Part shown: positions 1-64,000 of the stretch, piece by piece
How positions within the stretch are numbered: position 1 is the stretch's first letter
How the letters are laid out: every line of letters begins with the position of its first letter
Origin: Escherichia coli
Lineage (GTDB): Bacteria; Pseudomonadota; Gammaproteobacteria; Enterobacterales; Enterobacteriaceae
Length of the DNA stretch: 64,000 nucleotides
NCBI RefSeq assembly: GCF_001677475.2
Contig: NZ_CP015229.1
Reading direction: 5' to 3' (one strand)
Notes under the pieces: model-generated
What the model was told of the DNA's origin: nothing
Database searches by the model: none
The model's input: the letters and a program-made list of their open reading frames with translations, nothing else
Program-made: the position numbers and the translations under genes

Positions 1-24357: not shown

Positions 24358-24374
24358 TATTTACTCCTGTATTC

Positions 24375-24431
<57 letters not shown>

Positions 24432-24432
24432 T

Positions 24433-24478
<46 letters not shown>

Positions 24479-24479
24479 T

Positions 24480-25937
<1,458 letters not shown>

Positions 25938-26588
25938 TCAGAAAATGCGCTCCTGATGCACCCATACCGCTGCTTCCACGCGAGACTTGAGCTTCATTTT
26001 CTTCAGCATGTGCTTGACGTGCACTTTTACTGTGCTTTCGGTGATGTCCAGGCGGCGGGCAATCATCTTGTTCGGCAAACCCTGGGCAATCAGCTTGAGA
26101 ATATCGCGCTCGCGTGGGGTTAACTGGTTAACATCGCGTTCAGTAGTGGCACGGTTAGCGCGCAAGCTGGCGGCCAGAACAGGCGTTAATGCTTCGCTTA
26201 ATACCATTTCGCCAGCAGCTGCCTGATGTAACGCTTTCAGCAGATCTTCCGGTTCCATATCTTTTAACAGATAGCCATCCGCGCCGCGTTTCAGTGCGGT
26301 GACCACATCTTCTTCATGGTTAGAAACGCTGAATACCACAATGCGCCCGGAGAGGGACTTTTCGCGCAGTTTATCCAGCGTTTCCAGACCGTTCATGCCG
26401 GGCATATTGAGATCTAACAGGATCAGATCGGGATCAAGAGATTCCGCCAGTTCAATACCCTGTTCGCCATTACTCGCTTCGCCAACCACGGTGATATCTG
26501 GTGCCATACTGATAAGCTGTTTTACGCCAGTTCGCAGCATCGGGTGATCGTCGATCAGCAGGATAGTAGCCGGTTCCTGATTACTCAT
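25938..26588 (-). CDS. narL: nitrate/nitrite response regulator NarL
   Basis: ORF 25938..26702; start trimmed to [19 protein letters not shown]..., 216 aa; REC + LuxR HTH; AAGGAG RBS. Confidence 0.95.
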
Positions 26589-28377
26589 GGGTATCTCCTT
26601 GGACGTCTGTGAAAGTTTTTTCGGGAATAAAGGTGACCACCACTTCGGTGCCACCTGATTCACGACGGCGGACGCGGCAATCGCCTCGTAAACTTTGCGC
26701 ACGGTCGCGCATTATTATCATGCCGTAGTGATTGCTGCGGATGGCATTTTCAGGCACGCCGCAGCCGTTATCCTGGACGGTCAGTTTGACCTGATTATCG
26801 TTTTGCGCCACCGTCACCACGACCTCACTCGCTTGCGAATGCTTGAGGGCGTTACTTAATGCCTCACGGGCAATTTGCAACAAGTGGATTGCCTGATGCG
26901 AAGGCACCAGACGAGGCGGCAATTGATAATCCAGCTTCACCGGGAAGCCAAATTTGGCGCTGTACTCTTCGCAACTCGCCTCCAGCGCCGGACGTAATCC
27001 AGGCTCGGTGAGCTGCAAACGGAATGTGGTGAGCAATTCACGCAACTGCGCCCAGGATGCATTCAGTTCGTTACGGATCTGACTTAACAGTTCGCGGCTG
27101 CTTTCTGGCAGCGCATCGCCCTGCATCTGTAAACAACTCACCTGCATCTTCATGCAAGAGAGAGATTGGGCAATAGAATCATGCAGTTCGCGCGCAATGG
27201 TGGCACGCTCTTCCATCACGATCAACTGTTGCTGACGTTCCTGATGGCGATCCAACGCCAGCGTGGCGGTGAGTTGTTCAACCAGGGTATCCACCAGTTG
27301 TTGTTGATCATGGCTAAGATGACGCCCCTGCGGCAGGGTCGCCAGCAAAATACCGTACTGCGTATGAGAGTCAGCCAGCCGCCACTTCAGGGTCGTGCCG
27401 CGATCACCAACGGGTAATACGCCGCGCGGGCAGAGCTGGCAGCCTTTATCATCACAAGTCATATCTGGCTGGCAGGTAAACTCCTGATGATTCTCTTCAT
27501 CATCAGTGTCATACACCCGCAGTTCGATATCACGTAGGAGGGTTAAATTCTGTAAGCCGTTGAGTACAGGTGACAGGCGTTCACACAGCGGGGCGCGGGA
27601 ATGCAAACGGCGGTTAGCCTGCCATAAAAAAGAGAGGATCTGATTTTTATGCTCCAGCCCGGCCGTTTTCTCCTGAACCCGCTGCTCAAGTACGGCATAA
27701 CTTTCGGCCAGTTCTGCAGACATATTGTTCAACGCAGTTCCAAGCATCGCCATTTCGTTGCGCCCGCTGATGTTCGCGCGTTGGGTAAAATCGCGATGGC
27801 TGACGGCACTCGCCATTACCAGCAGTTGCCGCCACGGTTGTAGCAGTCGCGCCCGCAACCAGATAATAGTGAACACCAGTAAAAGTGCCATAAATACCGC
27901 CATTACCCGATGGACCAGTACCACTGTCTCAATACGCATTTCCGTGGTGCGGTCAAAACCAGATACCAGCTGATCAAGCCCGGCAACAAACTGGCTGACA
28001 TCCGCTGACACCGTTTCGCGGTTTTGTGCACGCATTAGTGCAGGGATCAGTTCATTACGCCAGTAATCTTGTAAACCCTGTAATTGCGCCAGTTGTCCGT
28101 CTCGTTCTGCTGCTCGGGTTAACTCGGCGCTAAATGCTGTTTGTTCCATCTCTTTAATTAAGGGCTTGTCTTTCTCGCTTAATGGCACTGCTGCCAACAG
28201 ACGGTAACTTTGCATGCGCAGCGATCCCGCTTTGTTGATCGCATGGGCGCTGCCCTGAACGCCTTGCACCAGCCAGCCAGAAACCGCCATCCCTGCTAGT
28301 CCAATAGCAGTAGAAAGCAACACAATAAGCGCAACCTGATTAACCAGGGTGAGCGGAGAGAGACAACGTTTAAGCAT
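26581..28377 (-). CDS. narX: nitrate/nitrite sensor histidine kinase NarX
   Basis: 598 aa; two TM, HAMP, HisKA_3 (ELHDSIAQ), HATPase; overlaps narL by 8 nt. Confidence 0.95.
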
Positions 28378-28642
28378 GCAAACCTCTTCCTTCAGGCTTT
28401 AAATGAGCAATAACCTTAATGAATGTGACGATACATTCTGGAATGGCAGTATTCTCGGCTATTGGCTGAAGTATACCCATACCCGGAAAGAGTTACTCCT
28501 TATTTGCCGTGTGGTTAGTCGCTTTACATCGGTAAGGGTAGGGATTTTACAGCACCGTGAAAAATCTCATAATTTTTATGAAATCACTGTACTCACTATG
28601 GGTAATGATAAATATCAATGATAGATAAAGTTATCTTATCGT

Positions 28643-28656
28643 TTGATTTACATCAA
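28643..28656 (+). promoter_or_regulatory. FNR box TTGAT-TTAC-ATCAA in narK promoter
   Basis: Perfect match to TTGAT-N4-ATCAA, about 60 nt upstream of narK start. Confidence 0.65.
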
Positions 28657-28715
28657 ATTGCCTTTAGCTACAGACACTAAGGTGGCAGACATCGAAACGA
28701 GTATCAGAGGTGTCT

Positions 28716-30107
28716 ATGAGTCACTCATCTGCCCCCGAAAGGGCTACTGGAGCTGTCATTACAGATTGGCGACCGGAAGATCCTGCGTTCTGGCAACAAC
28801 GCGGTCAACGTATTGCCAGCCGCAACCTGTGGATTTCCGTTCCCTGTCTGCTGCTGGCGTTTTGCGTATGGATGTTGTTCAGCGCTGTTGCGGTGAACTT
28901 ACCGAAAGTCGGTTTTAATTTTACGACCGATCAGCTATTTATGTTGACTGCGCTGCCTTCGGTTTCTGGCGCGTTATTACGTGTTCCATACTCCTTTATG
29001 GTTCCTATCTTCGGTGGTCGTCGCTGGACGGCGTTCAGCACCGGTATTCTGATTATTCCTTGCGTCTGGCTGGGTTTTGCCGTGCAGGATACCTCCACGC
29101 CTTATAGCGTCTTCATCATCATCTCTCTGCTGTGCGGCTTTGCTGGCGCGAACTTCGCCTCCAGTATGGCAAACATCAGCTTCTTCTTTCCGAAACAGAA
29201 GCAGGGTGGCGCTCTGGGCCTGAATGGTGGTCTGGGCAACATGGGCGTCAGCGTCATGCAGTTGGTTGCTCCGCTGGTGGTATCACTGTCGATTTTCGCA
29301 GTATTTGGTAGCCAGGGCGTCAAACAGCCGGATGGGAGTGAGCTGTATCTGGCGAATGCGTCCTGGGTATGGGTGCCGTTCCTTGCCATCTTCACCATTG
29401 CGGCGTGGTTTGGCATGAACGATCTTGCTACCTCGAAAGCCTCCATCAAGGAGCAGTTGCCGGTACTCAAACGGGGTCATCTGTGGATTATGAGCCTGCT
29501 GTATCTGGCAACCTTCGGTTCCTTCATCGGCTTCTCCGCAGGCTTTGCGATGCTGTCAAAAACGCAGTTCCCGGATGTTCAGATTCTGCAATACGCTTTC
29601 TTCGGGCCGTTTATTGGTGCGCTGGCGCGTTCTGCAGGTGGTGCATTATCTGACCGTCTTGGCGGAACTCGTGTCACGCTGGTGAACTTTATTCTGATGG
29701 CAATTTTCAGCGGCCTGCTGTTCCTGACCTTACCGACTGACGGGCAGGGCGGAAGCTTCATGGCGTTCTTCGCGGTCTTCCTGGCGCTGTTCCTGACAGC
29801 TGGGCTGGGTAGTGGTTCCACTTTCCAGATGATTTCCGTGATCTTCCGTAAACTGACAATGGATCGCGTGAAAGCAGAAGGGGGTTCTGACGAACGTGCG
29901 ATGCGTGAAGCGGCAACCGACACGGCGGCGGCGCTGGGTTTCATCTCTGCGATTGGCGCGATTGGTGGCTTCTTTATCCCGAAAGCGTTCGGTAGCTCGC
30001 TGGCATTAACGGGTTCGCCAGTCGGCGCAATGAAAGTATTTTTGATTTTTTATATCGCCTGCGTAGTGATTACCTGGGCGGTATATGGTCGGCATTCTAA
30101 AAAATAA
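28716..30107 (+). CDS. narK: nitrate/nitrite antiporter NarK (MFS)
   Basis: ORF 28710..30107; ATG at 28716 gives MSHSSAPERATGAVITDWRPEDPAFW..., 463 aa. Confidence 0.95.
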   Translation: MSHSSAPERATGAVITDWRPEDPAFWQQRGQRIASRNLWISVPCLLLAFCVWMLFSAVAVNLPKVGFNFTTDQLFMLTALPSVSGALLRVPYSFMVPIFGGRRWTAFSTGILIIPCVWLGFAVQDTSTPYSVFIIISLLCGFAGANFASSMANISFFFPKQKQGGALGLNGGLGNMGVSVMQLVAPLVVSLSIFAVFGSQGVKQPDGSELYLANASWVWVPFLAIFTIAAWFGMNDLATSKASIKEQLPVLKRGHLWIMSLLYLATFGSFIGFSAGFAMLSKTQFPDVQILQYAFFGPFIGALARSAGGALSDRLGGTRVTLVNFILMAIFSGLLFLTLPTDGQGGSFMAFFAVFLALFLTAGLGSGSTFQMISVIFRKLTMDRVKAEGGSDERAMREAATDTAAALGFISAIGAIGGFFIPKAFGSSLALTGSPVGAMKVFLIFYIACVVITWAVYGRHSKK

Positions 30108-30130
30108 ATCTTAATATTTGATTATCCTTT

Positions 30131-30157
30131 GCGCGGCATGATGTCGCGCTTTTTTTA
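30131..30157 (+). terminator. rho-independent terminator after narK (GCGCG stem + TTTTTTT)
   Basis: Hairpin and U-run 25-50 nt after narK stop. Confidence 0.75.
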
Positions 30158-30231
30158 TACGTCATTTAGTTACAACATACTAATGTTATATGGTTTATTT
30201 CGCCGGATTTCATTAAGAGCCATTAATATGT

Positions 30232-30261
30232 TACCCATGGGGAATACTCCTTAATACCCAT
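30232..30261 (+). promoter_or_regulatory. cluster of NarL heptamers (TACCCAT, TACTCCT, TACCCAT) upstream of narG
   Basis: Three TACYYMT-like heptamers about 240-270 nt upstream of narG start. Confidence 0.5.
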
Positions 30262-30394
30262 CTGCATAAAAATCTTAATAGTTTAAATAACTACAAGTAT
30301 AAAACGTCTTAATTTACAGTCTGTTATGTTGTGGCTGTTAATTATCCTAAAGGGGTACCTTAGGAATTTACTTTATTTTTCATCCCCATCACTC

Positions 30395-30408
30395 TTGATC
30401 GTTATCAA
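30395..30408 (+). promoter_or_regulatory. FNR box TTGAT-CGTT-ATCAA of narG promoter
   Basis: Perfect FNR consensus about 95 nt upstream of narG ATG. Confidence 0.7.
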
Positions 30409-30499
30409 TTCCCACGCTGTTTCAGAGCGTTACCTTGCCCTTAAACATTAGCAATGTCGATTTATCAGAGGGCCGACAGGCTCCCACAGGAGAAAACCG

Positions 30500-33400
30500 A
30501 TGAGTAAATTCCTGGACCGGTTTCGCTACTTCAAACAGAAGGGTGAAACCTTTGCCGATGGGCATGGCCAGCTTCTCAATACCAACCGTGACTGGGAGGA
30601 TGGATATCGCCAGCGTTGGCAGCATGACAAAATCGTCCGCTCTACCCACGGGGTAAACTGCACCGGCTCCTGCAGCTGGAAAATCTACGTCAAAAACGGT
30701 CTGGTCACCTGGGAAACCCAGCAGACTGACTATCCGCGTACTCGCCCGGACCTGCCAAACCATGAACCTCGCGGCTGCCCGCGCGGTGCCAGCTACTCCT
30801 GGTATCTTTACAGTGCCAACCGCCTGAAATACCCGATGATGCGCAAACGCCTGATGAAAATGTGGCGTGAAGCGAAGGCGCTGCATAGCGATCCGGTTGA
30901 GGCATGGGCTTCTATCATTGAAGACGCCGATAAAGCGAAAAGCTTTAAGCAGGCGCGTGGACGCGGTGGTTTTGTTCGTTCTTCCTGGCAGGAAGTGAAC
31001 GAACTGATCGCCGCATCTAACGTTTACACCATCAAAAACTACGGCCCGGACCGTGTCGCTGGTTTCTCGCCAATTCCGGCAATGTCGATGGTTTCTTACG
31101 CATCGGGTGCGCGCTATCTCTCGCTGATTGGCGGTACTTGCTTAAGCTTCTACGACTGGTACTGCGACCTGCCTCCTGCGTCTCCGCAAACCTGGGGCGA
31201 GCAAACTGACGTACCGGAATCCGCTGACTGGTACAACTCCAGCTACATCATCGCCTGGGGTTCAAACGTGCCGCAGACGCGTACCCCGGATGCTCACTTC
31301 TTTACTGAAGTGCGTTACAAAGGCACCAAAACTGTTGCCGTCACACCAGACTACGCTGAAATCGCCAAACTGTGCGATCTGTGGCTGGCACCGAAACAGG
31401 GCACCGATGCGGCAATGGCGCTGGCGATGGGCCACGTAATGCTGCGTGAATTCCACCTCGACAACCCAAGCCAGTATTTCACCGACTATGTTCGTCGCTA
31501 CACCGACATGCCGATGCTGGTGATGCTGGAAGAGCGCGACGGTTACTACGCCGCGGGTCGTATGCTGCGCGCTGCCGATCTGGTGGATGCGCTGGGCCAG
31601 GAAAACAATCCGGAATGGAAAACTGTCGCCTTTAATACCAATGGCGAAATGGTTGCGCCGAACGGTTCTATTGGCTTCCGCTGGGGCGAGAAGGGCAAAT
31701 GGAATCTTGAGCAGCGCGATGGCAAAACTGGCGAAGAAACCGAGCTGCAACTGAGCCTGCTGGGTAGCCAGGATGAGATTGCTGAGGTGGGCTTCCCGTA
31801 CTTTGGTGGCGACGGTACTGAACACTTCAACAAAGTGGAACTGGAAAACGTGCTGCTGCACAAGCTGCCGGTGAAACGCCTGCAACTGGCTGATGGCAGC
31901 ACCGCACTGGTGACCACCGTTTATGATCTGACGCTGGCAAACTACGGTCTGGAACGTGGCCTGAACGACGTTAACTGTGCAACCAGCTATGACGATGTGA
32001 AAGCTTACACCCCAGCCTGGGCTGAGCAGATCACCGGCGTTTCTCGCAGCCAGATTATTCGCATCGCCCGTGAATTTGCCGATAACGCTGATAAAACGCA
32101 CGGTCGTTCGATGATTATCGTCGGTGCGGGGCTGAACCACTGGTATCACCTGGACATGAACTATCGCGGTCTGATCAACATGCTGATTTTCTGCGGCTGT
32201 GTCGGTCAGAGCGGGGGCGGCTGGGCGCACTATGTAGGTCAGGAAAAACTGCGTCCGCAAACCGGCTGGCAGCCACTGGCGTTTGCCCTTGACTGGCAGC
32301 GTCCGGCGCGTCACATGAACAGCACTTCTTATTTCTATAACCACTCCAGCCAGTGGCGTTATGAAACCGTGACTGCGGAAGAACTGCTGTCGCCGATGGC
32401 GGATAAATCCCGTTATACCGGACACCTGATCGACTTTAACGTCCGTGCAGAACGCATGGGCTGGCTGCCGTCTGCACCGCAGTTAGGCACTAACCCGCTG
32501 ACTATTGCTGGCGAAGCAGAAAAAGCGGGCATGAATCCGGTGGACTATACGGTGAAATCCCTGAAAGAGGGTTCAATCCGTTTTGCTGCGGAACAGCCGG
32601 AAAACGGCAAAAACCATCCGCGTAACCTGTTTATCTGGCGTTCTAACCTGCTGGGCTCTTCCGGTAAAGGTCATGAGTTTATGCTCAAGTACCTGCTGGG
32701 GACGGAACACGGTATCCAGGGTAAAGATCTGGGGCAGCAGGGCGGCGTGAAGCCGGAAGAAGTGGACTGGCAGGACAATGGTCTGGAAGGCAAGCTGGAT
32801 CTGGTGGTGACGCTGGACTTCCGTCTGTCGAGCACCTGTCTCTACTCCGACATCATTTTGCCGACGGCGACCTGGTACGAAAAAGACGACATGAATACTT
32901 CGGATATGCATCCGTTTATTCACCCGCTGTCTGCGGCGGTCGATCCGGCCTGGGAAGCGAAAAGCGACTGGGAAATCTACAAAGCTATCGCGAAGAAATT
33001 CTCCGAAGTGTGCGTTGGTCATCTGGGTAAAGAAACCGACATCGTTACGCTGCCAATTCAGCACGACTCCGCCGCTGAACTGGCGCAGCCGCTGGATGTG
33101 AAAGACTGGAAAAAAGGCGAATGCGATCTGATCCCAGGTAAAACCGCACCGCATATTATGGTGGTTGAGCGTGATTATCCGGCCACTTACGAACGCTTTA
33201 CCTCAATCGGCCCGCTGATGGAGAAAATCGGCAACGGCGGTAAAGGGATTGCCTGGAACACCCAGAGCGAAATGGATCTGCTGCGTAAGCTCAACTACAC
33301 CAAGGCTGAAGGTCCAGCGAAAGGCCAGCCGATGCTCAACACCGCAATTGATGCGGCAGAGATGATCCTGACGCTGGCACCGGAAACCAATGGTCAGGTA

Positions 33401-34243
33401 GCTGTAAAAGCCTGGGCTGCCCTGAGCGAGTTTACCGGCCGTGACCATACGCATCTGGCGCTGAATAAAGAAGACGAGAAGATTCGCTTCCGCGATATTC
33501 AGGCACAGCCGCGCAAAATTATCTCCAGCCCGACCTGGTCTGGTCTGGAAGATGAACACGTTTCTTACAACGCCGGTTACACCAACGTTCACGAGCTGAT
33601 CCCGTGGCGTACGCTCTCTGGTCGTCAGCAGCTGTATCAGGATCATCAGTGGATGCGTGATTTCGGTGAAAGCCTGCTGGTTTATCGTCCGCCGATCGAT
33701 ACCCGTTCGGTGAAAGAAGTGATGGGCCAGAAATCCAACGGTAACCCGGAAAAAGCCCTGAACTTCCTGACGCCACACCAGAAGTGGGGTATCCACTCCA
33801 CTTACAGCGACAACCTGCTGATGCTGACTTTAGGTCGCGGTGGGCCTGTGGTCTGGCTGAGCGAAGCCGATGCTAAAGATTTGGGTATTGCCGACAACGA
33901 CTGGATTGAAGTCTTCAACAGCAACGGTGCGTTGACTGCCCGTGCGGTTGTCAGCCAGCGTGTTCCGGCAGGGATGACCATGATGTACCACGCGCAGGAA
34001 CGTATCGTTAACCTGCCTGGTTCGGAAATCACGCAGCAGCGTGGGGGGATTCATAACTCGGTCACCCGTATCACGCCGAAACCGACGCATATGATCGGTG
34101 GCTATGCCCATCTGGCATACGGCTTTAACTACTACGGCACCGTAGGTTCTAACCGCGATGAGTTTGTTGTGGTGCGTAAGATGAAGAACATTGACTGGTT
34201 AGATGGCGAAGGCAATGACCAGGTACAGGAGAGCGTAAAATGA
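30500..34243 (+). CDS. narG: respiratory nitrate reductase A, alpha subunit
   Basis: 1247 aa, MSKFLDRFRYFKQKGETFADGHGQ..., molybdopterin oxidoreductase. Confidence 0.97.
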   Translation: MSKFLDRFRYFKQKGETFADGHGQLLNTNRDWEDGYRQRWQHDKIVRSTHGVNCTGSCSWKIYVKNGLVTWETQQTDYPRTRPDLPNHEPRGCPRGASYSWYLYSANRLKYPMMRKRLMKMWREAKALHSDPVEAWASIIEDADKAKSFKQARGRGGFVRSSWQEVNELIAASNVYTIKNYGPDRVAGFSPIPAMSMVSYASGARYLSLIGGTCLSFYDWYCDLPPASPQTWGEQTDVPESADWYNSSYIIAWGSNVPQTRTPDAHFFTEVRYKGTKTVAVTPDYAEIAKLCDLWLAPKQGTDAAMALAMGHVMLREFHLDNPSQYFTDYVRRYTDMPMLVMLEERDGYYAAGRMLRAADLVDALGQENNPEWKTVAFNTNGEMVAPNGSIGFRWGEKGKWNLEQRDGKTGEETELQLSLLGSQDEIAEVGFPYFGGDGTEHFNKVELENVLLHKLPVKRLQLADGSTALVTTVYDLTLANYGLERGLNDVNCATSYDDVKAYTPAWAEQITGVSRSQIIRIAREFADNADKTHGRSMIIVGAGLNHWYHLDMNYRGLINMLIFCGCVGQSGGGWAHYVGQEKLRPQTGWQPLAFALDWQRPARHMNSTSYFYNHSSQWRYETVTAEELLSPMADKSRYTGHLIDFNVRAERMGWLPSAPQLGTNPLTIAGEAEKAGMNPVDYTVKSLKEGSIRFAAEQPENGKNHPRNLFIWRSNLLGSSGKGHEFMLKYLLGTEHGIQGKDLGQQGGVKPEEVDWQDNGLEGKLDLVVTLDFRLSSTCLYSDIILPTATWYEKDDMNTSDMHPFIHPLSAAVDPAWEAKSDWEIYKAIAKKFSEVCVGHLGKETDIVTLPIQHDSAAELAQPLDVKDWKKGECDLIPGKTAPHIMVVERDYPATYERFTSIGPLMEKIGNGGKGIAWNTQSEMDLLRKLNYTKAEGPAKGQPMLNTAIDAAEMILTLAPETNGQVAVKAWAALSEFTGRDHTHLALNKEDEKIRFRDIQAQPRKIISSPTWSGLEDEHVSYNAGYTNVHELIPWRTLSGRQQLYQDHQWMRDFGESLLVYRPPIDTRSVKEVMGQKSNGNPEKALNFLTPHQKWGIHSTYSDNLLMLTLGRGGPVVWLSEADAKDLGIADNDWIEVFNSNGALTARAVVSQRVPAGMTMMYHAQERIVNLPGSEITQQRGGIHNSVTRITPKPTHMIGGYAHLAYGFNYYGTVGSNRDEFVVVRKMKNIDWLDGEGNDQVQESVK

Positions 34244-35778
34244 AAATTCGTTCACAAGTCGGCATGGTGCTGAATCTCGATAAGTGCATCGGCTGCCACA
34301 CCTGTTCAGTTACCTGTAAAAACGTCTGGACCAGCCGCGAAGGCGTGGAATACGCGTGGTTCAACAACGTGGAAACCAAGCCGGGCCAGGGCTTCCCTAC
34401 TGACTGGGAAAACCAGGAAAAATACAAAGGTGGTTGGATCCGTAAAATCAACGGCAAACTGCAACCGCGCATGGGTAACCGAGCCATGCTGCTGGGTAAA
34501 ATCTTCGCTAACCCGCATCTGCCGGGGATCGACGATTATTACGAGCCGTTCGATTTTGATTATCAGAACCTGCATACCGCGCCGGAAGGCAGCAAATCGC
34601 AGCCGATTGCCCGTCCGCGTTCGCTGATTACTGGCGAACGGATGGCGAAAATCGAAAAAGGGCCGAACTGGGAAGATGACCTGGGCGGCGAGTTTGACAA
34701 ACTGGCGAAAGACAAGAACTTCGACAACATCCAGAAGGCGATGTATAGCCAGTTCGAAAACACCTTCATGATGTATTTGCCGCGTCTGTGCGAACACTGC
34801 CTCAACCCGGCATGTGTGGCGACCTGTCCGAGCGGGGCTATCTACAAACGTGAAGAAGATGGCATCGTACTGATCGATCAGGATAAATGCCGTGGCTGGC
34901 GTATGTGCATCACCGGATGCCCGTACAAAAAAATCTACTTCAACTGGAAGAGCGGTAAATCTGAGAAGTGCATCTTCTGCTATCCGCGTATTGAAGCCGG
35001 TCAGCCGACGGTGTGCTCAGAAACCTGTGTGGGTCGTATCCGTTATCTTGGCGTGCTGTTGTACGATGCCGACGCTATTGAACGTGCAGCCAGCACCGAG
35101 AACGAGAAAGATCTCTACCAGCGTCAGCTGGAAGTGTTCCTCGACCCGAACGATCCGAAAGTCATCGAGCAAGCGATTAAAGACGGTATTCCGCTGAGCG
35201 TTATTGAAGCCGCACAACAGTCGCCGGTGTATAAAATGGCGATGGAATGGAAACTGGCGCTGCCGCTGCATCCGGAATATCGCACATTGCCGATGGTCTG
35301 GTACGTGCCGCCTCTGTCACCGATTCAGTCTGCGGCAGACGCGGGCGAACTGGGCAACAACGGCATTTTGCCAGACGTAGAAAGCCTGCGTATCCCGGTT
35401 CAGTACCTGGCGAATCTGCTGACCGCCGGTGATACCCAACCGGTACTGCTCGCGTTGAAACGTATGCTGGCAATGCGTCATTACAAACGAGCTGAAACCG
35501 TTGACGGTAAAGTTGATACCCGTGCGCTGGAAGAGGTCGGCCTGACCGAAGCCCAGGCACAGGAGATGTACCGTTATCTGGCAATTGCAAACTACGAAGA
35601 TCGCTTTGTGGTGCCGAGTAGCCATCGTGAACTGGCGCGGGAAGCCTTCCCGGAGAAAAATGGTTGTGGCTTTACCTTTGGTGACGGCTGCCACGGTTCA
35701 GATACCAAATTCAATCTGTTCAACAGCCGTCGTATCGATGCCATCGACGTGACCAGTAAAACGGAGCCGCATCCATGA
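34240..35778 (+). CDS. narH: respiratory nitrate reductase A, beta subunit (Fe-S)
   Basis: 512 aa with Cys clusters (CIGCHTCSVTC...); ATGA overlap with narG. Confidence 0.97.
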   Translation: MKIRSQVGMVLNLDKCIGCHTCSVTCKNVWTSREGVEYAWFNNVETKPGQGFPTDWENQEKYKGGWIRKINGKLQPRMGNRAMLLGKIFANPHLPGIDDYYEPFDFDYQNLHTAPEGSKSQPIARPRSLITGERMAKIEKGPNWEDDLGGEFDKLAKDKNFDNIQKAMYSQFENTFMMYLPRLCEHCLNPACVATCPSGAIYKREEDGIVLIDQDKCRGWRMCITGCPYKKIYFNWKSGKSEKCIFCYPRIEAGQPTVCSETCVGRIRYLGVLLYDADAIERAASTENEKDLYQRQLEVFLDPNDPKVIEQAIKDGIPLSVIEAAQQSPVYKMAMEWKLALPLHPEYRTLPMVWYVPPLSPIQSAADAGELGNNGILPDVESLRIPVQYLANLLTAGDTQPVLLALKRMLAMRHYKRAETVDGKVDTRALEEVGLTEAQAQEMYRYLAIANYEDRFVVPSSHRELAREAFPEKNGCGFTFGDGCHGSDTKFNLFNSRRIDAIDVTSKTEPHP

Positions 35779-36485
35779 TCGAACTCGTGATTGTATCGCG
35801 TCTCCTTGAATATCCGGATGCTGCCTTATGGCAGCATCAACAAGAGATGTTTGAGGCGATTGCCGCGTCGGAAAATCTGTCAAAAGAGGATGCCCATGCG
35901 CTGGGCATTTTCCTGCGCGATTTAACGGCGATGGATCCGCTCGATGCTCAGGCCCAGTACAGCGAACTGTTCGATCGTGGTCGCGCCACGTCGCTGTTGC
36001 TGTTTGAGCACGTTCACGGGGAATCCCGCGATCGCGGTCAGGCGATGGTGGACCTGCTGGCACAGTACGAGCAGCACGGTTTGCAGTTAAACAGCCGCGA
36101 ATTGCCGGACCACCTGCCGCTGTATCTGGAGTATCTGGCGCAGCTGCCGCAAAGCGAAGCCGTGGAGGGTTTGAAAGATATTGCGCCGATTCTGGCATTG
36201 CTGAGCGCGCGTCTGCAACAGCGTGAAAGCCGTTATGCCGTGCTGTTTGATCTGCTGCTGAAACTGGCCAATACCGCTATCGACAGTGACAAAGTGGCGG
36301 AAAAAATTGCCGACGAAGCGCGCGACGATACGCCGCAGGCGCTGGATGCTGTCTGGGAAGAAGAGCAGGTTAAATTCTTTGCTGACAAAGGCTGCGGTGA
36401 TTCAGCAATCACTGCTCATCAGCGTCGCTTTGCCGGTGCCGTCGCGCCGCAATATCTGAATATCACCACCGGAGGACAGCACTAA
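35775..36485 (+). CDS. narJ: nitrate reductase assembly chaperone NarJ
   Basis: 236 aa; overlaps narH stop. Confidence 0.95.
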
Positions 36486-37162
36486 TGCAATTCCTGAATA
36501 TGTTCTTCTTTGATATCTACCCGTACATAGCCGGGGCGGTCTTCCTGATTGGTAGCTGGCTGCGTTATGACTACGGGCAGTACACCTGGCGCGCGGCGTC
36601 CAGCCAGATGCTGGATCGCAAAGGGATGAACCTGGCGTCGAACCTGTTCCATATCGGTATTCTGGGGATTTTTGTCGGTCACTTCTTCGGTATGCTGACG
36701 CCGCACTGGATGTATGAAGCCTGGCTGCCGATTGAAGTGAAACAGAAAATGGCGATGTTTGCTGGTGGTGCCAGCGGCGTGCTGTGTCTGATTGGCGGCG
36801 TGCTGTTGCTGAAACGTCGTCTGTTCAGCCCACGCGTGCGTGCAACGACTACCGGAGCGGATATCCTGATCCTGTCTCTGCTGGTTATCCAGTGCGCTCT
36901 GGGCTTGCTGACCATTCCGTTCTCCGCCCAGCATATGGACGGTAGCGAGATGATGAAACTGGTTGGCTGGGCGCAGTCGGTAGTGACCTTCCACGGTGGC
37001 GCTTCTCAACACCTTGATGGTGTGGCGTTTATCTTCCGTCTGCACCTGGTGCTGGGGATGACGTTATTCTTGCTGTTCCCGTTCTCACGTCTGGTGCACA
37101 TCTGGAGCGTACCGGTGGAGTATCTGACACGTAAGTATCAGCTGGTGCGCGCTCGTCACTAA
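36485..37162 (+). CDS. narI: respiratory nitrate reductase A, gamma subunit (cytochrome b)
   Basis: 225 aa, five TM helices; 1-nt overlap with narJ. Confidence 0.95.
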
Positions 37163-37183
37163 GCGAATTTTAGTTTGCATAGA

Positions 37184-37206
37184 CCCCGCTTCGGCGGGGT
37201 TTTTTT
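37184..37206 (+). terminator. rho-independent terminator of narGHJI (CCCCGC-TTCG-GCGGGG + TTTTTTT)
   Basis: Perfect 6-bp GC stem with tetraloop, 7 T, 22 nt after narI stop. Confidence 0.85.
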
Positions 37207-37227
37207 ATGGGCACGGTACGGGGTGAG

Positions 37228-37290
37228 TTGTCGGATGCGCTTCGCTTATCCGACCTACAGGGGAGGATATTGTAGGTCCGGTAAACGCGG
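37228..37290. repeat. REP/BIME-like palindromic element
   Basis: GTCGGATGCGCTTCGCTTATCCGACCTACA facing inverted partner TGTAGGTCCGGTAAACGCGGTGCC. Confidence 0.45.
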
Positions 37291-37346
37291 TGCCATTGGG
37301 CAGAATTAGCTCGGAGTAACAGGTTTTGAGTATTTACAGGAAGTGA

Positions 37347-37880
37347 TGGTGGTGGGGGAAGGATTACTCAGCGCTGCGTGCTTCACCCTTCGGGTCGTTG
37401 CCTGCGGCAACGCTCTCTCGCTGGCGCTCGAGTCGAACCTTGGTCGAAGCTTCTCATCCTTCCCCGCTTGGGCAGAATATTTAATTACGGATTCGTTTGA
37501 GAGTTCAGGGACTTTTGAAAGTTATGGTGGTGGGGGAAGGATTACTCAGCGCTGCGCGCTTCGCCCTTCGGGTCGTTGCCTGCGGCAACGCTCTCTCGCT
37601 GGCGCTCGAGTCGAACCTTGGTCGAAGCTTCTCATCCTTCCCCGCTTGGGCAGAATATTTAATTACGGATTCGTTTGAGAGCTCAGGGACTTTTGAAAGT
37701 GATGGTGGTGGGGGAAGGATTACTCAGCGCTGCGTGCTTCACCCTTCGGGTCGTTGCCTGCGGCAACGCTCTCTCGCTGGCGCTCGAGTCGAACCTTGGT
37801 CGAAGCTTCTCATCCTTCCCCGCTTGGGCAGAATATTTAATTACGGATTCGTTTGAGAGTTCAGGGACTTTTGAAAGTGA
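37347..37880 (-). repeat. three tandem 178-bp repeats in the distal tyrT operon (rtT/tpr region), each beginning with 19 nt identical to the tRNA-Tyr 3' end
   Basis: Units at 37347, 37525, 37703; next period at 37881 is the tRNA gene; partial degenerate copy at about 37321-37346. Confidence 0.9.
37546..37635 (-). CDS. tpr: Tpr-like Arg-rich 29-aa peptide ([29 protein letters not shown]) in the middle repeat
   Basis: Hand-translated minus-strand ORF; the same frame in the two flanking repeats stops after 24 aa. Confidence 0.5.
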
Positions 37881-37965
<85 letters not shown>

Positions 37966-38007
37966 ACGGGGTAATGCTTTTTACTGGCCTGCTCCCTTAT
38001 CGGGAAG

Positions 38008-38043
38008 CGGGGCGCATCATATCAAATGACGCGCCGCTGTAAA
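38008..38043 (-). promoter_or_regulatory. tyrT promoter: -35 TTTACA, 16-bp spacer, -10 TATGAT, GC-rich discriminator GCGCCCCGC
   Basis: Minus strand reads TTTACAGCGGCGCGTCATTTGATATGATGCGCCCCGCTTCCCGATAAGGG; predicted start about 43 nt upstream of mature tRNA 5' end. Confidence 0.8.
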
Positions 38044-38124
38044 GTGTTACGTTGAGAAAAATGAACTGGTTGCGTAATTTTCATCCGTAACGGATTAAAG
38101 GTAACCAGTTATTTTTGCTGGCGA

Positions 38125-38967
38125 TTAAAGAATAATCGTCCGATTACCGTAAACAAAGACGCGCTGCGCCAGTACTTTGTAGAGCGCGCGACTTAAGACG
38201 TTTTTCTCGACGTCACGACCTGCGCGCATCATATCTTCAGCTGTGTAGGTATGATCGACATGAATAACGTCCTGCATGATGATTGGGCCTTCGTCCAGAT
38301 TGTCATTCACATAGTGAGCGGTTGCGCCAATAATCTTCACGCCACGTTCATAGGCCTGGTGATAAGGACGTGCGCCGATAAACGCTGGCAGGAATGAATG
38401 GTGAATATTGATGATTTTATTCGGGAAGCGCGCCACAAATTCCGGCGTTAATACCCGCATATATTTCGCCAGCACCACGTAGTCAGGTTGATAAGCATCA
38501 ATGGCGTCCGCCATCTTTTGATCGTGCTCGTTGCGGCTTAACCCTTCATGGCTTACCAGCTCAAACGGAATATCAAAACGCTCAACCAGAGAACGTAAAG
38601 TATCGTGGTTACCAATAACTGCCGCGATTTCGACATCCAGGCCGCCGTAATTGGCTTTCATCAACAAATCGCCAAGGCAATGCGCTTCTTTCGTGACCAG
38701 AATCACTATCCGGCGACGACCGGCAGGATTCAGCTCACGCACGGAGCCTTCTGGCAATGCGCTATCGAGATCCGCCAGCAGGGTGGAATCATTAAAAATC
38801 CCTTCCAGTTCCGTGCGCATAAAAAAGCGCCCGGTACGGTGATCAACAAATTCATTGTTCTGCACGATATTTAACTCGTGCTTGTAGCAAATATTGGTAA
38901 TACGTGCGATCAGACCTTTTTGGTCCGGACAAATAGTACGCAGAACTTTACGTTGGAGTGAATGCAT
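38125..38967 (-). CDS. purU: formyltetrahydrofolate deformylase
   Basis: 280 aa, ACT domain + formyltransferase domain. Confidence 0.95.
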   Translation of the reverse strand: MHSLQRKVLRTICPDQKGLIARITNICYKHELNIVQNNEFVDHRTGRFFMRTELEGIFNDSTLLADLDSALPEGSVRELNPAGRRRIVILVTKEAHCLGDLLMKANYGGLDVEIAAVIGNHDTLRSLVERFDIPFELVSHEGLSRNEHDQKMADAIDAYQPDYVVLAKYMRVLTPEFVARFPNKIINIHHSFLPAFIGARPYHQAYERGVKIIGATAHYVNDNLDEGPIIMQDVIHVDHTYTAEDMMRAGRDVEKNVLSRALYKVLAQRVFVYGNRTIIL

Positions 38968-39016
38968 TGCTGGAAAAACCTTGTTGAGAGTGTTTGCTAA
39001 ACCGTACCGTCAACCA

Positions 39017-39475
39017 TTATTGGCCGCAGCACTTTTTAAATTTTTTACCTGAACCACAAGGGCAGGGATCGTTGCGGCCAAACTGCGGACGTGTACCGTC
39101 AATATAGTACCATTGACCGTTTTCTTTCAAAAATCGCGAACGTTCAATTATTGCACCTGTTTTGCCACCTTCGGTAAATCGCGCAACAAAACTGACAAAT
39201 CCGATATTGTCGACGTCCTGCCAACAATGTTCAAATACGGTCAATCCCAACCATTCAGTATGCGCAAATCCGGCAATCAATTCGGCACGTAACGCCGCTG
39301 CTCCACAAGATGGATGCCAGGTCTTTATTAAATAATCTGCGTCTTGCATCACAAAAGCGCAGTAACGCGAACGCATGAGATGTTCTGGATCAGGTGCAAC
39401 CTTTTCACCAGACACATAAGGGTGGCAACATAGGCTATACTCGACAGCACTACCACAGGGACAAAGCTGAGACAC
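39017..39475 (-). CDS. ychJ: SEC-C motif protein YchJ (UPF0225)
   Basis: ORF 39017..39496; GTG start gives 152 aa; CPCGS...CC motifs at both ends. Confidence 0.8.
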
Positions 39476-39587
39476 AATTAATCTCCCTGGAAACAATAAC
39501 GGCGTATTAACCGCCTGAGTAGCACTATGTTAACCGAGCAGTAGCGATGTGGCTACGATTGCATTCCAGGGGAATCTTGCGGGAATA

Positions 39588-40493
39588 ATGAGAAAGATAA
39601 AAATAGGGCTGGCGCTGGGATCTGGCGCGGCGAGAGGTTGGTCGCATATTGGCGTTATTAATGCGCTAAAAAAAGTGGGTATTGAAATTGATATCGTTGC
39701 AGGATGTTCAATTGGTTCGCTGGTGGGCGCTGCCTATGCATGCGATCGATTATCTGCGCTGGAAGATTGGGTGACCTCTTTCAGTTATTGGGATGTTTTA
39801 CGCCTGATGGATCTCTCCTGGCAGCGCGGTGGGTTACTGCGCGGCGAGCGTGTCTTCAATCAATATCGCGAAATAATGCCGGAAACAGAGATCGAAAATT
39901 GTTCCCGTCGCTTCGCGGCTGTTGCCACCAATTTAAGTACGGGGCGTGAATTATGGTTTACTGAAGGCGATCTCCATCTTGCTATTCGCGCATCATGCAG
40001 TATTCCAGGACTAATGGCACCCGTTGCGCATAACGGCTACTGGCTGGTTGATGGGGCAGTAGTTAACCCAATTCCTATTTCCCTCACGCGTGCATTGGGT
40101 GCTGATATTGTGATAGCGGTCGACCTGCAGCACGATGCTCATTTGATGCAACAAGATCTGCTCTCCTTTAATGTCAGTGAAGAAAATAGCGAGAATGGTG
40201 ATTCTCTGCCGTGGCATGCGCGTCTGAAAGAAAGGTTGGGCAGCATAACGACACGTCGGGCGGTGACAGCGCCAACGGCAACAGAGATTATGACCACTTC
40301 TATCCAGGTGCTGGAGAACCGCCTTAAAAGGAACCGCATGGCAGGTGATCCGCCCGATATTCTGATTCAACCTGTTTGCCCGCAAATATCTACGCTTGAT
40401 TTCCATCGCGCGCACGCTGCCATTGCGGCTGGGCAGCTGGCAGTGGAAAAGAAAATGGACGAACTTTTGCCGTTGGTACGCACCAACATTTGA
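39588..40493 (+). CDS. rssA: patatin-like phospholipase RssA
   Basis: ORF 39549..40493; ATG at 39588 gives MRKIKIGLALGSGAARGWSHIGV..., 301 aa; GxSxG lipase motif. Confidence 0.85.
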   Translation: MRKIKIGLALGSGAARGWSHIGVINALKKVGIEIDIVAGCSIGSLVGAAYACDRLSALEDWVTSFSYWDVLRLMDLSWQRGGLLRGERVFNQYREIMPETEIENCSRRFAAVATNLSTGRELWFTEGDLHLAIRASCSIPGLMAPVAHNGYWLVDGAVVNPIPISLTRALGADIVIAVDLQHDAHLMQQDLLSFNVSEENSENGDSLPWHARLKERLGSITTRRAVTAPTATEIMTTSIQVLENRLKRNRMAGDPPDILIQPVCPQISTLDFHRAHAAIAAGQLAVEKKMDELLPLVRTNI

Positions 40494-40584
40494 CCAGAAT
40501 TTTTATCTACACTTAAGTTAATTCTGACAGGCGCAGGTGGCAATAGCATGCCACTATTGAGTAAAGCCAGTCAGGGGAGAGAAC

Positions 40585-41598
40585 ATGACGCAGCCATTGG
40601 TCGGAAAACAGATTCTCATTGTTGAAGATGAGCAGGTATTTCGCTCGCTTCTGGATTCGTGGTTTTCCTCATTGGGAGCGACAACGGTACTGGCGGCTGA
40701 TGGGGTGGATGCCCTTGAGTTGCTGGGAGGTTTCACTCCAGACCTGATGATATGTGATATCGCGATGCCACGAATGAACGGGCTTAAACTGCTGGAACAT
40801 ATACGCAACAGAGGTGACCAGACACCGGTTCTGGTGATATCTGCCACTGAAAATATGGCAGATATTGCCAAAGCGTTACGTCTGGGCGTTGAAGATGTTT
40901 TGCTGAAACCAGTTAAAGATCTGAATCGCTTGCGCGAGATGGTTTTTGCCTGTCTCTATCCCAGCATGTTTAATTCCCGCGTTGAGGAAGAGGAAAGGCT
41001 TTTTCGCGACTGGGATGCAATGGTTGATAACCCTGCCGCAGCGGCGAAATTATTACAGGAACTACAACCGCCGGTTCAGCAGGTGATTTCCCATTGCCGG
41101 GTTAATTACCGTCAATTGGTTGCCGCGGACAAACCCGGCCTGGTGCTTGATATTGCCGCACTTTCGGAAAACGATCTGGCATTTTATTGCCTTGATGTCA
41201 CCCGAGCTGGACATAATGGCGTACTTGCTGCCTTGTTATTACGCGCATTGTTTAACGGATTATTACAGGAACAGCTTGCACACCAAAATCAACGGTTGCC
41301 AGAGTTGGGCGCGTTATTGAAGCAGGTAAACCATTTACTCCGTCAGGCCAATCTGCCGGGGCAGTTTCCGCTATTAGTTGGCTATTATCATCGCGAACTG
41401 AAAAATCTCATTCTGGTTTCTGCGGGTCTGAATGCGACGTTAAATACCGGCGAACACCAGGTGCAAATCAGTAATGGTGTTCCGTTAGGCACTTTAGGTA
41501 ACGCTTATTTGAATCAATTGAGCCAGCGATGCGATGCCTGGCAATGCCAAATATGGGGAACCGGTGGTCGGCTGCGCTTGATGTTGTCTGCAGAATGA
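40585..41598 (+). CDS. rssB: RpoS-degradation adaptor/response regulator RssB
   Basis: 337 aa, N-terminal receiver domain, PP2C-like C-terminus. Confidence 0.95.
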   Translation: MTQPLVGKQILIVEDEQVFRSLLDSWFSSLGATTVLAADGVDALELLGGFTPDLMICDIAMPRMNGLKLLEHIRNRGDQTPVLVISATENMADIAKALRLGVEDVLLKPVKDLNRLREMVFACLYPSMFNSRVEEEERLFRDWDAMVDNPAAAAKLLQELQPPVQQVISHCRVNYRQLVAADKPGLVLDIAALSENDLAFYCLDVTRAGHNGVLAALLLRALFNGLLQEQLAHQNQRLPELGALLKQVNHLLRQANLPGQFPLLVGYYHRELKNLILVSAGLNATLNTGEHQVQISNGVPLGTLGNAYLNQLSQRCDAWQCQIWGTGGRLRLMLSAE

Positions 41599-41799
41599 GC
41601 AAACGATAACGCGGGCTAAATTTGCATTACCTGCTAATGTCGGCTGGTGGTACTATCGTCGCCATTCGTATAAGCAATTGTCTTAATTATGCTAACTCGC
41701 CTCCTTTTCAGAACTAAGCCCCTTCGGGGTGCTGATATACTGGGATGCGATACAGAAATATGAACACGTTCAAAACACGAACAGTCCAGGAGAATTTAA

Positions 41800-42708
41800 A
41801 TGGCTGCCATTAATACGAAAGTCAAAAAAGCCGTTATCCCCGTTGCGGGATTAGGAACCAGGATGTTGCCGGCGACGAAAGCCATCCCGAAAGAGATGCT
41901 GCCACTTGTCGATAAGCCATTAATTCAATACGTCGTGAATGAATGTATTGCGGCTGGCATTACTGAAATTGTGCTGGTTACTCACTCATCTAAAAACTCT
42001 ATTGAAAACCACTTTGATACCAGTTTTGAACTGGAAGCAATGCTGGAAAAACGTGTAAAACGTCAACTGCTTGATGAAGTGCAGTCTATTTGTCCGCCGC
42101 ACGTGACTATTATGCAAGTTCGTCAGGGGCTGGCGAAAGGCCTGGGACACGCGGTATTGTGTGCTCACCCGGTAGTGGGTGATGAACCTGTGGCTGTTAT
42201 TTTGCCTGACGTTATTCTGGATGAATATGAATCCGATTTGTCACAGGATAACCTGGCAGAGATGATCCGCCGCTTTGATGAAACGGGTCATAGCCAGATC
42301 ATGGTTGAACCGGTTGCTGATGTGACCGCATATGGTGTTGTGGATTGCAAAGGCGTTGAATTAGCGCCGGGTGAAAGCGTACCTATGGTTGGCGTGGTTG
42401 AAAAACCAAAAGCGGATGTTGCGCCGTCTAATCTCGCTATTGTGGGTCGTTACGTACTTAGCGCGGATATTTGGCCGTTGCTGGCAAAAACCCCTCCAGG
42501 AGCTGGTGATGAAATTCAGCTCACCGACGCAATTGATATGCTGATCGAAAAAGAAACGGTTGAAGCCTATCATATGAAAGGGAAGAGCCATGACTGCGGT
42601 AATAAATTAGGTTACATGCAGGCCTTCGTTGAATACGGTATTCGTCATAACACCCTTGGCACGGAATTTAAAGCCTGGCTTGAAGAAGAGATGGGCATTA
42701 AGAAGTAA
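41800..42708 (+). CDS. galU: UTP-glucose-1-phosphate uridylyltransferase
   Basis: 302 aa, [33 protein letters not shown]... Confidence 0.95.
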
Positions 42709-42733
42709 CATCCGTATTGGTGTTATCTACGAA

Positions 42734-42763
42734 ACGGCGTTGAGCAATCGACGCCGTTTTTTT
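42734..42763 (+). terminator. rho-independent terminator after galU (ACGGCGT...ACGCCGT + T7)
   Basis: Hairpin + U-run 26 nt after galU stop. Confidence 0.8.
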
Positions 42764-42799
42764 ATAGCTTATTCTTATTAAACTGTCTTAAACCGGACA

Positions 42800-42828
42800 A
42801 TAAAAAATCCCGCCGATGGCGGGATTTT
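42800..42828 (-). terminator. rho-independent terminator after hns (ATCCCGCC-ATC-GGCGGGAT + U-run)
   Basis: Perfect 8-bp stem, A6 on plus strand gives U6 on minus; about 25 nt past hns stop. Confidence 0.8.
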
Positions 42829-42851
42829 AAGCAAGTGCAATCTACAAAATA

Positions 42852-43265
42852 TTATTGCTTGATCAGGAAATCGTCGAGGGATTTACCTTGCTCATCCATT
42901 GCTTTTTTGATTACAGCTGGAGTACGGCCCTGGCCAGTCCAGGTTTTAGTTTCGCCGTTTTCGTCAACGTAGCTATATTTTGCCGGACGCTGAGCACGTT
43001 TAGCTTTGGTGCCAGATTTAACGGCAGCAAGGCTATTCAGCAGTTCGTTCGGGTCAATACCGTCAGCGATCAGCATTTCGCGATATTGCTGCAGTTTACG
43101 AGTGCGCTCTTCAACTTCAGCAGCAGCCGCGCTTTCTTCTTCGCGACGTTCGTTAACAACAACTTCTAATTTTTCCAGCATTTCTTCCAGCGTTTCAAGT
43201 GTACATTCTCTTGCCTGCGCACGAAGAGTACGGATGTTGTTCAGAATTTTAAGTGCTTCGCTCAT
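42852..43265 (-). CDS. hns: nucleoid-associated protein H-NS
   Basis: 137 aa, [41 protein letters not shown]... Confidence 0.97.
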
Positions 43266-43868
43266 TGTAGTAATCTCAAACTTATATTGGGGTGGTTTGT
43301 TGAGGTAATAATAGAGCCTTAAATTCAGTTGTGCAATAGCCAGGAATGTAAGGAATTCAAAATTGTTCTTTATTTTGTGCCGCCAATAAATATCTTTTCA
43401 TAAAATTAGCCAGAAAAGACGCGGCATATAGCCCTATTTGCACCGATGATTTCGCAGCACGTGAGGTTAAAACTTCCTGATTCATGTCACATTTTATGGG
43501 GAGATTATCGTAGGCTGACGACCTTTCAGTCTTCTGTATTAGTCGTGTTTACGAGAATTCCCTATTAAGCGAATGATGAAAAGTAGAACAGTCGCAATAC
43601 GAGCAGGGACTTAGTATTGCACTATCTCCTGGAGGTCAACAGAGGGCTATTACTTGCGCAACAGGTTAAAGATTGTGAATAGTTACCAGCAGTCATTTAC
43701 CCGCTTATAACAAGCGAGGCAGTTGTAATGATAGCTCAGAAGGATTATGCAAGGCTTCGTAAGGGAGAACGCATATACCACTTCTGTGCATACTGTTGAG
43801 CTGAAAAACTGACGAATTATGATAAACTCCAGCCAACTTTATTTCATATCATTGAGGGCCTGTGGCTG

Positions 43869-44486
43869 ATGGCACAGCTATATTTCTACTATTCCGCAAT
43901 GAATGCGGGTAAGTCTACAGCATTGTTGCAATCTTCATACAATTACCAGGAACGTGGCATGCGCACTGTCGTATATACGGCAGAAATTGATGATCGTTTT
44001 GGTGCCGGGAAAGTCAGCTCGCGTATAGGTTTGTCATCGCCTGCAAAATTATTTAACCAAAATTCATCATTATTTGATGAGATTCGTGCGGAACATGAAC
44101 AGCAGGCAATTCATTGCGTACTGGTTGATGAATGCCAGTTTTTAACCAGACAACAAGTATATGAATTATCGGAGGTTGTCGATCAACTCGATATACCCGT
44201 ACTTTGTTATGGTTTACGTACCGATTTTCGAGGTGAGTTATTTATTGGCAGCCAATACTTACTGGCATGGTCCGACAAACTGGTTGAATTAAAAACCATC
44301 TGTTTTTGTGGCCGCAAAGCAAGCATGGTGCTGCGTCTTGATCAAGCAGGCAGACCTTATAACGAAGGTGAGCAGGTGGTTATTGGTGGTAATGAACGCT
44401 ACGTTTCTGTATGCCGTAAACACTATAAAGAAGCGTTAGAAGTCGGCTCATTAACGGCTATTCAGGAAAGGCATCGCCACAATTAA
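43869..44486 (+). CDS. tdk: thymidine kinase
   Basis: 205 aa, P-loop NAGKST, Zn-ribbon cysteines. Confidence 0.95.
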
Positions 44487-44732
44487 TAAGAATTTCTTTA
44501 CTGACAGGGTGAGCAGGGCGCTTTTATCCTGTCAGTTCGTTTTACTCACTTCATCCGGTGTATATACCCTTCTCGACAGTTCTTTAACGCCACTATACCC
44601 CTCACAGAGCGCTTTTACAGTGACGTTGACTTGTGACCTGTAAAGTACAATATCGCTGTGTGTAGGCGTTATACATCGCCGTAAATATGATGAAGGCAAA
44701 TGCTGTCGGTTTATGGGAAAGTTGCTTTGGGT

Positions 44733-44765
44733 AAAACAAAAAAACGGCCCCAGAAGGGGCCGTTT
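44733..44765. terminator. bidirectional rho-independent terminator shared by convergent tdk and adhE (CGGCCCC-AGAA-GGGGCCG flanked by A12 and T3)
   Basis: Strong U-run on minus strand (adhE side), weaker on plus. Confidence 0.8.
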
Positions 44766-44788
44766 ATGTTGCCAGGCAGCGCTACTGA

Positions 44789-47464
44789 TTAAGCGGATTT
44801 TTTCGCTTTTTTCTCAGCTTTAGCCGGAGCGGCTTCTTTCTTCGCTGCAGTTTCGCCTTCTACATAATCACGACCGTAGTAGGTATCCAGCAGAATCTGT
44901 TTCAGCTCGGAGATCAGCGGGTAACGCGGGTTAGCGCCGGTGCACTGGTCATCGAATGCATCTTCAGACAGTTTATCCACGTTCGCCAGGAAGTCTGCTT
45001 CCTGAACGCCAGCTTCACGGATAGATTTCGGAATACCCAGTTCAGCTTTCAGCGTTTCCAGCCATGCCAGCAGTTTCTCGATCTTAGCAGCAGTACGGTC
45101 GCCCGGTGCGCTCAGACCGAGGTGGTCGGCAATTTCAGCATAACGACGGCGAGCCTGCGGACGGTCATACTGGCTGAATGCAGTCTGCTTGGTCGGGTTG
45201 TCGTTCGCATTGTAGCGAATAACGTTACAAATCAGCAGGGCGTTTGCCAGACCGTGCGGAATATGGAACTGGGAACCCAGTTTGTGCGCCATTGAGTGAC
45301 ATACACCCAGGAAGGCGTTCGCAAACGCGATACCCGCGATAGTTGCTGCACTGTGAACACGTTCACGCGCTACCGGATTTTTAGACCCTTCGTGGTAGGA
45401 CGCTGGCAGATATTCTTTCAGCAGTTTCAGTGCCTGCAGAGCCTGACCATCAGAGAACTCAGATGCCAGTACAGAAACATAAGCTTCCATGGCGTGGGTT
45501 ACTGCGTCCAGACCACCGAAAGCACACAGGGACTTCGGCATGTCCATAACCAGGTTGGCGTCGACAATCGCCATATCCGGGGTCAGCGCATAGTCCGCCA
45601 GCGGGTATTTCTGACCAGTAGCGTCGTCAGTTACAACCGCAAACGGAGTGACTTCAGAACCTGTACCAGAAGTGGTGGTGACAGCGATCATTTTCGCTTT
45701 CACGCCCATTTTCGGGAACTTGTAGATACGTTTACGGATATCCATAAAGCGCAGCGCCAGCTCTTCGAAGTGAGTTTCCGGATGTTCGTACATAACCCAC
45801 ATGATCTTCGCGGCATCCATCGGGGAACCACCACCCAGCGCGATAATCACGTCTGGTTTGAAGGAGTTTGCCAGTTCTGCACCTTTACGAACGATGCTCA
45901 GGGTCGGGTCCGCTTCTACTTCGAAGAAGACTTCAGTTTCAACGCCTGCTGCTTTCAGTACGGAAGTGATCTGATCAGCATAACCATTGTTGAACAGGAA
46001 GCGGTCAGTCACGATGAGCGCACGTTTGTGGCCATCAGTAATCACTTCATCCAGCGCGATTGGCAGGGAGCCACGGCGGAAGTAGATAGATTTCGGAAGT
46101 TTGTGCCACAACATGTTTTCAGCTCGCTTAGCAACGGTTTTCTTGTTGATCAGGTGTTTCGGACCAACGTTTTCAGAGATGGAGTTACCACCCCAGGAAC
46201 CACAACCCAGAGTCAGGGAAGGTGCGAGTTTGAAGTTATACAGGTCACCGATACCACCCTGAGAAGCCGGGGTGTTAATCAGGATACGAGCCGTTTTCAT
46301 TTTCTGACCGAAGTAAGAAACGCGTGCCGGTTGGTTATCCTGGTCAGTGTACAGGCAAGAGGTATGACCGATACCACCCATAGCAACCAGTTTCTCTGCT
46401 TTTTCTACCGCGTCTTCGAAATCTTTAGCGCGGTACATTGCCAGAGTCGGGGACAGTTTTTCATGTGCGAACGGTTCGCTTTCATCAACAACGGTCACTT
46501 CACCGATCAGAATCTTGGTGTTTTCTGGTACAGAGAAGCCTGCCAGTTCAGCAATTTTATAGGCTGGCTGACCAACGATAGCCGCGTTCAGTGCACCGTT
46601 TTTCAGGATAACATCCTGAACAGCTTTCAGCTCTTTACCCTGCAACAGATAGCCGCCGTGGGTTGCGAAACGTTCACGTACTGCGTCATAAACAGAGTCA
46701 ACAACAACAACAGACTGTTCAGAAGCACAGATTACGCCGTTGTCGAAGGTTTTCGACATCAGTACAGATGCAACTGCACGTTTGATATCAGCAGTTTCAT
46801 CAATAACAACTGGAGTGTTACCCGCGCCTACACCGATAGCTGGTTTACCGGAGCTGTATGCGGCTTTAACCATGCCCGGACCACCAGTCGCGAGGATCAG
46901 GTTGATGTCTGGGTGGTGCATCAGTGCGTTAGACAGTTCAACAGAAGGTTGATCGATCCAGCCGATCAGATCTTTCGGAGCACCGGCAGCGATAGCAGCC
47001 TGCAGAACGATATCAGCCGCTTTGTTGGTGGCATCTTTTGCACGCGGGTGCGGGGAGAAGATAATGGCGTTACGGGTCTTCAGACTGATCAGCGATTTGA
47101 AGATAGCAGTTGAAGTCGGGTTAGTGGTCGGAACGATACCGCAAATAATACCGATTGGTTCAGCGATAGTGATGGTACCAAAAGTGTCGTCTTCAGACAG
47201 AACACCACAGGTTTTTTCATCTTTATAGGCGTTGTAAATATATTCAGAAGCAAAGTGGTTTTTGATCACTTTATCTTCGACGATACCCATGCCGGATTCG
47301 GCAACGGCCATTTTCGCGAGTGGGATTCGAGCATCTGCAGCAGCCAGAGCGGCGGCGCGGAAGATTTTGTCTACTTGCTCTTGAGTGAAACTGGCATATT
47401 CACGCTGGGCTTTTTTTACACGCTCTACGAGTGCGTTAAGTTCAGCGACATTAGTAACAGCCAT
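44789..47464 (-). CDS. adhE: bifunctional aldehyde/alcohol dehydrogenase AdhE
   Basis: 891 aa, N-terminal ALDH domain and C-terminal iron-ADH domain. Confidence 0.97.
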
Positions 47465-47940
47465 AATGCTCTCCTGATAATGTTAAACTTTTTTAGTAAA
47501 TCATCTGCTCGAATACGAGAGTATAGTCAGTGCGGTGATGATTTGCTTAACCGATGAAAATCAAAAGCTTACTCGCGCTCACACTCACTGTGATTTACTA
47601 AAAGAGTTTAAACATTAGAGTTATTATCTCTAATGCGTCACTTCCAGGTGGCGTAAGCAAGATTACTCACTTCTGGGTACTGATTACGTGATCCAAATCA
47701 AATTTTTGCAAAGCTGACACCTTTCAGCATCGTTTTTCGCCATTATAGCTAACAGTTAATAAATTGTAGTATGATTTGGTGGCTACATTAGCATGTTTTG
47801 CACAACTAGATAACAATAACGAATGATAGCAATTTTAAGTAGTTAGGAGGTGAAAAATGCTGTCAAAAGGCGTATTGTCAGCGCGTCTTTTCAACCTTAT
47901 TTATGGCTAATATTATCCGGCTTTTGCTTCGGAGCTAACC

Positions 47941-48588
47941 GTGATTCAGACCCTTTTTGATTTTCCCGTTTACTTCAAATTTTTCATCGGGTTATTTGCG
48001 CTGGTCAACCCGGTAGGGATTATTCCCGTCTTTATCAGCATGACCAGTTATCAGACAGCGGCAGCGCGAAACAAAACTAACCTTACAGCCAACCTGTCTG
48101 TGGCCATTATCTTGTGGATCTCGCTTTTTCTCGGCGACACGATTCTACAACTTTTTGGTATATCAATTGATTCGTTCCGTATCGCCGGGGGCATCCTGGT
48201 GGTGACGATAGCGATGTCGATGATCAGCGGCAAGCTTGGAGAGGATAAACAGAACAAGCAAGAAAAATCAGAAACCGCGGTACGTGAAAGCATTGGTGTG
48301 GTGCCACTGGCGTTGCCGTTGATGGCGGGACCAGGGGCGATCAGTTCTACCATCGTCTGGGGTACGCGTTATCACAGCATTAGCTATCTGTTTGGTTTCT
48401 TTGTGGCTATTGCATTGTTCGCTTTATGTTGTTGGGGATTGTTCCGCATGGCACCGTGGCTGGTACGGGTTTTACGCCAGACCGGCATCAACGTGATTAC
48501 GCGTATTATGGGGCTATTGCTGATGGCATTGGGGATTGAATTTATTGTTACTGGTATTAAGGGGATTTTCCCCGGCCTGCTTAATTAA
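47941..48588 (+). CDS. ychE: MarC-family (UPF0056) inner-membrane protein YchE
   Basis: 215 aa, GTG start, six TM segments. Confidence 0.85.
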   Translation: MIQTLFDFPVYFKFFIGLFALVNPVGIIPVFISMTSYQTAAARNKTNLTANLSVAIILWISLFLGDTILQLFGISIDSFRIAGGILVVTIAMSMISGKLGEDKQNKQEKSETAVRESIGVVPLALPLMAGPGAISSTIVWGTRYHSISYLFGFFVAIALFALCCWGLFRMAPWLVRVLRQTGINVITRIMGLLLMALGIEFIVTGIKGIFPGLLN

Positions 48589-49325
48589 TTCCTTTCAAAT
48601 GAAACGGAGCTGCCATGCTCCGTTTACTTCGTCATTATTTTTACTTTGTTCCCGCGCAGTTATCAAAAGCAAAAGGAATAGGTAAAAATATTCTTCTCAA
48701 ATTACAGTTAGTTATAAGGATTTCCTTAACTGCTTCTCCTCACCATCATGTTATTTTCGCCACATCATAATCCTGGGCTTGCTGAAGAATAATTGAAATG
48801 ATATTAGTAATTCCACTGCCTTTGGTAGAGGAAAGTGCTAAATAATAATCAATTGTTAAATTATTGTGCATTTCACTACTGGAACTGTAATCAGAAAAGA
48901 GAGACATGCTTAACCAATCTCTATTTGATTGAATTGAAAGATGTTTGTTAAGACATGGATGCAAGCTATAGATTCTGATACGGTCAATAAAAGAGAATTG
49001 CTTAACAATTTTGCAAAATGTATTGGCGAGTAAGAACCGCATTTGGTACTTTCCGGGCAACCGCCAGACGATTCTTTATTGGTAATGAGAATAATTAACA
49101 ATTAAAGAACGGCGCGAAAGAATAATGTGTCTCGACAGGGGAGACACAGTACGAATCGACATAAGGTGATCGTCTGAATCACCAGAATAAATAAAGTCGG
49201 TGATAGTAATACGTAACGATAAAGTAACCTGACAGTAGAAAGTCTCCGAGCCTGTGCAGGGTCCCAATCCGGGATTACACATGCTGGTTAATACCAGTAA
49301 TTATAATGAGGGAGTCCAAAAAACA

Positions 49326-50957
49326 ATGACCAACATCACCAAGAGAAGTTTAGTAGCAGCTGGCGTTCTGGCTGCGCTAATGGCAGGGAATGTCGCGCTG
49401 GCAGCTGATGTACCCGCAGGCGTCACACTGGCGGAAAAACAAACGCTGGTACGTAACAATGGTTCAGAAGTTCAGTCATTAGATCCGCACAAAATTGAAG
49501 GTGTTCCGGAGTCTAATATCAGCCGAGACCTGTTTGAAGGCTTACTGGTCAGCGATCTTGACGGTCATCCGGCACCTGGCGTCGCTGAATCCTGGGATAA
49601 TAAAGACGCGAAAGTCTGGACCTTCCATTTGCGTAAAGATGCGAAATGGTCTGATGGCACGCCAGTCACAGCACAAGACTTTGTGTATAGCTGGCAACGT
49701 TCTGTTGATCCGAACACTGCTTCTCCGTATGCCAGTTATCTGCAATATGGTCATATCGCCGGTATTGATGAAATTCTTGAAGGGAAAAAACCAATTACCG
49801 ATCTCGGCGTGAAAGCTATTGATGATCACACATTAGAAGTCACCTTAAGTGAACCCGTTCCGTACTTCTATAAATTACTTGTTCACCCATCGACTTCACC
49901 GGTGCCAAAAGCCGCTATCGAGAAATTCGGCGAAAAATGGACCCAGCCTGGTAATATCGTCACCAACGGTGCCTATACCTTAAAAGATTGGGTCGTAAAC
50001 GAACGAATCGTTCTTGAACGCAGCCCGACCTACTGGAACAACGCGAAAACCGTTATTAACCAGGTAACCTATTTGCCTATTGCTTCTGAAGTTACCGATG
50101 TCAACCGCTACCGTAGTGGTGAAATCGACATGACGTATAACAACATGCCGATCGAATTGTTCCAGAAGCTGAAAAAAGAGATCCCGGACGAAGTTCACGT
50201 TGATCCATACCTGTGCACTTACTATTACGAAATTAACAACCAGAAACCGCCATTCAACGATGTGCGTGTGCGTACCGCACTGAAACTAGGTATGGACCGC
50301 GATATCATTGTTAATAAAGTGAAAGCGCAGGGCGACATGCCCGCCTATGGTTACACTCCACCGTATACTGATGGCGCAAAATTGACTCAGCCAGAATGGT
50401 TTGGCTGGAGCCAGGAAAAACGTAACGAAGAAGCGAAAAAACTGCTGGCTGAAGCGGGTTATACCGCAGACAAACCGTTGACCATCAACCTGCTGTATAA
50501 CACCTCCGATCTGCATAAAAAGCTGGCGATTGCTGCCTCTTCATTGTGGAAGAAAAACATTGGTGTAAACGTCAAACTGGTTAACCAGGAGTGGAAAACG
50601 TTCCTCGACACCCGTCACCAGGGCACTTTTGATGTGGCCCGTGCAGGCTGGTGTGCAGACTACAACGAACCAACTTCCTTCCTGAACACCATGCTGTCGA
50701 ACAGCTCGATGAATACCGCGCATTATAAGAGCCCGGCCTTTGACAGCATTATGGCGGAAACGCTGAAAGCGACTGACGAGGCGCAGCGCACAGCTCTGTA
50801 CACTAAAGCAGAACAACAGCTGGATAAGGATTCGGCCATTGTTCCTGTTTATTACTACGTGAATGCGCGTCTGGTGAAACCGTGGGTTGGTGGCTATACC
50901 GGCAAAGATCCGCTGGATAATACCTACACCCGGAATATGTACATTGTGAAGCACTAA
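49326..50957 (+). CDS. oppA: periplasmic oligopeptide-binding protein OppA
   Basis: ORF 49254..50957; ATG at 49326 gives MTNITKRSLVAAGVLAALMAGNVALA signal peptide, 543 aa. Confidence 0.95.
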   Translation: MTNITKRSLVAAGVLAALMAGNVALAADVPAGVTLAEKQTLVRNNGSEVQSLDPHKIEGVPESNISRDLFEGLLVSDLDGHPAPGVAESWDNKDAKVWTFHLRKDAKWSDGTPVTAQDFVYSWQRSVDPNTASPYASYLQYGHIAGIDEILEGKKPITDLGVKAIDDHTLEVTLSEPVPYFYKLLVHPSTSPVPKAAIEKFGEKWTQPGNIVTNGAYTLKDWVVNERIVLERSPTYWNNAKTVINQVTYLPIASEVTDVNRYRSGEIDMTYNNMPIELFQKLKKEIPDEVHVDPYLCTYYYEINNQKPPFNDVRVRTALKLGMDRDIIVNKVKAQGDMPAYGYTPPYTDGAKLTQPEWFGWSQEKRNEEAKKLLAEAGYTADKPLTINLLYNTSDLHKKLAIAASSLWKKNIGVNVKLVNQEWKTFLDTRHQGTFDVARAGWCADYNEPTSFLNTMLSNSSMNTAHYKSPAFDSIMAETLKATDEAQRTALYTKAEQQLDKDSAIVPVYYYVNARLVKPWVGGYTGKDPLDNTYTRNMYIVKH

Positions 50958-51042
50958 TGGCAATACGTGGGGCAGGAGTGTCCTGCTCCACGGTGTCTGA
51001 TTTTTATCGCATTACAGAAGGCACAGGCCAGAAGGTAGGGCA

Positions 51043-51963
51043 ATGTTAAAATTTATTCTACGTCGCTGTCTGGAAGCGATTCCGACGCTATTTATTCTTA
51101 TTACTATTTCGTTCTTTATGATGCGCCTCGCGCCGGGAAGCCCTTTTACCGGCGAACGTACTTTACCGCCTGAAGTGATGGCCAATATCGAAGCGAAATA
51201 TCATCTTAATGATCCGATCATGACACAGTATTTCAGCTACCTGAAACAACTGGCGCACGGTGATTTCGGTCCATCGTTTAAATATAAAGATTATTCGGTC
51301 AATGACCTGGTGGCATCCAGTTTTCCCGTTTCTGCCAAACTGGGAGCCGCAGCATTTTTCCTTGCGGTAATACTGGGTGTTAGTGCTGGCGTTATTGCCG
51401 CATTAAAACAAAACACCAAATGGGACTATACCGTGATGGGGCTGGCAATGACCGGGGTTGTTATCCCCAGTTTTGTGGTTGCGCCATTATTAGTCATGAT
51501 ATTTGCGATCATTTTGCATTGGCTGCCGGGCGGTGGCTGGAATGGTGGGGCGCTTAAATTCATGATATTGCCGATGGTGGCGTTGTCACTCGCCTATATC
51601 GCCAGTATTGCGCGTATTACCCGTGGCTCTATGATTGAGGTTTTACACTCCAACTTTATTCGTACTGCCCGGGCGAAAGGGTTACCTATGCGGCGGATCA
51701 TTTTACGCCACGCATTAAAACCTGCTCTGTTACCCGTGCTCTCCTATATGGGCCCCGCATTTGTCGGCATTATTACCGGTTCTATGGTCATCGAAACCAT
51801 TTATGGTTTGCCGGGGATTGGGCAATTGTTCGTTAATGGCGCATTGAACCGTGACTATTCCTTAGTGTTAAGCCTGACCATCCTGGTTGGTGCGTTAACC
51901 ATTTTGTTTAATGCCATTGTCGATGTGCTATATGCGGTTATCGACCCGAAAATCCGTTACTGA
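51043..51963 (+). CDS. oppB: oligopeptide ABC transporter permease OppB
   Basis: 306 aa, six TM, ABC permease signature. Confidence 0.95.
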   Translation: MLKFILRRCLEAIPTLFILITISFFMMRLAPGSPFTGERTLPPEVMANIEAKYHLNDPIMTQYFSYLKQLAHGDFGPSFKYKDYSVNDLVASSFPVSAKLGAAAFFLAVILGVSAGVIAALKQNTKWDYTVMGLAMTGVVIPSFVVAPLLVMIFAIILHWLPGGGWNGGALKFMILPMVALSLAYIASIARITRGSMIEVLHSNFIRTARAKGLPMRRIILRHALKPALLPVLSYMGPAFVGIITGSMVIETIYGLPGIGQLFVNGALNRDYSLVLSLTILVGALTILFNAIVDVLYAVIDPKIRY

Positions 51964-51977
51964 TACTGGAGCTCGCG

Positions 51978-52886
51978 ATGATGTTAAGTAAGAAAAACAG
52001 CGAGACGCTGGAAAATTTCAGTGAAAAGCTGGAGGTCGAAGGGCGCAGCTTGTGGCAGGACGCACGTCGACGTTTTATGCATAACCGTGCGGCGGTTGCC
52101 AGTCTGATAGTGCTGGTGCTGATCGCGTTATTTGTAATCCTGGCACCGATGCTTTCGCAGTTTGCCTATGACGATACTGACTGGGCGATGATGTCCAGCG
52201 CCCCGGATATGGAGTCCGGTCACTACTTTGGTACTGACTCATCCGGTCGCGACCTGCTTGTGCGCGTTGCGATTGGCGGGCGTATCTCACTCATGGTCGG
52301 TGTTGCTGCGGCACTGGTGGCAGTGGTCGTGGGGACACTTTACGGTTCGCTTTCCGGTTATCTGGGCGGTAAAGTGGATTCGGTAATGATGCGTCTGCTG
52401 GAAATCCTCAACTCCTTCCCATTCATGTTCTTCGTCATTTTGCTGGTGACCTTTTTCGGTCAAAACATCCTGCTGATTTTCGTGGCGATTGGCATGGTTT
52501 CCTGGCTGGATATGGCTCGTATTGTGCGTGGGCAAACCCTGAGTCTGAAGCGCAAAGAGTTTATTGAGGCGGCACAAGTTGGTGGTGTATCGACGCCGGG
52601 CATTGTTATTCGCCACATTGTGCCGAACGTACTCGGTGTGGTGGTGGTCTACGCATCGCTTCTGGTGCCCAGCATGATCCTCTTTGAATCTTTCCTTAGC
52701 TTCCTGGGGTTGGGTACGCAAGAGCCGTTAAGCAGCTGGGGGGCATTGCTGAGTGATGGCGCGAACTCGATGGAAGTCTCTCCATGGTTACTGTTGTTCC
52801 CAGCGGGATTCCTCGTGGTGACGCTGTTTTGTTTCAACTTTATCGGCGATGGCTTGCGTGATGCCCTCGACCCGAAAGATCGTTAA
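51978..52886 (+). CDS. oppC: oligopeptide ABC transporter permease OppC
   Basis: 302 aa. Confidence 0.95.
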   Translation: MMLSKKNSETLENFSEKLEVEGRSLWQDARRRFMHNRAAVASLIVLVLIALFVILAPMLSQFAYDDTDWAMMSSAPDMESGHYFGTDSSGRDLLVRVAIGGRISLMVGVAAALVAVVVGTLYGSLSGYLGGKVDSVMMRLLEILNSFPFMFFVILLVTFFGQNILLIFVAIGMVSWLDMARIVRGQTLSLKRKEFIEAAQVGGVSTPGIVIRHIVPNVLGVVVVYASLLVPSMILFESFLSFLGLGTQEPLSSWGALLSDGANSMEVSPWLLLFPAGFLVVTLFCFNFIGDGLRDALDPKDR

Positions 52887-52897
52887 GGAGTGCAGCC

Positions 52898-53911
52898 ATG
52901 AGCGTAATTGAAACTGCAACTGTGCCGCTCGCACAACAACAGGCTGACGCACTGCTGAACGTGAAAGATTTGCGCGTCACCTTTAGTACCCCGGACGGCG
53001 ACGTCACGGCGGTCAATGATTTGAATTTTTCCCTACGTGCCGGAGAAACGCTGGGCATTGTGGGTGAGTCTGGCTCGGGTAAATCGCAAACTGCATTTGC
53101 GTTGATGGGCCTGTTGGCTGCTAACGGACGTATTGGCGGATCGGCAACCTTCAATGGGCGTGAAATCCTCAATTTGCCAGAGCGTGAACTCAATAAACTG
53201 CGCGCTGAACAAATCTCAATGATTTTTCAGGACCCAATGACTTCGTTGAATCCCTATATGCGCGTCGGTGAGCAGTTGATGGAAGTGCTGATGCTGCATA
53301 AGAACATGAGCAAAGCTGAGGCGTTTGAAGAGTCGGTGCGGATGCTCGATGCGGTAAAAATGCCGGAAGCGCGTAAACGCATGAAAATGTACCCGCACGA
53401 ATTTTCTGGCGGCATGCGTCAACGAGTCATGATTGCGATGGCATTGCTATGTCGACCTAAGCTGCTGATTGCGGATGAACCCACTACTGCGTTGGACGTC
53501 ACCGTACAGGCGCAGATCATGACGCTATTGAATGAACTGAAGCGTGAATTTAATACCGCCATCATTATGATCACCCACGATCTTGGCGTGGTGGCGGGGA
53601 TCTGTGACAAAGTGCTGGTAATGTACGCCGGGCGCACGATGGAATATGGCAACGCGCGCGATGTCTTTTATCAACCCGTTCATCCTTATTCTATCGGTTT
53701 GCTCAACGCGGTGCCGCGTCTCGATGCGGAAGGTGAAACAATGTTGACCATCCCGGGTAATCCGCCAAACCTGCTGCGATTACCGAAAGGTTGCCCGTTC
53801 CAGCCACGTTGTCCGTATGCGATGGAAATTTGTAGTAGCGCACCGCCGCTGGAAGAGTTTACGCCTGGCCGTCTGCGTGCTTGCTTTAAACCGGTGGAGG
53901 AACTGTTATGA
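52898..53911 (+). CDS. oppD: oligopeptide ABC transporter ATPase OppD
   Basis: 337 aa, Walker A GESGSGKS, signature FSGGMRQR. Confidence 0.95.
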   Translation: MSVIETATVPLAQQQADALLNVKDLRVTFSTPDGDVTAVNDLNFSLRAGETLGIVGESGSGKSQTAFALMGLLAANGRIGGSATFNGREILNLPERELNKLRAEQISMIFQDPMTSLNPYMRVGEQLMEVLMLHKNMSKAEAFEESVRMLDAVKMPEARKRMKMYPHEFSGGMRQRVMIAMALLCRPKLLIADEPTTALDVTVQAQIMTLLNELKREFNTAIIMITHDLGVVAGICDKVLVMYAGRTMEYGNARDVFYQPVHPYSIGLLNAVPRLDAEGETMLTIPGNPPNLLRLPKGCPFQPRCPYAMEICSSAPPLEEFTPGRLRACFKPVEELL

Positions 53912-54912
53912 ATGCTGTAACCGAAGGAAGAAAAGTTCTCCTCGAAATCGCCGATCTGAAAGTGCACTTTGAAATCAAAGATGGCAAGCAGTGGTTCTGG
54001 CAACCGCCGAAAACTCTCAAAGCCGTCGATGGTGTAACTCTTCGCCTGTATGAAGGGGAAACATTAGGTGTGGTAGGGGAATCGGGATGCGGTAAGTCCA
54101 CCTTTGCTCGCGCCATCATTGGCCTGGTTAAAGCGACCGACGGTCATGTTGCCTGGTTAGGCAAAGAGTTGCTGGGCATGAAGCCCGATGAATGGCGTGC
54201 CGTTCGCAGTGATATCCAGATGATTTTCCAGGATCCGTTGGCATCGCTAAACCCGCGTATGACCATCGGCGAGATCATCGCTGAACCACTGCATACTTAT
54301 CATCCGAAAATGTCACGCCTGCAAGTTCGCGAGCGCGTGAAGGCGATGATGCTGAAAGTCGGGTTATTGCCTAACCTGATTAACCGCTATCCGCATGAGT
54401 TCTCTGGTGGGCAGTGCCAGCGTATCGGGATTGCACGTGCACTTATTCTTGAACCGAAGCTGATTATCTGTGATGAGCCGGTGTCGGCGCTGGACGTGTC
54501 AATTCAGGCGCAGGTGGTCAACCTGCTCCAGCAATTGCAACGTGAGATGGGATTGTCATTAATTTTTATCGCTCATGACCTGGCCGTGGTAAAACACATT
54601 TCCGATCGTGTGTTGGTGATGTATCTCGGCCATGCGGTAGAACTGGGGACCTATGATGAGGTCTACCACAATCCCCTACATCCTTACACCAGGGCATTGA
54701 TGTCGGCAGTCCCCATACCTGATCCGGATCTGGAGAAGAACAAAACCATCCAGTTACTGGAAGGGGAATTACCGTCGCCGATCAACCCGCCTTCCGGTTG
54801 TGTTTTCCGTACCCGTTGCCCGATTGCCGGTCCGGAGTGCGCCAAAACACGTCCTGTTCTGGAGGGGAGTTTCAGACACGCCGTTTCTTGCCTGAAAGTC
54901 GATCCGCTTTAA
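53908..54912 (+). CDS. oppF: oligopeptide ABC transporter ATPase OppF
   Basis: 334 aa, Walker A GESGCGKST, signature FSGGQCQR; ATGA overlap with oppD. Confidence 0.95.
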   Translation: MNAVTEGRKVLLEIADLKVHFEIKDGKQWFWQPPKTLKAVDGVTLRLYEGETLGVVGESGCGKSTFARAIIGLVKATDGHVAWLGKELLGMKPDEWRAVRSDIQMIFQDPLASLNPRMTIGEIIAEPLHTYHPKMSRLQVRERVKAMMLKVGLLPNLINRYPHEFSGGQCQRIGIARALILEPKLIICDEPVSALDVSIQAQVVNLLQQLQREMGLSLIFIAHDLAVVKHISDRVLVMYLGHAVELGTYDEVYHNPLHPYTRALMSAVPIPDPDLEKNKTIQLLEGELPSPINPPSGCVFRTRCPIAGPECAKTRPVLEGSFRHAVSCLKVDPL

Positions 54913-54921
54913 AAACAATAA

Positions 54922-54946
54922 GGGCTGACAGTTGTCAGCCCTTTTT
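54922..54946. terminator. bidirectional rho-independent terminator between convergent oppF and yciU (GGGCTGACA-GT-TGTCAGCCC + T5)
   Basis: Perfect 9-bp stem 10 nt after oppF stop; U-rich on both strands. Confidence 0.85.
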
Positions 54947-54964
54947 CACGCCAAAAGCGATTAT

Positions 54965-56789
<1,825 letters not shown>

Positions 56790-56931
56790 AGATTAGAAAT
56801 CCTTTTGAAAGCGCATTGTTATGAGTTTACGCATATGGATTCATCTGGCAAATAAAAACGCGGGAAAAGCACTGGTCAGCGTCGGGGGCGGGGGTATAAT
56901 GACCATTCTGTTATTGCATAGAGTAGTTAAC

Positions 56932-57105
56932 ATGAAGCGGAGTAGAACGGAAGTGGGGCGCTGGCGCATGCAGCGTCAGGCTAGCCGACGTAAATCGCGT
57001 TGGCTTGAGGGGCAATCGCGCCGAAATATGCGTATCCACAGCATCAGGAAGTGCATTCTAAACAAACAGCGTAACTCGTTATTGTTTGCGATCTACAATA
57101 TCTAA
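56932..57105 (+). CDS. yciY: small highly basic protein YciY (57 aa)
   Basis: ORF 56821..57105; internal ATG gives MKRSRTEVGRWRMQRQASRRKSRWLEGQSRRNMRIHSIRK... Confidence 0.55.
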   Translation: MKRSRTEVGRWRMQRQASRRKSRWLEGQSRRNMRIHSIRKCILNKQRNSLLFAIYNI

Positions 57106-57159
57106 ATGTACTGGGCACCATTGCGGTGCCCAATAAGTTTACTCTTCCGTCTTTAAACT

Positions 57160-58413
57160 CTATTTTTGCGCCGATTCTTTACTGTCAGCTTTCGTTTCTT
57201 GTTCATCGTTATCGCTGAAAATACCATGACCGGAGTTCAACAACATTGAAACAAGCATATCATTATTAATCTCTTCACCATTTAAAACTCGCGCCAGAAT
57301 TTCGCTGCCAAACAGTTGCGGTGATAGAATGATATCCGGATGTACCATCTTAATCTTATTCAGGTTTTTGCTATCACTGACGGCGAGAACTGTTTTGACA
57401 TCACTGCTCATATCTTTTGCCGAGAGTACAACAAACGCGTTATCTGCATCGTTATCACTCAGCGCCAGAATGGCCCGGCATCGATCGATTCCCGCTTTCT
57501 TTAATACTGAACTGTCATTACTGTCACCGGGGATAACATCAGCATTATCGCCTAAGCGTTGCTCAAGTTGCTTGATATCATCTTCAGGCAAGTTGCTGAT
57601 AACCGTTACGTTTTGTCCGCGTTGATTCAGTTGTAGGATCGTATTGATGGCGAGAATCGAATGTCCGCAAACAATAAAATGATCTTTACGATGCATTGTA
57701 TGATTGTTTCCTTTTACAAGTTTGTTGAATCCCCCGCGGATAAGCGGACCAAAAATTGAGGTCATGGAGGTGGCAAAAACGGTAATGCCGGAAATAATGA
57801 CCGAAATAGTGAACAATCGTGCTGATTCAGAAACAGGGACAATATCGCCATATCCGACGGTTGACATGGTTTCTATCGAAAAATAGAACGCGGTCATCAA
57901 ACTTTCTATTCGCGGATTAAAACCTTCGCTTAAATAAAGCGCACCGTAGGTGGAGTAAAACAGTAACGTCGTGAAACTAATAAATGCAAAAATTGTCCCG
58001 GCTGCGGCGCTACTGTGGGAAAAGTCTTTGCGCAGTATCAGCAAAAACACCAGCGTAAAAATGCAAAATCCAATACTAAATTTCAGCCAGGGATAAAAAT
58101 GCAGGGTGTAAATTAGCGCTATCAACAACAAAATGATACTGATTGCCCATGCGAGTTTTGCCCGGAACAGTAAGCCAATGGAGTTCAGGACAAGAAAGAC
58201 GCCGAGCATAAATAGTGGGGCGTTTGCCAGCAAGGAGAGATCCAACTCTGAAAATGCTTTGATATGGAAAATATCAAGCAAATTGACCGACATACCATAG
58301 ATTGTTTTAAAAATAAGCAATCCATTTAAAAAGACGGCCAGCGCGAGAATGTCGTGCCGTAGGGTCACCCATAAATTTGTTGCTGTTTGTTTGAATGTAG
58401 CCCAGTGACTCAC
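57160..58413 (-). CDS. kch: voltage-gated K+ channel Kch
   Basis: ORF 57160..58431; GTG start gives 417 aa; six TM, selectivity filter TVGYGD, C-terminal RCK domain. Confidence 0.9.
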   Translation of the reverse strand: MSHWATFKQTATNLWVTLRHDILALAVFLNGLLIFKTIYGMSVNLLDIFHIKAFSELDLSLLANAPLFMLGVFLVLNSIGLLFRAKLAWAISIILLLIALIYTLHFYPWLKFSIGFCIFTLVFLLILRKDFSHSSAAAGTIFAFISFTTLLFYSTYGALYLSEGFNPRIESLMTAFYFSIETMSTVGYGDIVPVSESARLFTISVIISGITVFATSMTSIFGPLIRGGFNKLVKGNNHTMHRKDHFIVCGHSILAINTILQLNQRGQNVTVISNLPEDDIKQLEQRLGDNADVIPGDSNDSSVLKKAGIDRCRAILALSDNDADNAFVVLSAKDMSSDVKTVLAVSDSKNLNKIKMVHPDIILSPQLFGSEILARVLNGEEINNDMLVSMLLNSGHGIFSDNDEQETKADSKESAQK

Positions 58414-58712
58414 TGATACCTCTGTAACCACAATTTTGTTTAATTATCTTAGCGTGCACATTTTCTGAATATACATGCAGCGCGTGAATGTGTTAAACAA
58501 TAGTAGATGACTTTATCCGCAGTAATCAAAGGTTTTGAGCGAGCAACTATACCTCAGGAAAGGTCATTTTTCCTGAATATGCTCACATCATATAAAGAAA
58601 TACAGATAAAGTTATTATCTGCTTGTGGTGGTGAATGCACTGACCGGCTATAAGGAAAGGCCAAACAAGAACACGGTTGCAAAAACCGTGCCCTTAAATA
58701 TTGAATCTCTAT

Positions 58713-59009
58713 TCAGAACACTTTCTTAAATGGTTTCACTGAAACGTGTTCATAGACACCTGCCGCTACGTACGGGTCAGCATCGGCCCAGGCCTGAGCT
58801 GCTTCCAGCGATTCAAATTCAGCAATAACGGTTGAGCCAGTAAATCCCGCAGCCCCTGGATCGTTACTGTCTACCGCTGACATTGGACCAGCTGTCAACA
58901 AACGACCTTCATCATGCAGTAACTGTAAACGTGCTAAATGTGCCGGACGAACGGAAAGGCGTTTTTCGAGGCTATCAGCTTTGTCTTGAGCGTAAATAAC
59001 ATACAACAC
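58713..59009 (-). CDS. yciI: YciI-like protein (Dabb/stress-responsive fold)
   Basis: ORF 58713..59105; GTG at 59009 with AAGGAG RBS 7 nt upstream gives 98 aa. Confidence 0.8.
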
Positions 59010-59165
59010 GGGCACAACTCCTTGTTCGGGAAAGTTGTAAAGTACGTTATTTGAAAGGGCGAAGATCTGCAACGGAAAGATGATGTCTTTGTTAAGACCA
59101 TGCATAAAGTAAGGTCAATTACGCCAAAAATGACATTTTCACTGATCCTGATCGTCTTGCCTTAT

Positions 59166-59185
59166 TGAATATGATTGCTATTTGC
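59166..59185 (+). promoter_or_regulatory. Fur box in tonB promoter (TGAATATGATTGCTATTTGC)
   Basis: AT-rich hexamer-repeat Fur-like operator about 50 nt upstream of tonB ATG. Confidence 0.55.
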
Positions 59186-59232
59186 ATTTAAAATCGAGGC
59201 CTGGTTTTTCTACTGAAATGATTATGACTTCA

Positions 59233-59952
59233 ATGACCCTTGATTTACCTCGCCGCTTCCCCTGGCCGACGTTACTTTCGGTCTGCATTCATGGTGCTGT
59301 TGTGGCGGGTCTGCTCTATACCTCGGTACATCAGGTTATTGAACTACCTGCGCCTGCGCAGCCGATTTCTGTCACGATGGTTGCGCCTGCTGATCTCGAA
59401 CCGCCACAAGCCGTTCAGCCGCCACCGGAGCCGGTGGTAGAGCCAGAACCGGAACCTGAGCCGATCCCCGAACCGCCAAAAGAAGCACCGGTGGTCATTG
59501 AAAAGCCGAAGCCGAAACCTAAGCCAAAACCGAAGCCGGTGAAAAAGGTACAGGAGCAGCCAAAACGCGATGTCAAACCCGTAGAGTCGCGTCCGGCATC
59601 ACCGTTTGAAAATACGGCACCGGCACGCCCGACATCAAGTACAGCAACGGCTGCAACCAGCAAGCCGGTTACCAGTGTGGCTTCAGGACCACGCGCATTA
59701 AGCCGTAATCAGCCGCAGTATCCGGCACGAGCACAGGCATTGCGCATTGAAGGGCAGGTTAAAGTTAAATTTGACGTCACGCCGGATGGTCGCGTGGATA
59801 ACGTACAAATCCTCTCAGCCAAGCCTGCGAACATGTTTGAGCGTGAGGTGAAAAATGCGATGCGCAGATGGCGTTATGAGCCGGGTAAGCCAGGCAGTGG
59901 GATTGTGGTGAATATCCTGTTTAAAATTAACGGCACCACCGAAATTCAGTAA
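59233..59952 (+). CDS. tonB: TonB energy transducer
   Basis: ORF 59182..59952; ATG at 59233 gives [21 protein letters not shown]..., 239 aa; (EP)n and (KP)n repeats. Confidence 0.95.
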
Positions 59953-59962
59953 GCAGAAAGTC

Positions 59963-59986
59963 AAAAGCCTCCGTCCGGAGGCTTTT
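59963..59986. terminator. bidirectional rho-independent terminator between convergent tonB and yciA (AAGCCTCCG-TC-CGGAGGCTT)
   Basis: Perfect 9-bp stem flanked by A-run and T-run. Confidence 0.85.
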
Positions 59987-59991
59987 GATTA

Positions 59992-60390
59992 TTACTCAAC
60001 AGGTAAGGCGCGAGGTTTTCCTTCAGGATCAACCGCGACATACTTAAATAATGCTTCTGTCGCTTTATAGCGTTGCCCGATTGGTTCAGAGGCTACTTTT
60101 TTCACCCACACTTCAATATTAATGCTGACCGATGTCGTCCCTTTCTGGACACAGCGTGCATAGCAGCACACCACATCGCCGACCGCAACCGGCCGTAAGA
60201 AAGTCATTCCTTCAACCCGCACAGTCACTACGCGACCGTGGGCAATTTCTTTCGCCAGAATAGCGCCGCCAATATCCATTTGTGACATTAACCAACCACC
60301 AAAGATGTCACCATTGGCATTGGTATCGGCGGGCATGGCTAAAGTACGTAAAACAAGATCGCCCTGAGGGACGTTATGTGTTGTAGACAT
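59992..60390 (-). CDS. yciA: acyl-CoA thioesterase YciA (hotdog fold)
   Basis: 132 aa, MSTTHNVPQGDLVLRTLAMPADTNANGDIFGGW... Confidence 0.9.
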   Translation of the reverse strand: MSTTHNVPQGDLVLRTLAMPADTNANGDIFGGWLMSQMDIGGAILAKEIAHGRVVTVRVEGMTFLRPVAVGDVVCCYARCVQKGTTSVSINIEVWVKKVASEPIGQRYKATEALFKYVAVDPEGKPRALPVE

Positions 60391-60494
60391 GGTAAAACCG
60401 ACTTAAAAGGAAAATCACAGGCGCGATGCTACTATGATTTTCCTGAGGAGAACAGAGGAGATACATCGCCAGCCCCGAAGGACTGGCAGTCTGG

Positions 60495-61034
60495 TTAGGA
60501 TTTATCTTCCTGCGGCATGTGGCGGTAGATATAGATACCGCTTAACAATGTGAAGATTAAGGTAAGGGCGGTCAGGCCAAAGACTTTAAAGTTGACCCAA
60601 ATATTTTGCGGCAGCCAGAATGCGATGTAGATGTTTGCCAGACCGCAAAGGATAAAGAAAACAGCCCAGGCCAGATTTAGCTTCGACCATACCGGTTGCG
60701 GCAGCGTGAGTTCTTTACCCAGCATCCGCTGAATTAGCGGTTTTTTCATCACCCATTGGCTGACTAACAGGGCTCCCGCAAACAGAGCATAAATGACTGT
60801 AACCTTCCATTTAATAAACTCATCATTGTGGAAGAACAGCGTCAAGCCACCGAAGACGACCACCAGAACAAAAGTGATCAGGGCCATCTTCTCAACCTTA
60901 CGAAAGCGAACCCAGCTATAGATAAGCACAATCGCCGTGGCGACGATCAGCGCCGCAGTAGCCGCATAGATGTCATAAATCTTGTAAAACGTGAAAAAGA
61001 CAACCAGCGGTAAAAAATCAAGAAACTGCTTCAT
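60495..61034 (-). CDS. yciB: inner-membrane protein YciB (intracellular septation protein A family)
   Basis: 179 aa, five TM segments. Confidence 0.9.
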
Positions 61035-61063
61035 TTTACGATTCCGTAATCAAATGCTTAAGG

Positions 61064-64000: not shown

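Follow-up and report, generated by a model that had tools for sequence, protein, structure and literature searches.

The window analyzed here, a 64-kb stretch of Escherichia coli DNA taken at its full length, carries narX, narK and narG in that order, as called from the open reading frame list and from the RefSeq annotation of E. coli loci (Table 1). When a 621-nt query spanning the narK-narG spacer was compared with complete E. coli genomes, 5415 of 5426 matched at 95-99% identity, and the features at these matches are annotated as narK and narG. The length of the intergenic region is 392 nt in the window versus 515 nt in K-12. Over 24 kb (20000-44000) none of the 5426 complete RefSeq E. coli genomes is more than 98.2% identical to the window, which therefore belongs to a lineage of the E. 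coli/Shigella group that has no close representative among those genomes.

Downstream of the narK stop codon, the sequence of the window runs through 23 A/U-rich bases into a hairpin, which is followed by exactly seven T residues. Because the U-tract ends at 30156, the narK 3' UTR is 49 nt long. The original prediction, which had described a UTR of roughly 50 nt with a stable GC hairpin and a 7-U tract, is borne out in each of these particulars. The boundaries that it placed around the segment, 30108-30157, were right at the start, directly after the narK stop codon, and overshot at the end, where position 30157 is an A one base past the U-tract.

Table 1. Features of the narX-narK-narG region, in window coordinates.
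Feature	Position	Strand	Basis
narX	26581-28377	-	ORF list and RefSeq annotation of near-identical E. coli loci
narK, parent mRNA of NarS	28716-30107	+	ORF list; RefSeq nitrate transporter NarK in 98.9%-identical E. coli loci
Predicted RNase E site GC↓AUU in the last narK codons	30092-30096	+	GGCAUUCU fits RN↓WUU; cleavage predicted from the motif
Predicted mature NarS, short form	30094-30156 (63 nt, consensus cleavage) or 30096-30156 (61 nt)	+	Length match to Salmonella NarS-S; 3' end as in K-12 narS
narK stop codon TAA	30105-30107	+	ORF list
Seed AUUUGAUUAUCCUUU, core GAUUAUC(C) at 30120-30127	30116-30130	+	nirC complementarity, conservation, fold
Terminator hairpin GCGCGGCAUGAUGUCGCGC, 8 bp, 6 G-C, loop of 3	30131-30149	+	Terminator scan, fold, covariation
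Seven-U tract, where the transcript ends; expected tail for Hfq binding	30150-30156	+	Window sequence
Site taken to be TerD, Tus-binding Ter site CATTAGTATGTTGTAACTAAATG, G6 intact	30163-30185	-	Core match and terD map position
narG	starts 30500	+	ORF list and RefSeq annotation of near-identical E. coli loci

The hairpin and its U-tract are real structures beyond what chance would provide. Among the terminator-like sites found in 28000-32000 this one is by far the strongest, the other five having 5 pairs each. The 63-nt RNA that would end at this terminator folds with a predicted energy of -13.6 kcal/mol, compared with -7.6 ± 2.4 kcal/mol for shuffled sequences, and 2 of 200 shuffles equal it. 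Across 35 orthologous sequences (32 of them distinct) the pairing of the hairpin is kept in 90% of cells, and both sides of the helix have changed in a compensatory manner at five of its eight pairs. None of 500 shuffles reached such values, and controls in which the hairpin was slid along the alignment were 22-59% paired. We also considered whether the terminator might work in both directions, but on the minus strand no U-tract comes directly after the hairpin, and the idea was rejected. A small open reading frame that overlaps both the terminator and TerD (30129-30254, plus strand, 41 aa, TTG start) had no support and was dropped.

A small RNA at the 3' end of narK is already known. NarS of Salmonella is a 63-nt Hfq-dependent RNA with a conserved single-stranded seed just upstream of a Rho-independent terminator (Wang et al. 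2020, NAR 48:2126, PMC7038943), so the statement in the original prediction that a processed 3'-UTR RNA of this name had been described for narK in enterobacteria was accurate. The K-12 MG1655 reference genome (RefSeq NC_000913.3) likewise annotates the ncRNA narS (b4813, 'putative small regulatory RNA NarS', 1279337-1279520), with its first base 12 nt ahead of the point where the narK stop codon ends and its last base at the seventh U of the terminator. Transferred to the window, this annotation corresponds to a 61-nt RNA at 30096-30156. In an alignment of the window with K-12 the end of narK, the seed, the hairpin and the U-tract are identical, and K-12 has 123 extra bases directly after the stop codon; the last 44 nt of the window segment are identical to the 3' end of K-12 narS. 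The parent gene is a narK ortholog rather than narU; the RNA would be encoded at its 3' end, in sense orientation, and would end at the narK terminator. Its similarity to annotated NarS is thus seen both in the identity to K-12 narS and in the score of a covariance model built from other genera (below). Identity to the Salmonella sequence is inferred through K-12 narS, the Citrobacter orthologs and the text of PMC7038943.

From the sequence and from homology to Salmonella, we hold with high confidence that 30094/30096-30156 on the plus strand is the Escherichia ortholog of NarS in its short, insertion-free form. The proposal that the segment was a candidate NarS is upheld by its position, by its identity to K-12 narS, by a seed next to a Rho-independent terminator and by complementarity to nirC. 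A scan of 29500-30700 against Rfam 15 at a permissive E-value returned no family at its gathering threshold and no NarS/STnc2040 family. The best scores were those of L20_leader (24.9 bits, threshold 58.7), rseX (23.7 bits, threshold 50) and RyhB (19.5 bits, threshold 55). These matches, together with PrrF and Hrs1, are all below threshold and were rejected as identities because a generic hairpin followed by a U-tract explains them all. Genomes that pass through a standard pipeline can lack the feature despite an intact locus, as in the PGAP-annotated genome HH97, where the locus is identical and no narS feature is present. The case also confirms that a genuine 3'-UTR-derived sRNA can be recognized by a reader working from sequence alone, and it fixes the boundaries of NarS and of its seed in the source genome.

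The published target of NarS is the nirC ribosome-binding site, to which the seed in the window is complementary. The seed (NarS nt 23-37) is a perfect 15-nt Watson-Crick complement of K-12 nirC from -13 to +2 (AAAGGAUAAUCAAAU), a stretch that takes in the Shine-Dalgarno sequence together with the AU of the start codon. For Salmonella, the published duplex between the seed and the nirC Shine-Dalgarno region is 14 bp long, with a footprint from -12 to +1 (PMC7038943). The energy of the NarS-nirC duplex, computed on the unstructured 5' part of NarS only, is -21.2 kcal/mol versus -9.1 ± 2.3 kcal/mol for shuffled targets, of which 1 in 2000 was as good. A calculation on the full RNA was set aside, since there the terminator could pair with the target and the duplex would be overstated. 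In the predicted folds the seed is unpaired or weakly paired, and it stands single-stranded directly upstream of the terminator hairpin, as in the published RNA. Since nirC lies outside the window, the complementarity was computed against K-12 nirC. The translation-initiation region of nirC is strongly conserved within the species, with at least 99% identity in 4770 of 5427 E. coli records, so the source strain very probably carries the same target site. The K-12 nirC leader, in the nirD-nirC spacer (locus L003, 4444-4503), also has an extreme U-tract region immediately before the NarS site (UUUUUUAAACUUUUUGUUUUAUUUUUUGUUUUUAUUUUUU), in agreement with the uridine tract and possible Hfq site noted in the NarS paper (PMC7038943).

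The seed is conserved well beyond Escherichia. A NarK scan with one genome per species returned 80 loci, Salmonella not among them. Loci with at least about 81% protein identity and a long spacer after the gene were taken as narK orthologs, and those with about 71-77% identity and narZ directly after the gene as narU paralogs. The sequence (U)UGAUUAUCC, followed by a few bases and then by the GC hairpin and U-tract, was found at 33 narK loci. These come from Escherichia, Citrobacter, Enterobacter, Lelliottia, Leclercia, Kosakonia, Phytobacter, Pseudescherichia, Trabulsiella, Pseudocitrobacter, Pluralibacter sp., Silvania, Entomohabitans, Cedecea and unnamed relatives. At the narK loci of Klebsiella, Raoultella, Kluyvera, Rahnella and P. 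gergoviae the terminator was present and the seed was not found. The distribution of the NarS clade reported in PMC7038943 is the same as the one found in these loci. In all of the 35 aligned sequences, which represent about 15 genera, UUAUC stays unchanged; the G and A that precede it are at least 90% conserved, and the bases further upstream vary freely.

A covariance model built exclusively from 27 non-Escherichia narK 3' UTRs recognizes the RNA in the window. It gave one strong match in the 64 kb, at 30112-30156 on the plus strand (56.3 bits, E 3.5e-10), and the next best match scored 12.8 bits. The 3' end of K-12 narS scored 55.2 bits with the same model, and nothing significant was found in the narU loci or in the narK loci of Klebsiella, Raoultella, Kluyvera and Rahnella. 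The model's weak match of 15.3 bits at the K-12 nirC start region is on the minus strand, where the complement of the seed shows through. In Citrobacter amalonaticus (L013, 2900-2942) a degenerate seed, GUAUUACCC, stands in place of UGAUUAUCC, with both the terminator and TerD intact, and the model score falls to 38 bits; this may reflect a lineage-specific loss or retargeting of NarS.

The likeness to Salmonella NarS (STnc2040) may extend to the way in which the RNA is made. Both segments lie at the end of narK and cover a little more than its 3' UTR; in both, the last narK codons contain an AUUC motif of RNase E type, and a single-stranded U/A-rich seed is directly followed by a GC hairpin and a U-tail. 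The Salmonella narK mRNA is cut by RNase E at UCAUUC, within the last part of the coding sequence, and mutation of this site abolishes NarS-S (PMC7038943). The corresponding motif in the window, GCAUUC, differs at one base, and cleavage at the RNase E consensus RN↓WUU, between G30092 C30093 and A30094 U U, would yield an RNA of 63 nt. The mature 5' end should therefore lie within the narK coding sequence, at 30094-30096, some 12-14 nt upstream of the start given in the original prediction, and the predicted length of 61-63 nt compares with 63 nt in Salmonella. Seed numbering is shifted by 2-4 nt, from nt 21-33 as published for Salmonella to nt 23-37 here, which presumably reflects a difference in UTR length.

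Is an sRNA needed to account for these observations? The simplest alternative is that the segment is the intrinsic terminator of narK and nothing else, and that any 3' fragment released from it is a decay intermediate without a role in trans. The hairpin and U-tract occur at the same place in every narK ortholog examined; because this includes the seedless orthologs of Klebsiella, Raoultella, Kluyvera and Rahnella, termination alone accounts for the hairpin. What it leaves unexplained is an invariant, single-stranded GAUUAUC across about 15 genera between neighbors that vary, as well as the perfect complement to the nirC ribosome-binding site. It also sits poorly with published work, in which a NarS seed mutant of Salmonella loses nirC repression, a nitrite phenotype is described, and E. 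coli RIL-seq supports the NarS-nirC pair (PMC7038943). We regard this explanation as very improbable. Even less credible to us is the proposal that NarS is a primary transcript from its own promoter within the 3' end of narK, rather than a product of processing. Differential RNA-seq in Salmonella did at first suggest a primary 5' end; however, deletion of the narK promoter abolishes NarS there, and a high-copy plasmid carrying 100 bp of upstream sequence produces no RNA (PMC7038943). In the window, a scan for sigma-70-like promoters on the plus strand of 28574-32000 found none, and the RNase E consensus falls exactly at the expected start of a 63-nt product.

A further explanation concerns what lies on the other side of the terminator. 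Seven nucleotides after the last U begins a sequence that we take to be the replication terminus site TerD. The Ter core GNRNGTTGTAAYKA has only one match in the window, on the minus strand at this site. The K-12 narK-narG spacer, at 1.2793-1.2799 Mbp, fits the map position of terD, which is intergenic at 1.28 Mbp in MG1655 (PMC10331603). A strict Ter-core pattern is present at 28 of 44 narK loci, 8-10 nt from the U-tract in 27 of these 28 and 14 nt from it in Cedecea; six further loci have, by eye, the same core with a different first base. A Ter core after the narK terminator thus spans many enterobacterial genera, among them ones without the NarS seed. Transcription of narK approaches TerD from its permissive face, and transcription from the permissive side is reported, in a passage of PMC2095818 that cites Mohanty et al. 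1996/1998, to dislodge Tus and relieve fork arrest. We therefore speculate, from position, that the terminator may also protect TerD.

This can be carried further, to the suggestion that the terminator is kept mainly as an insulator of Tus-TerD and of the upstream part of the narG control region against strongly induced narK transcription, with the sRNA as a secondary use, an arrangement that is compatible with the existence of NarS. The fixed spacing of the Ter core, in seedless genera too, and the reported displacement of Tus speak for such a scheme, but the evidence is purely positional and the conserved seed is left unexplained, and we think it unlikely that insulation is the main function. 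It is similarly doubtful that the NarS/narK terminator and TerD form one conserved functional module. If they did, the terminator would shield Tus-TerD from narK transcription that is induced about 3000-fold, and Tus bound downstream could be a roadblock that sharpens formation of the NarS 3' end.

Returning to the reading of the segment as NarS, we propose that it would act in the source strain as it does in Salmonella, where its accumulation under anaerobic and nitrate conditions depends on Hfq, FNR and NarL, and where NirC is repressed (PMC7038943). By analogy with that system, anaerobiosis and nitrate would lead FNR and NarL to activate the narK promoter, and the resulting mRNA would end at the intrinsic terminator (30131-30156). 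RNase E would then cut at GC↓AUU in the last narK codons and release an RNA of 61-63 nt. The terminator hairpin and U-tail are expected to be the Hfq-binding module, through which Hfq would bind and stabilize the RNA. As predicted from the pairing described above, the seed could then form a perfect 15-bp duplex over the Shine-Dalgarno/AUG region of nirC. On the Salmonella model alone, this would block nirC translation and speed the decay of the processed nirC-cysG transcript, with nirBD unaffected. Repression of NirC, the nitrite importer, may in this way limit the re-import of nitrite while NarK exports it.

Such a circuit follows the logic of other RNase E-processed, Hfq-dependent 3'-UTR sRNAs, among them CpxQ, SdhX, MalH and OppZ (PMC9438474). 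In these RNAs, as in NarS, the terminator of the parent mRNA is the Hfq-binding module, a short conserved seed lies upstream of it, and one mRNA regulates another within a single pathway. Their parent genes, seeds and targets are different, however, and there is no sequence relationship to NarS.

To the NarS-nirC circuit itself our analysis adds nothing biologically new. The additions to the published account (PMC7038943) are modest, namely that about 55% of complete E. coli genomes carry a short NarS like that of Salmonella, that the insertion in K-12 is an ERIC element, and that the terminator abuts TerD. K-12 narS and the RNA in the window share their locus, their 5' start relative to the narK stop codon, their seed, their hairpin and their U-tract, but the K-12 RNA is annotated at 184 nt with a 123-nt ERIC and that of the window would be 61 nt long without one. 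The K-12 element, an ERIC/IRU sequence between the narK stop codon and the seed (locus L002, 2350-2472), matches the ERIC2 primer at 20 of 22 positions and is inserted at a point corresponding to the gap between 30107 and about 30112 of the window. It has been reported that an insertion near the stop codon lengthens K-12 NarS, with quoted values of a '170-nt insertion' and an RNA of '~230 nt' (PMC7038943), versus 123 nt in the sequence and 184 nt for the RefSeq narS.

The ERIC insertion is present in 2457 of the 5416 complete E. coli genomes that matched, and the short form is therefore the slightly commoner allele of the species (about 55:45). The allele in the window is of this short kind and resembles Salmonella NarS-S. 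For the 184-nt RNA of K-12, the predicted fold has the ERIC pairing with itself and the seed free. As a smaller possibility, the short and ERIC-containing alleles may differ in the processing or dosage of NarS. Four Citrobacter species (L010, L011, L012 and L078, at about 2893-3025) have an ERIC in the same gap between stop codon and seed, in the opposite orientation and with seed and terminator preserved, and this difference in orientation indicates that insertion into the gap has been independent and recurrent.

Follow-up and report, generated by a model that had tools for sequence, protein, structure and literature searches.

The narG promoter is among the most thoroughly characterised of bacterial promoters. 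In E. coli K-12, narGp has a class II FNR site at -41.5, an IHF site at about -125, and phosphorylated NarL (NarL-P) in the -89 and -195 regions. The FNR site of narGHJI is single, ChIP-bound and activating (Myers et al., PMC3688515, Table 1), and narK likewise has a ChIP-bound FNR site at -41.5 (PMC3688515). TACYYMT is the consensus of NarL and NarP (PMC4886647), and at narG the NarL-P footprints comprise one of high affinity with its centre in the -89 region and another of lower affinity with its centre in the -195 region (PMC4549865). Both regions are required together with FNR and IHF, and the NarL output domain fails to activate where binding in the -195 region is weak, so that occupancy of both regions is needed (PMC4549865). 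IHF is needed at the narG promoter (PMC4549865, PMC3688515), a narG fragment from -223 to +70 carries multiple NarL sites and an IHF box (Hothersall et al., PMC9314961), and the promoter has been described as without any 7-2-7 site (PMC4549865).

We analysed a 64,000-nucleotide stretch of DNA, called the window throughout, whose 64 kb were collinear with the E. coli chromosome (ychF/pth, narXL, narK, narGHJI, tyrT, purU, hns, adhE, opp and kch). Judged by its sequence, the window is a chromosome segment of the Escherichia/Shigella type with narL-narX, narK and narGHJI. By tblastn, the seven nar proteins (NarL, NarX, NarK, NarG, NarH, NarJ and NarI) were intact, full length and 98.7-100% identical to those of K-12. 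The narXL genes are divergent and lie upstream of narK. On the minus strand, narL (25938-26588), by annotation transfer the response regulator that binds the heptamers, was 100% identical to K-12 NarL over 216 of 216 amino acids, and narX (26581-28377), the nitrate sensor kinase, was 99.8% identical over 598 amino acids. On the plus strand, narK (28716-30107), the nitrate/nitrite antiporter of 463 amino acids, was 99.6% identical, and the narGHJI operon (30500-37162) gave full-length tblastn matches 98.7-99.8% identical to K-12, with narG at 30500-34243 (99.8%), narH at 34240-35778 (99.2%), narJ at 35775-36485 (98.7%) and narI at 36485-37162 (99.6%), all on the plus strand. The Pfam families of the narGHJI proteins were read from identical public contigs. 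Of the regulator genes, narX and narL are intact beside narK; fnr, ihfA and ihfB lie outside the window.

The spacer between narK and narG, 30108-30499, is almost certainly the narGHJI control region and would be functionally the same promoter as that of K-12, co-dependent on FNR, IHF and NarL. The promoter is real, canonical in form and already known. Sequences, positions, identity to K-12, excess over chance and conservation were obtained in the present analysis, and binding and co-dependence are taken from the literature on K-12.

FNR, NarL and IHF sites upstream of narG and narK

A perfect FNR box (TTGAT-N4-ATCAA), TTGATCGTTATCAA, was located upstream of narG at 30395-30408 on the plus strand by direct reading and pattern search. 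Perfect matches to this palindrome occurred 3 times in the 64-kb window against 0.14 expected, a number that 0 of 100 shuffles reached, and a perfect box arose in 0.04% of trials when the 392-bp narK-narG spacer was shuffled locally. The promoter register was set by assigning the centre of the box, 30401.5, to the published -41.5; adding 41.5 to this centre puts the narG transcription start (+1) at a predicted 30443 on the plus strand, with a 57-nt leader. A weak -10 hexamer, TACCTT (30431-30436, plus strand), was placed from FNR at -41.5 and is invariant in Escherichia. No -35 match was found at the narG promoter, and a sigma-70 consensus scan returned no stand-alone promoter at narG; since this is a class II activator-dependent promoter, neither result is evidence against it. 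An Rfam scan of the narG control region returned no structured RNA. The sequence from the FNR box downstream to the ATG was identical to that of K-12, and the box itself, a TTGAT-N4-ATCAA at -41.5 in class II position relative to the predicted start, is that of an E. coli-type narGHJI promoter. The third perfect FNR palindrome of the window, TTGATAAGCATCAA (38488-38501), falls within purU, in coding sequence of the minus strand where there is no promoter, and is probably incidental.

Further upstream, direct reading and a consensus scan gave three NarL heptamers on the plus strand, TACCCAT at -208 (30232-30238), TACTCCT at -195 (30245-30251) and TACCCAT at -185 (30255-30261), all of which fall inside the published low-affinity NarL-P footprint of the -195 region (PMC4549865). 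The consensus scan also gave the high-affinity heptamer TACCCCT at -89 (30351-30357, minus strand), in the other published footprint region (PMC4549865). A weak heptamer-like sequence with 2 mismatches, TTCCTAA at -80 (30360-30366, minus strand), is 2 bp from the -89 heptamer and shares its orientation; it is a candidate site, read from the sequence. Between the two NarL regions lies the IHF core, TTACAGTCTGTTA (30314-30326, plus strand), centred at about -123. This core is identical to that of K-12 and has 3 mismatches to the consensus WATCAANNNNTTR; the consensus match in Escherichia being poor, its assignment rests on the K-12 experiments and on cross-species alignment. Heptamers in the -195 region, a heptamer in the -89 region and, between them, an IHF site with a weak consensus match are the elements of an E. 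coli-type narGHJI promoter.

Single TACYYMT heptamers numbered 46 in the 64-kb window against 32.6 expected. Three on the same strand within 30 bp were met in 0 of 1000 whole-window dinucleotide shuffles, and the 392-bp narK-narG spacer held 4 heptamers against 0.57 expected (P = 0.003). The initial annotation had reported three TACYYMT heptamers at 30232-30261, a perfect FNR box at 30395-30408 and another at the narK promoter, 28643-28656. Direct reading and pattern search reproduced each of these coordinates exactly, all three heptamers being on the plus strand. Its broader claim, a textbook layout of remote NarL sites and a proximal FNR box, is upheld by the gene context, the identity with K-12 and the published -41.5 and -195 regions; it was incomplete, omitting the -89 NarL site and IHF.

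The narK promoter, 1.7 kb upstream of that of narG, has a parallel layout, with positions counted from a start at 28691 predicted from its FNR box. In E. coli this promoter is described with NarL and IHF in addition to FNR at -41.5. Its primary FNR box, TTGATTTACATCAA (28643-28656, plus strand; pattern search), is perfect and lies in class II position at -41.5. A consensus scan gave two distal NarL heptamers on the plus strand, TACCCAT at -214 (28474-28480) and TACTCCT at -194 (28494-28500), and a proximal one on the minus strand, TACCCAT at -90 (28598-28604). The narX-narK spacer held 3 heptamers against 0.51 expected (P = 0.014). Unlike narG, narK has an extra FNR-like site, ATGATAAATATCAA, with 1 mismatch and a centre at -79.5 (28605-28618, plus strand; consensus scan), and two distal heptamers instead of three, and its promoter drives a monocistronic transporter gene plus the NarS sRNA.

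A terminator scan and mapping of the K-12 narS annotation identified the 3' end of narK as an intrinsic terminator and short-form NarS region (30096-30156, plus strand). This segment, whose terminator has its stem at 30131-30149 followed by a T-run, forms the upstream limit of the narG control region, and the ends of the NarS sRNA in it are predicted ones. In K-12, ~123 bp are inserted directly behind the narK stop, within the sRNA annotated as narS, and the unusual length of K-12 NarS has been ascribed to an insertion (PMC7038943). The window and strain HH97 are without the insertion, and both should therefore have a short-form NarS, comparable to the 63-nt NarS-S of Salmonella.

Comparison with K-12 and other Escherichia sequences

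When the spacer between narK and narG was aligned over 387 bp, which begin shortly past the narK stop and run up to the narG ATG, the window and K-12 showed zero indels and four substitutions, with every motif identical. All four substitutions are outside the motifs: 30159 (window A, K-12 G), 30296 at -147 (A/G), 30330 at -113 (T/G) and 30358 at -85 (C/T), the last of which adjoins the -89 heptamer. A check of the spacing against a characterised narG promoter, proposed with the initial annotation, found it unshifted, there being no indel relative to K-12 from the narK terminator to the narG ATG. Altered promoter spacing had been suspected from the spacer lengths, 392 bp in the window and 515 bp in K-12, and was rejected, the ~123-bp insertion being specific to K-12; this difference is irrelevant to the promoter because the insertion lies upstream of all regulatory sites.

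Third-codon positions of the seven nar genes differed from K-12 by 7.0% overall, and the control regions differed at 4 of 387 positions (narK-narG) and 2 of 338 (narX-narK). Purifying selection on the nar control regions is visible in these figures. By gene, third-codon divergence was 3.3-3.7% in narL, narX and narK, 9-10% in narG, narH and narJ, and 5.3% in narI, a jump that points to a mosaic produced by recombination, with its breakpoint close to the narK/narG boundary.

The 221-bp narG core is polymorphic in E. coli, about a third of complete genomes being just 90-95% identical to the window. Eight Escherichia sequences (the window, K-12, a close relative, O157:H7, strain C5, ST131, a divergent "E. 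coli" representative and E. albertii) were aligned over 306 columns with zero gaps, and the narG FNR box was invariant in all eight. Among the seven E. coli rows, the distal heptamer block had 2 variable columns of 30, the segment from -181 to -102 (30262-30341) 29 of 80 (36%), the proximal NarL region 5 of 25 and the segment from -76 to +57 2 of 133; the FNR box and the -10 contained no variable column. In these eight sequences the segment from -181 to -102 is thus constrained in length and free in sequence, and a spacer of fixed length with free substitution is what a looping or phasing mechanism predicts. Three more distant Escherichia-type assemblies (loci L088, L089 and L091; 95.9% DNA identity over narK-narI) have a NarH with the same amino-acid sequence as that of the window. 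In these assemblies the 392-bp spacer carries 68 or 69 substitutions and the -208 heptamer is lost (CATCCAT), while -195, -185, -89, the FNR box and the -10 are kept.

Two of the differences from K-12, -147 G>A and -85 T>C, were specific to the window, being absent from seven other aligned E. coli (six plus HH97). It is unlikely that they have retuned the promoter in this lineage by altering the affinity for NarL-P or IHF and hence nitrate induction. Position -85 does fall in the published high-affinity footprint region (PMC4549865), with the -89 heptamer on one side and the -80 heptamer on the other, and locus L092, which has the same NarH as the window, has a T at 30358. However, neither change touches a consensus position; ST131 varies at -84 to -82, so the dinucleotide spacer tolerates change; and the identical spacer is present in a public isolate (locus L090), so this is a normal circulating allele. 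A promoter functionally the same as that of K-12 is the preferred reading.

The isolate in question, GCA_031299685.2, shows a single mismatch to the window over 7.8 kb, and its narK-narG spacer is identical. Among 5,426 complete E. coli genomes, none exceeded 98.2% identity to the window over 24 kb. An altered or synthetic origin of the window was considered and rejected, as this near-identical public NCBI assembly exists; because of the match, the window is, on sequence grounds, a natural sequence of a less-sampled Escherichia/Shigella-type lineage. Elsewhere in the window, the tyrT locus (37347-37965) has three tandem RtT repeats (37347-37478, 37525-37656 and 37703-37834) and a single tRNA-Tyr gene (37884-37965), where E. 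coli SC418 carries two copies of tRNA-Tyr. The rdlD antitoxin RNA (Rfam RF01813) was found in two copies, 20615-20680 and 21150-21215, a pair that fits the type I toxin-antitoxin repeats (ldr/rdl) arranged in tandem between kdsA and chaA.

Positional conservation of the sites across genera

Orthologues of narG were scanned in one genome per species, and the FNR box of each promoter served as its anchor. The genera were Escherichia, Citrobacter, Pseudocitrobacter, Pluralibacter, Enterobacter, Pseudescherichia, Superficieibacter, Klebsiella, Hafnia, Rahnella, Serratia, Pantoea, Pectobacterium and a Vibrio. The FNR box was perfect in 22 of 24 narG promoters and had one mismatch in the other two. 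The -195 heptamer is deeply conserved, with a mean of 0.21 mismatches against a background of 2.69; in all 24 promoters, that of Vibrio included, a copy with no more than 1 mismatch lay within 2 bp of this position. Across the same 24 promoters, mean mismatches were 0.96 for the -89 element (background 3.0), 1.25 for the -185 heptamer (background 2.70), which is partly conserved, as TAATACC, and 1.58 for the IHF core at about -123 (background 4.01). A perfect WATCAANNNNTTR stands at the aligned IHF position in Pectobacterium, Pantoea and Citrobacter FP75. The -208 heptamer had a mean of 2.50 mismatches against a background of 2.69 and matched the consensus in only five of the 24, all of them E. 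coli sequences. The positions of the FNR box, the -195 heptamer, the IHF core and the -89 element were kept within about 2 bp in 23 related promoters, out to Vibrio.

A near-perfect 7-2-7 repeat was found at -98/-89 in several genera, as TACCCCTttGGGGGTA in Enterobacteriaceae RIT691 and TACCTCTttGGGGGTA in Rahnella. Pantoea too has a near-perfect 7-2-7 NarL/NarP repeat at about -98/-89, of which Escherichia has the right half only. These sequences hint at NarP input to narG in RIT691, Rahnella and Pantoea. At the narG promoter of the window there was no 7-2-7 inverted repeat (TACYYMT-NN-AKRRGTA); the best match, TTATCCT-AA-AGGGGTA at 30342-30357, has 2 mismatches, both in the left half, at core positions A2 and C3. 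This left half, the degenerate heptamer TTATCCT at -98 (30342-30348, plus strand), may be read as the decayed half of an ancestral 7-2-7 site, and its degeneracy in Escherichia agrees with the description of K-12 narG as without such sites (PMC4549865). It is very unlikely that the -98/-89 pair also admits NarP here, which would give a response to NarQ/NarP besides NarX/NarL: the pair has the 7-2-7 geometry, and other genera are near-perfect at this place, but its mismatches fall on core positions and the published description speaks against any such site at narG.

The pattern across genera points to an apparent turnover of sites in Escherichia, in which the left half of the 7-2-7 repeat was lost and the -208 heptamer was gained, the latter recent and E. 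coli-specific. A fuller history is possible, if somewhat doubtful. In it, a true 7-2-7 site at -98/-89 would have accompanied the -195/-185 pair in the narG promoter of the enterobacterial ancestor; in Escherichia the left half would have decayed (TACCYCT to TTATCCT), and E. coli would have gained -208. Were this so, the promoter may have shifted from NarL/NarP-permissive to NarL-only control with a stronger dependence on IHF looping, and the window-specific substitutions at -85 and -147 could be further fine-tuning.

That the distal heptamers are incidental matches in an AT-rich spacer, with nitrate control exerted through -89 and FNR alone, is hardly credible: TACYYMT is short, degenerate and more frequent in the window than expected (46 against 32.6), the -208 heptamer is at background outside E. 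coli (2.50 against 2.69) and the published -195 footprint is the lower-affinity one (PMC4549865), but no triplet within 30 bp arose in 1000 shuffles, -195 is kept in all 24 promoters out to Vibrio (within 2 bp, at most 1 mismatch), the distal block varies within E. coli at 2 of 30 columns against 36% of the adjacent spacer, and the footprints, with the failure to activate where -195 binding is weak, indicate that both regions must be occupied (PMC4549865). Conservation and the published footprints exclude a chance origin for -195 and -185; for -208 outside E. coli such an origin would be a fair reading.

Proposed mechanism and comparison with described promoters

Taken with the K-12 literature, the sites suggest how the switch would work. 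Under anaerobiosis, the FNR dimer, carrying its [4Fe-4S] cluster, would bind the perfect box at -41.5 and recruit RNA polymerase in class II fashion. In the presence of nitrate, NarX would be activated and would phosphorylate NarL. NarL-P would then occupy the -89 region, where its affinity is high, and would bind cooperatively to the -208/-195/-185 block, where it is lower. A bend introduced into the DNA by IHF at about -123 would bring the distal NarL-P block beside the proximal complex, and full induction of narG would require FNR, IHF and NarL-P together. We infer this looping geometry. By analogy with K-12, the remote heptamers are expected to work only jointly with the -89 site and the intervening IHF bend.

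In this strain the oxygen- and nitrate-responsive switch of the main respiratory nitrate reductase is complete and canonical, a result of little import beyond annotation. In the inflamed gut, nitrate respiration gives Enterobacteriaceae an advantage, and the narG switch is relevant to growth there. What is modestly new is comparative: the -195, IHF, -89 and FNR sites are positionally fixed as far as Vibrio, which is a refinement and no discovery.

The paralogous narZYWV operon, whose NarZ has about 86% identity to NarG in the first 300 amino acids, was also returned by the orthologue scan. No FNR box with at most 1 mismatch was present within 520 bp upstream at four narZ loci, which is consistent with the reported absence of FNR activation at narZ (PMC8139620). 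The 7-2-7 promoters, such as those of nirB, nrfA, fdnG, yeaR and ogt, have the TACYYMT consensus and the regulator in common with narG. They carry one inverted pair close to the core promoter, whereas at narG the heptamers are single or direct, one group lies ~200 bp upstream and IHF bending is needed. The closest described system is K-12 narGp itself. The window has in common with it the flanking genes, the FNR box, the -10, the -89 heptamer, the IHF core, the three distal heptamers and their spacing, and differs from it in the four substitutions outside the motifs and in the ~123-bp insertion after the narK stop, which K-12 alone carries.

Follow-up and report, generated by a model that had tools for sequence, protein, structure and literature searches.

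Start/stop overlaps at eight gene junctions of an Escherichia coli genome are real and non-random, but ordinary for the species

In bacterial operons, neighbouring genes are most often spaced such that a stop codon overlaps the start codon of the next gene. Below 7 nt, the genetic code permits just two overlaps, -1 (TAATG/TGATG) and -4 (NTGA), since genes cannot overlap in frame or by 2 or 5 nt; -8 is the class enriched next. Spacings of -4 and -1 are vastly more frequent than neighbouring ones, genome-wide as well as over 1,695 species. Gene pairs of this kind have been described as 'spatially coupled ORFs' (Huber et al., 2019, 2023; reviewed in Brown & Wade, 2025). Reporter experiments on native overlapping E. 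coli pairs detected translational coupling in four out of five cases (PMC6728339), and in four of five tested E. coli pairs reinitiation is aided by a Shine-Dalgarno sequence within the 3'-terminal part of the upstream ORF. In three native pairs, coupling was almost lost once the genes had been moved apart to about 20 nt (PMC10666635). Saito et al. (2020) report reporter coupling ratios of 1.7-7.0 over five pairs, trpB-trpA, galT-galK, rplK-rplA, rpmI-rplT and prfA-prmC. Coupling of the last of these had been documented before (Heurgue-Hamard 2002, as cited) and was measured again in PMC7538156. Whether coupling works by reinitiation or by de novo initiation that RNA unfolding facilitates is disputed. 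Depletion of RRF left coupling unchanged in reporters and genome-wide, which counts against reinitiation as the main mechanism.

We analysed a stretch of 64,000 nt of E. coli DNA, referred to as the window. Direct reading and translation reveal eight co-directional neighbour pairs that overlap by 1, 4 or 8 nt (Table 1). All overlaps that the sequence-only reading had listed are present where it placed them, with correct gene names and overlap sizes. Inspected base by base, each of the eight junctions joins two genes of one orientation; the downstream start either lies over the upstream stop (NTGA/TRATG) or precedes the end of the upstream ORF by 8 nt. The -4 class, ATGA or a stop TGA over the downstream ATG, comprises narG/narH, narH/narJ, prmC/sirB2 and oppD/oppF; the -1 class comprises narJ/narI (TAATG), prfA/prmC and lolB/ispE; and narX/narL is the only -8 overlap. 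The ORFs of all eight pairs are intact, every downstream gene starts with ATG, and the overlaps leave no intergenic space between the paired genes. All eight junctions are arranged identically in the RefSeq annotation of E. coli O157:H7 F6294. The narGHJI genes follow the order alpha-beta-chaperone-gamma and their products match the solved NarGHI and NarJ structures, in agreement with the RefSeq annotation of the homologous locus; NarJ, a chaperone by annotation, is not a subunit of the final enzyme. Opposite narH/narJ there are four antisense ORFs of 129-187 aa, for which no Pfam match was found, and an Rfam search of 34-36.5 kb returned no match.

Table 1. Genes and junctions of the eight overlapping pairs, in window coordinates.
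Feature	Position	Strand	Details
narG, nitrate reductase A alpha subunit	30500-34243	+	1247 aa ORF, stop TGA 34241-34243; RefSeq annotation of orthologous locus
narG/narH junction, ATGA, -4	34240-34243	+	AGGAG Shine-Dalgarno 34227-34231 within narG
narH, beta subunit, 512 aa	34240-35778	+	aligned 1-512 with PDB 1Q16_B
narH/narJ junction, ATGA, -4	35775-35778	+	GGAG 35763-35766
narJ, molybdenum-cofactor assembly chaperone, 236 aa	35775-36485	+	stop TAA; PDB 8JZD_A alignment from residue 1; annotation
narJ/narI junction, TAATG, -1	36485-36485	+	GGAGG 36471-36475
narI, gamma subunit, 225 aa	36485-37162	+	aligned 1-225 with PDB 1Q16_C
prfA (RF1)	16305-17387	+	stop TAA, A17387 common to prmC ATG (-1)
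prmC	17387-18220	+	stop TGA over sirB2 ATG at 18217-18220 (-4)
sirB2 (ychQ)	18217-18609	+	no recognisable Shine-Dalgarno upstream, anti-SD duplex -1.7 kcal/mol
lolB	14170-14793	-	stop TAA, base 14170 common to ispE ATG (-1)
ispE	13319-14170	-	weak Shine-Dalgarno, -3.1 kcal/mol
oppD	52898-53911	+	stop TGA over oppF ATG at 53908-53911 (-4)
oppF	53908-54912	+	GGAGG Shine-Dalgarno within oppD
narX, sensor kinase	26581-28377	-	final 8 nt (26581-26588) overlap narL
narL, response regulator	25938-26588	-	AGGAG Shine-Dalgarno within narX

The window contains 30 co-directional neighbour pairs, and no overlaps besides these eight were found among them. Seven of the 18 co-directional pairs spaced between -20 and +50 sit at exactly -4 or -1 (P ~3e-7 under uniform spacing). 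On the other hand, nine of the 30 pairs (30%) are spaced between -8 and +6, compared to a published 707 of 2,987 (24%) in E. coli genome-wide (p = 0.40). The pattern is non-random, yet typical for the species.

A Shine-Dalgarno sequence lies inside the upstream coding sequence for six of the eight downstream genes, narH, narJ, narI, narL, oppF and, weakly, prmC, whereas it is absent or weak for sirB2 and ispE. Duplex energies with the anti-Shine-Dalgarno sequence are -7.4 to -9.5 kcal/mol for narH, narI, narL and oppF, -5.8 for narJ and -4.9 for prmC. When the eight overlapped starts were compared to the other 44 genes analysed, neither Shine-Dalgarno strength (p = 0.68) nor predicted accessibility of the start site, expressed as unpaired probability (p = 0.74), differed, and there is therefore no sequence mark of dependence on coupling. 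The genes concerned belong to textbook operon units, namely narGHJI, prfA-prmC-sirB2-sirB1, lolB-ispE, oppABCDF and narXL. We consider it probable that the overlaps are ordinary compact junctions of polycistronic operons, at which initiation of the downstream gene is promoted by the ribosome that terminates upstream. The downstream start codon partly coincides with the upstream stop codon or shortly precedes it, and a ribosome finishing the upstream gene would arrive directly at the downstream initiation site. There, the same ribosome or its 30S subunit could reinitiate, or the ribosome could melt local mRNA structure and so allow a free 30S subunit to bind. Since six of the eight downstream starts carry an embedded Shine-Dalgarno sequence, independent de novo initiation could supplement the coupled flux. 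Dependence on upstream translation would be most plausible for sirB2 and ispE, given their lack of such a sequence. That start/stop overlaps indicate translational coupling, as the sequence-only reading had proposed, is borne out by published experiments for prfA/prmC; at the other seven junctions we infer coupling, and its extent, from the geometry, from which it may reasonably be expected. In the literature searched, which covered that on narGHJI in part, we found no coupling experiments on these seven junctions, and a search for published coupling of narX/narL likewise found none.

Conservation of the junctions was judged from published COG-pair statistics over 1,695 species and from individual homologous loci. 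Published median spacings, each based on 223-2,274 genomes, were taken for seven of the eight orthologous pairs, prmC/sirB2 being left out, and lie at about -1 to -4: they are -1 for NarG>NarH, NarH>NarJ, NarJ>NarI, LolB>IspE and the NarX/Q-type kinase>NarL-type regulator pair, -0.1 for PrfA>PrmC and -4 for the OppD>OppF type. In Klebsiella the nar junctions are -4, -4 and -1, the narG/narH junction is identical, and oppD/oppF is at -4. When the region from -25 to +12 was compared to the rest of the genes between Escherichia and Klebsiella, narG/narH alone was more conserved than background (97th percentile), the remaining junctions ranging from the 10th to the 73rd percentile. In narZYWV, the E. 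coli paralogue of the operon that encodes nitrate reductase Z, all three junctions are overlaps, as in narGHJI, and that of narZ/narY has almost the sequence of narG/narH (caggtacaggag...ATGAAAAT). The overlap types, however, are permuted, being -4, -1, -4 in narZYWV and -4, -4, -1 in narGHJI. A spacing of -4 also occurs at narZ/narY and at narG/narH of Ralstonia and Roseinatronobacter, and the nar junctions of Ralstonia, Roseinatronobacter and Thermus range from -4 to +17. In evolution the exact overlap is labile: Klebsiella has narX/narL at +10, all nar junctions of Thermus are positive, and narG/narH of Moraxella is at +299.

The overlaps might be annotation artefacts, with the true starts further downstream (ATG at codon 9 of narH, ATG at codon 6 of narI, GTG at codon 5 of narJ) and short gaps left between the genes. 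It is true that narH, narJ and narI have in-frame alternative starts within their first ten codons. However, prmC and ispE have none within 40 codons, and in sirB2, oppF and narL the nearest one lies 16-21 codons in. Moreover, the NarH residues 1-8, MKIRSQVG, are kept in narY, Klebsiella, Moraxella, Ralstonia, Roseinatronobacter and Thermus, the N-terminal pattern MK[IV]R[SA]... reaching as far as Thermus. NarJ/NarW and NarI/NarV align from Met-1, and the PDB chains of NarH (1Q16_B, 1-512), NarJ (8JZD_A, 1-184) and NarI (1Q16_C, 1-225) begin at the same Met. Well-spaced Shine-Dalgarno sequences precede the annotated ATG of narH, narJ, narI, oppF and narL, and the RefSeq models agree. In the upstream direction, seven downstream genes have no in-frame start at all; for narL there are just GTGs, 22-38 codons upstream, and their use would extend its overlap with narX. 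We therefore regard artefactual starts as extremely improbable. Judged by these alignments, the annotated downstream starts appear genuine, since the alternatives would cut conserved N-terminal residues. The sequence-only reading had named reassignment of start codons as what would make the overlaps disappear, and we found no overlap that can be removed without deleting such residues. Re-annotation of the downstream starts was rejected in an alternative-start scan. A weightier objection is that the overlaps arose chiefly as a side effect of genome compaction and of the easy origin of NTGA/TRATG junctions, by loss of a stop codon and read-through to the next out-of-frame stop, and that the downstream genes initiate de novo on their own Shine-Dalgarno sequences with little or no coupling. 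Six of the eight downstream Shine-Dalgarno sites are indeed as good as those of first-in-operon genes, junction types flip between the narGHJI and narZYWV paralogues and are lost in other taxa, and narX/narL displays the expected origin. In Klebsiella a TAA stop ends narX before the Shine-Dalgarno site, producing the gap of +10; this stop is missing in the window, where NarX has a different, longer C-terminal tail that crosses the Shine-Dalgarno sequence and the ATG and ends at a TAA within narL codons 2-3. Published work also fits this account: bioBF, a tested overlapping pair, initiates de novo and is uncoupled, the ATGA-overlapped ftsW>murG and ftsQ>ftsA show a 2.5-3-fold higher translation efficiency of the downstream gene in published profiling data, which requires de novo initiation, and a published review ascribes the abundance of -4 overlaps largely to their ease of evolution. 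Against it stand the genome-wide and cross-species excess of -4 and -1 over neighbouring spacings, the coupling of most tested overlapping pairs, the lack of a usable Shine-Dalgarno sequence at sirB2 and ispE, and the medians of about -1 to -4 that orthologous pairs hold over hundreds of genomes. Compaction with little or no coupling is thus possible, but we consider it rather unlikely as the main account.

The sequence-only reading had called the overlaps expected for subunit-stoichiometric complexes, and they could accordingly exist specifically for equimolar synthesis of such subunits. This rationale holds for narG/narH and oppD/oppF, which encode 1:1 partners of the same stable complex and are the only two heteromeric-complex pairs among the eight in the manual curation of Huber et al. 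(2023, Table S2). It fails for the other six, narH/narJ, narJ/narI, narX/narL, prfA/prmC, prmC/ychQ (sirB2) and lolB/ispE, all of which are listed as 'CMPLX not' and combine a chaperone, an enzyme and its substrate, a kinase and its regulator, or unrelated proteins. The ribosome densities of oppD and oppF are nearly equal (260 versus 277) in the table of Burkhardt 2017, which includes oppD, oppF, prfA and lolB and lacks prmC and ispE, and heteromeric-complex partners are enriched 4.5-fold among closely spaced E. coli pairs. Yet 69.6% of such pairs genome-wide are not complex partners, the chaperone NarJ sits between two structural subunits, and the products of lolB/ispE and of prmC/sirB2 are functionally unrelated. 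As ftsQ/ftsA and ftsW/murG illustrate, overlap does not enforce a 1:1 output. We consider it unlikely that equimolar synthesis is what the eight overlaps exist for.

Promotion of downstream initiation by the terminating ribosome has a stricter form, in which sirB2 (behind prmC) and ispE (behind lolB) would receive their translating ribosomes solely from the gene in front of them. We think this very unlikely. Were it true, the output of an isoprenoid-pathway kinase would be slaved to that of an outer-membrane lipoprotein receptor, and expression of sirB2 would require RF2-mediated termination at the UGA of prmC. RF2 is activated by PrmC, and release-factor methylation and downstream expression would therefore be joined in a small feedback link.

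The overlaps are thus real, non-random, ordinary and already known. Beyond quality control, where the junctions confirm sound gene models and compact operons, their significance is small, and the literature already covers the phenomenon, the individual pairs and their phylogenetic persistence. The live question is that of reinitiation versus structure melting with de novo initiation, between which inspection of junction sequences cannot decide. All eight E. coli K-12 pairs are tabulated with the same distances in the supplementary table of Huber et al. (2023). The window strain is 1-4% diverged from sequenced E. coli genomes, and its junction geometry is nonetheless identical. Of the classically coupled E. 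coli pairs, prfA-prmC is the orthologue of a window pair, and the other seven window junctions lie outside that set. Finally, the window pairs fall into the same -4 NTGA, -1 TRATG and -8 classes as the spatially coupled ORFs, have, at six of the eight junctions, Shine-Dalgarno sequences embedded in the upstream ORF as these do, and occur at a similar frequency; in their anatomy the two do not differ.

We read the eight junctions base by base and recovered every overlap that the sequence-only reading had listed, and all eight geometries are identical in the RefSeq annotation of E. coli O157:H7 F6294. That list is also complete, as there is no further overlap among the window's 30 co-directional neighbour pairs. 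Gene models transferred from the O157:H7 annotation yielded 53 CDS, all intact and with valid starts and stops, in the Escherichia region that extends from dhaKL to ompW and includes ychF, prfA, the nar genes and opp. The stop codons of the convergent genes ychO and narL directly abut, with no base between them; the Klebsiella pair overlaps by 4 nt.

Gene junctions and other features of the window. Negative distances are overlaps; those of the first eight pairs are identical in K-12. Motif and anti-SD duplex energy refer to the Shine-Dalgarno (SD) site of the downstream gene. Published spacings are for COG pairs of the corresponding type.
Feature	Window position	Strand	Distance (nt)	SD motif	Duplex (kcal/mol)	Published median (q1, q3; n)
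narG/narH	34240-34243 (ATGA)		-4	AGGAG	-7.4	-1 (-4, +12; 366)
narH/narJ	35775-35778 (ATGA)		-4	GGAG	-5.8	-1 (-4, +2; 353)
narJ/narI	36485 (shared base, TAATG)		-1	GGAGG	-9.5	-1 (-4, +11; 351)
prfA/prmC	17387 (shared base, TAATG)		-1	AGGA	-4.9	-0.1 (-4, +15; 979)
prmC/sirB2 (ychQ)	18217-18220 (ATGA)		-4	no usable motif	-1.7	
lolB/ispE	14170 (shared base, TAATG)	minus	-1	no usable motif	-3.1	-1 (-4, +13.5; 328)
oppD/oppF	53908-53911 (ATGA)		-4	GGAGG	-9.3	-4 (-7.2, -1; 2,274)
narX/narL	26581-26588	minus	-8	AGGAG	-8.5	-1 (-4, +21; 223), NarX/Q-type kinase>NarL-type regulator
dhaK/dhaL	957-968		+10			
oppC/oppD	52886-52898		+11			
oppB/oppC	51963-51978		+14			
ychO/narL stops	25937/25938	plus/minus	0			
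ycgV	4285-7170					
rdlD copies	20615-20680; 21150-21215	plus				
RtT repeats	37347-37478; 37525-37656; 37703-37834	minus				
tRNA-Tyr	37881-37965	minus				

Reassigned start codons, named in the sequence-only reading as what would refute the overlaps, were sought in all eight downstream ORFs. Seven have no in-frame start further upstream; for the eighth, narL, the sole upstream candidates are GTGs 22-38 codons away, and using them would make the overlap longer, not remove it. Downstream, prmC and ispE offer no alternative in their first 40 codons and sirB2, oppF and narL none within 16-21 codons, while for narH, narJ and narI alternatives occur inside the first 10 codons. The NarH N-terminus (MK[IV]R[SA]Q...) is kept in NarY, Klebsiella, Moraxella, Ralstonia, Roseinatronobacter and Thermus, the NarJ/NarW and NarI/NarV alignments run from Met-1, and the solved-structure sequences 1Q16_B, 1Q16_C and 8JZD_A start at the same residues as NarH, NarI and NarJ. 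Thus, the overlaps stand.

The narGHJI genes are present in 5,414 of 5,426 complete E. coli genomes (megablast with window 30-38 kb). The segment 32000-38000, from the 3' part of narG through narI, is 96.2-97.0% identical to O157:H7 and at most 97.3% to any of ~5,420 complete genomes; most flanking 2-kb bins reach 98-99.5% to O157, and the best matches of the adjoining 38-44 kb reach 99.2%. This suggests a mosaic or recombinant origin, or a lineage absent from the complete genomes; the tract contains no indels, so junction geometry is unchanged. Downstream of the single tRNA-Tyr (region 37347-37965), RtT repeats are arrayed in tandem three times (period 178 nt), compared with two copies in the O157:H7 reference, and this variable copy number accounts for the fragmented megablast alignments of 30-38 kb. 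Neither the antisense ORFs inside narH-narI (Pfam) nor the nar overlap interval 34240-36485 (Rfam) gave a match. Elsewhere (2386-5539), the O157:H7 locus lacks a counterpart to the 3' portion of dhaR and to much of ycgV and is annotated with pseudogene fragments only; ycgV, an autotransporter gene, is here an intact 961-aa ORF. Two copies of the antitoxin sRNA rdlD (within 20600-21250) are positioned opposite the stretch in which the O157:H7 annotation has two Ldr type I toxin genes; between strains the two units are ~94-97% alike.

The overlaps exceed chance and yet are typical of the species. Exactly -4 or -1 is found in 7 of the 18 co-directional pairs spaced -20 to +50 (P ~3e-7 under uniform spacing), and pairs within -8 to +6 make up 9/30 in the window versus 707/2,987 (24%) in E. 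coli (p = 0.40). It is established that an overlap below 7 nt can only be -1 or -4: in-frame overlaps are impossible, -2 would require a stop codon whose last two bases open a start codon, and -5 a stop codon that begins with G, neither of which exists. An E. coli-specific secondary spacing class around +10 (+9 to +12) is also seen: dhaK/dhaL, oppC/oppD and oppB/oppC fall in or near it, with a Shine-Dalgarno site inside the short gap. All eight overlapping pairs are listed in the K-12 gene-pair supplementary table of Huber et al. (2023; PMC10666635), whose COG-pair spacings cover 1,695 species; the seven pairs looked up there are those with a published median in the table. The eight overlaps are ordinary and already known.

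Translational coupling, the function ascribed to the overlaps, is proven in the literature for prfA/prmC and plausible for the other seven junctions, judging by their geometry. A Shine-Dalgarno site lies inside the upstream ORF for six of the eight downstream starts. Neither Shine-Dalgarno strength (p = 0.68) nor predicted start accessibility (p = 0.74) differs between the eight overlapped starts and the other 44 genes analysed, and narG/narH is the sole junction unusually conserved against Klebsiella (97.3% versus 85% overall, 97th percentile). The sequence is thus compatible with coupling and does not demonstrate it. Among five native overlapping E. coli pairs, four were coupled and bioBF was not, and the Shine-Dalgarno site mattered in four (PMC6728339); widening the gap to ~20 nt makes coupling collapse (PMC10666635). 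The classically coupled prfA-prmC pair was re-measured with four others, the ratios across all five being 1.7-7.0. RRF depletion did not change coupling in reporters or across the genome, and the authors concluded that reinitiation is not dominant, de novo initiation helped by structure melting being more likely (PMC7538156). Huber et al. favour termination-reinitiation, and a 2025 review (Brown & Wade) leaves the choice open.

The overlaps had also been explained as expected for subunit-stoichiometric complexes. This holds for narG/narH and oppD/oppF, the only two of the eight with a heteromeric-complex flag in the PMC10666635 table, a share in line with the genome-wide 30.4%; it fails for the other six. 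NarJ is a chaperone outside the NarGHI complex, NarX/NarL are a kinase and its regulator, RF1/PrmC are substrate and enzyme, and prmC/sirB2 and lolB/ispE encode functionally unrelated products. Published K-12 ribosome densities are 259.8 for oppD and 276.7 for oppF. That data set also shows translation efficiency increasing across the ATGA-overlapped pairs ftsW>murG (0.189 to 0.478) and ftsQ>ftsA (0.17 to 0.51), and an overlap therefore imposes no equal output.

One Klebsiella record used for comparison, CP125156.1, is titled 'Klebsiella pneumoniae plasmid unnamed2', yet it carries chromosomal housekeeping genes and is 5.37 Mb long; frameshifts split prmC, ispE and hemA in it, which suggests assembly errors. 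In Klebsiella the oppD/oppF distance is -4, as in the window, and the lolB/ispE and prfA/prmC junctions read ATGATG, offering both -4 and -1 starts. The narX/narL distance there is +10, compared with -8 in the window. In Klebsiella, a TAA terminates NarX shortly ahead of the narL Shine-Dalgarno site (locus 3780-3810); the window (26581-26610) lacks this TAA, and its different, longer NarX tail crosses the Shine-Dalgarno site and ATG to end at a TAA within narL codons 2-3. The -8 overlap thus appears to derive from stop-codon loss, an example of how such an overlap can arise.

Finally, the G/H, H/J and J/I distances are -4, -1 and -4 in the paralogous K-12 narZYWV operon, -4, -4 and -1 in Klebsiella, -4, +17 and +7 in Ralstonia, -4, -4 and +12 in Roseinatronobacter, and +11, +9 and +3 in Thermus. 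On Moraxella osloensis plasmid p3 (locus 4701-5001) J/I is -4, and the 299-nt narG-narH and 73-nt narH-narJ gaps are unlike all other nar operons examined. Tight spacing persists across the sampled loci and the exact overlap is labile, in agreement with the published COG-pair spacings.

Follow-up and report, generated by a model that had tools for sequence, protein, structure and literature searches.

SgrS/SgrT and RNAIII/hld are dual-function small RNAs that also encode a small peptide, and in these systems the open reading frame (ORF) is conserved and translated. The 3'ETS of leuZ is a functional RNA from a tRNA-operon spacer, released by processing of the tRNA precursor. The RtT RNA of the tyrT operon can be set beside both kinds of system. 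A stable processed rtT RNA has been reported, and RtT has been described as a by-product of tyrT transcript processing that may play a part in the stringent response. In Klebsiella, an RNA-seq signal for RtT adjoining tRNA-Tyr has been reported, and one paper noted a similarity between rtT and BIME sequences. The feature itself is not new: descriptions of the locus, its repeats, the RNA and the ORF go back to the 1980s and 1990s, and the discovery value of our observations is correspondingly small.

An earlier note on this DNA had considered it unclear whether a 29-residue, arginine-rich peptide (Tpr), an RNA or both is the selected product of the repeats. Its description of one intact and two truncated copies of the Tpr frame was right, and the comparative data presented here resolve the question in favour of the RNA. 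Based on these data, we think it very likely that RtT units are selected as an RNA fold and that the 29-codon Tpr frame is a chance by-product of that fold, not a selected peptide.

The tyrT locus and its three RtT units

Within the window, the whole 64,000-nucleotide stretch of Escherichia coli DNA that was analysed, the locus is the classical tyrT locus and its three repeats of 178 bp are RtT RNA units, which have long been known. According to the ORF list, it is flanked by narI on the distal side of the array (36485-37162, plus strand) and by purU on the other side (38125-38967, minus strand). A promoter scan found a sigma-70 promoter on the minus strand at 38016-38043 (TTTACA-16-TATGAT with TG ahead of the second hexamer, 10/12 matches), which, going by its sequence, we take to be the classical tyrT promoter. 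The sole tRNA-Tyr gene of the window (anticodon GUA; ARAGORN, Rfam tRNA 53.4 bits) occupies 37881-37965 on the minus strand, directly upstream of the array and on the same strand. Tandem Repeats Finder reported a single array at 37341-37899 (period 178, 3.1 copies, 97% matches, score 1090), which together with alignment amounts to 3.14 copies of the 178-bp unit on the minus strand. Every unit is closed by the last ~19 nt of tRNA-Tyr, AATCCTTCCCCCACCACCA, common to the tRNA and all three units, so that each has a tRNA-Tyr-like 3' end including CCA. All three match Rfam RF00391 over the full model (positions 1-130 of 130) and far above its gathering score of 45: the tRNA-proximal unit 3 (37703-37834) with 134.9 bits (E 3.4e-29), the middle unit 2 (37525-37656) with 137.1 bits (E 9.6e-30) and the distal unit 1 (37347-37478) with 134.9 bits, each on the minus strand. 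The earlier note was right in tying this region to a processed stable RNA, which is RtT, the processing itself being taken from the literature.

On the distal side, the intrinsic terminator hairpin of narI (37181-37202, plus strand; terminator scan) forms the boundary of the locus. Weak Rfam matches near this terminator (rsmX, istR, STnc100, tmRNA) were all far under their thresholds and were taken as chance. Between the terminator and the last partial repeat, the stretch 37215-37300 resembles, by reading only, a REP/BIME-type palindromic element (gtcggatgcgcttcgcttatccgacctaca ... tgtaggtccgg). Of 5,426 complete E. coli genomes, the closest one over 30000-46000 of the window is only 97.9% identical, with hits in many different strains about equally distant; the DNA may come from a divergent Escherichia or Shigella lineage outside this collection.

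The ORF list agrees with the earlier note in that only the middle repeat keeps the full 29-codon 'tpr' frame, with start and stop codons, at 37546-37635 on the minus strand, while units 1 and 3 stop after 24 codons at a TGA in codon 25 (37383-37457 with its start at 37457, and 37739-37813 with its start at 37813; both minus strand). An exact look-up of the 29-aa product returned 'Protamine-like protein', AAC74313.2 (PRTL_ECOLI, b1229), in a cluster of nine members, all from E. coli; the product of unit 2 is identical to K-12 Tpr. Within the RtT core, units 1 and 3 are identical, and unit 2 differs from them at two sites only, both within 37557-37563 on the minus strand. The first is position 1 of codon 25, C/U in the RNA, which reads CGA in unit 2 vs TGA in units 1 and 3 (plus strand: G at 37563 vs A at 37385 and 37741). 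The second is position 1 of codon 27, G/A in the RNA, which reads GCG vs ACG (plus strand: C at 37557 vs T at 37379 and 37735) and lies in a 3' hairpin of the RNA. The earlier note had missed the codon-27 difference and had presented the codon-25 difference as a change from CGA to TGA. The difference itself stands, but its direction is not established, because both bases are widespread in that column across the family (C in 104 and U in 44 of 148 distinct units).

How unusual is an open frame of 29 codons in such a sequence? The plus strand at 37343-37974 carries open frames of 111, 119 and 99 aa, antisense to the repeats and to the tRNA gene. These frames are evidently spurious, and they are longer than Tpr. 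Given long frames of this kind in the same repeats, the 29-codon frame is not statistically remarkable.

Covariation and the tRNA-like end of RtT

Species-representative genomes were scanned with the conserved RtT motif, which yielded 95 loci (L010-L104) from Citrobacter, Enterobacter, Klebsiella, Salmonella, Raoultella, Kluyvera, Buttiauxella, Pantoea, Serratia, Xenorhabdus and others. The scan pattern demanded GGATGAGAA, which contains ATG, so that ATG is over-represented among units from other genera, where start codons were located by fuzzy matching. With nhmmer, 230 RtT-like stretches were found in the fetched loci, and units found by nhmmer alone have GTG, GTA, ACG, CTG or TTA at the place of the ATG. 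Of 85 loci from other genera, 69 have a tRNA-Tyr gene on the same strand no more than 100 nt upstream; 14 loci were cut before any tRNA. A contig labelled Chryseobacterium sp. 18061 carries two Enterobacteriaceae-type RtT units (L076, 2640-2947; 114-117 bits), which may reflect contamination or mislabelling. A weak RtT-like match (52 bits) was also seen outside the Enterobacterales, in a Cellvibrionaceae MAG (L031, 2937-3048).

The fold was analysed on an alignment, A2, of 148 distinct RtT units, 13 rows of which are from E. coli. RNAalifold predicts a closing helix, in which 5' GGGGAAGGAU pairs with the tRNA-like AUCCUUCCCC, and four internal hairpins. A further 3' hairpin (columns 105-109 with 120-124) was added to this structure by eye before the pairing test. 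Standard pairs make up 97.1% of cells, the added hairpin included, vs 39-50% when the partners are slid by 1-3 columns; 14 pairs are compensated, with changes on both sides, and none of 500 shuffles reached any of the observed measures. The secondary structure is thus supported by covariation among the 148 units. In the added hairpin, which is unpaired in the RF00391 consensus, all five pairs covary (105-124, for example, is GC in 97 units and AU in 43). In unit 2 this hairpin lies at 37538-37552 and has 5 bp (AGCGC-GCA-GCGCU in E. coli), with equivalents in units 1 and 3, and about 50 units of A2 carry tandem G.A/A.G mismatches in its middle. The long-range helix of Rfam is compatible with the alignment too: the whole Rfam structure is paired in 96.5% of cells, and this helix varies only by C/U opposite an invariant G. 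The internal hairpins share nothing with the tRNA, yet they covary across genera, which argues for selection on the folded RtT RNA.

We interpret RtT as a structured RNA of ~130 nt that would be co-transcribed from the tyrT promoter as a 3' trailer of tRNA-Tyr. The unit ends are tRNA terminal nucleotides, and tRNA-type end processing, as described in the literature, would release the stable RNA. Selection would act on the fold, that is, on the 10-bp closing helix with its tRNA-like 3' end and on the internal hairpins, and the Tpr frame would be an accident of a G+C- and CG-rich sequence, a composition that would also make the peptide arginine-rich.

The tRNA-like terminus varies together with the neighbouring gene. 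In about 113 of 125 units, the 3' 17 nt are those of the local tRNA-Tyr, and unit 3' ends copy local tRNA-Tyr variants such as TCCTTCCCCCGCCACCA and TCCTTCTCCCACCACCA, and so on, across L010-L104 (e.g. L059, L083 and L060). The Enterobacter ludwigii locus (L059) shows a compensated G-to-A/C-to-U change in the closing helix, where the unit matches the variant of its own tRNA-Tyr and the 5' strand is compensated. This tracking of the local tRNA-Tyr points to concerted evolution or to shared processing constraints. One could go further and propose that RtT is a functional mimic of the acceptor/T-arm end of tRNA-Tyr, whose 3' terminus and closing helix evolve in step with the adjacent tRNA gene and whose copy number (0 to 6 or more) tunes competition for tRNA-end-processing or tRNA-binding factors. 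We offer this as speculation and think it rather improbable; if true, the mimicry could provide a link to the reported stringent response effect. A weaker variant of the mimic idea would treat the E. coli-specific open frame as a young polymorphic ORF with low-level translation from the nascent transcript.

The same tracking is what recombination with the tRNA gene would be expected to produce, and it thereby favours a different explanation, namely that neither product is selected in trans. The repeats would then be a cis element of the tyrT operon (a spacer, processing or termination region), or they would be regenerated repeatedly by unequal crossing-over at the shared tRNA 3' end. The variable size of the array in E. 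coli agrees with this explanation. When 5,426 complete genomes were searched with the RtT unit, 4,699 had a match and 727 had none; the fetched arrays comprise one to six units, preceded by one or two tRNA-Tyr genes, and copy number among strains runs from 0 to 6 or more. Rfam also assigns RtT to the class 'Cis-reg'. On the other side are the published reports of a stable processed rtT RNA and of the Klebsiella RNA-seq signal, and the covariation of internal hairpins that have no counterpart in the tRNA, an observation that does not separate a cis from a trans role. Taken together, we regard an array selected for neither product in trans as distinctly unlikely.

The Tpr frame among strains and genera

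Is Tpr a real, translated protamine-like peptide of a dual-function RtT, with one intact copy kept per array and the truncated copies as decaying paralogues? Several observations favour this. The ORF has an ATG with a Shine-Dalgarno (SD)-like purine run ahead of it (GGGGAAGG, with GGGG 4 nt upstream of the ATG), it is annotated as 'Protamine-like protein' in K-12 and in other GenBank records, and of 4,701 matching records, 2,028 have as their best copy an ORF identical in every nucleotide, which amounts to at least 37% of complete E. coli genomes. The ORF counts come from a 90-nt ORF probe and from sampled loci; the probe replaced two 89-nt variant probes that were confounded by flanking polymorphisms. 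Twelve loci were sampled at even steps among the records whose best copy is not identical, and 8 of these lack an intact frame while 4 have an intact frame with missense changes. As a rough estimate, ~40-50% of complete E. coli genomes are without an intact frame, which weighs against a selected peptide.

The place of the intact copy is not fixed either. In the 21 E. coli loci that were fetched, an intact frame has 29 codons; shorter frames end after 24 or 9 codons where codon 25 or codon 10 reads TGA in place of CGA, or after 5 where codon 6 reads TAA in place of CAA. The earlier note had raised the prospect of an intact frame conserved in a specific repeat, and this was not found: the intact copy is the tRNA-proximal unit in K-12-type loci (L001, L003), the middle unit in the window and the distal unit in L109; L009 has three intact copies, and 11 of the 21 loci have none, among them those of C43(DE3) (L106) and of an O157:H7 strain (L107). 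Two tRNA-Tyr genes are present in 17 of the 21 loci, either directly in tandem or, in the K-12 type, with a diverged RtT copy between them whose start is GTG and not ATG; the window has one. Among the matching places in searches of complete E. coli genomes, 18 to 25 are plasmid-borne.

Substitutions within the frame do not resemble those of a gene. When 45 full-length E. coli units were compared, 18 sites of the 90-nt ORF proved variable: 13 are missense, 3 nonsense and only 2 synonymous, and codon positions 1, 2 and 3 hold 12, 4 and 2 of them. Judged from the sequences, this variation is the opposite of a coding pattern, and the codon-level conservation across strains that the earlier note had named as a mark of a selected frame is not seen. 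Nor does A2 show a third-position excess, column entropy by codon position 1/2/3 being 0.41/0.34/0.35, and in 85 of the 148 distinct units the net indel length inside the ORF span is not divisible by 3.

Outside E. coli the frame is mostly closed. A stop at codon 6 is present in 102 of 156 full-length units (84 loci, other Enterobacterales), and a frame of at least 29 codons, in any phase, is found in only 13 of the 84 loci from other genera. These long frames run in two different phases after codon 11, because the hairpin loop there varies between one and two nucleotides. Single units with the Tpr frame itself open occur in Raoultella planticola, Citrobacter freundii and a Klebsiella MAG. Six units combine all the 'open' states, vs 7.7 expected under independent assortment, so that there is no excess of open frames. 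The frame is thus conserved neither among strains nor among related species, and its substitutions show neither a synonymous nor a third-position excess.

The positions of the stop codons in the fold offer an explanation for this pattern. All three nonsense changes are C-to-U opposite a G, with pairing kept. The codon-6 site (column 40) pairs with G100 (UG in 105 units, CG in 42), the codon-10 site (column 55) with G68 (CG in 144, UG in 3) and the codon-25 site (column 102) with G37 (GC in 103, GU in 44). Closing the frame thus costs the RNA only the replacement of a G-C by a G.U pair, and 29- and 24-codon copies, opened and closed by C/U transitions that leave the pairing in place, would be equivalent as RNA. 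Predicted minimum free energies are close, at -49.7 kcal/mol for unit 2 and -49.9 kcal/mol for units 1 and 3. The codon-27 site behaves differently: where units 1 and 3 have A in place of G, the covarying 3' hairpin acquires an A.C mismatch (column 108 paired with 121), so that these copies are not strictly neutral as RNA. We also considered the codon-25 and codon-27 changes as a compensatory pair within a local hairpin (GCG-AAG-CGC vs GUG-AAG-CAC). This idea was rejected, as neither the Rfam nor the RNAalifold structure includes such a hairpin; the codon-25 site pairs with an invariant G across genera, and the codon-27 site belongs to a different covarying hairpin, where G-to-A gives the A.C mismatch.

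The start region of Tpr is also bound up with the fold. The purine run and the AUG both lie inside the 10-bp closing helix, whose predicted duplex energy is -18.6 kcal/mol, and in a folded 665-nt transcript thermodynamic prediction gives the SD-like stretch an unpaired probability of 0.005 or less in all three copies. With its start region buried in the predicted closing helix, mature RtT should not be translatable. In a nascent fragment without the 3' strand, the predicted unpaired probability of the SD-like stretch rises to 0.41, and that of the AUG is 0.23. This partial opening is a point in favour of a peptide, and low-level co-transcriptional initiation of Tpr from the nascent transcript is possible according to these predictions. 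A search of NCBIfam with the Tpr peptide returned no family, and a literature search found no report of its translation or detection. RefSeq labels such units in E. coli genomes 'RtT sRNA, processed from tyrT transcript' and has no CDS in the RtT units of the 21 E. coli loci fetched. Set against an intact frame that is missing from a large share of strains, shifts between repeats, is closed at codon 6 in the majority of units from other genera and starts within a predicted helix, the signals in favour of a selected Tpr peptide leave that explanation very improbable indeed.

Selection on the RtT fold, with Tpr as a by-product, also gives a simple account of the arrangement in the window. Array length and the order of variants would change by unequal recombination or gene conversion between units, a step that we infer because copy number varies and because units 1 and 3 are identical across the RtT core. 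Reshuffling of the C/U variants between units would then place the intact copy in the middle here. According to the comparative evidence, the differences in frame length between the repeats carry no biological message. For annotation, tpr (b1229) is better regarded as a fortuitous ORF within an RNA gene, in line with RefSeq. The RtT family model, for its part, could be refined with respect to the covarying 3' hairpin and the tracking of the local tRNA-Tyr by the unit 3' end.

Comparison with known systems

The closest relative of this locus is the described RtT/tyrT system itself, with which the window shares the locus, the 178-bp repeat, the full-length covariance-model matches, the site 3' of tRNA-Tyr and the tRNA-like 3' terminus. 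It differs in its layout. K-12-type loci carry two tRNA genes separated by a diverged RtT copy, while the window has a single tRNA-Tyr gene ahead of its three units; the variants also come in a different order. A difference from the Rfam description of the family lies in the 3' hairpin, which covaries here but stays unpaired in the Rfam consensus. As to Tpr/PRTL_ECOLI (b1229), the ORF of unit 2 encodes exactly the 29-aa K-12 sequence; however, the intact frame is tRNA-proximal in K-12-type loci and in the middle of the array in the window, and the comparative data give it no support as a protein-coding gene. RtT resembles SgrS/SgrT and RNAIII/hld in that a short ORF lies within a structured stable RNA, and departs from them in that most homologues have a disrupted ORF and that the start of the frame is enclosed in a conserved helix. 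With the 3'ETS of leuZ, RtT shares release from a tRNA precursor by processing, which for RtT is known from the literature. Unlike that spacer RNA, RtT is tandemly repeated and mimics a tRNA 3' end, and the likeness drawn here is one of origin.

Follow-up and report, generated by a model that had tools for sequence, protein, structure and literature searches.

The window analyzed here is a 64-kb stretch of Escherichia coli DNA, in which the convergent genes tdk (+ strand, ending ...CAC AAT TAA with the TAA finishing at 44486) and adhE (- strand, with its TAA stop at 44789-44791) are separated by exactly 302 bp in the gene order rssB-galU-hns-tdk-adhE-ychE. The features of this interval, together with the insertions in other strains to which it was compared, are collected in Table 1. 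The two ORF ends give the same compact 302-bp spacer that a preliminary description of this DNA had claimed, and its statement that the spacer lacks any IS remnant was borne out by searches with IS4 and K-12 insZ (blastn) and with the IS4 transposase (tblastn), none of which returned a match anywhere in the whole 64-kb window. The marks of an IS4-family element, namely terminal inverted repeats of the form (T/C)AATGCC...GGCATT(A/G), a transposase ORF or fragment of one, and flanking repeats of 10-12 bp, were likewise not found in the window, and the 12-bp sequence that is duplicated by insertions in other strains is present as a single copy, clean and without a footprint. For the 16-kb stretch from 36000 to 52000, the best identity to any complete E. 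coli chromosome in the collection was 98.9%. Two neighboring features were recorded alongside. In the galU-hns spacer (42727-42828, + strand) an Rfam match to frnS scored 28.2 bits (gathering score, 60; E = 0.093) and is probably the terminator hairpin common to the convergent galU and hns genes; in K-12, Term-seq assigns the 3' end of hns to the homologous CCCGCCAGCGGCGGG-U6 hairpin (PMC7815308). In the closest genomes RefSeq annotates an 18-codon (54 nt) gene for 'protein YchT' immediately upstream of ychE (6571-6624 of the matching stretch L002), which by homology would place it at approximately 47860-47915 in the window.

Table 1. Features of the tdk-adhE interval in the window, and insertions and IS-end structures in compared strains. 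Positions without a prefix are those of the window; L numbers denote compared stretches from other genomes.
Feature	Position	Strand or orientation	Basis or remark
tdk (thymidine kinase) CDS, 205 aa	43869-44486	+	ORF; matching E. coli RefSeq stretches annotated tdk
tdk-adhE intergenic spacer, 302 bp, IS-free	44487-44788		ORF bounds; BLAST for IS4/insZ
tdk-proximal hairpin, 9-bp perfect outer stem ACTGACAGG/CCTGTCAGT, ~16 pairs in fold	44500-44536	+	Inverted repeat, fold
Central spacer, fast-evolving, single-copy, without recognizable feature	44549-44732		
A-run AAAACAAAAAAA, U-tract (U7GU4) of the predicted adhE terminator on the - strand and left arm of the IS4 target	44733-44744	+	
Predicted adhE intrinsic terminator hairpin AAACGGCCCC-UUCU-GGGGCCGUUU, 7 G-C core pairs	44742-44765	-	Terminator scan, perfect inverted repeat, fold
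Unoccupied IS4-family target CCCCAGAAGGGG, stem top and loop, duplicated upon insertion elsewhere	44748-44759		Junctions of K-12, PK6, MS7163, Ecol_542, AF14
adhE (aldehyde/alcohol dehydrogenase) CDS, 891 aa	44789-47464	-	ORF; annotated adhE in matching RefSeq genomes
PK6, full-length IS4, 1426 bp		Transposase on adhE strand	Duplication CCCCAGAAGGGG
MS7163 and Ecol_542, 1145-bp internally deleted IS4			Junctions same as PK6; duplication CCCCAGAAGGGG
Type strain ATCC 11775, 1145-bp internally deleted IS4			MS7163 interval matched at 100%; duplication CCCCAGAAGGGG
AF14, full-length IS4		Opposite to PK6	Duplication CCCCAGAAGGGA
raiA-bamD IS4 copy	L013 1160-1200 and 2627-2670		Strain 2015C-4136CT1
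IS-end hairpins	L001 5380-5410 (K-12 = MG1655 1295324-1295354); L005 5615-5660; L008 5840-5890		

Read on the + strand, the adhE-proximal GC hairpin is AAACGGCCCC / AGAA / GGGGCCGTTT, a perfect inverted repeat of 10 bp in which 10 of 10 pairs are complementary around a 4-nt loop, and it lies 23 nt from the adhE stop. The 66-nt region around it folds with -23.7 kcal/mol (z = -3.06 relative to shuffles), and the core stem alone accounts for -15.5 kcal/mol. A terminator scan of 44300-45000 returned four terminator-like sites against 0.7 expected from shuffles and picked out the GC hairpin on the - strand alone, where both the stem-loop and the U-run of an intrinsic terminator are found: the adhE-strand tail that follows the hairpin is UUUUUUUGUUUUA, with seven U residues in the first 8 nt. 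The tdk-strand tail is only UUUAUGUU (6 U in 8), and the flanks are unequal, with an A4CA7 run on the tdk side versus a mere TTTATGTT T-run on the adhE side. The GC hairpin flanked by A- and T-runs of the preliminary description is therefore correct in its hairpin and its A-run, whereas the T-run amounts to no more than TTTATGTT and leaves the flanks asymmetric. A rough terminator score, calculated with an approximate formula in the style of d'Aubenton-Carafa 1990, gave the GC hairpin 67.7 in the adhE direction and 21.9 in the tdk direction. The adhE terminator of E. coli B and other empty-site strains has the same GC stem of 7-10 bp, 4-nt loop, U7GU4 tract and distance of 23 nt past the stop; the stem in the window is perfect, whereas the close alleles 2017.09.02CC and AF14 carry a G-to-A change in it. 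A GC hairpin followed by U7GU4 and positioned 23 nt after adhE would be expected to end the highly expressed adhE transcript in the window strain, with predicted 3' ends at approximately 44735-44741. On these features the hairpin appears to terminate adhE strongly and tdk only weakly, serving at best as a weak back-stop against tdk read-through.

A second hairpin, absent from the preliminary description, starts 14 nt downstream of the stop codon of tdk; UUCGUUUUAC (44537-44546) comes next, and with its UUCGUUUU tail included the hairpin spans 44500-44545. It folds with -21.7 kcal/mol (z = -2.59), and a long hairpin of this kind with a short U-rich tail may either end the tdk transcript or stabilize its end. 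Across nine E. coli alleles only 2 of its 37 sites are variable, and between the window and K-12 a single loop base is different. The two hairpins are far less variable than the central spacer and constitute the conserved parts of the interval, the center being its least conserved part with 30 of 184 sites variable (16%) across the nine alleles. The central spacer was also considered as a MITE or other repeat on account of an imperfect inverted repeat (44536-44548 / 44728-44740), a possibility that was ruled out by sensitive blastn with the 195 nt at 44541-44735, which found one copy per E. coli genome. The window allele of these 195 nt shares ~89% identity with the majority E. coli allele. 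The central spacer is in fact deeply dimorphic, with identity to the window allele of at least 95% in ~740 of 5,422 genomes and of ~89% in ~4,600. The same strains share 97-99% identity over the adjoining 200 nt of adhE together with 40 nt of spacer, and the 3' 200 nt of tdk are seemingly more diverged than usual. Either an ancient polymorphism or recombinational import could account for this dimorphism.

The MG1655 interval has the same flanking genes (tdk, 1293527-1294144; adhE, 1295446-1298121) but encloses 1301 bp (1294145-1295445); annotated there are ISZ, a mobile element at 1294426-1295405, and insZ (b4573), a pseudogene. The preliminary description had placed insZ at this position in K-12, rightly so, and an identical 302-bp spacer in K-12, the observation that it had named as contrary to its view, is not what the reference genome contains. 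The K-12 junctions were read in the derivative BW2952, in which the left junction is ...ACGGCCCCAGAAGGG/CAATGCCGTT... and the right junction is ...GATCGGCATTG/CCCAGAAGGGGCCGTTT. The element, an IS4-family remnant with a frameshifted transposase gene, has the ends CAATGCC...GGCATTG and measures 989 bp with its terminal inverted repeats counted. It lies within the loop of the GC hairpin, flanked by copies of CCCAGAAGGG, a direct duplication of 10 bp. Once the element and one duplicate copy are removed, the K-12 spacer is 302 bp and aligns end to end with that of the window, supporting the earlier proposal that the window represents the uninterrupted state, as do the IS-free intervals of three outgroup genera described below. 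The native adhE terminator of K-12 is thus split by an IS in the hairpin loop, whereas the hairpin of the window is whole. An assignment of the K-12 element to IS4 itself was rejected, given that the DNA match extends over only the terminal 34 bp and the protein is 31% identical over 226 residues. O157 Sakai carries a 93%-identical fragment of the K-12 element that is annotated as 'ISCro3 family IS4 partial'. The E. coli W genome paper, the one publication found to link insZ, adhE and IS4, lists ISZ'/insZ as present in K-12 and absent from W, B and Crooks.

Four insertion forms, that of K-12 included, occur at exactly this site in other strains (Table 1), and in every case a spacer of 300-302 bp is obtained when the IS and one duplicate copy are taken out. 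The junctions all duplicate the hairpin loop, and they involve two elements and both orientations; the loop has therefore been struck independently at least three times, the insertions coming from two distinct IS4-family elements. In a set of 5,426 complete E. coli genomes the site is empty in 2,203, occupied by the K-12-type element in 1,884, and marked by an IS4 junction in orientation A in 1,131 and in orientation B in 190, these four counted states summing to 5,408. No other single state is as common as the empty site, yet ~59% of complete E. coli genomes are occupied. The spacer haplotype of strain SOI121, whose site is empty, matches that of K-12, including the T that interrupts the A-run in K-12, save for a single base on the adhE-facing side of the hairpin, from which it follows that either the ISZ insertion is younger than the haplotype or the state of the site has been moved by recombination.

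Outgroup spacers were obtained by way of Tdk homologues and the contigs that carry them. An exact-pattern genome scan with AACGGCCCCNNNNGGGGCCGTT had proved unsuitable for this purpose, returning at least 120 unrelated loci and, among the matches listed, none at tdk-adhE; the scan is unspecific because the palindrome is a generic terminator shape. The convergent arrangement of tdk and adhE is IS-free in Salmonella enterica (196 bp), an Enterobacter (65 bp) and Pseudescherichia vulneris (87 bp), and each of the three has an A-run, a GC hairpin and a T-run beside adhE. In Salmonella the hairpin reads AACGGCCTC-AATT-GAGGCCGTT and seems to be the same structure, altered by a paired change in the stem. 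The target-site duplications imply that occupied sites derive from empty ones, and the IS-free outgroups point independently in the same direction; we conclude that the empty state is ancestral and that the window has the ancestral arrangement.

According to the preliminary description, the convergent genes share one bidirectional terminator, and the GC hairpin at 44742-44765 could indeed be a true terminator of both tdk and adhE, with the tdk-proximal hairpin having no role in termination. The Enterobacter spacer, in which a single hairpin stands between A7 and T5, can only contain a shared terminator, and terminators acting in both directions between convergent genes have been described in E. 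coli (bioRxiv 10.1101/2022.10.23.513370). The window resembles these in its palindromic GC hairpin with an upstream A-tract, of which the Enterobacter version is a textbook example, its + strand tail has 6 U in 8, and the rough score in the tdk direction is positive. The tdk-proximal hairpin scores -28 by the same formula, so that sequence criteria alone favor the GC hairpin for tdk. The window departs from such terminators, however, in that its tdk-sense T-tract has decayed and in that it possesses a separate tdk-proximal hairpin at which a 3' end has been measured in K-12. In MG1655 Term-seq data the sole + strand 3' end of the interval is 1294198 (Adams et al. 2021, PMC7815308 supplementary file 1), in the context ...CCTGTCAGTTCG/TTTTACGCACT, 54 nt past the tdk stop, 4 nt past the proximal stem and ~200 nt upstream of the GC hairpin; this position corresponds by homology to 44540 in the window, and the coordinates agree with the MG1655 annotation. 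Its reads are modest and were seen in two of three growth conditions (PMC7815308), and it could possibly be a processed end. Transcripts of tdk and adhE ending at one hairpin were not found in the K-12 data, which are uninformative as to the use of the GC hairpin by tdk because the IS splits that hairpin there. The proximal hairpin is moreover conserved where the surrounding sequence is not, and the scan detected the GC hairpin on the adhE strand only. From the K-12 3' end, the conservation of the proximal hairpin and the decayed T side of the GC hairpin, we conclude that tdk ends mainly at its own proximal hairpin, with the GC hairpin at most a back-stop. The proximal hairpin is probably a terminator or the stable 3' end of the tdk mRNA, an end that would arise by termination and not by processing. 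We consider a terminator shared by both genes rather unlikely: its adhE half is favored by the - strand U-tract and the scan, but its tdk half is poorly supported, the K-12 3' end at the equivalent of 44540 being indirect evidence against it for the window strain.

An sRNA or small-protein gene that would occupy the extra ~200 nt of central spacer, lacking in Enterobacter, and own both hairpins is very improbable. The whole spacer does fold somewhat better than shuffles (z = -2.84 on the + strand and -2.31 on the - strand) and contains short ORFs of 44-55 codons, but these ORFs lie in its most variable part, the center being the least conserved portion with its 16% of variable sites and ~11% divergence between alleles. 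An Rfam search of 42700-48200 at a permissive E-value gave sub-threshold matches only, the best for the spacer reaching 22.5 bits against a gathering score of 50; a promoter scan found one weak site against 0.7 expected, which is chance level; and K-12 Term-seq reveals no further 3' ends in the interval (PMC7815308). The Atu_C8 Rfam match, at 22 bits on both hairpin strands, was dismissed as a terminator artefact. The emptiness of the site could, in turn, be secondary, if an IS4-family element had once been present and was lost by precise excision. Closely similar flanking haplotypes do occur with and without an IS, as illustrated by SOI121, which differs from IS-removed K-12 at one position, and by IS-removed AF14, which differs from the window at three. 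Shared haplotypes of this kind are explained equally well by recent insertion, however, and the empty sites are found on several diverged spacer haplotypes. The loss of elements mobilized by DDE transposases rarely restores the target exactly, whereas the window retains one clean 12-bp copy with no footprint, and Salmonella, Enterobacter and Pseudescherichia are all IS-free at this position. Past excision is thus scarcely credible. The anatomy of the interval, its empty site, the junctions read in other strains, the counts across genomes, the outgroups free of an IS and the published K-12 RNA 3' ends are all matters of observation. We hold with good confidence in the account as a whole that the interval is the native, never-interrupted E. 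coli tdk-adhE spacer. It is an intact pair of predicted terminators with an unoccupied IS4 target, an arrangement that is ordinary and already known.

The repeated use of this one loop can be set against the shape of IS4 target sites elsewhere. At six IS4 copies in unrelated loci, an A-run lies 3 nt to the left of the 12-14 bp duplication in all and a T-rich stretch lies 3 nt to its right in most. The target in the window conforms to this pattern, being arranged AAAAAAA-CGG-CCCCAGAAGGGG-CCG-TTT. One of the six, found between raiA and bamD in strain 2015C-4136CT1, has likewise split a hairpin that stands between an A-run and a T-run, AAAAAAACGG/CAGCTCAAGGGCTG/CCGTTTT, and has duplicated 14 bp. 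These sites suggest that IS4 favors terminator-shaped DNA more generally. Mayaux and co-workers reportedly described, in 1984, an IS4 copy inserted into the attenuator of pheST and a target of the form AAA-N20-TTT; the window target, which is unoccupied, agrees with this rule in shape, although its arms are spaced AAA-N18-TTT and not N20. A GC hairpin with A-run and TTT flanks may be viewed as a near-ideal target for an IS4-family transposase, which would cut symmetrically around the loop so that 10-12 bp are duplicated. Strong arm specificity has been noted for some IS4-subgroup elements by De Palmenaer et al. (PMC2266710), with which the window target agrees.

Insertion at this position interrupts the hairpin on which adhE would otherwise depend, and the K-12 RNA data indicate where the transcript ends instead. 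A very abundant - strand 3' end was detected in MG1655 at 1295324 in all three conditions (PMC7815308 supplementary file 1). This end lies 122 nt beyond the adhE stop, 81 nt within the IS and 2 nt ahead of the insZ start, and it follows the hairpin CGGCTTCC-ACAACA-GGGAGCCG-UUUUCUU. When the adhE 3' regions of the other states were folded, IS4 displayed comparable structures just inside both of its ends: AAUCCGGAAACG...CGUUUCCGGAUUUUUUU at one end, directly before the transposase start codon, and GCCAGUCAGUU...AACUGACUGGC-UCUUUUUC at the other. One terminator-like hairpin of IS4 has U7 next to it and the transposase ATG immediately after. The location of the K-12 adhE 3' end at an IS-borne hairpin supports the notion of a replacement terminator supplied by the IS. 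We lean, if only somewhat, toward a model in which IS4-family elements land repeatedly in the adhE terminator loop and their insertions may persist through IS-end hairpins that replace the lost terminator. Such insertions would destroy the native adhE terminator while supplying its substitute and would consequently be nearly neutral, which would explain their persistence.

The understanding of terminators or of IS4 is unchanged by this locus, and the recurrence of IS4 is a tidy side result and not a discovery. The site is nonetheless a clean natural example of precise target choice by IS4-family elements and of their preference for terminator-shaped DNA, and its four states (empty, ISZ, IS4 forward and IS4 reverse) may provide a simple lineage marker. 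If the model of replacement is true, K-12 has a transposon-supplied adhE terminator and an adhE 3' UTR that is ~75 nt longer, whereas the window has the native arrangement. The reference strain is to be used with caution in this respect: K-12 is derived at this locus, with an adhE 3' UTR and terminator that are partly IS sequence, and its adhE 3' annotation is therefore not transferable to the ~41% of strains with an intact site, E. coli B among them.

Follow-up and report, generated by a model that had tools for sequence, protein, structure and literature searches.

Two promoters, a long leader and a probable chance open frame in the ychE-oppA spacer of Escherichia coli

The ychE-oppA spacer

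The window analysed here is a stretch of 64,000 nucleotides from Escherichia coli (NZ_CP015229.1), numbered from its first letter. It contains adhE (- strand), the small open reading frame ychT, ychE (+ strand) and oppA (+ strand) in the arrangement found in E. coli. The ychE gene occupies 47941-48588, with its TAA stop codon at 48586-48588, and the ATG of oppA (+ strand) lies at 49326, so that 737 bp (48589-49325) separate the two genes. The 17-aa ychT frame (47857-47910, + strand; MLSKGVLSARLFNLIYG) is present just upstream of ychE and is annotated in K-12 and in RefSeq, several records of which mislabel its gene name as 'ychE'.

A sequence-only reading of this DNA had described the spacer as AT-rich, and both its coordinates and its composition are confirmed: the GC content is 37.0%, compared with 49.6% for the whole window, and only 1.1% of the 737-bp windows within the 64 kb are equally AT-rich. 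Between 48749 and 49060 the GC content is 34%. The sole other stretch of the window with a comparable AT content is the ycgV-ychF spacer (7171-8013, 843 bp), upstream of the autotransporter gene ycgV. On its minus strand, the ychE-oppA spacer holds a 104-aa open reading frame (48746-49060), which exists as described earlier. Compared with eight sampled E. coli, the region 47888-50025 of the window carries several private alleles (e.g., at 47911, 48330, 48546, 49112, 49236, 49751 and 49793), and among 5426 complete E. coli genomes the top match listed is 99.3% identical over the spacer.

The first feature after ychE is a stem-loop, AAACGGAGC-TGCCAT-GCTCCGTTT (48602-48625, + strand), followed by a U-rich tail, the two together covering 48602-48643. 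The hairpin that had been noticed at this place is real, with a stem of 9 bp and a folding energy of -14.9 kcal/mol (z = -4.24 against shuffles). It is read as the terminator of ychE because other genera keep, at the same place, a stem of different sequence and then a T-run (alignment judged by eye). This G+C-rich stem-loop with a U-tract directly after the stop codon is a predicted intrinsic terminator. A terminator scan left the 48602-48625 hairpin unflagged, probably because the T-run starts within the maximal stem.

Conservation in the Enterobacteriaceae

The locus was fetched from 80 GTDB species representatives, using YchE as the handle. In about 60 Enterobacteriaceae species, oppA follows ychE after 664-878 bp (mostly 720-795 bp) of DNA with 34-44% GC, and homology to the window runs from 48749 through the start of oppA. 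The length of the spacer in these species argues that it is not due to chance, and the recurrence of a homologous spacer of the same size indicates that the long AT-rich spacer is ancestral to the Enterobacteriaceae and not an insertion. The conserved pieces follow each other in a fixed order: an element at 48749-48764, promoter P1, block A, block B with promoter P2, a Fur-like 19-mer, hairpin 1, an RNase E motif, hairpin 2, a MicF site, three hairpins and the ribosome-binding region AATTATAATGAG...GGAGT. The promoter blocks show 77-81% identity between genera, whereas the segment between them shows about 56%.

This distribution bears on the origin of the AT-rich core. Its 34% GC, the orphan status of the minus-strand frame and the repeated landing of insertion sequences (IS) in the spacer would all be expected of a remnant of horizontally acquired DNA, either a decayed island or a mobile-element fragment, lodged between ychE and oppA. 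However, the homologous spacers of about 60 species from many genera have the same size and composition and carry the same blocks in the same order, which marks the segment as ancestral and vertically inherited, and it is the AT-richest parts that are the most conserved. A horizontal origin was rejected on the grounds of these homologous spacers in other genera, and we regard it as extremely improbable.

Promoters P1 and P2

Two oppA starts have been confirmed in E. coli K-12, P1 (+1) and P2 (+246) (Carrier, Lalaouna and Masse, 2023, PMC9988348). The P1 promoter (48779-48807, + strand) consists of a -35 element TTGCTG (48779-48784), a 17-bp spacer and the TG-extended -10 element TGaTATTAG (48799-48807), and is near-invariant in about 55 non-Escherichia species. 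The P1 start (+1) falls at 48815 (+ strand), as placed from the numbering and oligonucleotides of PMC9988348 together with the computed position of the MicF duplex. EM5064, the primer used for the P1-promoter fusion in K-12, has its end at 48815 and one mismatch to the window (48807, G versus T). The leader from this start has 511 nt, the ATG of oppA being +512 on the P1 numbering. Upstream of P1 and centred at -58.5 from it lies a conserved element (48749-48764), TGTTA-N6-CCACA in the window and TGTTA-N6-TCACA in most genera. Column conservation between genera is about 90%, and the element in the window matches the CRP core at 8/10 positions; its binder, judged by this consensus, would be CRP-like.

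The P2 promoter forms part of conserved block B (48989-49056, + strand; AAAAGAGAATTGCTTAACAATTTTGCAAAATGTA), which shows 81% identity between genera. Here, a -35 element TTGGCG (49023-49028) is separated by 18 bp from the TG-extended -10 element TGgTACTTT (49044-49052), whose hexamer ends 7 nt upstream of the P2 start (+246 on the numbering of PMC9988348) at 49060 (+ strand), leaving a leader of 266 nt. Both are sigma-70-type promoters with TG-extended -10 elements and would fire 511 nt (P1) and 266 nt (P2) upstream of the oppA ATG; in this non-K-12 strain they are expected to do so at the same points as in K-12.

Strain variation around P1

At the last base of the P1 -10 element (48807), K-12 has T (TATTAT), whereas the window, eight further E. 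coli and about 90% of the other genera have G (TATTAG). Exact matches to the T allele occur in 349 of 5421 E. coli records; the 25 listed are all from laboratory-type strains, and those that can be recognised (MG1655, C600, J53) derive from K-12. The T of K-12 is derived and may be a K-12-specific up-mutation, and P1, mapped as the 'strongest' promoter, may be atypically strong in K-12. Since the starts were mapped in T-allele K-12 strains, many with IS2 or IS5 just downstream, the strength of P1 in K-12 may not hold for natural isolates. For the G-allele strain studied here, both the strength of P1 and its exact start are predictions carried over from the K-12 mapping.

Three independent IS insertions lie between the P1 -10 element and P2: IS2 in W3110 (48800-48807), IS5 in the MG1655 reference (in CTAA at 48838-48841, within block A) and ISSen4 in NCTC122 (48972-48978). 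Each of the three comes between P1 and oppA and spares P2. Among 5424 E. coli records there are 83 in which the spacer is not covered to 80% by any one match. Thirteen spacer matches are on plasmid-labelled records, and some genomes have up to three copies; these plasmid-borne or multiple copies may stem from F-prime-like plasmids bearing chromosomal segments, or from errors of assembly.

Conserved blocks and candidate regulators

Block A (48824-48870; GGTAGAGGAAAGTGCTAAATAATAATCAATTGTTAAATTATTGTGCA) covers P1 +10 to +56, shows 77% identity between genera and contains no polymorphism among nine E. coli sampled. It holds ArcA-like TGTTA-N6-TGTGC repeats and an FNR-like site with 8/10 matches (48839-48852). 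Conserved RNA structure was considered for block A and rejected, as the sequences of other genera do not allow the hairpin that is predicted for the window. Two short frames, a GTG frame at 48835 and the ATGAGAAT frame at 49085, were likewise discarded as conserved upstream open reading frames, their start, length and substitution pattern not being preserved.

On its minus strand, block A also contains a promoter-like match (9/12; -35 TGCACA at 48870-48865, -10 TATTAT at 48847-48842), whose transcript would run back over P1 and interfere with it. Such an additional antisense promoter would complement the control functions proposed below and not compete with them. It would gain from the high conservation of the block in which the match sits, and from the conservation of its AATAATAA and TTGTGC elements between genera. 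However, AT-rich DNA readily yields matches of this kind (four were found, against 2.5 +/- 1.5 expected in shuffles), and protein-binding sites are another explanation for these bases, making an antisense promoter unlikely.

For the opp operon, regulator tables list Fur, Lrp, ModE, ArcA, Nac, spermidine and GcvB/Hfq (PMC8910356). Fur is listed as a repressor of oppABCDF in the tables of both PMC8910356 and PMC3688515; the latter also reports an FNR ChIP-seq peak upstream of oppA centred at 1298775. This centre converts to about 48895 in the window if the oppA ATG is taken as 1299206 in U00096.2, and the W3110 IS2 coordinate cross-checks the conversion. A Fur-box-like site (49081-49099, P2 +22 to +40; GGTAATGAGAATAATTAAC) matches GATAATGATAATCATTATC at 15/19 positions and is the second-best Fur-consensus site in the 64-kb window; the best, 16/19 at 7631, is in the ycgV-ychF spacer. 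In most genera a Fur-like match of 13-15/19 occurs 26-27 nt after the P2 -10 element. The consensus match, the conserved offset and the listed repression together suggest that Fur binds at 49081-49099. Consensus scans for FNR, CRP and ArcA gave weak matches against a high background, which serve as leads only. Overall, the regulators on record (Lrp, ArcA, Fur, ModE and Nac, with FNR occupancy) most likely bind the AT-rich conserved blocks around P1 and P2, and the pairing of protein and block is proposed from consensus matches.

The segment between blocks A and B

Blocks A and B are joined by a segment (48871-48988) that keeps its length and not its sequence. In 56 non-Escherichia species it measures 126-129 nt, and the P1 -10 element lies 197-200 bp from block B. 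The corresponding values in Escherichia are 118-119 nt (n = 7) and 189-190 bp. Adjoining parts of the spacer, unlike this segment, vary by tens of bp in length. Identity between genera is 55.9%, compared with 54.0% after one partner is shuffled. The segment includes one short conserved motif, ATTGA (about 48929-48932), and an FNR-like site with 8/10 matches (48925-48938).

Neither coding nor RNA structure explains this constraint, since the lengths (126, 127, 128 and 129 nt) do not change in steps of three and the folding z-scores are only mildly negative (means: + strand, -0.85; - strand, -0.38). A gapped motif, AATTG(G)TTAA(CA)AATTT..GCAAAA, is common to blocks A and B. Our preferred guess for the constraint is a protein complex that depends on fixed geometry. 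More specifically, the fixed P1-P2 spacing could reflect a conserved higher-order DNA-protein architecture, either a loop or a wrapped complex, in which one regulator occupies both blocks and couples the promoters. We hold this specific explanation to be rather unlikely. If it were true, the recurrent IS insertions between P1 and P2, seen in laboratory and clinical strains, would be selected for breaking the architecture. In any case, a P1-P2 interval that preserves length and not sequence is a simple, testable geometric constraint.

The oppA leader RNA

Downstream of the Fur-like site, the leader contains two hairpins with strong covariation. Hairpin 1 (49126-49148, + strand) has an 8-bp stem (TGTGTCTC/GAGACACA), a near-invariant loop GACAGGG and a folding energy of -12.2 kcal/mol (z = -3.72), with compensatory changes at all 8 of its 8 pairs. 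Hairpin 2 (49165-49183, + strand; GGTGATC...GAATCACC) has compensatory changes at 5/7 pairs, and 94.7% of its cells pair. For the two together, 13 of the 15 pairs show compensatory changes (179 compensatory cells) and 93.5% of cells pair, compared with 28-54% in the control in which the partners were slid; none of 500 shuffles reached their covariation score. The frequent U-G and G-U pairs assign the structure to the + strand RNA, and hairpin 1 accounts for a 'terminator-like' match found by the scan on the minus strand. Across about 60 species the loop GACAGGG (49134-49140) is nearly invariant while the stem covaries freely, suggesting a sequence-specific partner, either a protein or a small RNA (sRNA). 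In the P1-P2 segment of Citrobacter species there is another hairpin, whose loop is CCGGACAGGG.

Between the two hairpins lies the site that in K-12 corresponds to '+341', formerly called P3, which is an RNase E cleavage site and not a promoter (PMC9988348). In the window this processing site is at 49155-49160 (+ strand); the sequence GA|ATCGAC is invariant, and cleavage leaves a leader of 171 nt (PMC9988348). The T7-oppA primer EM4528 of the same study starts at ATCGACATAAGG, that is, at 49155. MicF pairing in K-12 was mapped to +372 to +392, with an AU-rich enhancer just downstream (PMC9988348). The corresponding site in the window (49186-49206, + strand; AATAAATAAAGTCGGTGATAG) is nearly invariant in 60 species. 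When the 5' 29 nt of MicF, taken from a primer in PMC9988348, were matched against the leader with RNAduplex, the best duplex (-20.2 kcal/mol) fell at 49186-49206, the published position. The AU-rich putative translation enhancer follows at 49207-49232 (+ strand). Primer EM5095, which defines the delta399 deletion, spans 49183-49254, and the deletion removes 49213-49232 (PMC9988348).

Three further hairpins (49228-49260, 49261-49275 and 49282-49299; together 49228-49299, + strand) are predicted by single-sequence folding. RNAalifold keeps the first and the last of them, with compensatory changes at 6 of the 12 predicted pairs. A polyamine-responsive structure has been reported in the 49228-49299 region, according to the passages of PMC9988348 that cite Igarashi (1997) and Yoshida (1999). 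In K-12, Hfq binds at +484 to +492 and GcvB at the ribosome-binding site of oppA (PMC9988348). These positions lie in the last part of the leader (49298-49325, + strand), which comprises the Hfq site TAATTATAA (49298-49306), the Shine-Dalgarno sequence GAGGGAG (49309-49315) and an A/CA-rich stretch for GcvB pairing. Within this region AATTATAATGAG and GGAGT show little or no variation, and most genera have CAACACA ahead of the ATG. An Rfam scan of 47400-49600 (E <= 1) gave only two chance-level matches, mir-399 and rliB, and Rfam has no family for the leader region or for OppX, a Salmonella sRNA from the homologous leader.

The minus-strand open reading frame

The 104-aa frame (48746-49060, - strand) begins with TTG, has 98 aa from the ATG at 49042 and is annotated in RefSeq as WP_001211521.1, 'hypothetical protein'. 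It lies between P1 and P2, antisense to the P1 leader. Its earlier description as rich in Ser, Ile and Asn holds for the first two residues and not for the third: with 15 Ser, 12 Leu, 12 Ile and only 6 Asn among 104 residues, it is Ser/Leu/Ile-rich. The statement that it belongs to no recognisable family agrees with Pfam and NCBIfam scans, which returned nothing even at E <= 10. A search of 5.8 billion clustered proteins and an exhaustive HMMER run against 1.84 billion representatives found no homologue outside Escherichia/Shigella, the hits being Escherichia/Shigella variants and fragments only; those other than full-length E. coli copies cover only residues that overlap the conserved P1 block.

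The suggestion that the frame is more likely non-coding is supported by several kinds of evidence, among them this lack of homologues. The codon-usage score is -0.294 bits per codon, below the minimum of -0.087 over 188 real-gene windows of 104 codons each, and GC3 is 0.34, compared with 0.54. Stops or frameshifts break the frame in all five other Escherichia species representatives, including one with 93.5% DNA identity. Ten polymorphic sites (nine E. coli) are distributed over codon positions 1/2/3 as 2/4/4, showing no third-position bias, whereas in the same genomes the distribution is 3/0/14 for ychE and 2/0/16 for oppA. Annotation is inconsistent: on near-identical DNA, PGAP calls the frame as 98 aa, as 53 aa or not at all. 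The frame shares DNA with the P1 promoter and block A at its C-terminal end and with the P2 promoter at its N-terminal end, which is the only reason why the two ends are conserved.

The frame might instead be a real and very young E. coli-specific gene, a de novo orphan transcribed antisense to the oppA P1 leader. Such a gene would fit the frame being intact in eight of nine E. coli sampled from several lineages, its annotation by PGAP in 13 of 20 sampled genomes, and a weak SD-like GGA 9 nt upstream of the ATG at 49042. It would also fit the shuffling result: when the spacer was shuffled 2000 times with dinucleotides preserved, an open frame of 109 codons or more arose in only 5.1% of cases, a rate at which a frame this long is nevertheless unexceptional. 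However, neutral survival of an open frame is expected at about 1-2% divergence, and the ninth strain carries a premature stop. The IS5, IS2 and ISSen4 insertions interrupt the frame in MG1655, W3110 and NCTC122. A promoter scan found no promoter-like site on the minus strand upstream of the frame; a hairpin with a trailing T-run lies just upstream on that strand. Together with the breaks in every other Escherichia species representative, polymorphisms without third-position bias and codon usage worse than that of any real-gene window, these observations leave a young gene very improbable. In the homologous spacers of other genera, frames of at least 100 codons are frequent, at other positions and on other strands. 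The frame is almost certainly a chance one, a by-product of non-coding DNA and not a gene.

WP_001211521.1 (98 aa) and its truncated variant WP_000051910.1 (53 aa) represent this same frame read from the ATG at 49042. Both are ab initio gene calls that lack a family and homologues beyond Escherichia/Shigella and that differ between near-identical genomes. As the DNA is the experimentally mapped opp control region, the 'hypothetical protein' that thousands of E. coli genomes in RefSeq carry between ychE and oppA is best removed, a practical clean-up result.

The control region of oppABCDF

The evidence converges on the reading, to which we assign a probability of roughly 90%, that the spacer 48589-49325 is the transcriptional and post-transcriptional control region of oppABCDF, located after the ychE terminator, and that the minus-strand frame is a by-product of its non-coding DNA. 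This control region is already known: it comprises the two promoters and the 511-nt leader characterised for the oligopeptide-transport operon of E. coli. The published positions of P1, P2, the RNase E site, the MicF site and the Hfq site map without conflict to 48815, 49060, 49155, 49186-49206 and 49298-49306. The sequence-only reading had proposed a long oppA leader and promoter region, which the fit of the published K-12 landmarks and oligonucleotides to the window supports; the proposal needs correction in that the leader is longer than might have been assumed (511 nt from P1), and the AT-richest core contains the promoters themselves.

In the proposed mechanism, the long leader would be cut by RNase E at 49155. 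The leader would carry two covarying hairpins, the MicF site, the AU-rich enhancer, the further hairpins, the Hfq site and a ribosome-binding site targeted by GcvB. For the GACAGGG hairpin and for both promoter blocks, conservation extends far beyond the parts to which a function has been assigned.

Comparison with known systems

The closest known system is the oppA P1/P2 region and 5' UTR of E. coli K-12 (PMC9988348), which is the same locus. It differs from the window by 7 substitutions in 737 bp, and all of the published landmarks and primers map. In contrast to K-12, the window has G and not T at 48807 and lacks both the IS5 of MG1655 and the IS2 of W3110. The oppA promoter region of E. 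coli K-12 was reportedly also treated by Igarashi et al. in 1997, as cited.

In Salmonella, processing of the oppABCDF 5' UTR yields the sRNA OppX, a sponge for MicF (Matera et al., 2022, as described in PMC9988348). The OppX leader is homologous to that of the window, and the two Salmonella enterica subspecies sampled (diarizonae and arizonae) keep its MicF site, its RNase E motif and its two hairpins. The window has the same OppX-type layout, with a conserved MicF site within the oppA leader, downstream of the RNase E site. In E. coli K-12, however, no stable 5' UTR fragment was detected, and MicF is reported to activate oppA translation rather than being sponged (PMC9988348).

The AT-rich regions upstream of some E. 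coli operons, such as bgl and flhDC, are hot spots of IS insertion. The opp control region resembles them in the independent and repeated insertion of IS elements into AT-rich regulatory DNA, and an IS upstream of flhD appears in the same published lists of strain differences as the opp insertions. Unlike the situation at bgl and flhDC, all three opp insertions split P1 from oppA and leave P2 intact.

Follow-up and report, generated by a model that had tools for sequence, protein, structure and literature searches.

The locus between the cardiolipin synthase gene cls (clsA) and kch of Escherichia coli raises three questions: whether the short open reading frame found there is a gene, where its translation starts and what its product might do. 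We examined it in a stretch of 64,000 nucleotides from contig NZ_CP015229.1 (here, the window), in which cls occupies 55329-56789 and kch 57160-58431, both on the minus strand. A sequence-only reading had described a small, highly basic protein of 57 residues between the two genes, lying in frame within a 94-residue ORF that begins at 56821. Size, basicity, position and nesting were all borne out. That reading was also right that the small protein is real, but it did not recognize it as the annotated gene yciY. It had further called the start uncertain; the longer ORF does exist, but the start is now settled at ATG 56932.

The ORF at 56932-57105 on the plus strand is, with high confidence, the real and translated gene yciY with its start at 56932. 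It runs for 57 codons from ATG to TAA (stop at 57103-57105), and its product is MKRSRTEVGRWRMQRQASRRKSRWLEGQSRRNMRIHSIRKCILNKQRNSLLFAIYNI. The NCBIfam model NF033701 ("YciY family") gave the 57-residue peptide a score of 109.8 bits (cutoff, 30), and residues 1 to 55 aligned to model positions 1 to 55 of 56. The exact peptide sequence is UniRef entry YCIY_ECOLI, "Uncharacterized protein YciY," and we also take A5A614 to be YciY. RefSeq carries a yciY coding sequence at coordinates identical to those of the ORF (NZ_CP023820.1, WP_001309467.1; 3233-3406 of locus L001), and all yciY homologues in the protein database bear the precomputed Pfam label PF26518:YciY. Our Pfam scan of the peptide gave no match, and the copy searched presumably lacks the newer PF26518 model. 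Compared with the family as a whole (NF033701/PF26518/YCIY_ECOLI), the window protein agrees in length, in its conserved core EV(G/A/S)RWRM.RQ...RWLE.QSR and in its place beside cls, and we found no difference. The core residues M1, S4, E7, V8, R10, W11, M13, R15 and Q16, and likewise R23, W24, L25, E26, R30 and I35, are invariant across 46 aligned YciY members and are all present in the window protein, which shows every testable defining feature of the family. The family itself is classed as "hypoth_equivalog" and "uncharacterized."

The surrounding region has the E. coli gene order oppF-yciU-cls-yciY-kch-yciI-tonB, with yciU at 54965-55294 on the minus strand. A 601-nt stretch around yciY is present in about 5420 to 5422 of 5426 complete E. 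coli genomes, and "yciY: YciY family protein" is annotated beneath the match in 30 of 30 records among the matches listed. The segment 56700-57300 reached 99.7% identity at best, not 100%, among the 5426 complete RefSeq E. coli genomes, so in this stretch the window's strain matches none of those assemblies exactly; the yciY ORF of the window nevertheless agrees letter for letter with the K-12 sequence given in PMC4909307. Nothing contradicts the identification of the gene as yciY, and nothing is new in its existence, coordinates or translation; yciY is already known and annotated. As to the records themselves, 13 of the 5430 matching places in the E. coli genome search lie on records labeled plasmids. 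A 45-residue, N-terminally shortened YciY of E. coli TW09195 is named "chpB toxin of the ChpB-ChpS toxin-antitoxin system," which looks like a mislabel, and an entry "YciY family protein, partial [Listeria monocytogenes]" on a 252-nt contig looks like contamination.

The basic character of the peptide comes from 13 Arg and 4 Lys residues (17/57, or 29.8%), and the first 40 residues alone hold 15 of these (37.5%). There are two acidic residues, both Glu. The calculated pI is about 12, the calculated net charge at pH 7 about +14.6 and the calculated GRAVY -1.14. Among the 225 ORFs of 50 to 120 residues in the window, yciY ranks top for its Arg-plus-Lys fraction. Three of the 225 have a net charge per residue equal to or above that of yciY, and out-of-frame and antisense ORFs come nearly equal to it. 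Because spurious ORFs reach nearly the same charge density, composition alone is unconvincing as proof of a gene. We accept yciY as a real gene because of purifying selection on it and published data on its translation.

Selection on yciY and its transcription unit

Selection was assessed on the first 54 codons in nine Enterobacteriaceae genera. The mean pN was 0.118 versus a mean pS of 0.680, and dN/dS was about 0.04 to 0.1, with a median of 0.076 over unsaturated pairs; for E. coli versus Salmonella, dN was 0.062 and dS was 0.82. Variable columns at codon positions 1, 2 and 3 numbered 21, 16 and 47 of 54, respectively, and the yciY frame was the only one of the six that was free of stops in every genus. 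Judged by these substitutions, yciY is under strong purifying selection as a protein, a pattern that rules out an incidental ORF within a conserved RNA or promoter. Two antisense ORFs, at 56841-56969 and 56911-57039, were rejected: stops interrupt them in most taxa, and frame -1 owes its low pN/pS (0.31) to mirroring the yciY frame.

The gene would be a stand-alone unit transcribed divergently from cls (clsA), with its own sigma-70 promoter, a 5' untranslated region of about 25 nt containing a weak Shine-Dalgarno sequence, 57 codons and its own terminator hairpin. The predicted promoter, at 56873-56900 on the plus strand, consists of a -35 element TGGTCA (56873-56878), a 16-nt spacer and a -10 element TATAAT (56895-56900), with 10 of 12 matches in a consensus scan. 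TATAAT(G) is kept at the same position in all nine aligned Enterobacteriaceae genera, and in Rouxiella, Morganella and a Pectobacteriaceae contig a TATAAT likewise precedes the ATG by about 50 to 55 nt. From this arrangement, we infer a transcription start at about 56907. The weak Shine-Dalgarno-like AGAG at 56920-56923 on the plus strand, whose GAG (56921-56923) lies 8 nt before the ATG, would act as the Shine-Dalgarno sequence; GAGT is conserved at this position in the aligned Enterobacteriaceae, with GAGC in Kluyvera and GAAT in Rouxiella.

At the other end of the unit, 7 nt past the yciY stop and between the convergent yciY and kch genes, there is an 8-bp GC-rich hairpin, TGGGCACC-ATTGC-GGTGCCCA, at 57112-57132. 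Together with its surroundings (a segment of 56 nt, 57095-57150), it folds at -17.7 kcal/mol (z = -3.9 versus shuffles). The hairpin GGGCACC...GGTGCCC follows yciY in 9/9 Enterobacteriaceae genera regardless of the downstream gene, and in Klebsiella both bases of the outer pair differ in a compensatory manner (AGGCACC...GGTGCCT). A T-run follows the stem in several genera; the window copy has no T-run, and a simple terminator scan missed the hairpin for that reason. Its conservation and fold suggest that the hairpin is probably a transcription terminator, one that possibly works in both directions.

A short transcript (about 230 nt) served by a promoter of its own and by a conserved terminator hairpin, and a predicted mRNA that folds somewhat better than shuffles (z = -2.9), would also suit an element that is conserved mainly as RNA, either a small RNA or a cis-regulatory transcript, with the ORF incidental or the RNA serving a dual function. 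However, the substitutions are of the protein type, with third positions free, a dN/dS of about 0.08 and a single open frame, and an Rfam scan of 56600-57400 found no RNA family in or beside yciY. Translation has moreover been shown experimentally (PMC4909307). A purely RNA function is refuted by the substitution pattern together with the shown translation, an additional base-pairing role is without support, and we consider it very improbable that the element acts mainly as RNA. A CRISPR-DR35 match at 57217-57252 (minus strand), inside kch, scored 23.3 bits, below the gathering score of 35 (E = 0.053); present in one copy and within a coding region, it is almost certainly a chance match.

The start codon of yciY

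Twelve loci were compared, from E. coli, Salmonella, Citrobacter, Enterobacter, Klebsiella, Rouxiella, Cedecea, Cronobacter, Atlantibacter, Kluyvera, Morganella and the Pectobacteriaceae contig. ATG 56932 is conserved in 12/12 of these loci, which represent five Enterobacterales families. In a comparison of ten genera, the frame is open back to an ATG 37 codons upstream in E. coli and Klebsiella only; in the other eight, stops 12 to 111 nt upstream of the conserved ATG close it, the nearest stop being 12 nt away in Cedecea and 18 nt away in Rouxiella. Additionally, tetracycline ribosome profiling (TetRP) found a start at K-12 position 1306812, which is ATG 56932 and exactly the start of the 57-codon ORF, in a table that labels the gene "New protein(2014) yciY" (PMC4909307). 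A chromosomal yciY-Venus fusion, IVP3, was fluorescent in both LB and minimal medium and served as a positive control, so that the start was mapped and confirmed by a reporter in 2016 (PMC4909307). A5A614 was also among the proteins detected by LC-MS/MS of low-molecular-weight E. coli proteins (PMC2990009). Conservation of the ATG and start mapping by ribosome profiling were the two checks proposed with the sequence-only reading, and both came out in favor of the 57-residue protein. Three independent lines, namely, conservation, promoter geometry and experiment, establish that yciY starts at ATG 56932 and not at that of the 94-residue form.

It is exceedingly improbable that the real product is instead the 94-residue ORF from 56821 or a 68-residue form from ATG 56899, although E. 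coli and Klebsiella do have the longer frame open, several gene callers report forms of 94, 93 or 68 residues and the first codons of the long ORF (MSLRI) look conserved in these two genera. Apart from the stops in 8/10 genera and the TetRP start at the ATG of the 57-residue form (PMC4909307), the middle of the extension has no protein-level conservation, and NF033701 covers residues 38 to 92 alone of the 94-residue form. Both upstream ATGs also lie ahead of the predicted yciY transcription start. ATG 56821 is upstream of the yciY promoter, so the start of the long ORF precedes the site at which transcription would begin, and the in-frame ATG 56899 is the "ATG" of yciY's own TATAATG. The frame-closing stops and the TetRP start essentially exclude the 94- and 68-residue proteins.

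The apparent conservation of MSLRI has an explanation in the opposite strand. The predicted cls promoter (56824-56851, minus strand; TTGCCA-16-TAAACT) has its -10 element, TAAACT, at 56829-56824, and the first codons of the long ORF, ATGAGTTTACGCAT, overlap that element. ATG 56821 adjoins the predicted -10 element, and the MSLRI codons would for that reason be conserved as DNA. Between 56790 and 56830, conservation in 10/10 aligned genera extends to a GAGT(T/G)TACGCA block and to the cls Shine-Dalgarno region (AAAATCCT, plus strand), and it is this conservation of cls-promoter DNA that makes the false N terminus "MSLRI..." look conserved. The upstream extension of the 94-residue ORF, 56821-56931 on the plus strand, is noncoding and constitutes the cls-yciY intergenic promoter region. 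The 94- and 68-residue gene calls in databases are thus artifacts of a frame that is open through the cls/yciY promoter region.

Predicted structure and a proposed polyanion target

An HMMER scan with a 46-sequence YciY profile against 1.84 billion cluster representatives returned 39 proteins at E < 1e-3 in all. The named members come from many Enterobacteriaceae genera and from Rouxiella, Brenneria, Pectobacterium, Symbiopectobacterium, Morganella, Providencia and Erwinia. By the profile matches, the YciY family is specific to Enterobacterales.

With the 46-sequence alignment as input, AlphaFold2 predicted a single continuous helix over residues 5 to 56 (mean pLDDT, 93.6; pTM, 0.53), which may reflect a bound or idealized state rather than the free peptide. 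The conserved positions of the alignment are dominated by Arg, Trp and Gln, and R5, R10, W11, R12, R15, Q16, R19, R20, R23, W24, R30, R31, R34 and R39 are invariant or nearly so. The C-terminal 15 residues are variable, with a short hydrophobic patch, LLFA, kept among them (LLFAI at the tail of the window protein). No transmembrane segment was found in YciY. The hydrophobic moment of the whole helix (muH, 0.22) did not exceed that of shuffled sequences (mean, 0.17 ± 0.09; p = 0.27), and no clustering on one face was seen for the Arg and Lys residues (angular resultant, p = 0.21) or for the hydrophobic residues (p = 0.92). An arginine stripe picked out by eye (R5, R12, R19, R23, R30 and R34) was rejected because the Arg/Lys resultant is not above that of the shuffles.

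YciY has no homologues of known function. The best result of a profile search against the PDB was mitochondrial uS14, at a nonsignificant E value of 0.25 (14.4 bits). When YciY was compared by hhalign with a hand-entered sequence of E. coli uS14, the probability was 0.2% and nothing aligned; the uS14 match was rejected as due to chance or composition. A Foldseek search of the PDB with the AlphaFold model returned 0 hits, as would be anticipated from a lone helix, and PHROGs and PADLOC scans gave no matches. The NCBIfam scan matched YciY as the sole family and no ribosomal-protein family, and no DNA-binding domain or motif appeared in the NCBIfam, Pfam and PDB profile searches. Overall, searches of NCBIfam, Pfam and the PDB, together with Foldseek, revealed no significant similarity of YciY to ribosomal or other nucleic acid-binding proteins. 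The sequence-only reading had suggested, from composition, that the protein binds nucleic acid or the ribosome, and these searches neither support nor refute that suggestion. In the searchable literature, we found no data on function, phenotype, interaction, localization or ribosome association for yciY.

From its composition and predicted shape, and from general knowledge of such proteins, we tentatively propose that YciY binds a polyanion in the form of a structured RNA, most likely rRNA or the ribosome, and we hold this with somewhat less than even confidence. The protein would be cytoplasmic and soluble, a single alpha-helix of about 52 residues with a charge of about +14.6 and arginines on all sides. 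Such a helix could not be stable alone, nor would it lie flat on a membrane as an amphipathic helix. With the charge spread all around it, a polyanion would be needed to neutralize the protein. Contact with RNA would be electrostatic, with stacking of Arg and Trp, as in arginine-rich-motif helices and small basic ribosomal proteins; the invariant residues of YciY are mostly Arg and Trp (R10, W11, R15, R23, W24 and R30 among them).

Two groups of known proteins invite comparison. Ribosome-associated proteins of E. coli that are small and very basic, such as bL34, bL36 and Sra/RpsV, share with YciY a size of about 40 to 60 residues, an extreme pI and a cytoplasmic location, and they pack against rRNA phosphates. 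However, YciY has no sequence or profile similarity to them and is encoded outside the ribosomal-protein operons, and it is confined to a single order instead of being universal. The arginine-rich motifs of lambda N and of HIV Rev and Tat are short Arg-rich helices with interspersed Trp and Gln, as in YciY, and their binding to structured RNA is electrostatic. These motifs and YciY also have in common that the charge goes all round the helix and is not confined to one face; YciY has 13 Arg among its 57 residues and a predicted helix over residues 5 to 56. In contrast to those motifs, which are about 17 to 20 residues long and sit inside larger proteins, YciY stands free as a complete protein, and its predicted helix is about 52 residues long. 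YciY has no homology to lambda N, Rev or Tat, and the likeness is by analogy only.

MgtS/YneM, YncL and CydH/YnhF, for example, came out of the same small-ORF searches in E. coli and resemble yciY in being small genes annotated late, listed as "New protein(2014)" with TetRP peaks (PMC4909307). Their products, however, are single hydrophobic transmembrane helices, whereas YciY is strongly hydrophilic (GRAVY, -1.14). With no transmembrane segment and no significant hydrophobic moment, YciY does not belong to the class of small inner-membrane or amphipathic-helix proteins.

The cls-yciY locus and other readings of function

In 12/12 loci, the window included, yciY is the divergent neighbor of cls, and yciU lies downstream of cls in 12/12 as well. 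The cls-yciY spacing is 142 to 146 nt within Enterobacteriaceae and 208 to 253 nt outside that family. The gene after yciY is variable: only E. coli has kch there, five genera have yciI immediately next and the rest have other genes.

Beyond the yciY terminator lies a slot that is a hot spot for insertions. In Cedecea, it holds Mu-like transposase and helix-turn-helix genes (locus L007, 3345-6180); in Enterobacter, it holds a LysE exporter gene and a chloramphenicol-acetyltransferase-family gene (locus L004, 3292-5265); and in the Pectobacteriaceae contig, it holds a chemoreceptor gene. For E. coli TBE6 (NZ_CP154401.1), the match to our query is interrupted at the yciY stop (query position 406; about 57105) and resumes elsewhere in the record, which suggests that DNA has been inserted at the terminator, between yciY and kch. 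No kch intervenes between yciY and yciI in Salmonella, Citrobacter, Klebsiella, Atlantibacter or Kluyvera, and these five genera carry a gene of the Ion_trans/Ion_trans_2 channel family, about 278 residues long, between oppF and yciU. The window has no Ion_trans gene at that place, where the oppF-yciU gap (54912-54965) is just 52 nt. Thus, within this one locus, the potassium-channel-like genes differ, and so do the slots in which they lie. RefSeq names the yciU product "HI1450 family dsDNA-mimic protein." YciU has a pI of 4.05, a net charge of -23 and 30 Asp or Glu residues among its 109 amino acids, so that acidic YciU and basic YciY (+14.6) form a charge-complementary pair flanking cardiolipin synthase.

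Such a locus admits a broader reading, which we regard as possible but doubtful, in which YciY is an Enterobacterales-only single-helix factor whose role has been missed. It might be associated with the ribosome or RNA, or YciU, ClsA and YciY might make up a charge-matched locus linking the anionic lipid of the membrane to nucleoid or RNA organization. The gene was annotated after the classic knockout collections were built.

The constancy of the cls neighbor across five families, while the downstream gene varies among kch, yciI, a chemoreceptor gene, a Mu-like prophage and others, also suits a role at the membrane. YciY would bind the head groups of cardiolipin and phosphatidylglycerol, or ClsA itself, at the inner leaflet and modulate cardiolipin synthesis or domains, with the shared divergent promoter region coupling yciY expression to cls. 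The spacing held within Enterobacteriaceae is consistent with this, as are the short hydrophobic C-terminal tail, LLFAI, and the richness of YciY in Arg and Trp, which is typical of peptides that bind anionic membranes. However, the predicted helix has no hydrophobic face (p = 0.27 and p = 0.92), its mean hydrophobicity is strongly negative and a transmembrane segment is absent. Furthermore, outside Enterobacteriaceae the spacing is not kept, the oppF-yciU-cls block shows synteny of its own, so that adjacency may be inherited gene order and not a sign of functional coupling, and clsA is far more widespread than yciY. We therefore consider binding to cardiolipin or ClsA unlikely.

Quite unlikely, too, is that YciY is a DNA-binding or nucleoid-associated protein, possibly a partner of the acidic dsDNA mimic YciU. 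The extreme positive charge and the long predicted helix of YciY would fit such a role, and the syntenic, charge-complementary YciU is there in every locus compared. Against it, the searches detected no DNA-binding domain or motif in YciY, the link to YciU is one of proximity and charge, and the DUF440/HI1450 family occurs in gammaproteobacteria that have no yciY.

Of the roles weighed here, binding to structured RNA, most likely rRNA or the ribosome, is the one we tentatively favor for YciY. As a finding, yciY itself adds little, being in every current E. coli annotation. Its order-wide conservation under strong purifying selection nevertheless indicates that YciY does something, and there would be a modest upside if YciY were shown to bind ribosomes, RNA or anionic lipid. 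A 57-residue helix with a charge of +14.6, always found beside cardiolipin synthase, is a cheap and well-defined target for binding work.
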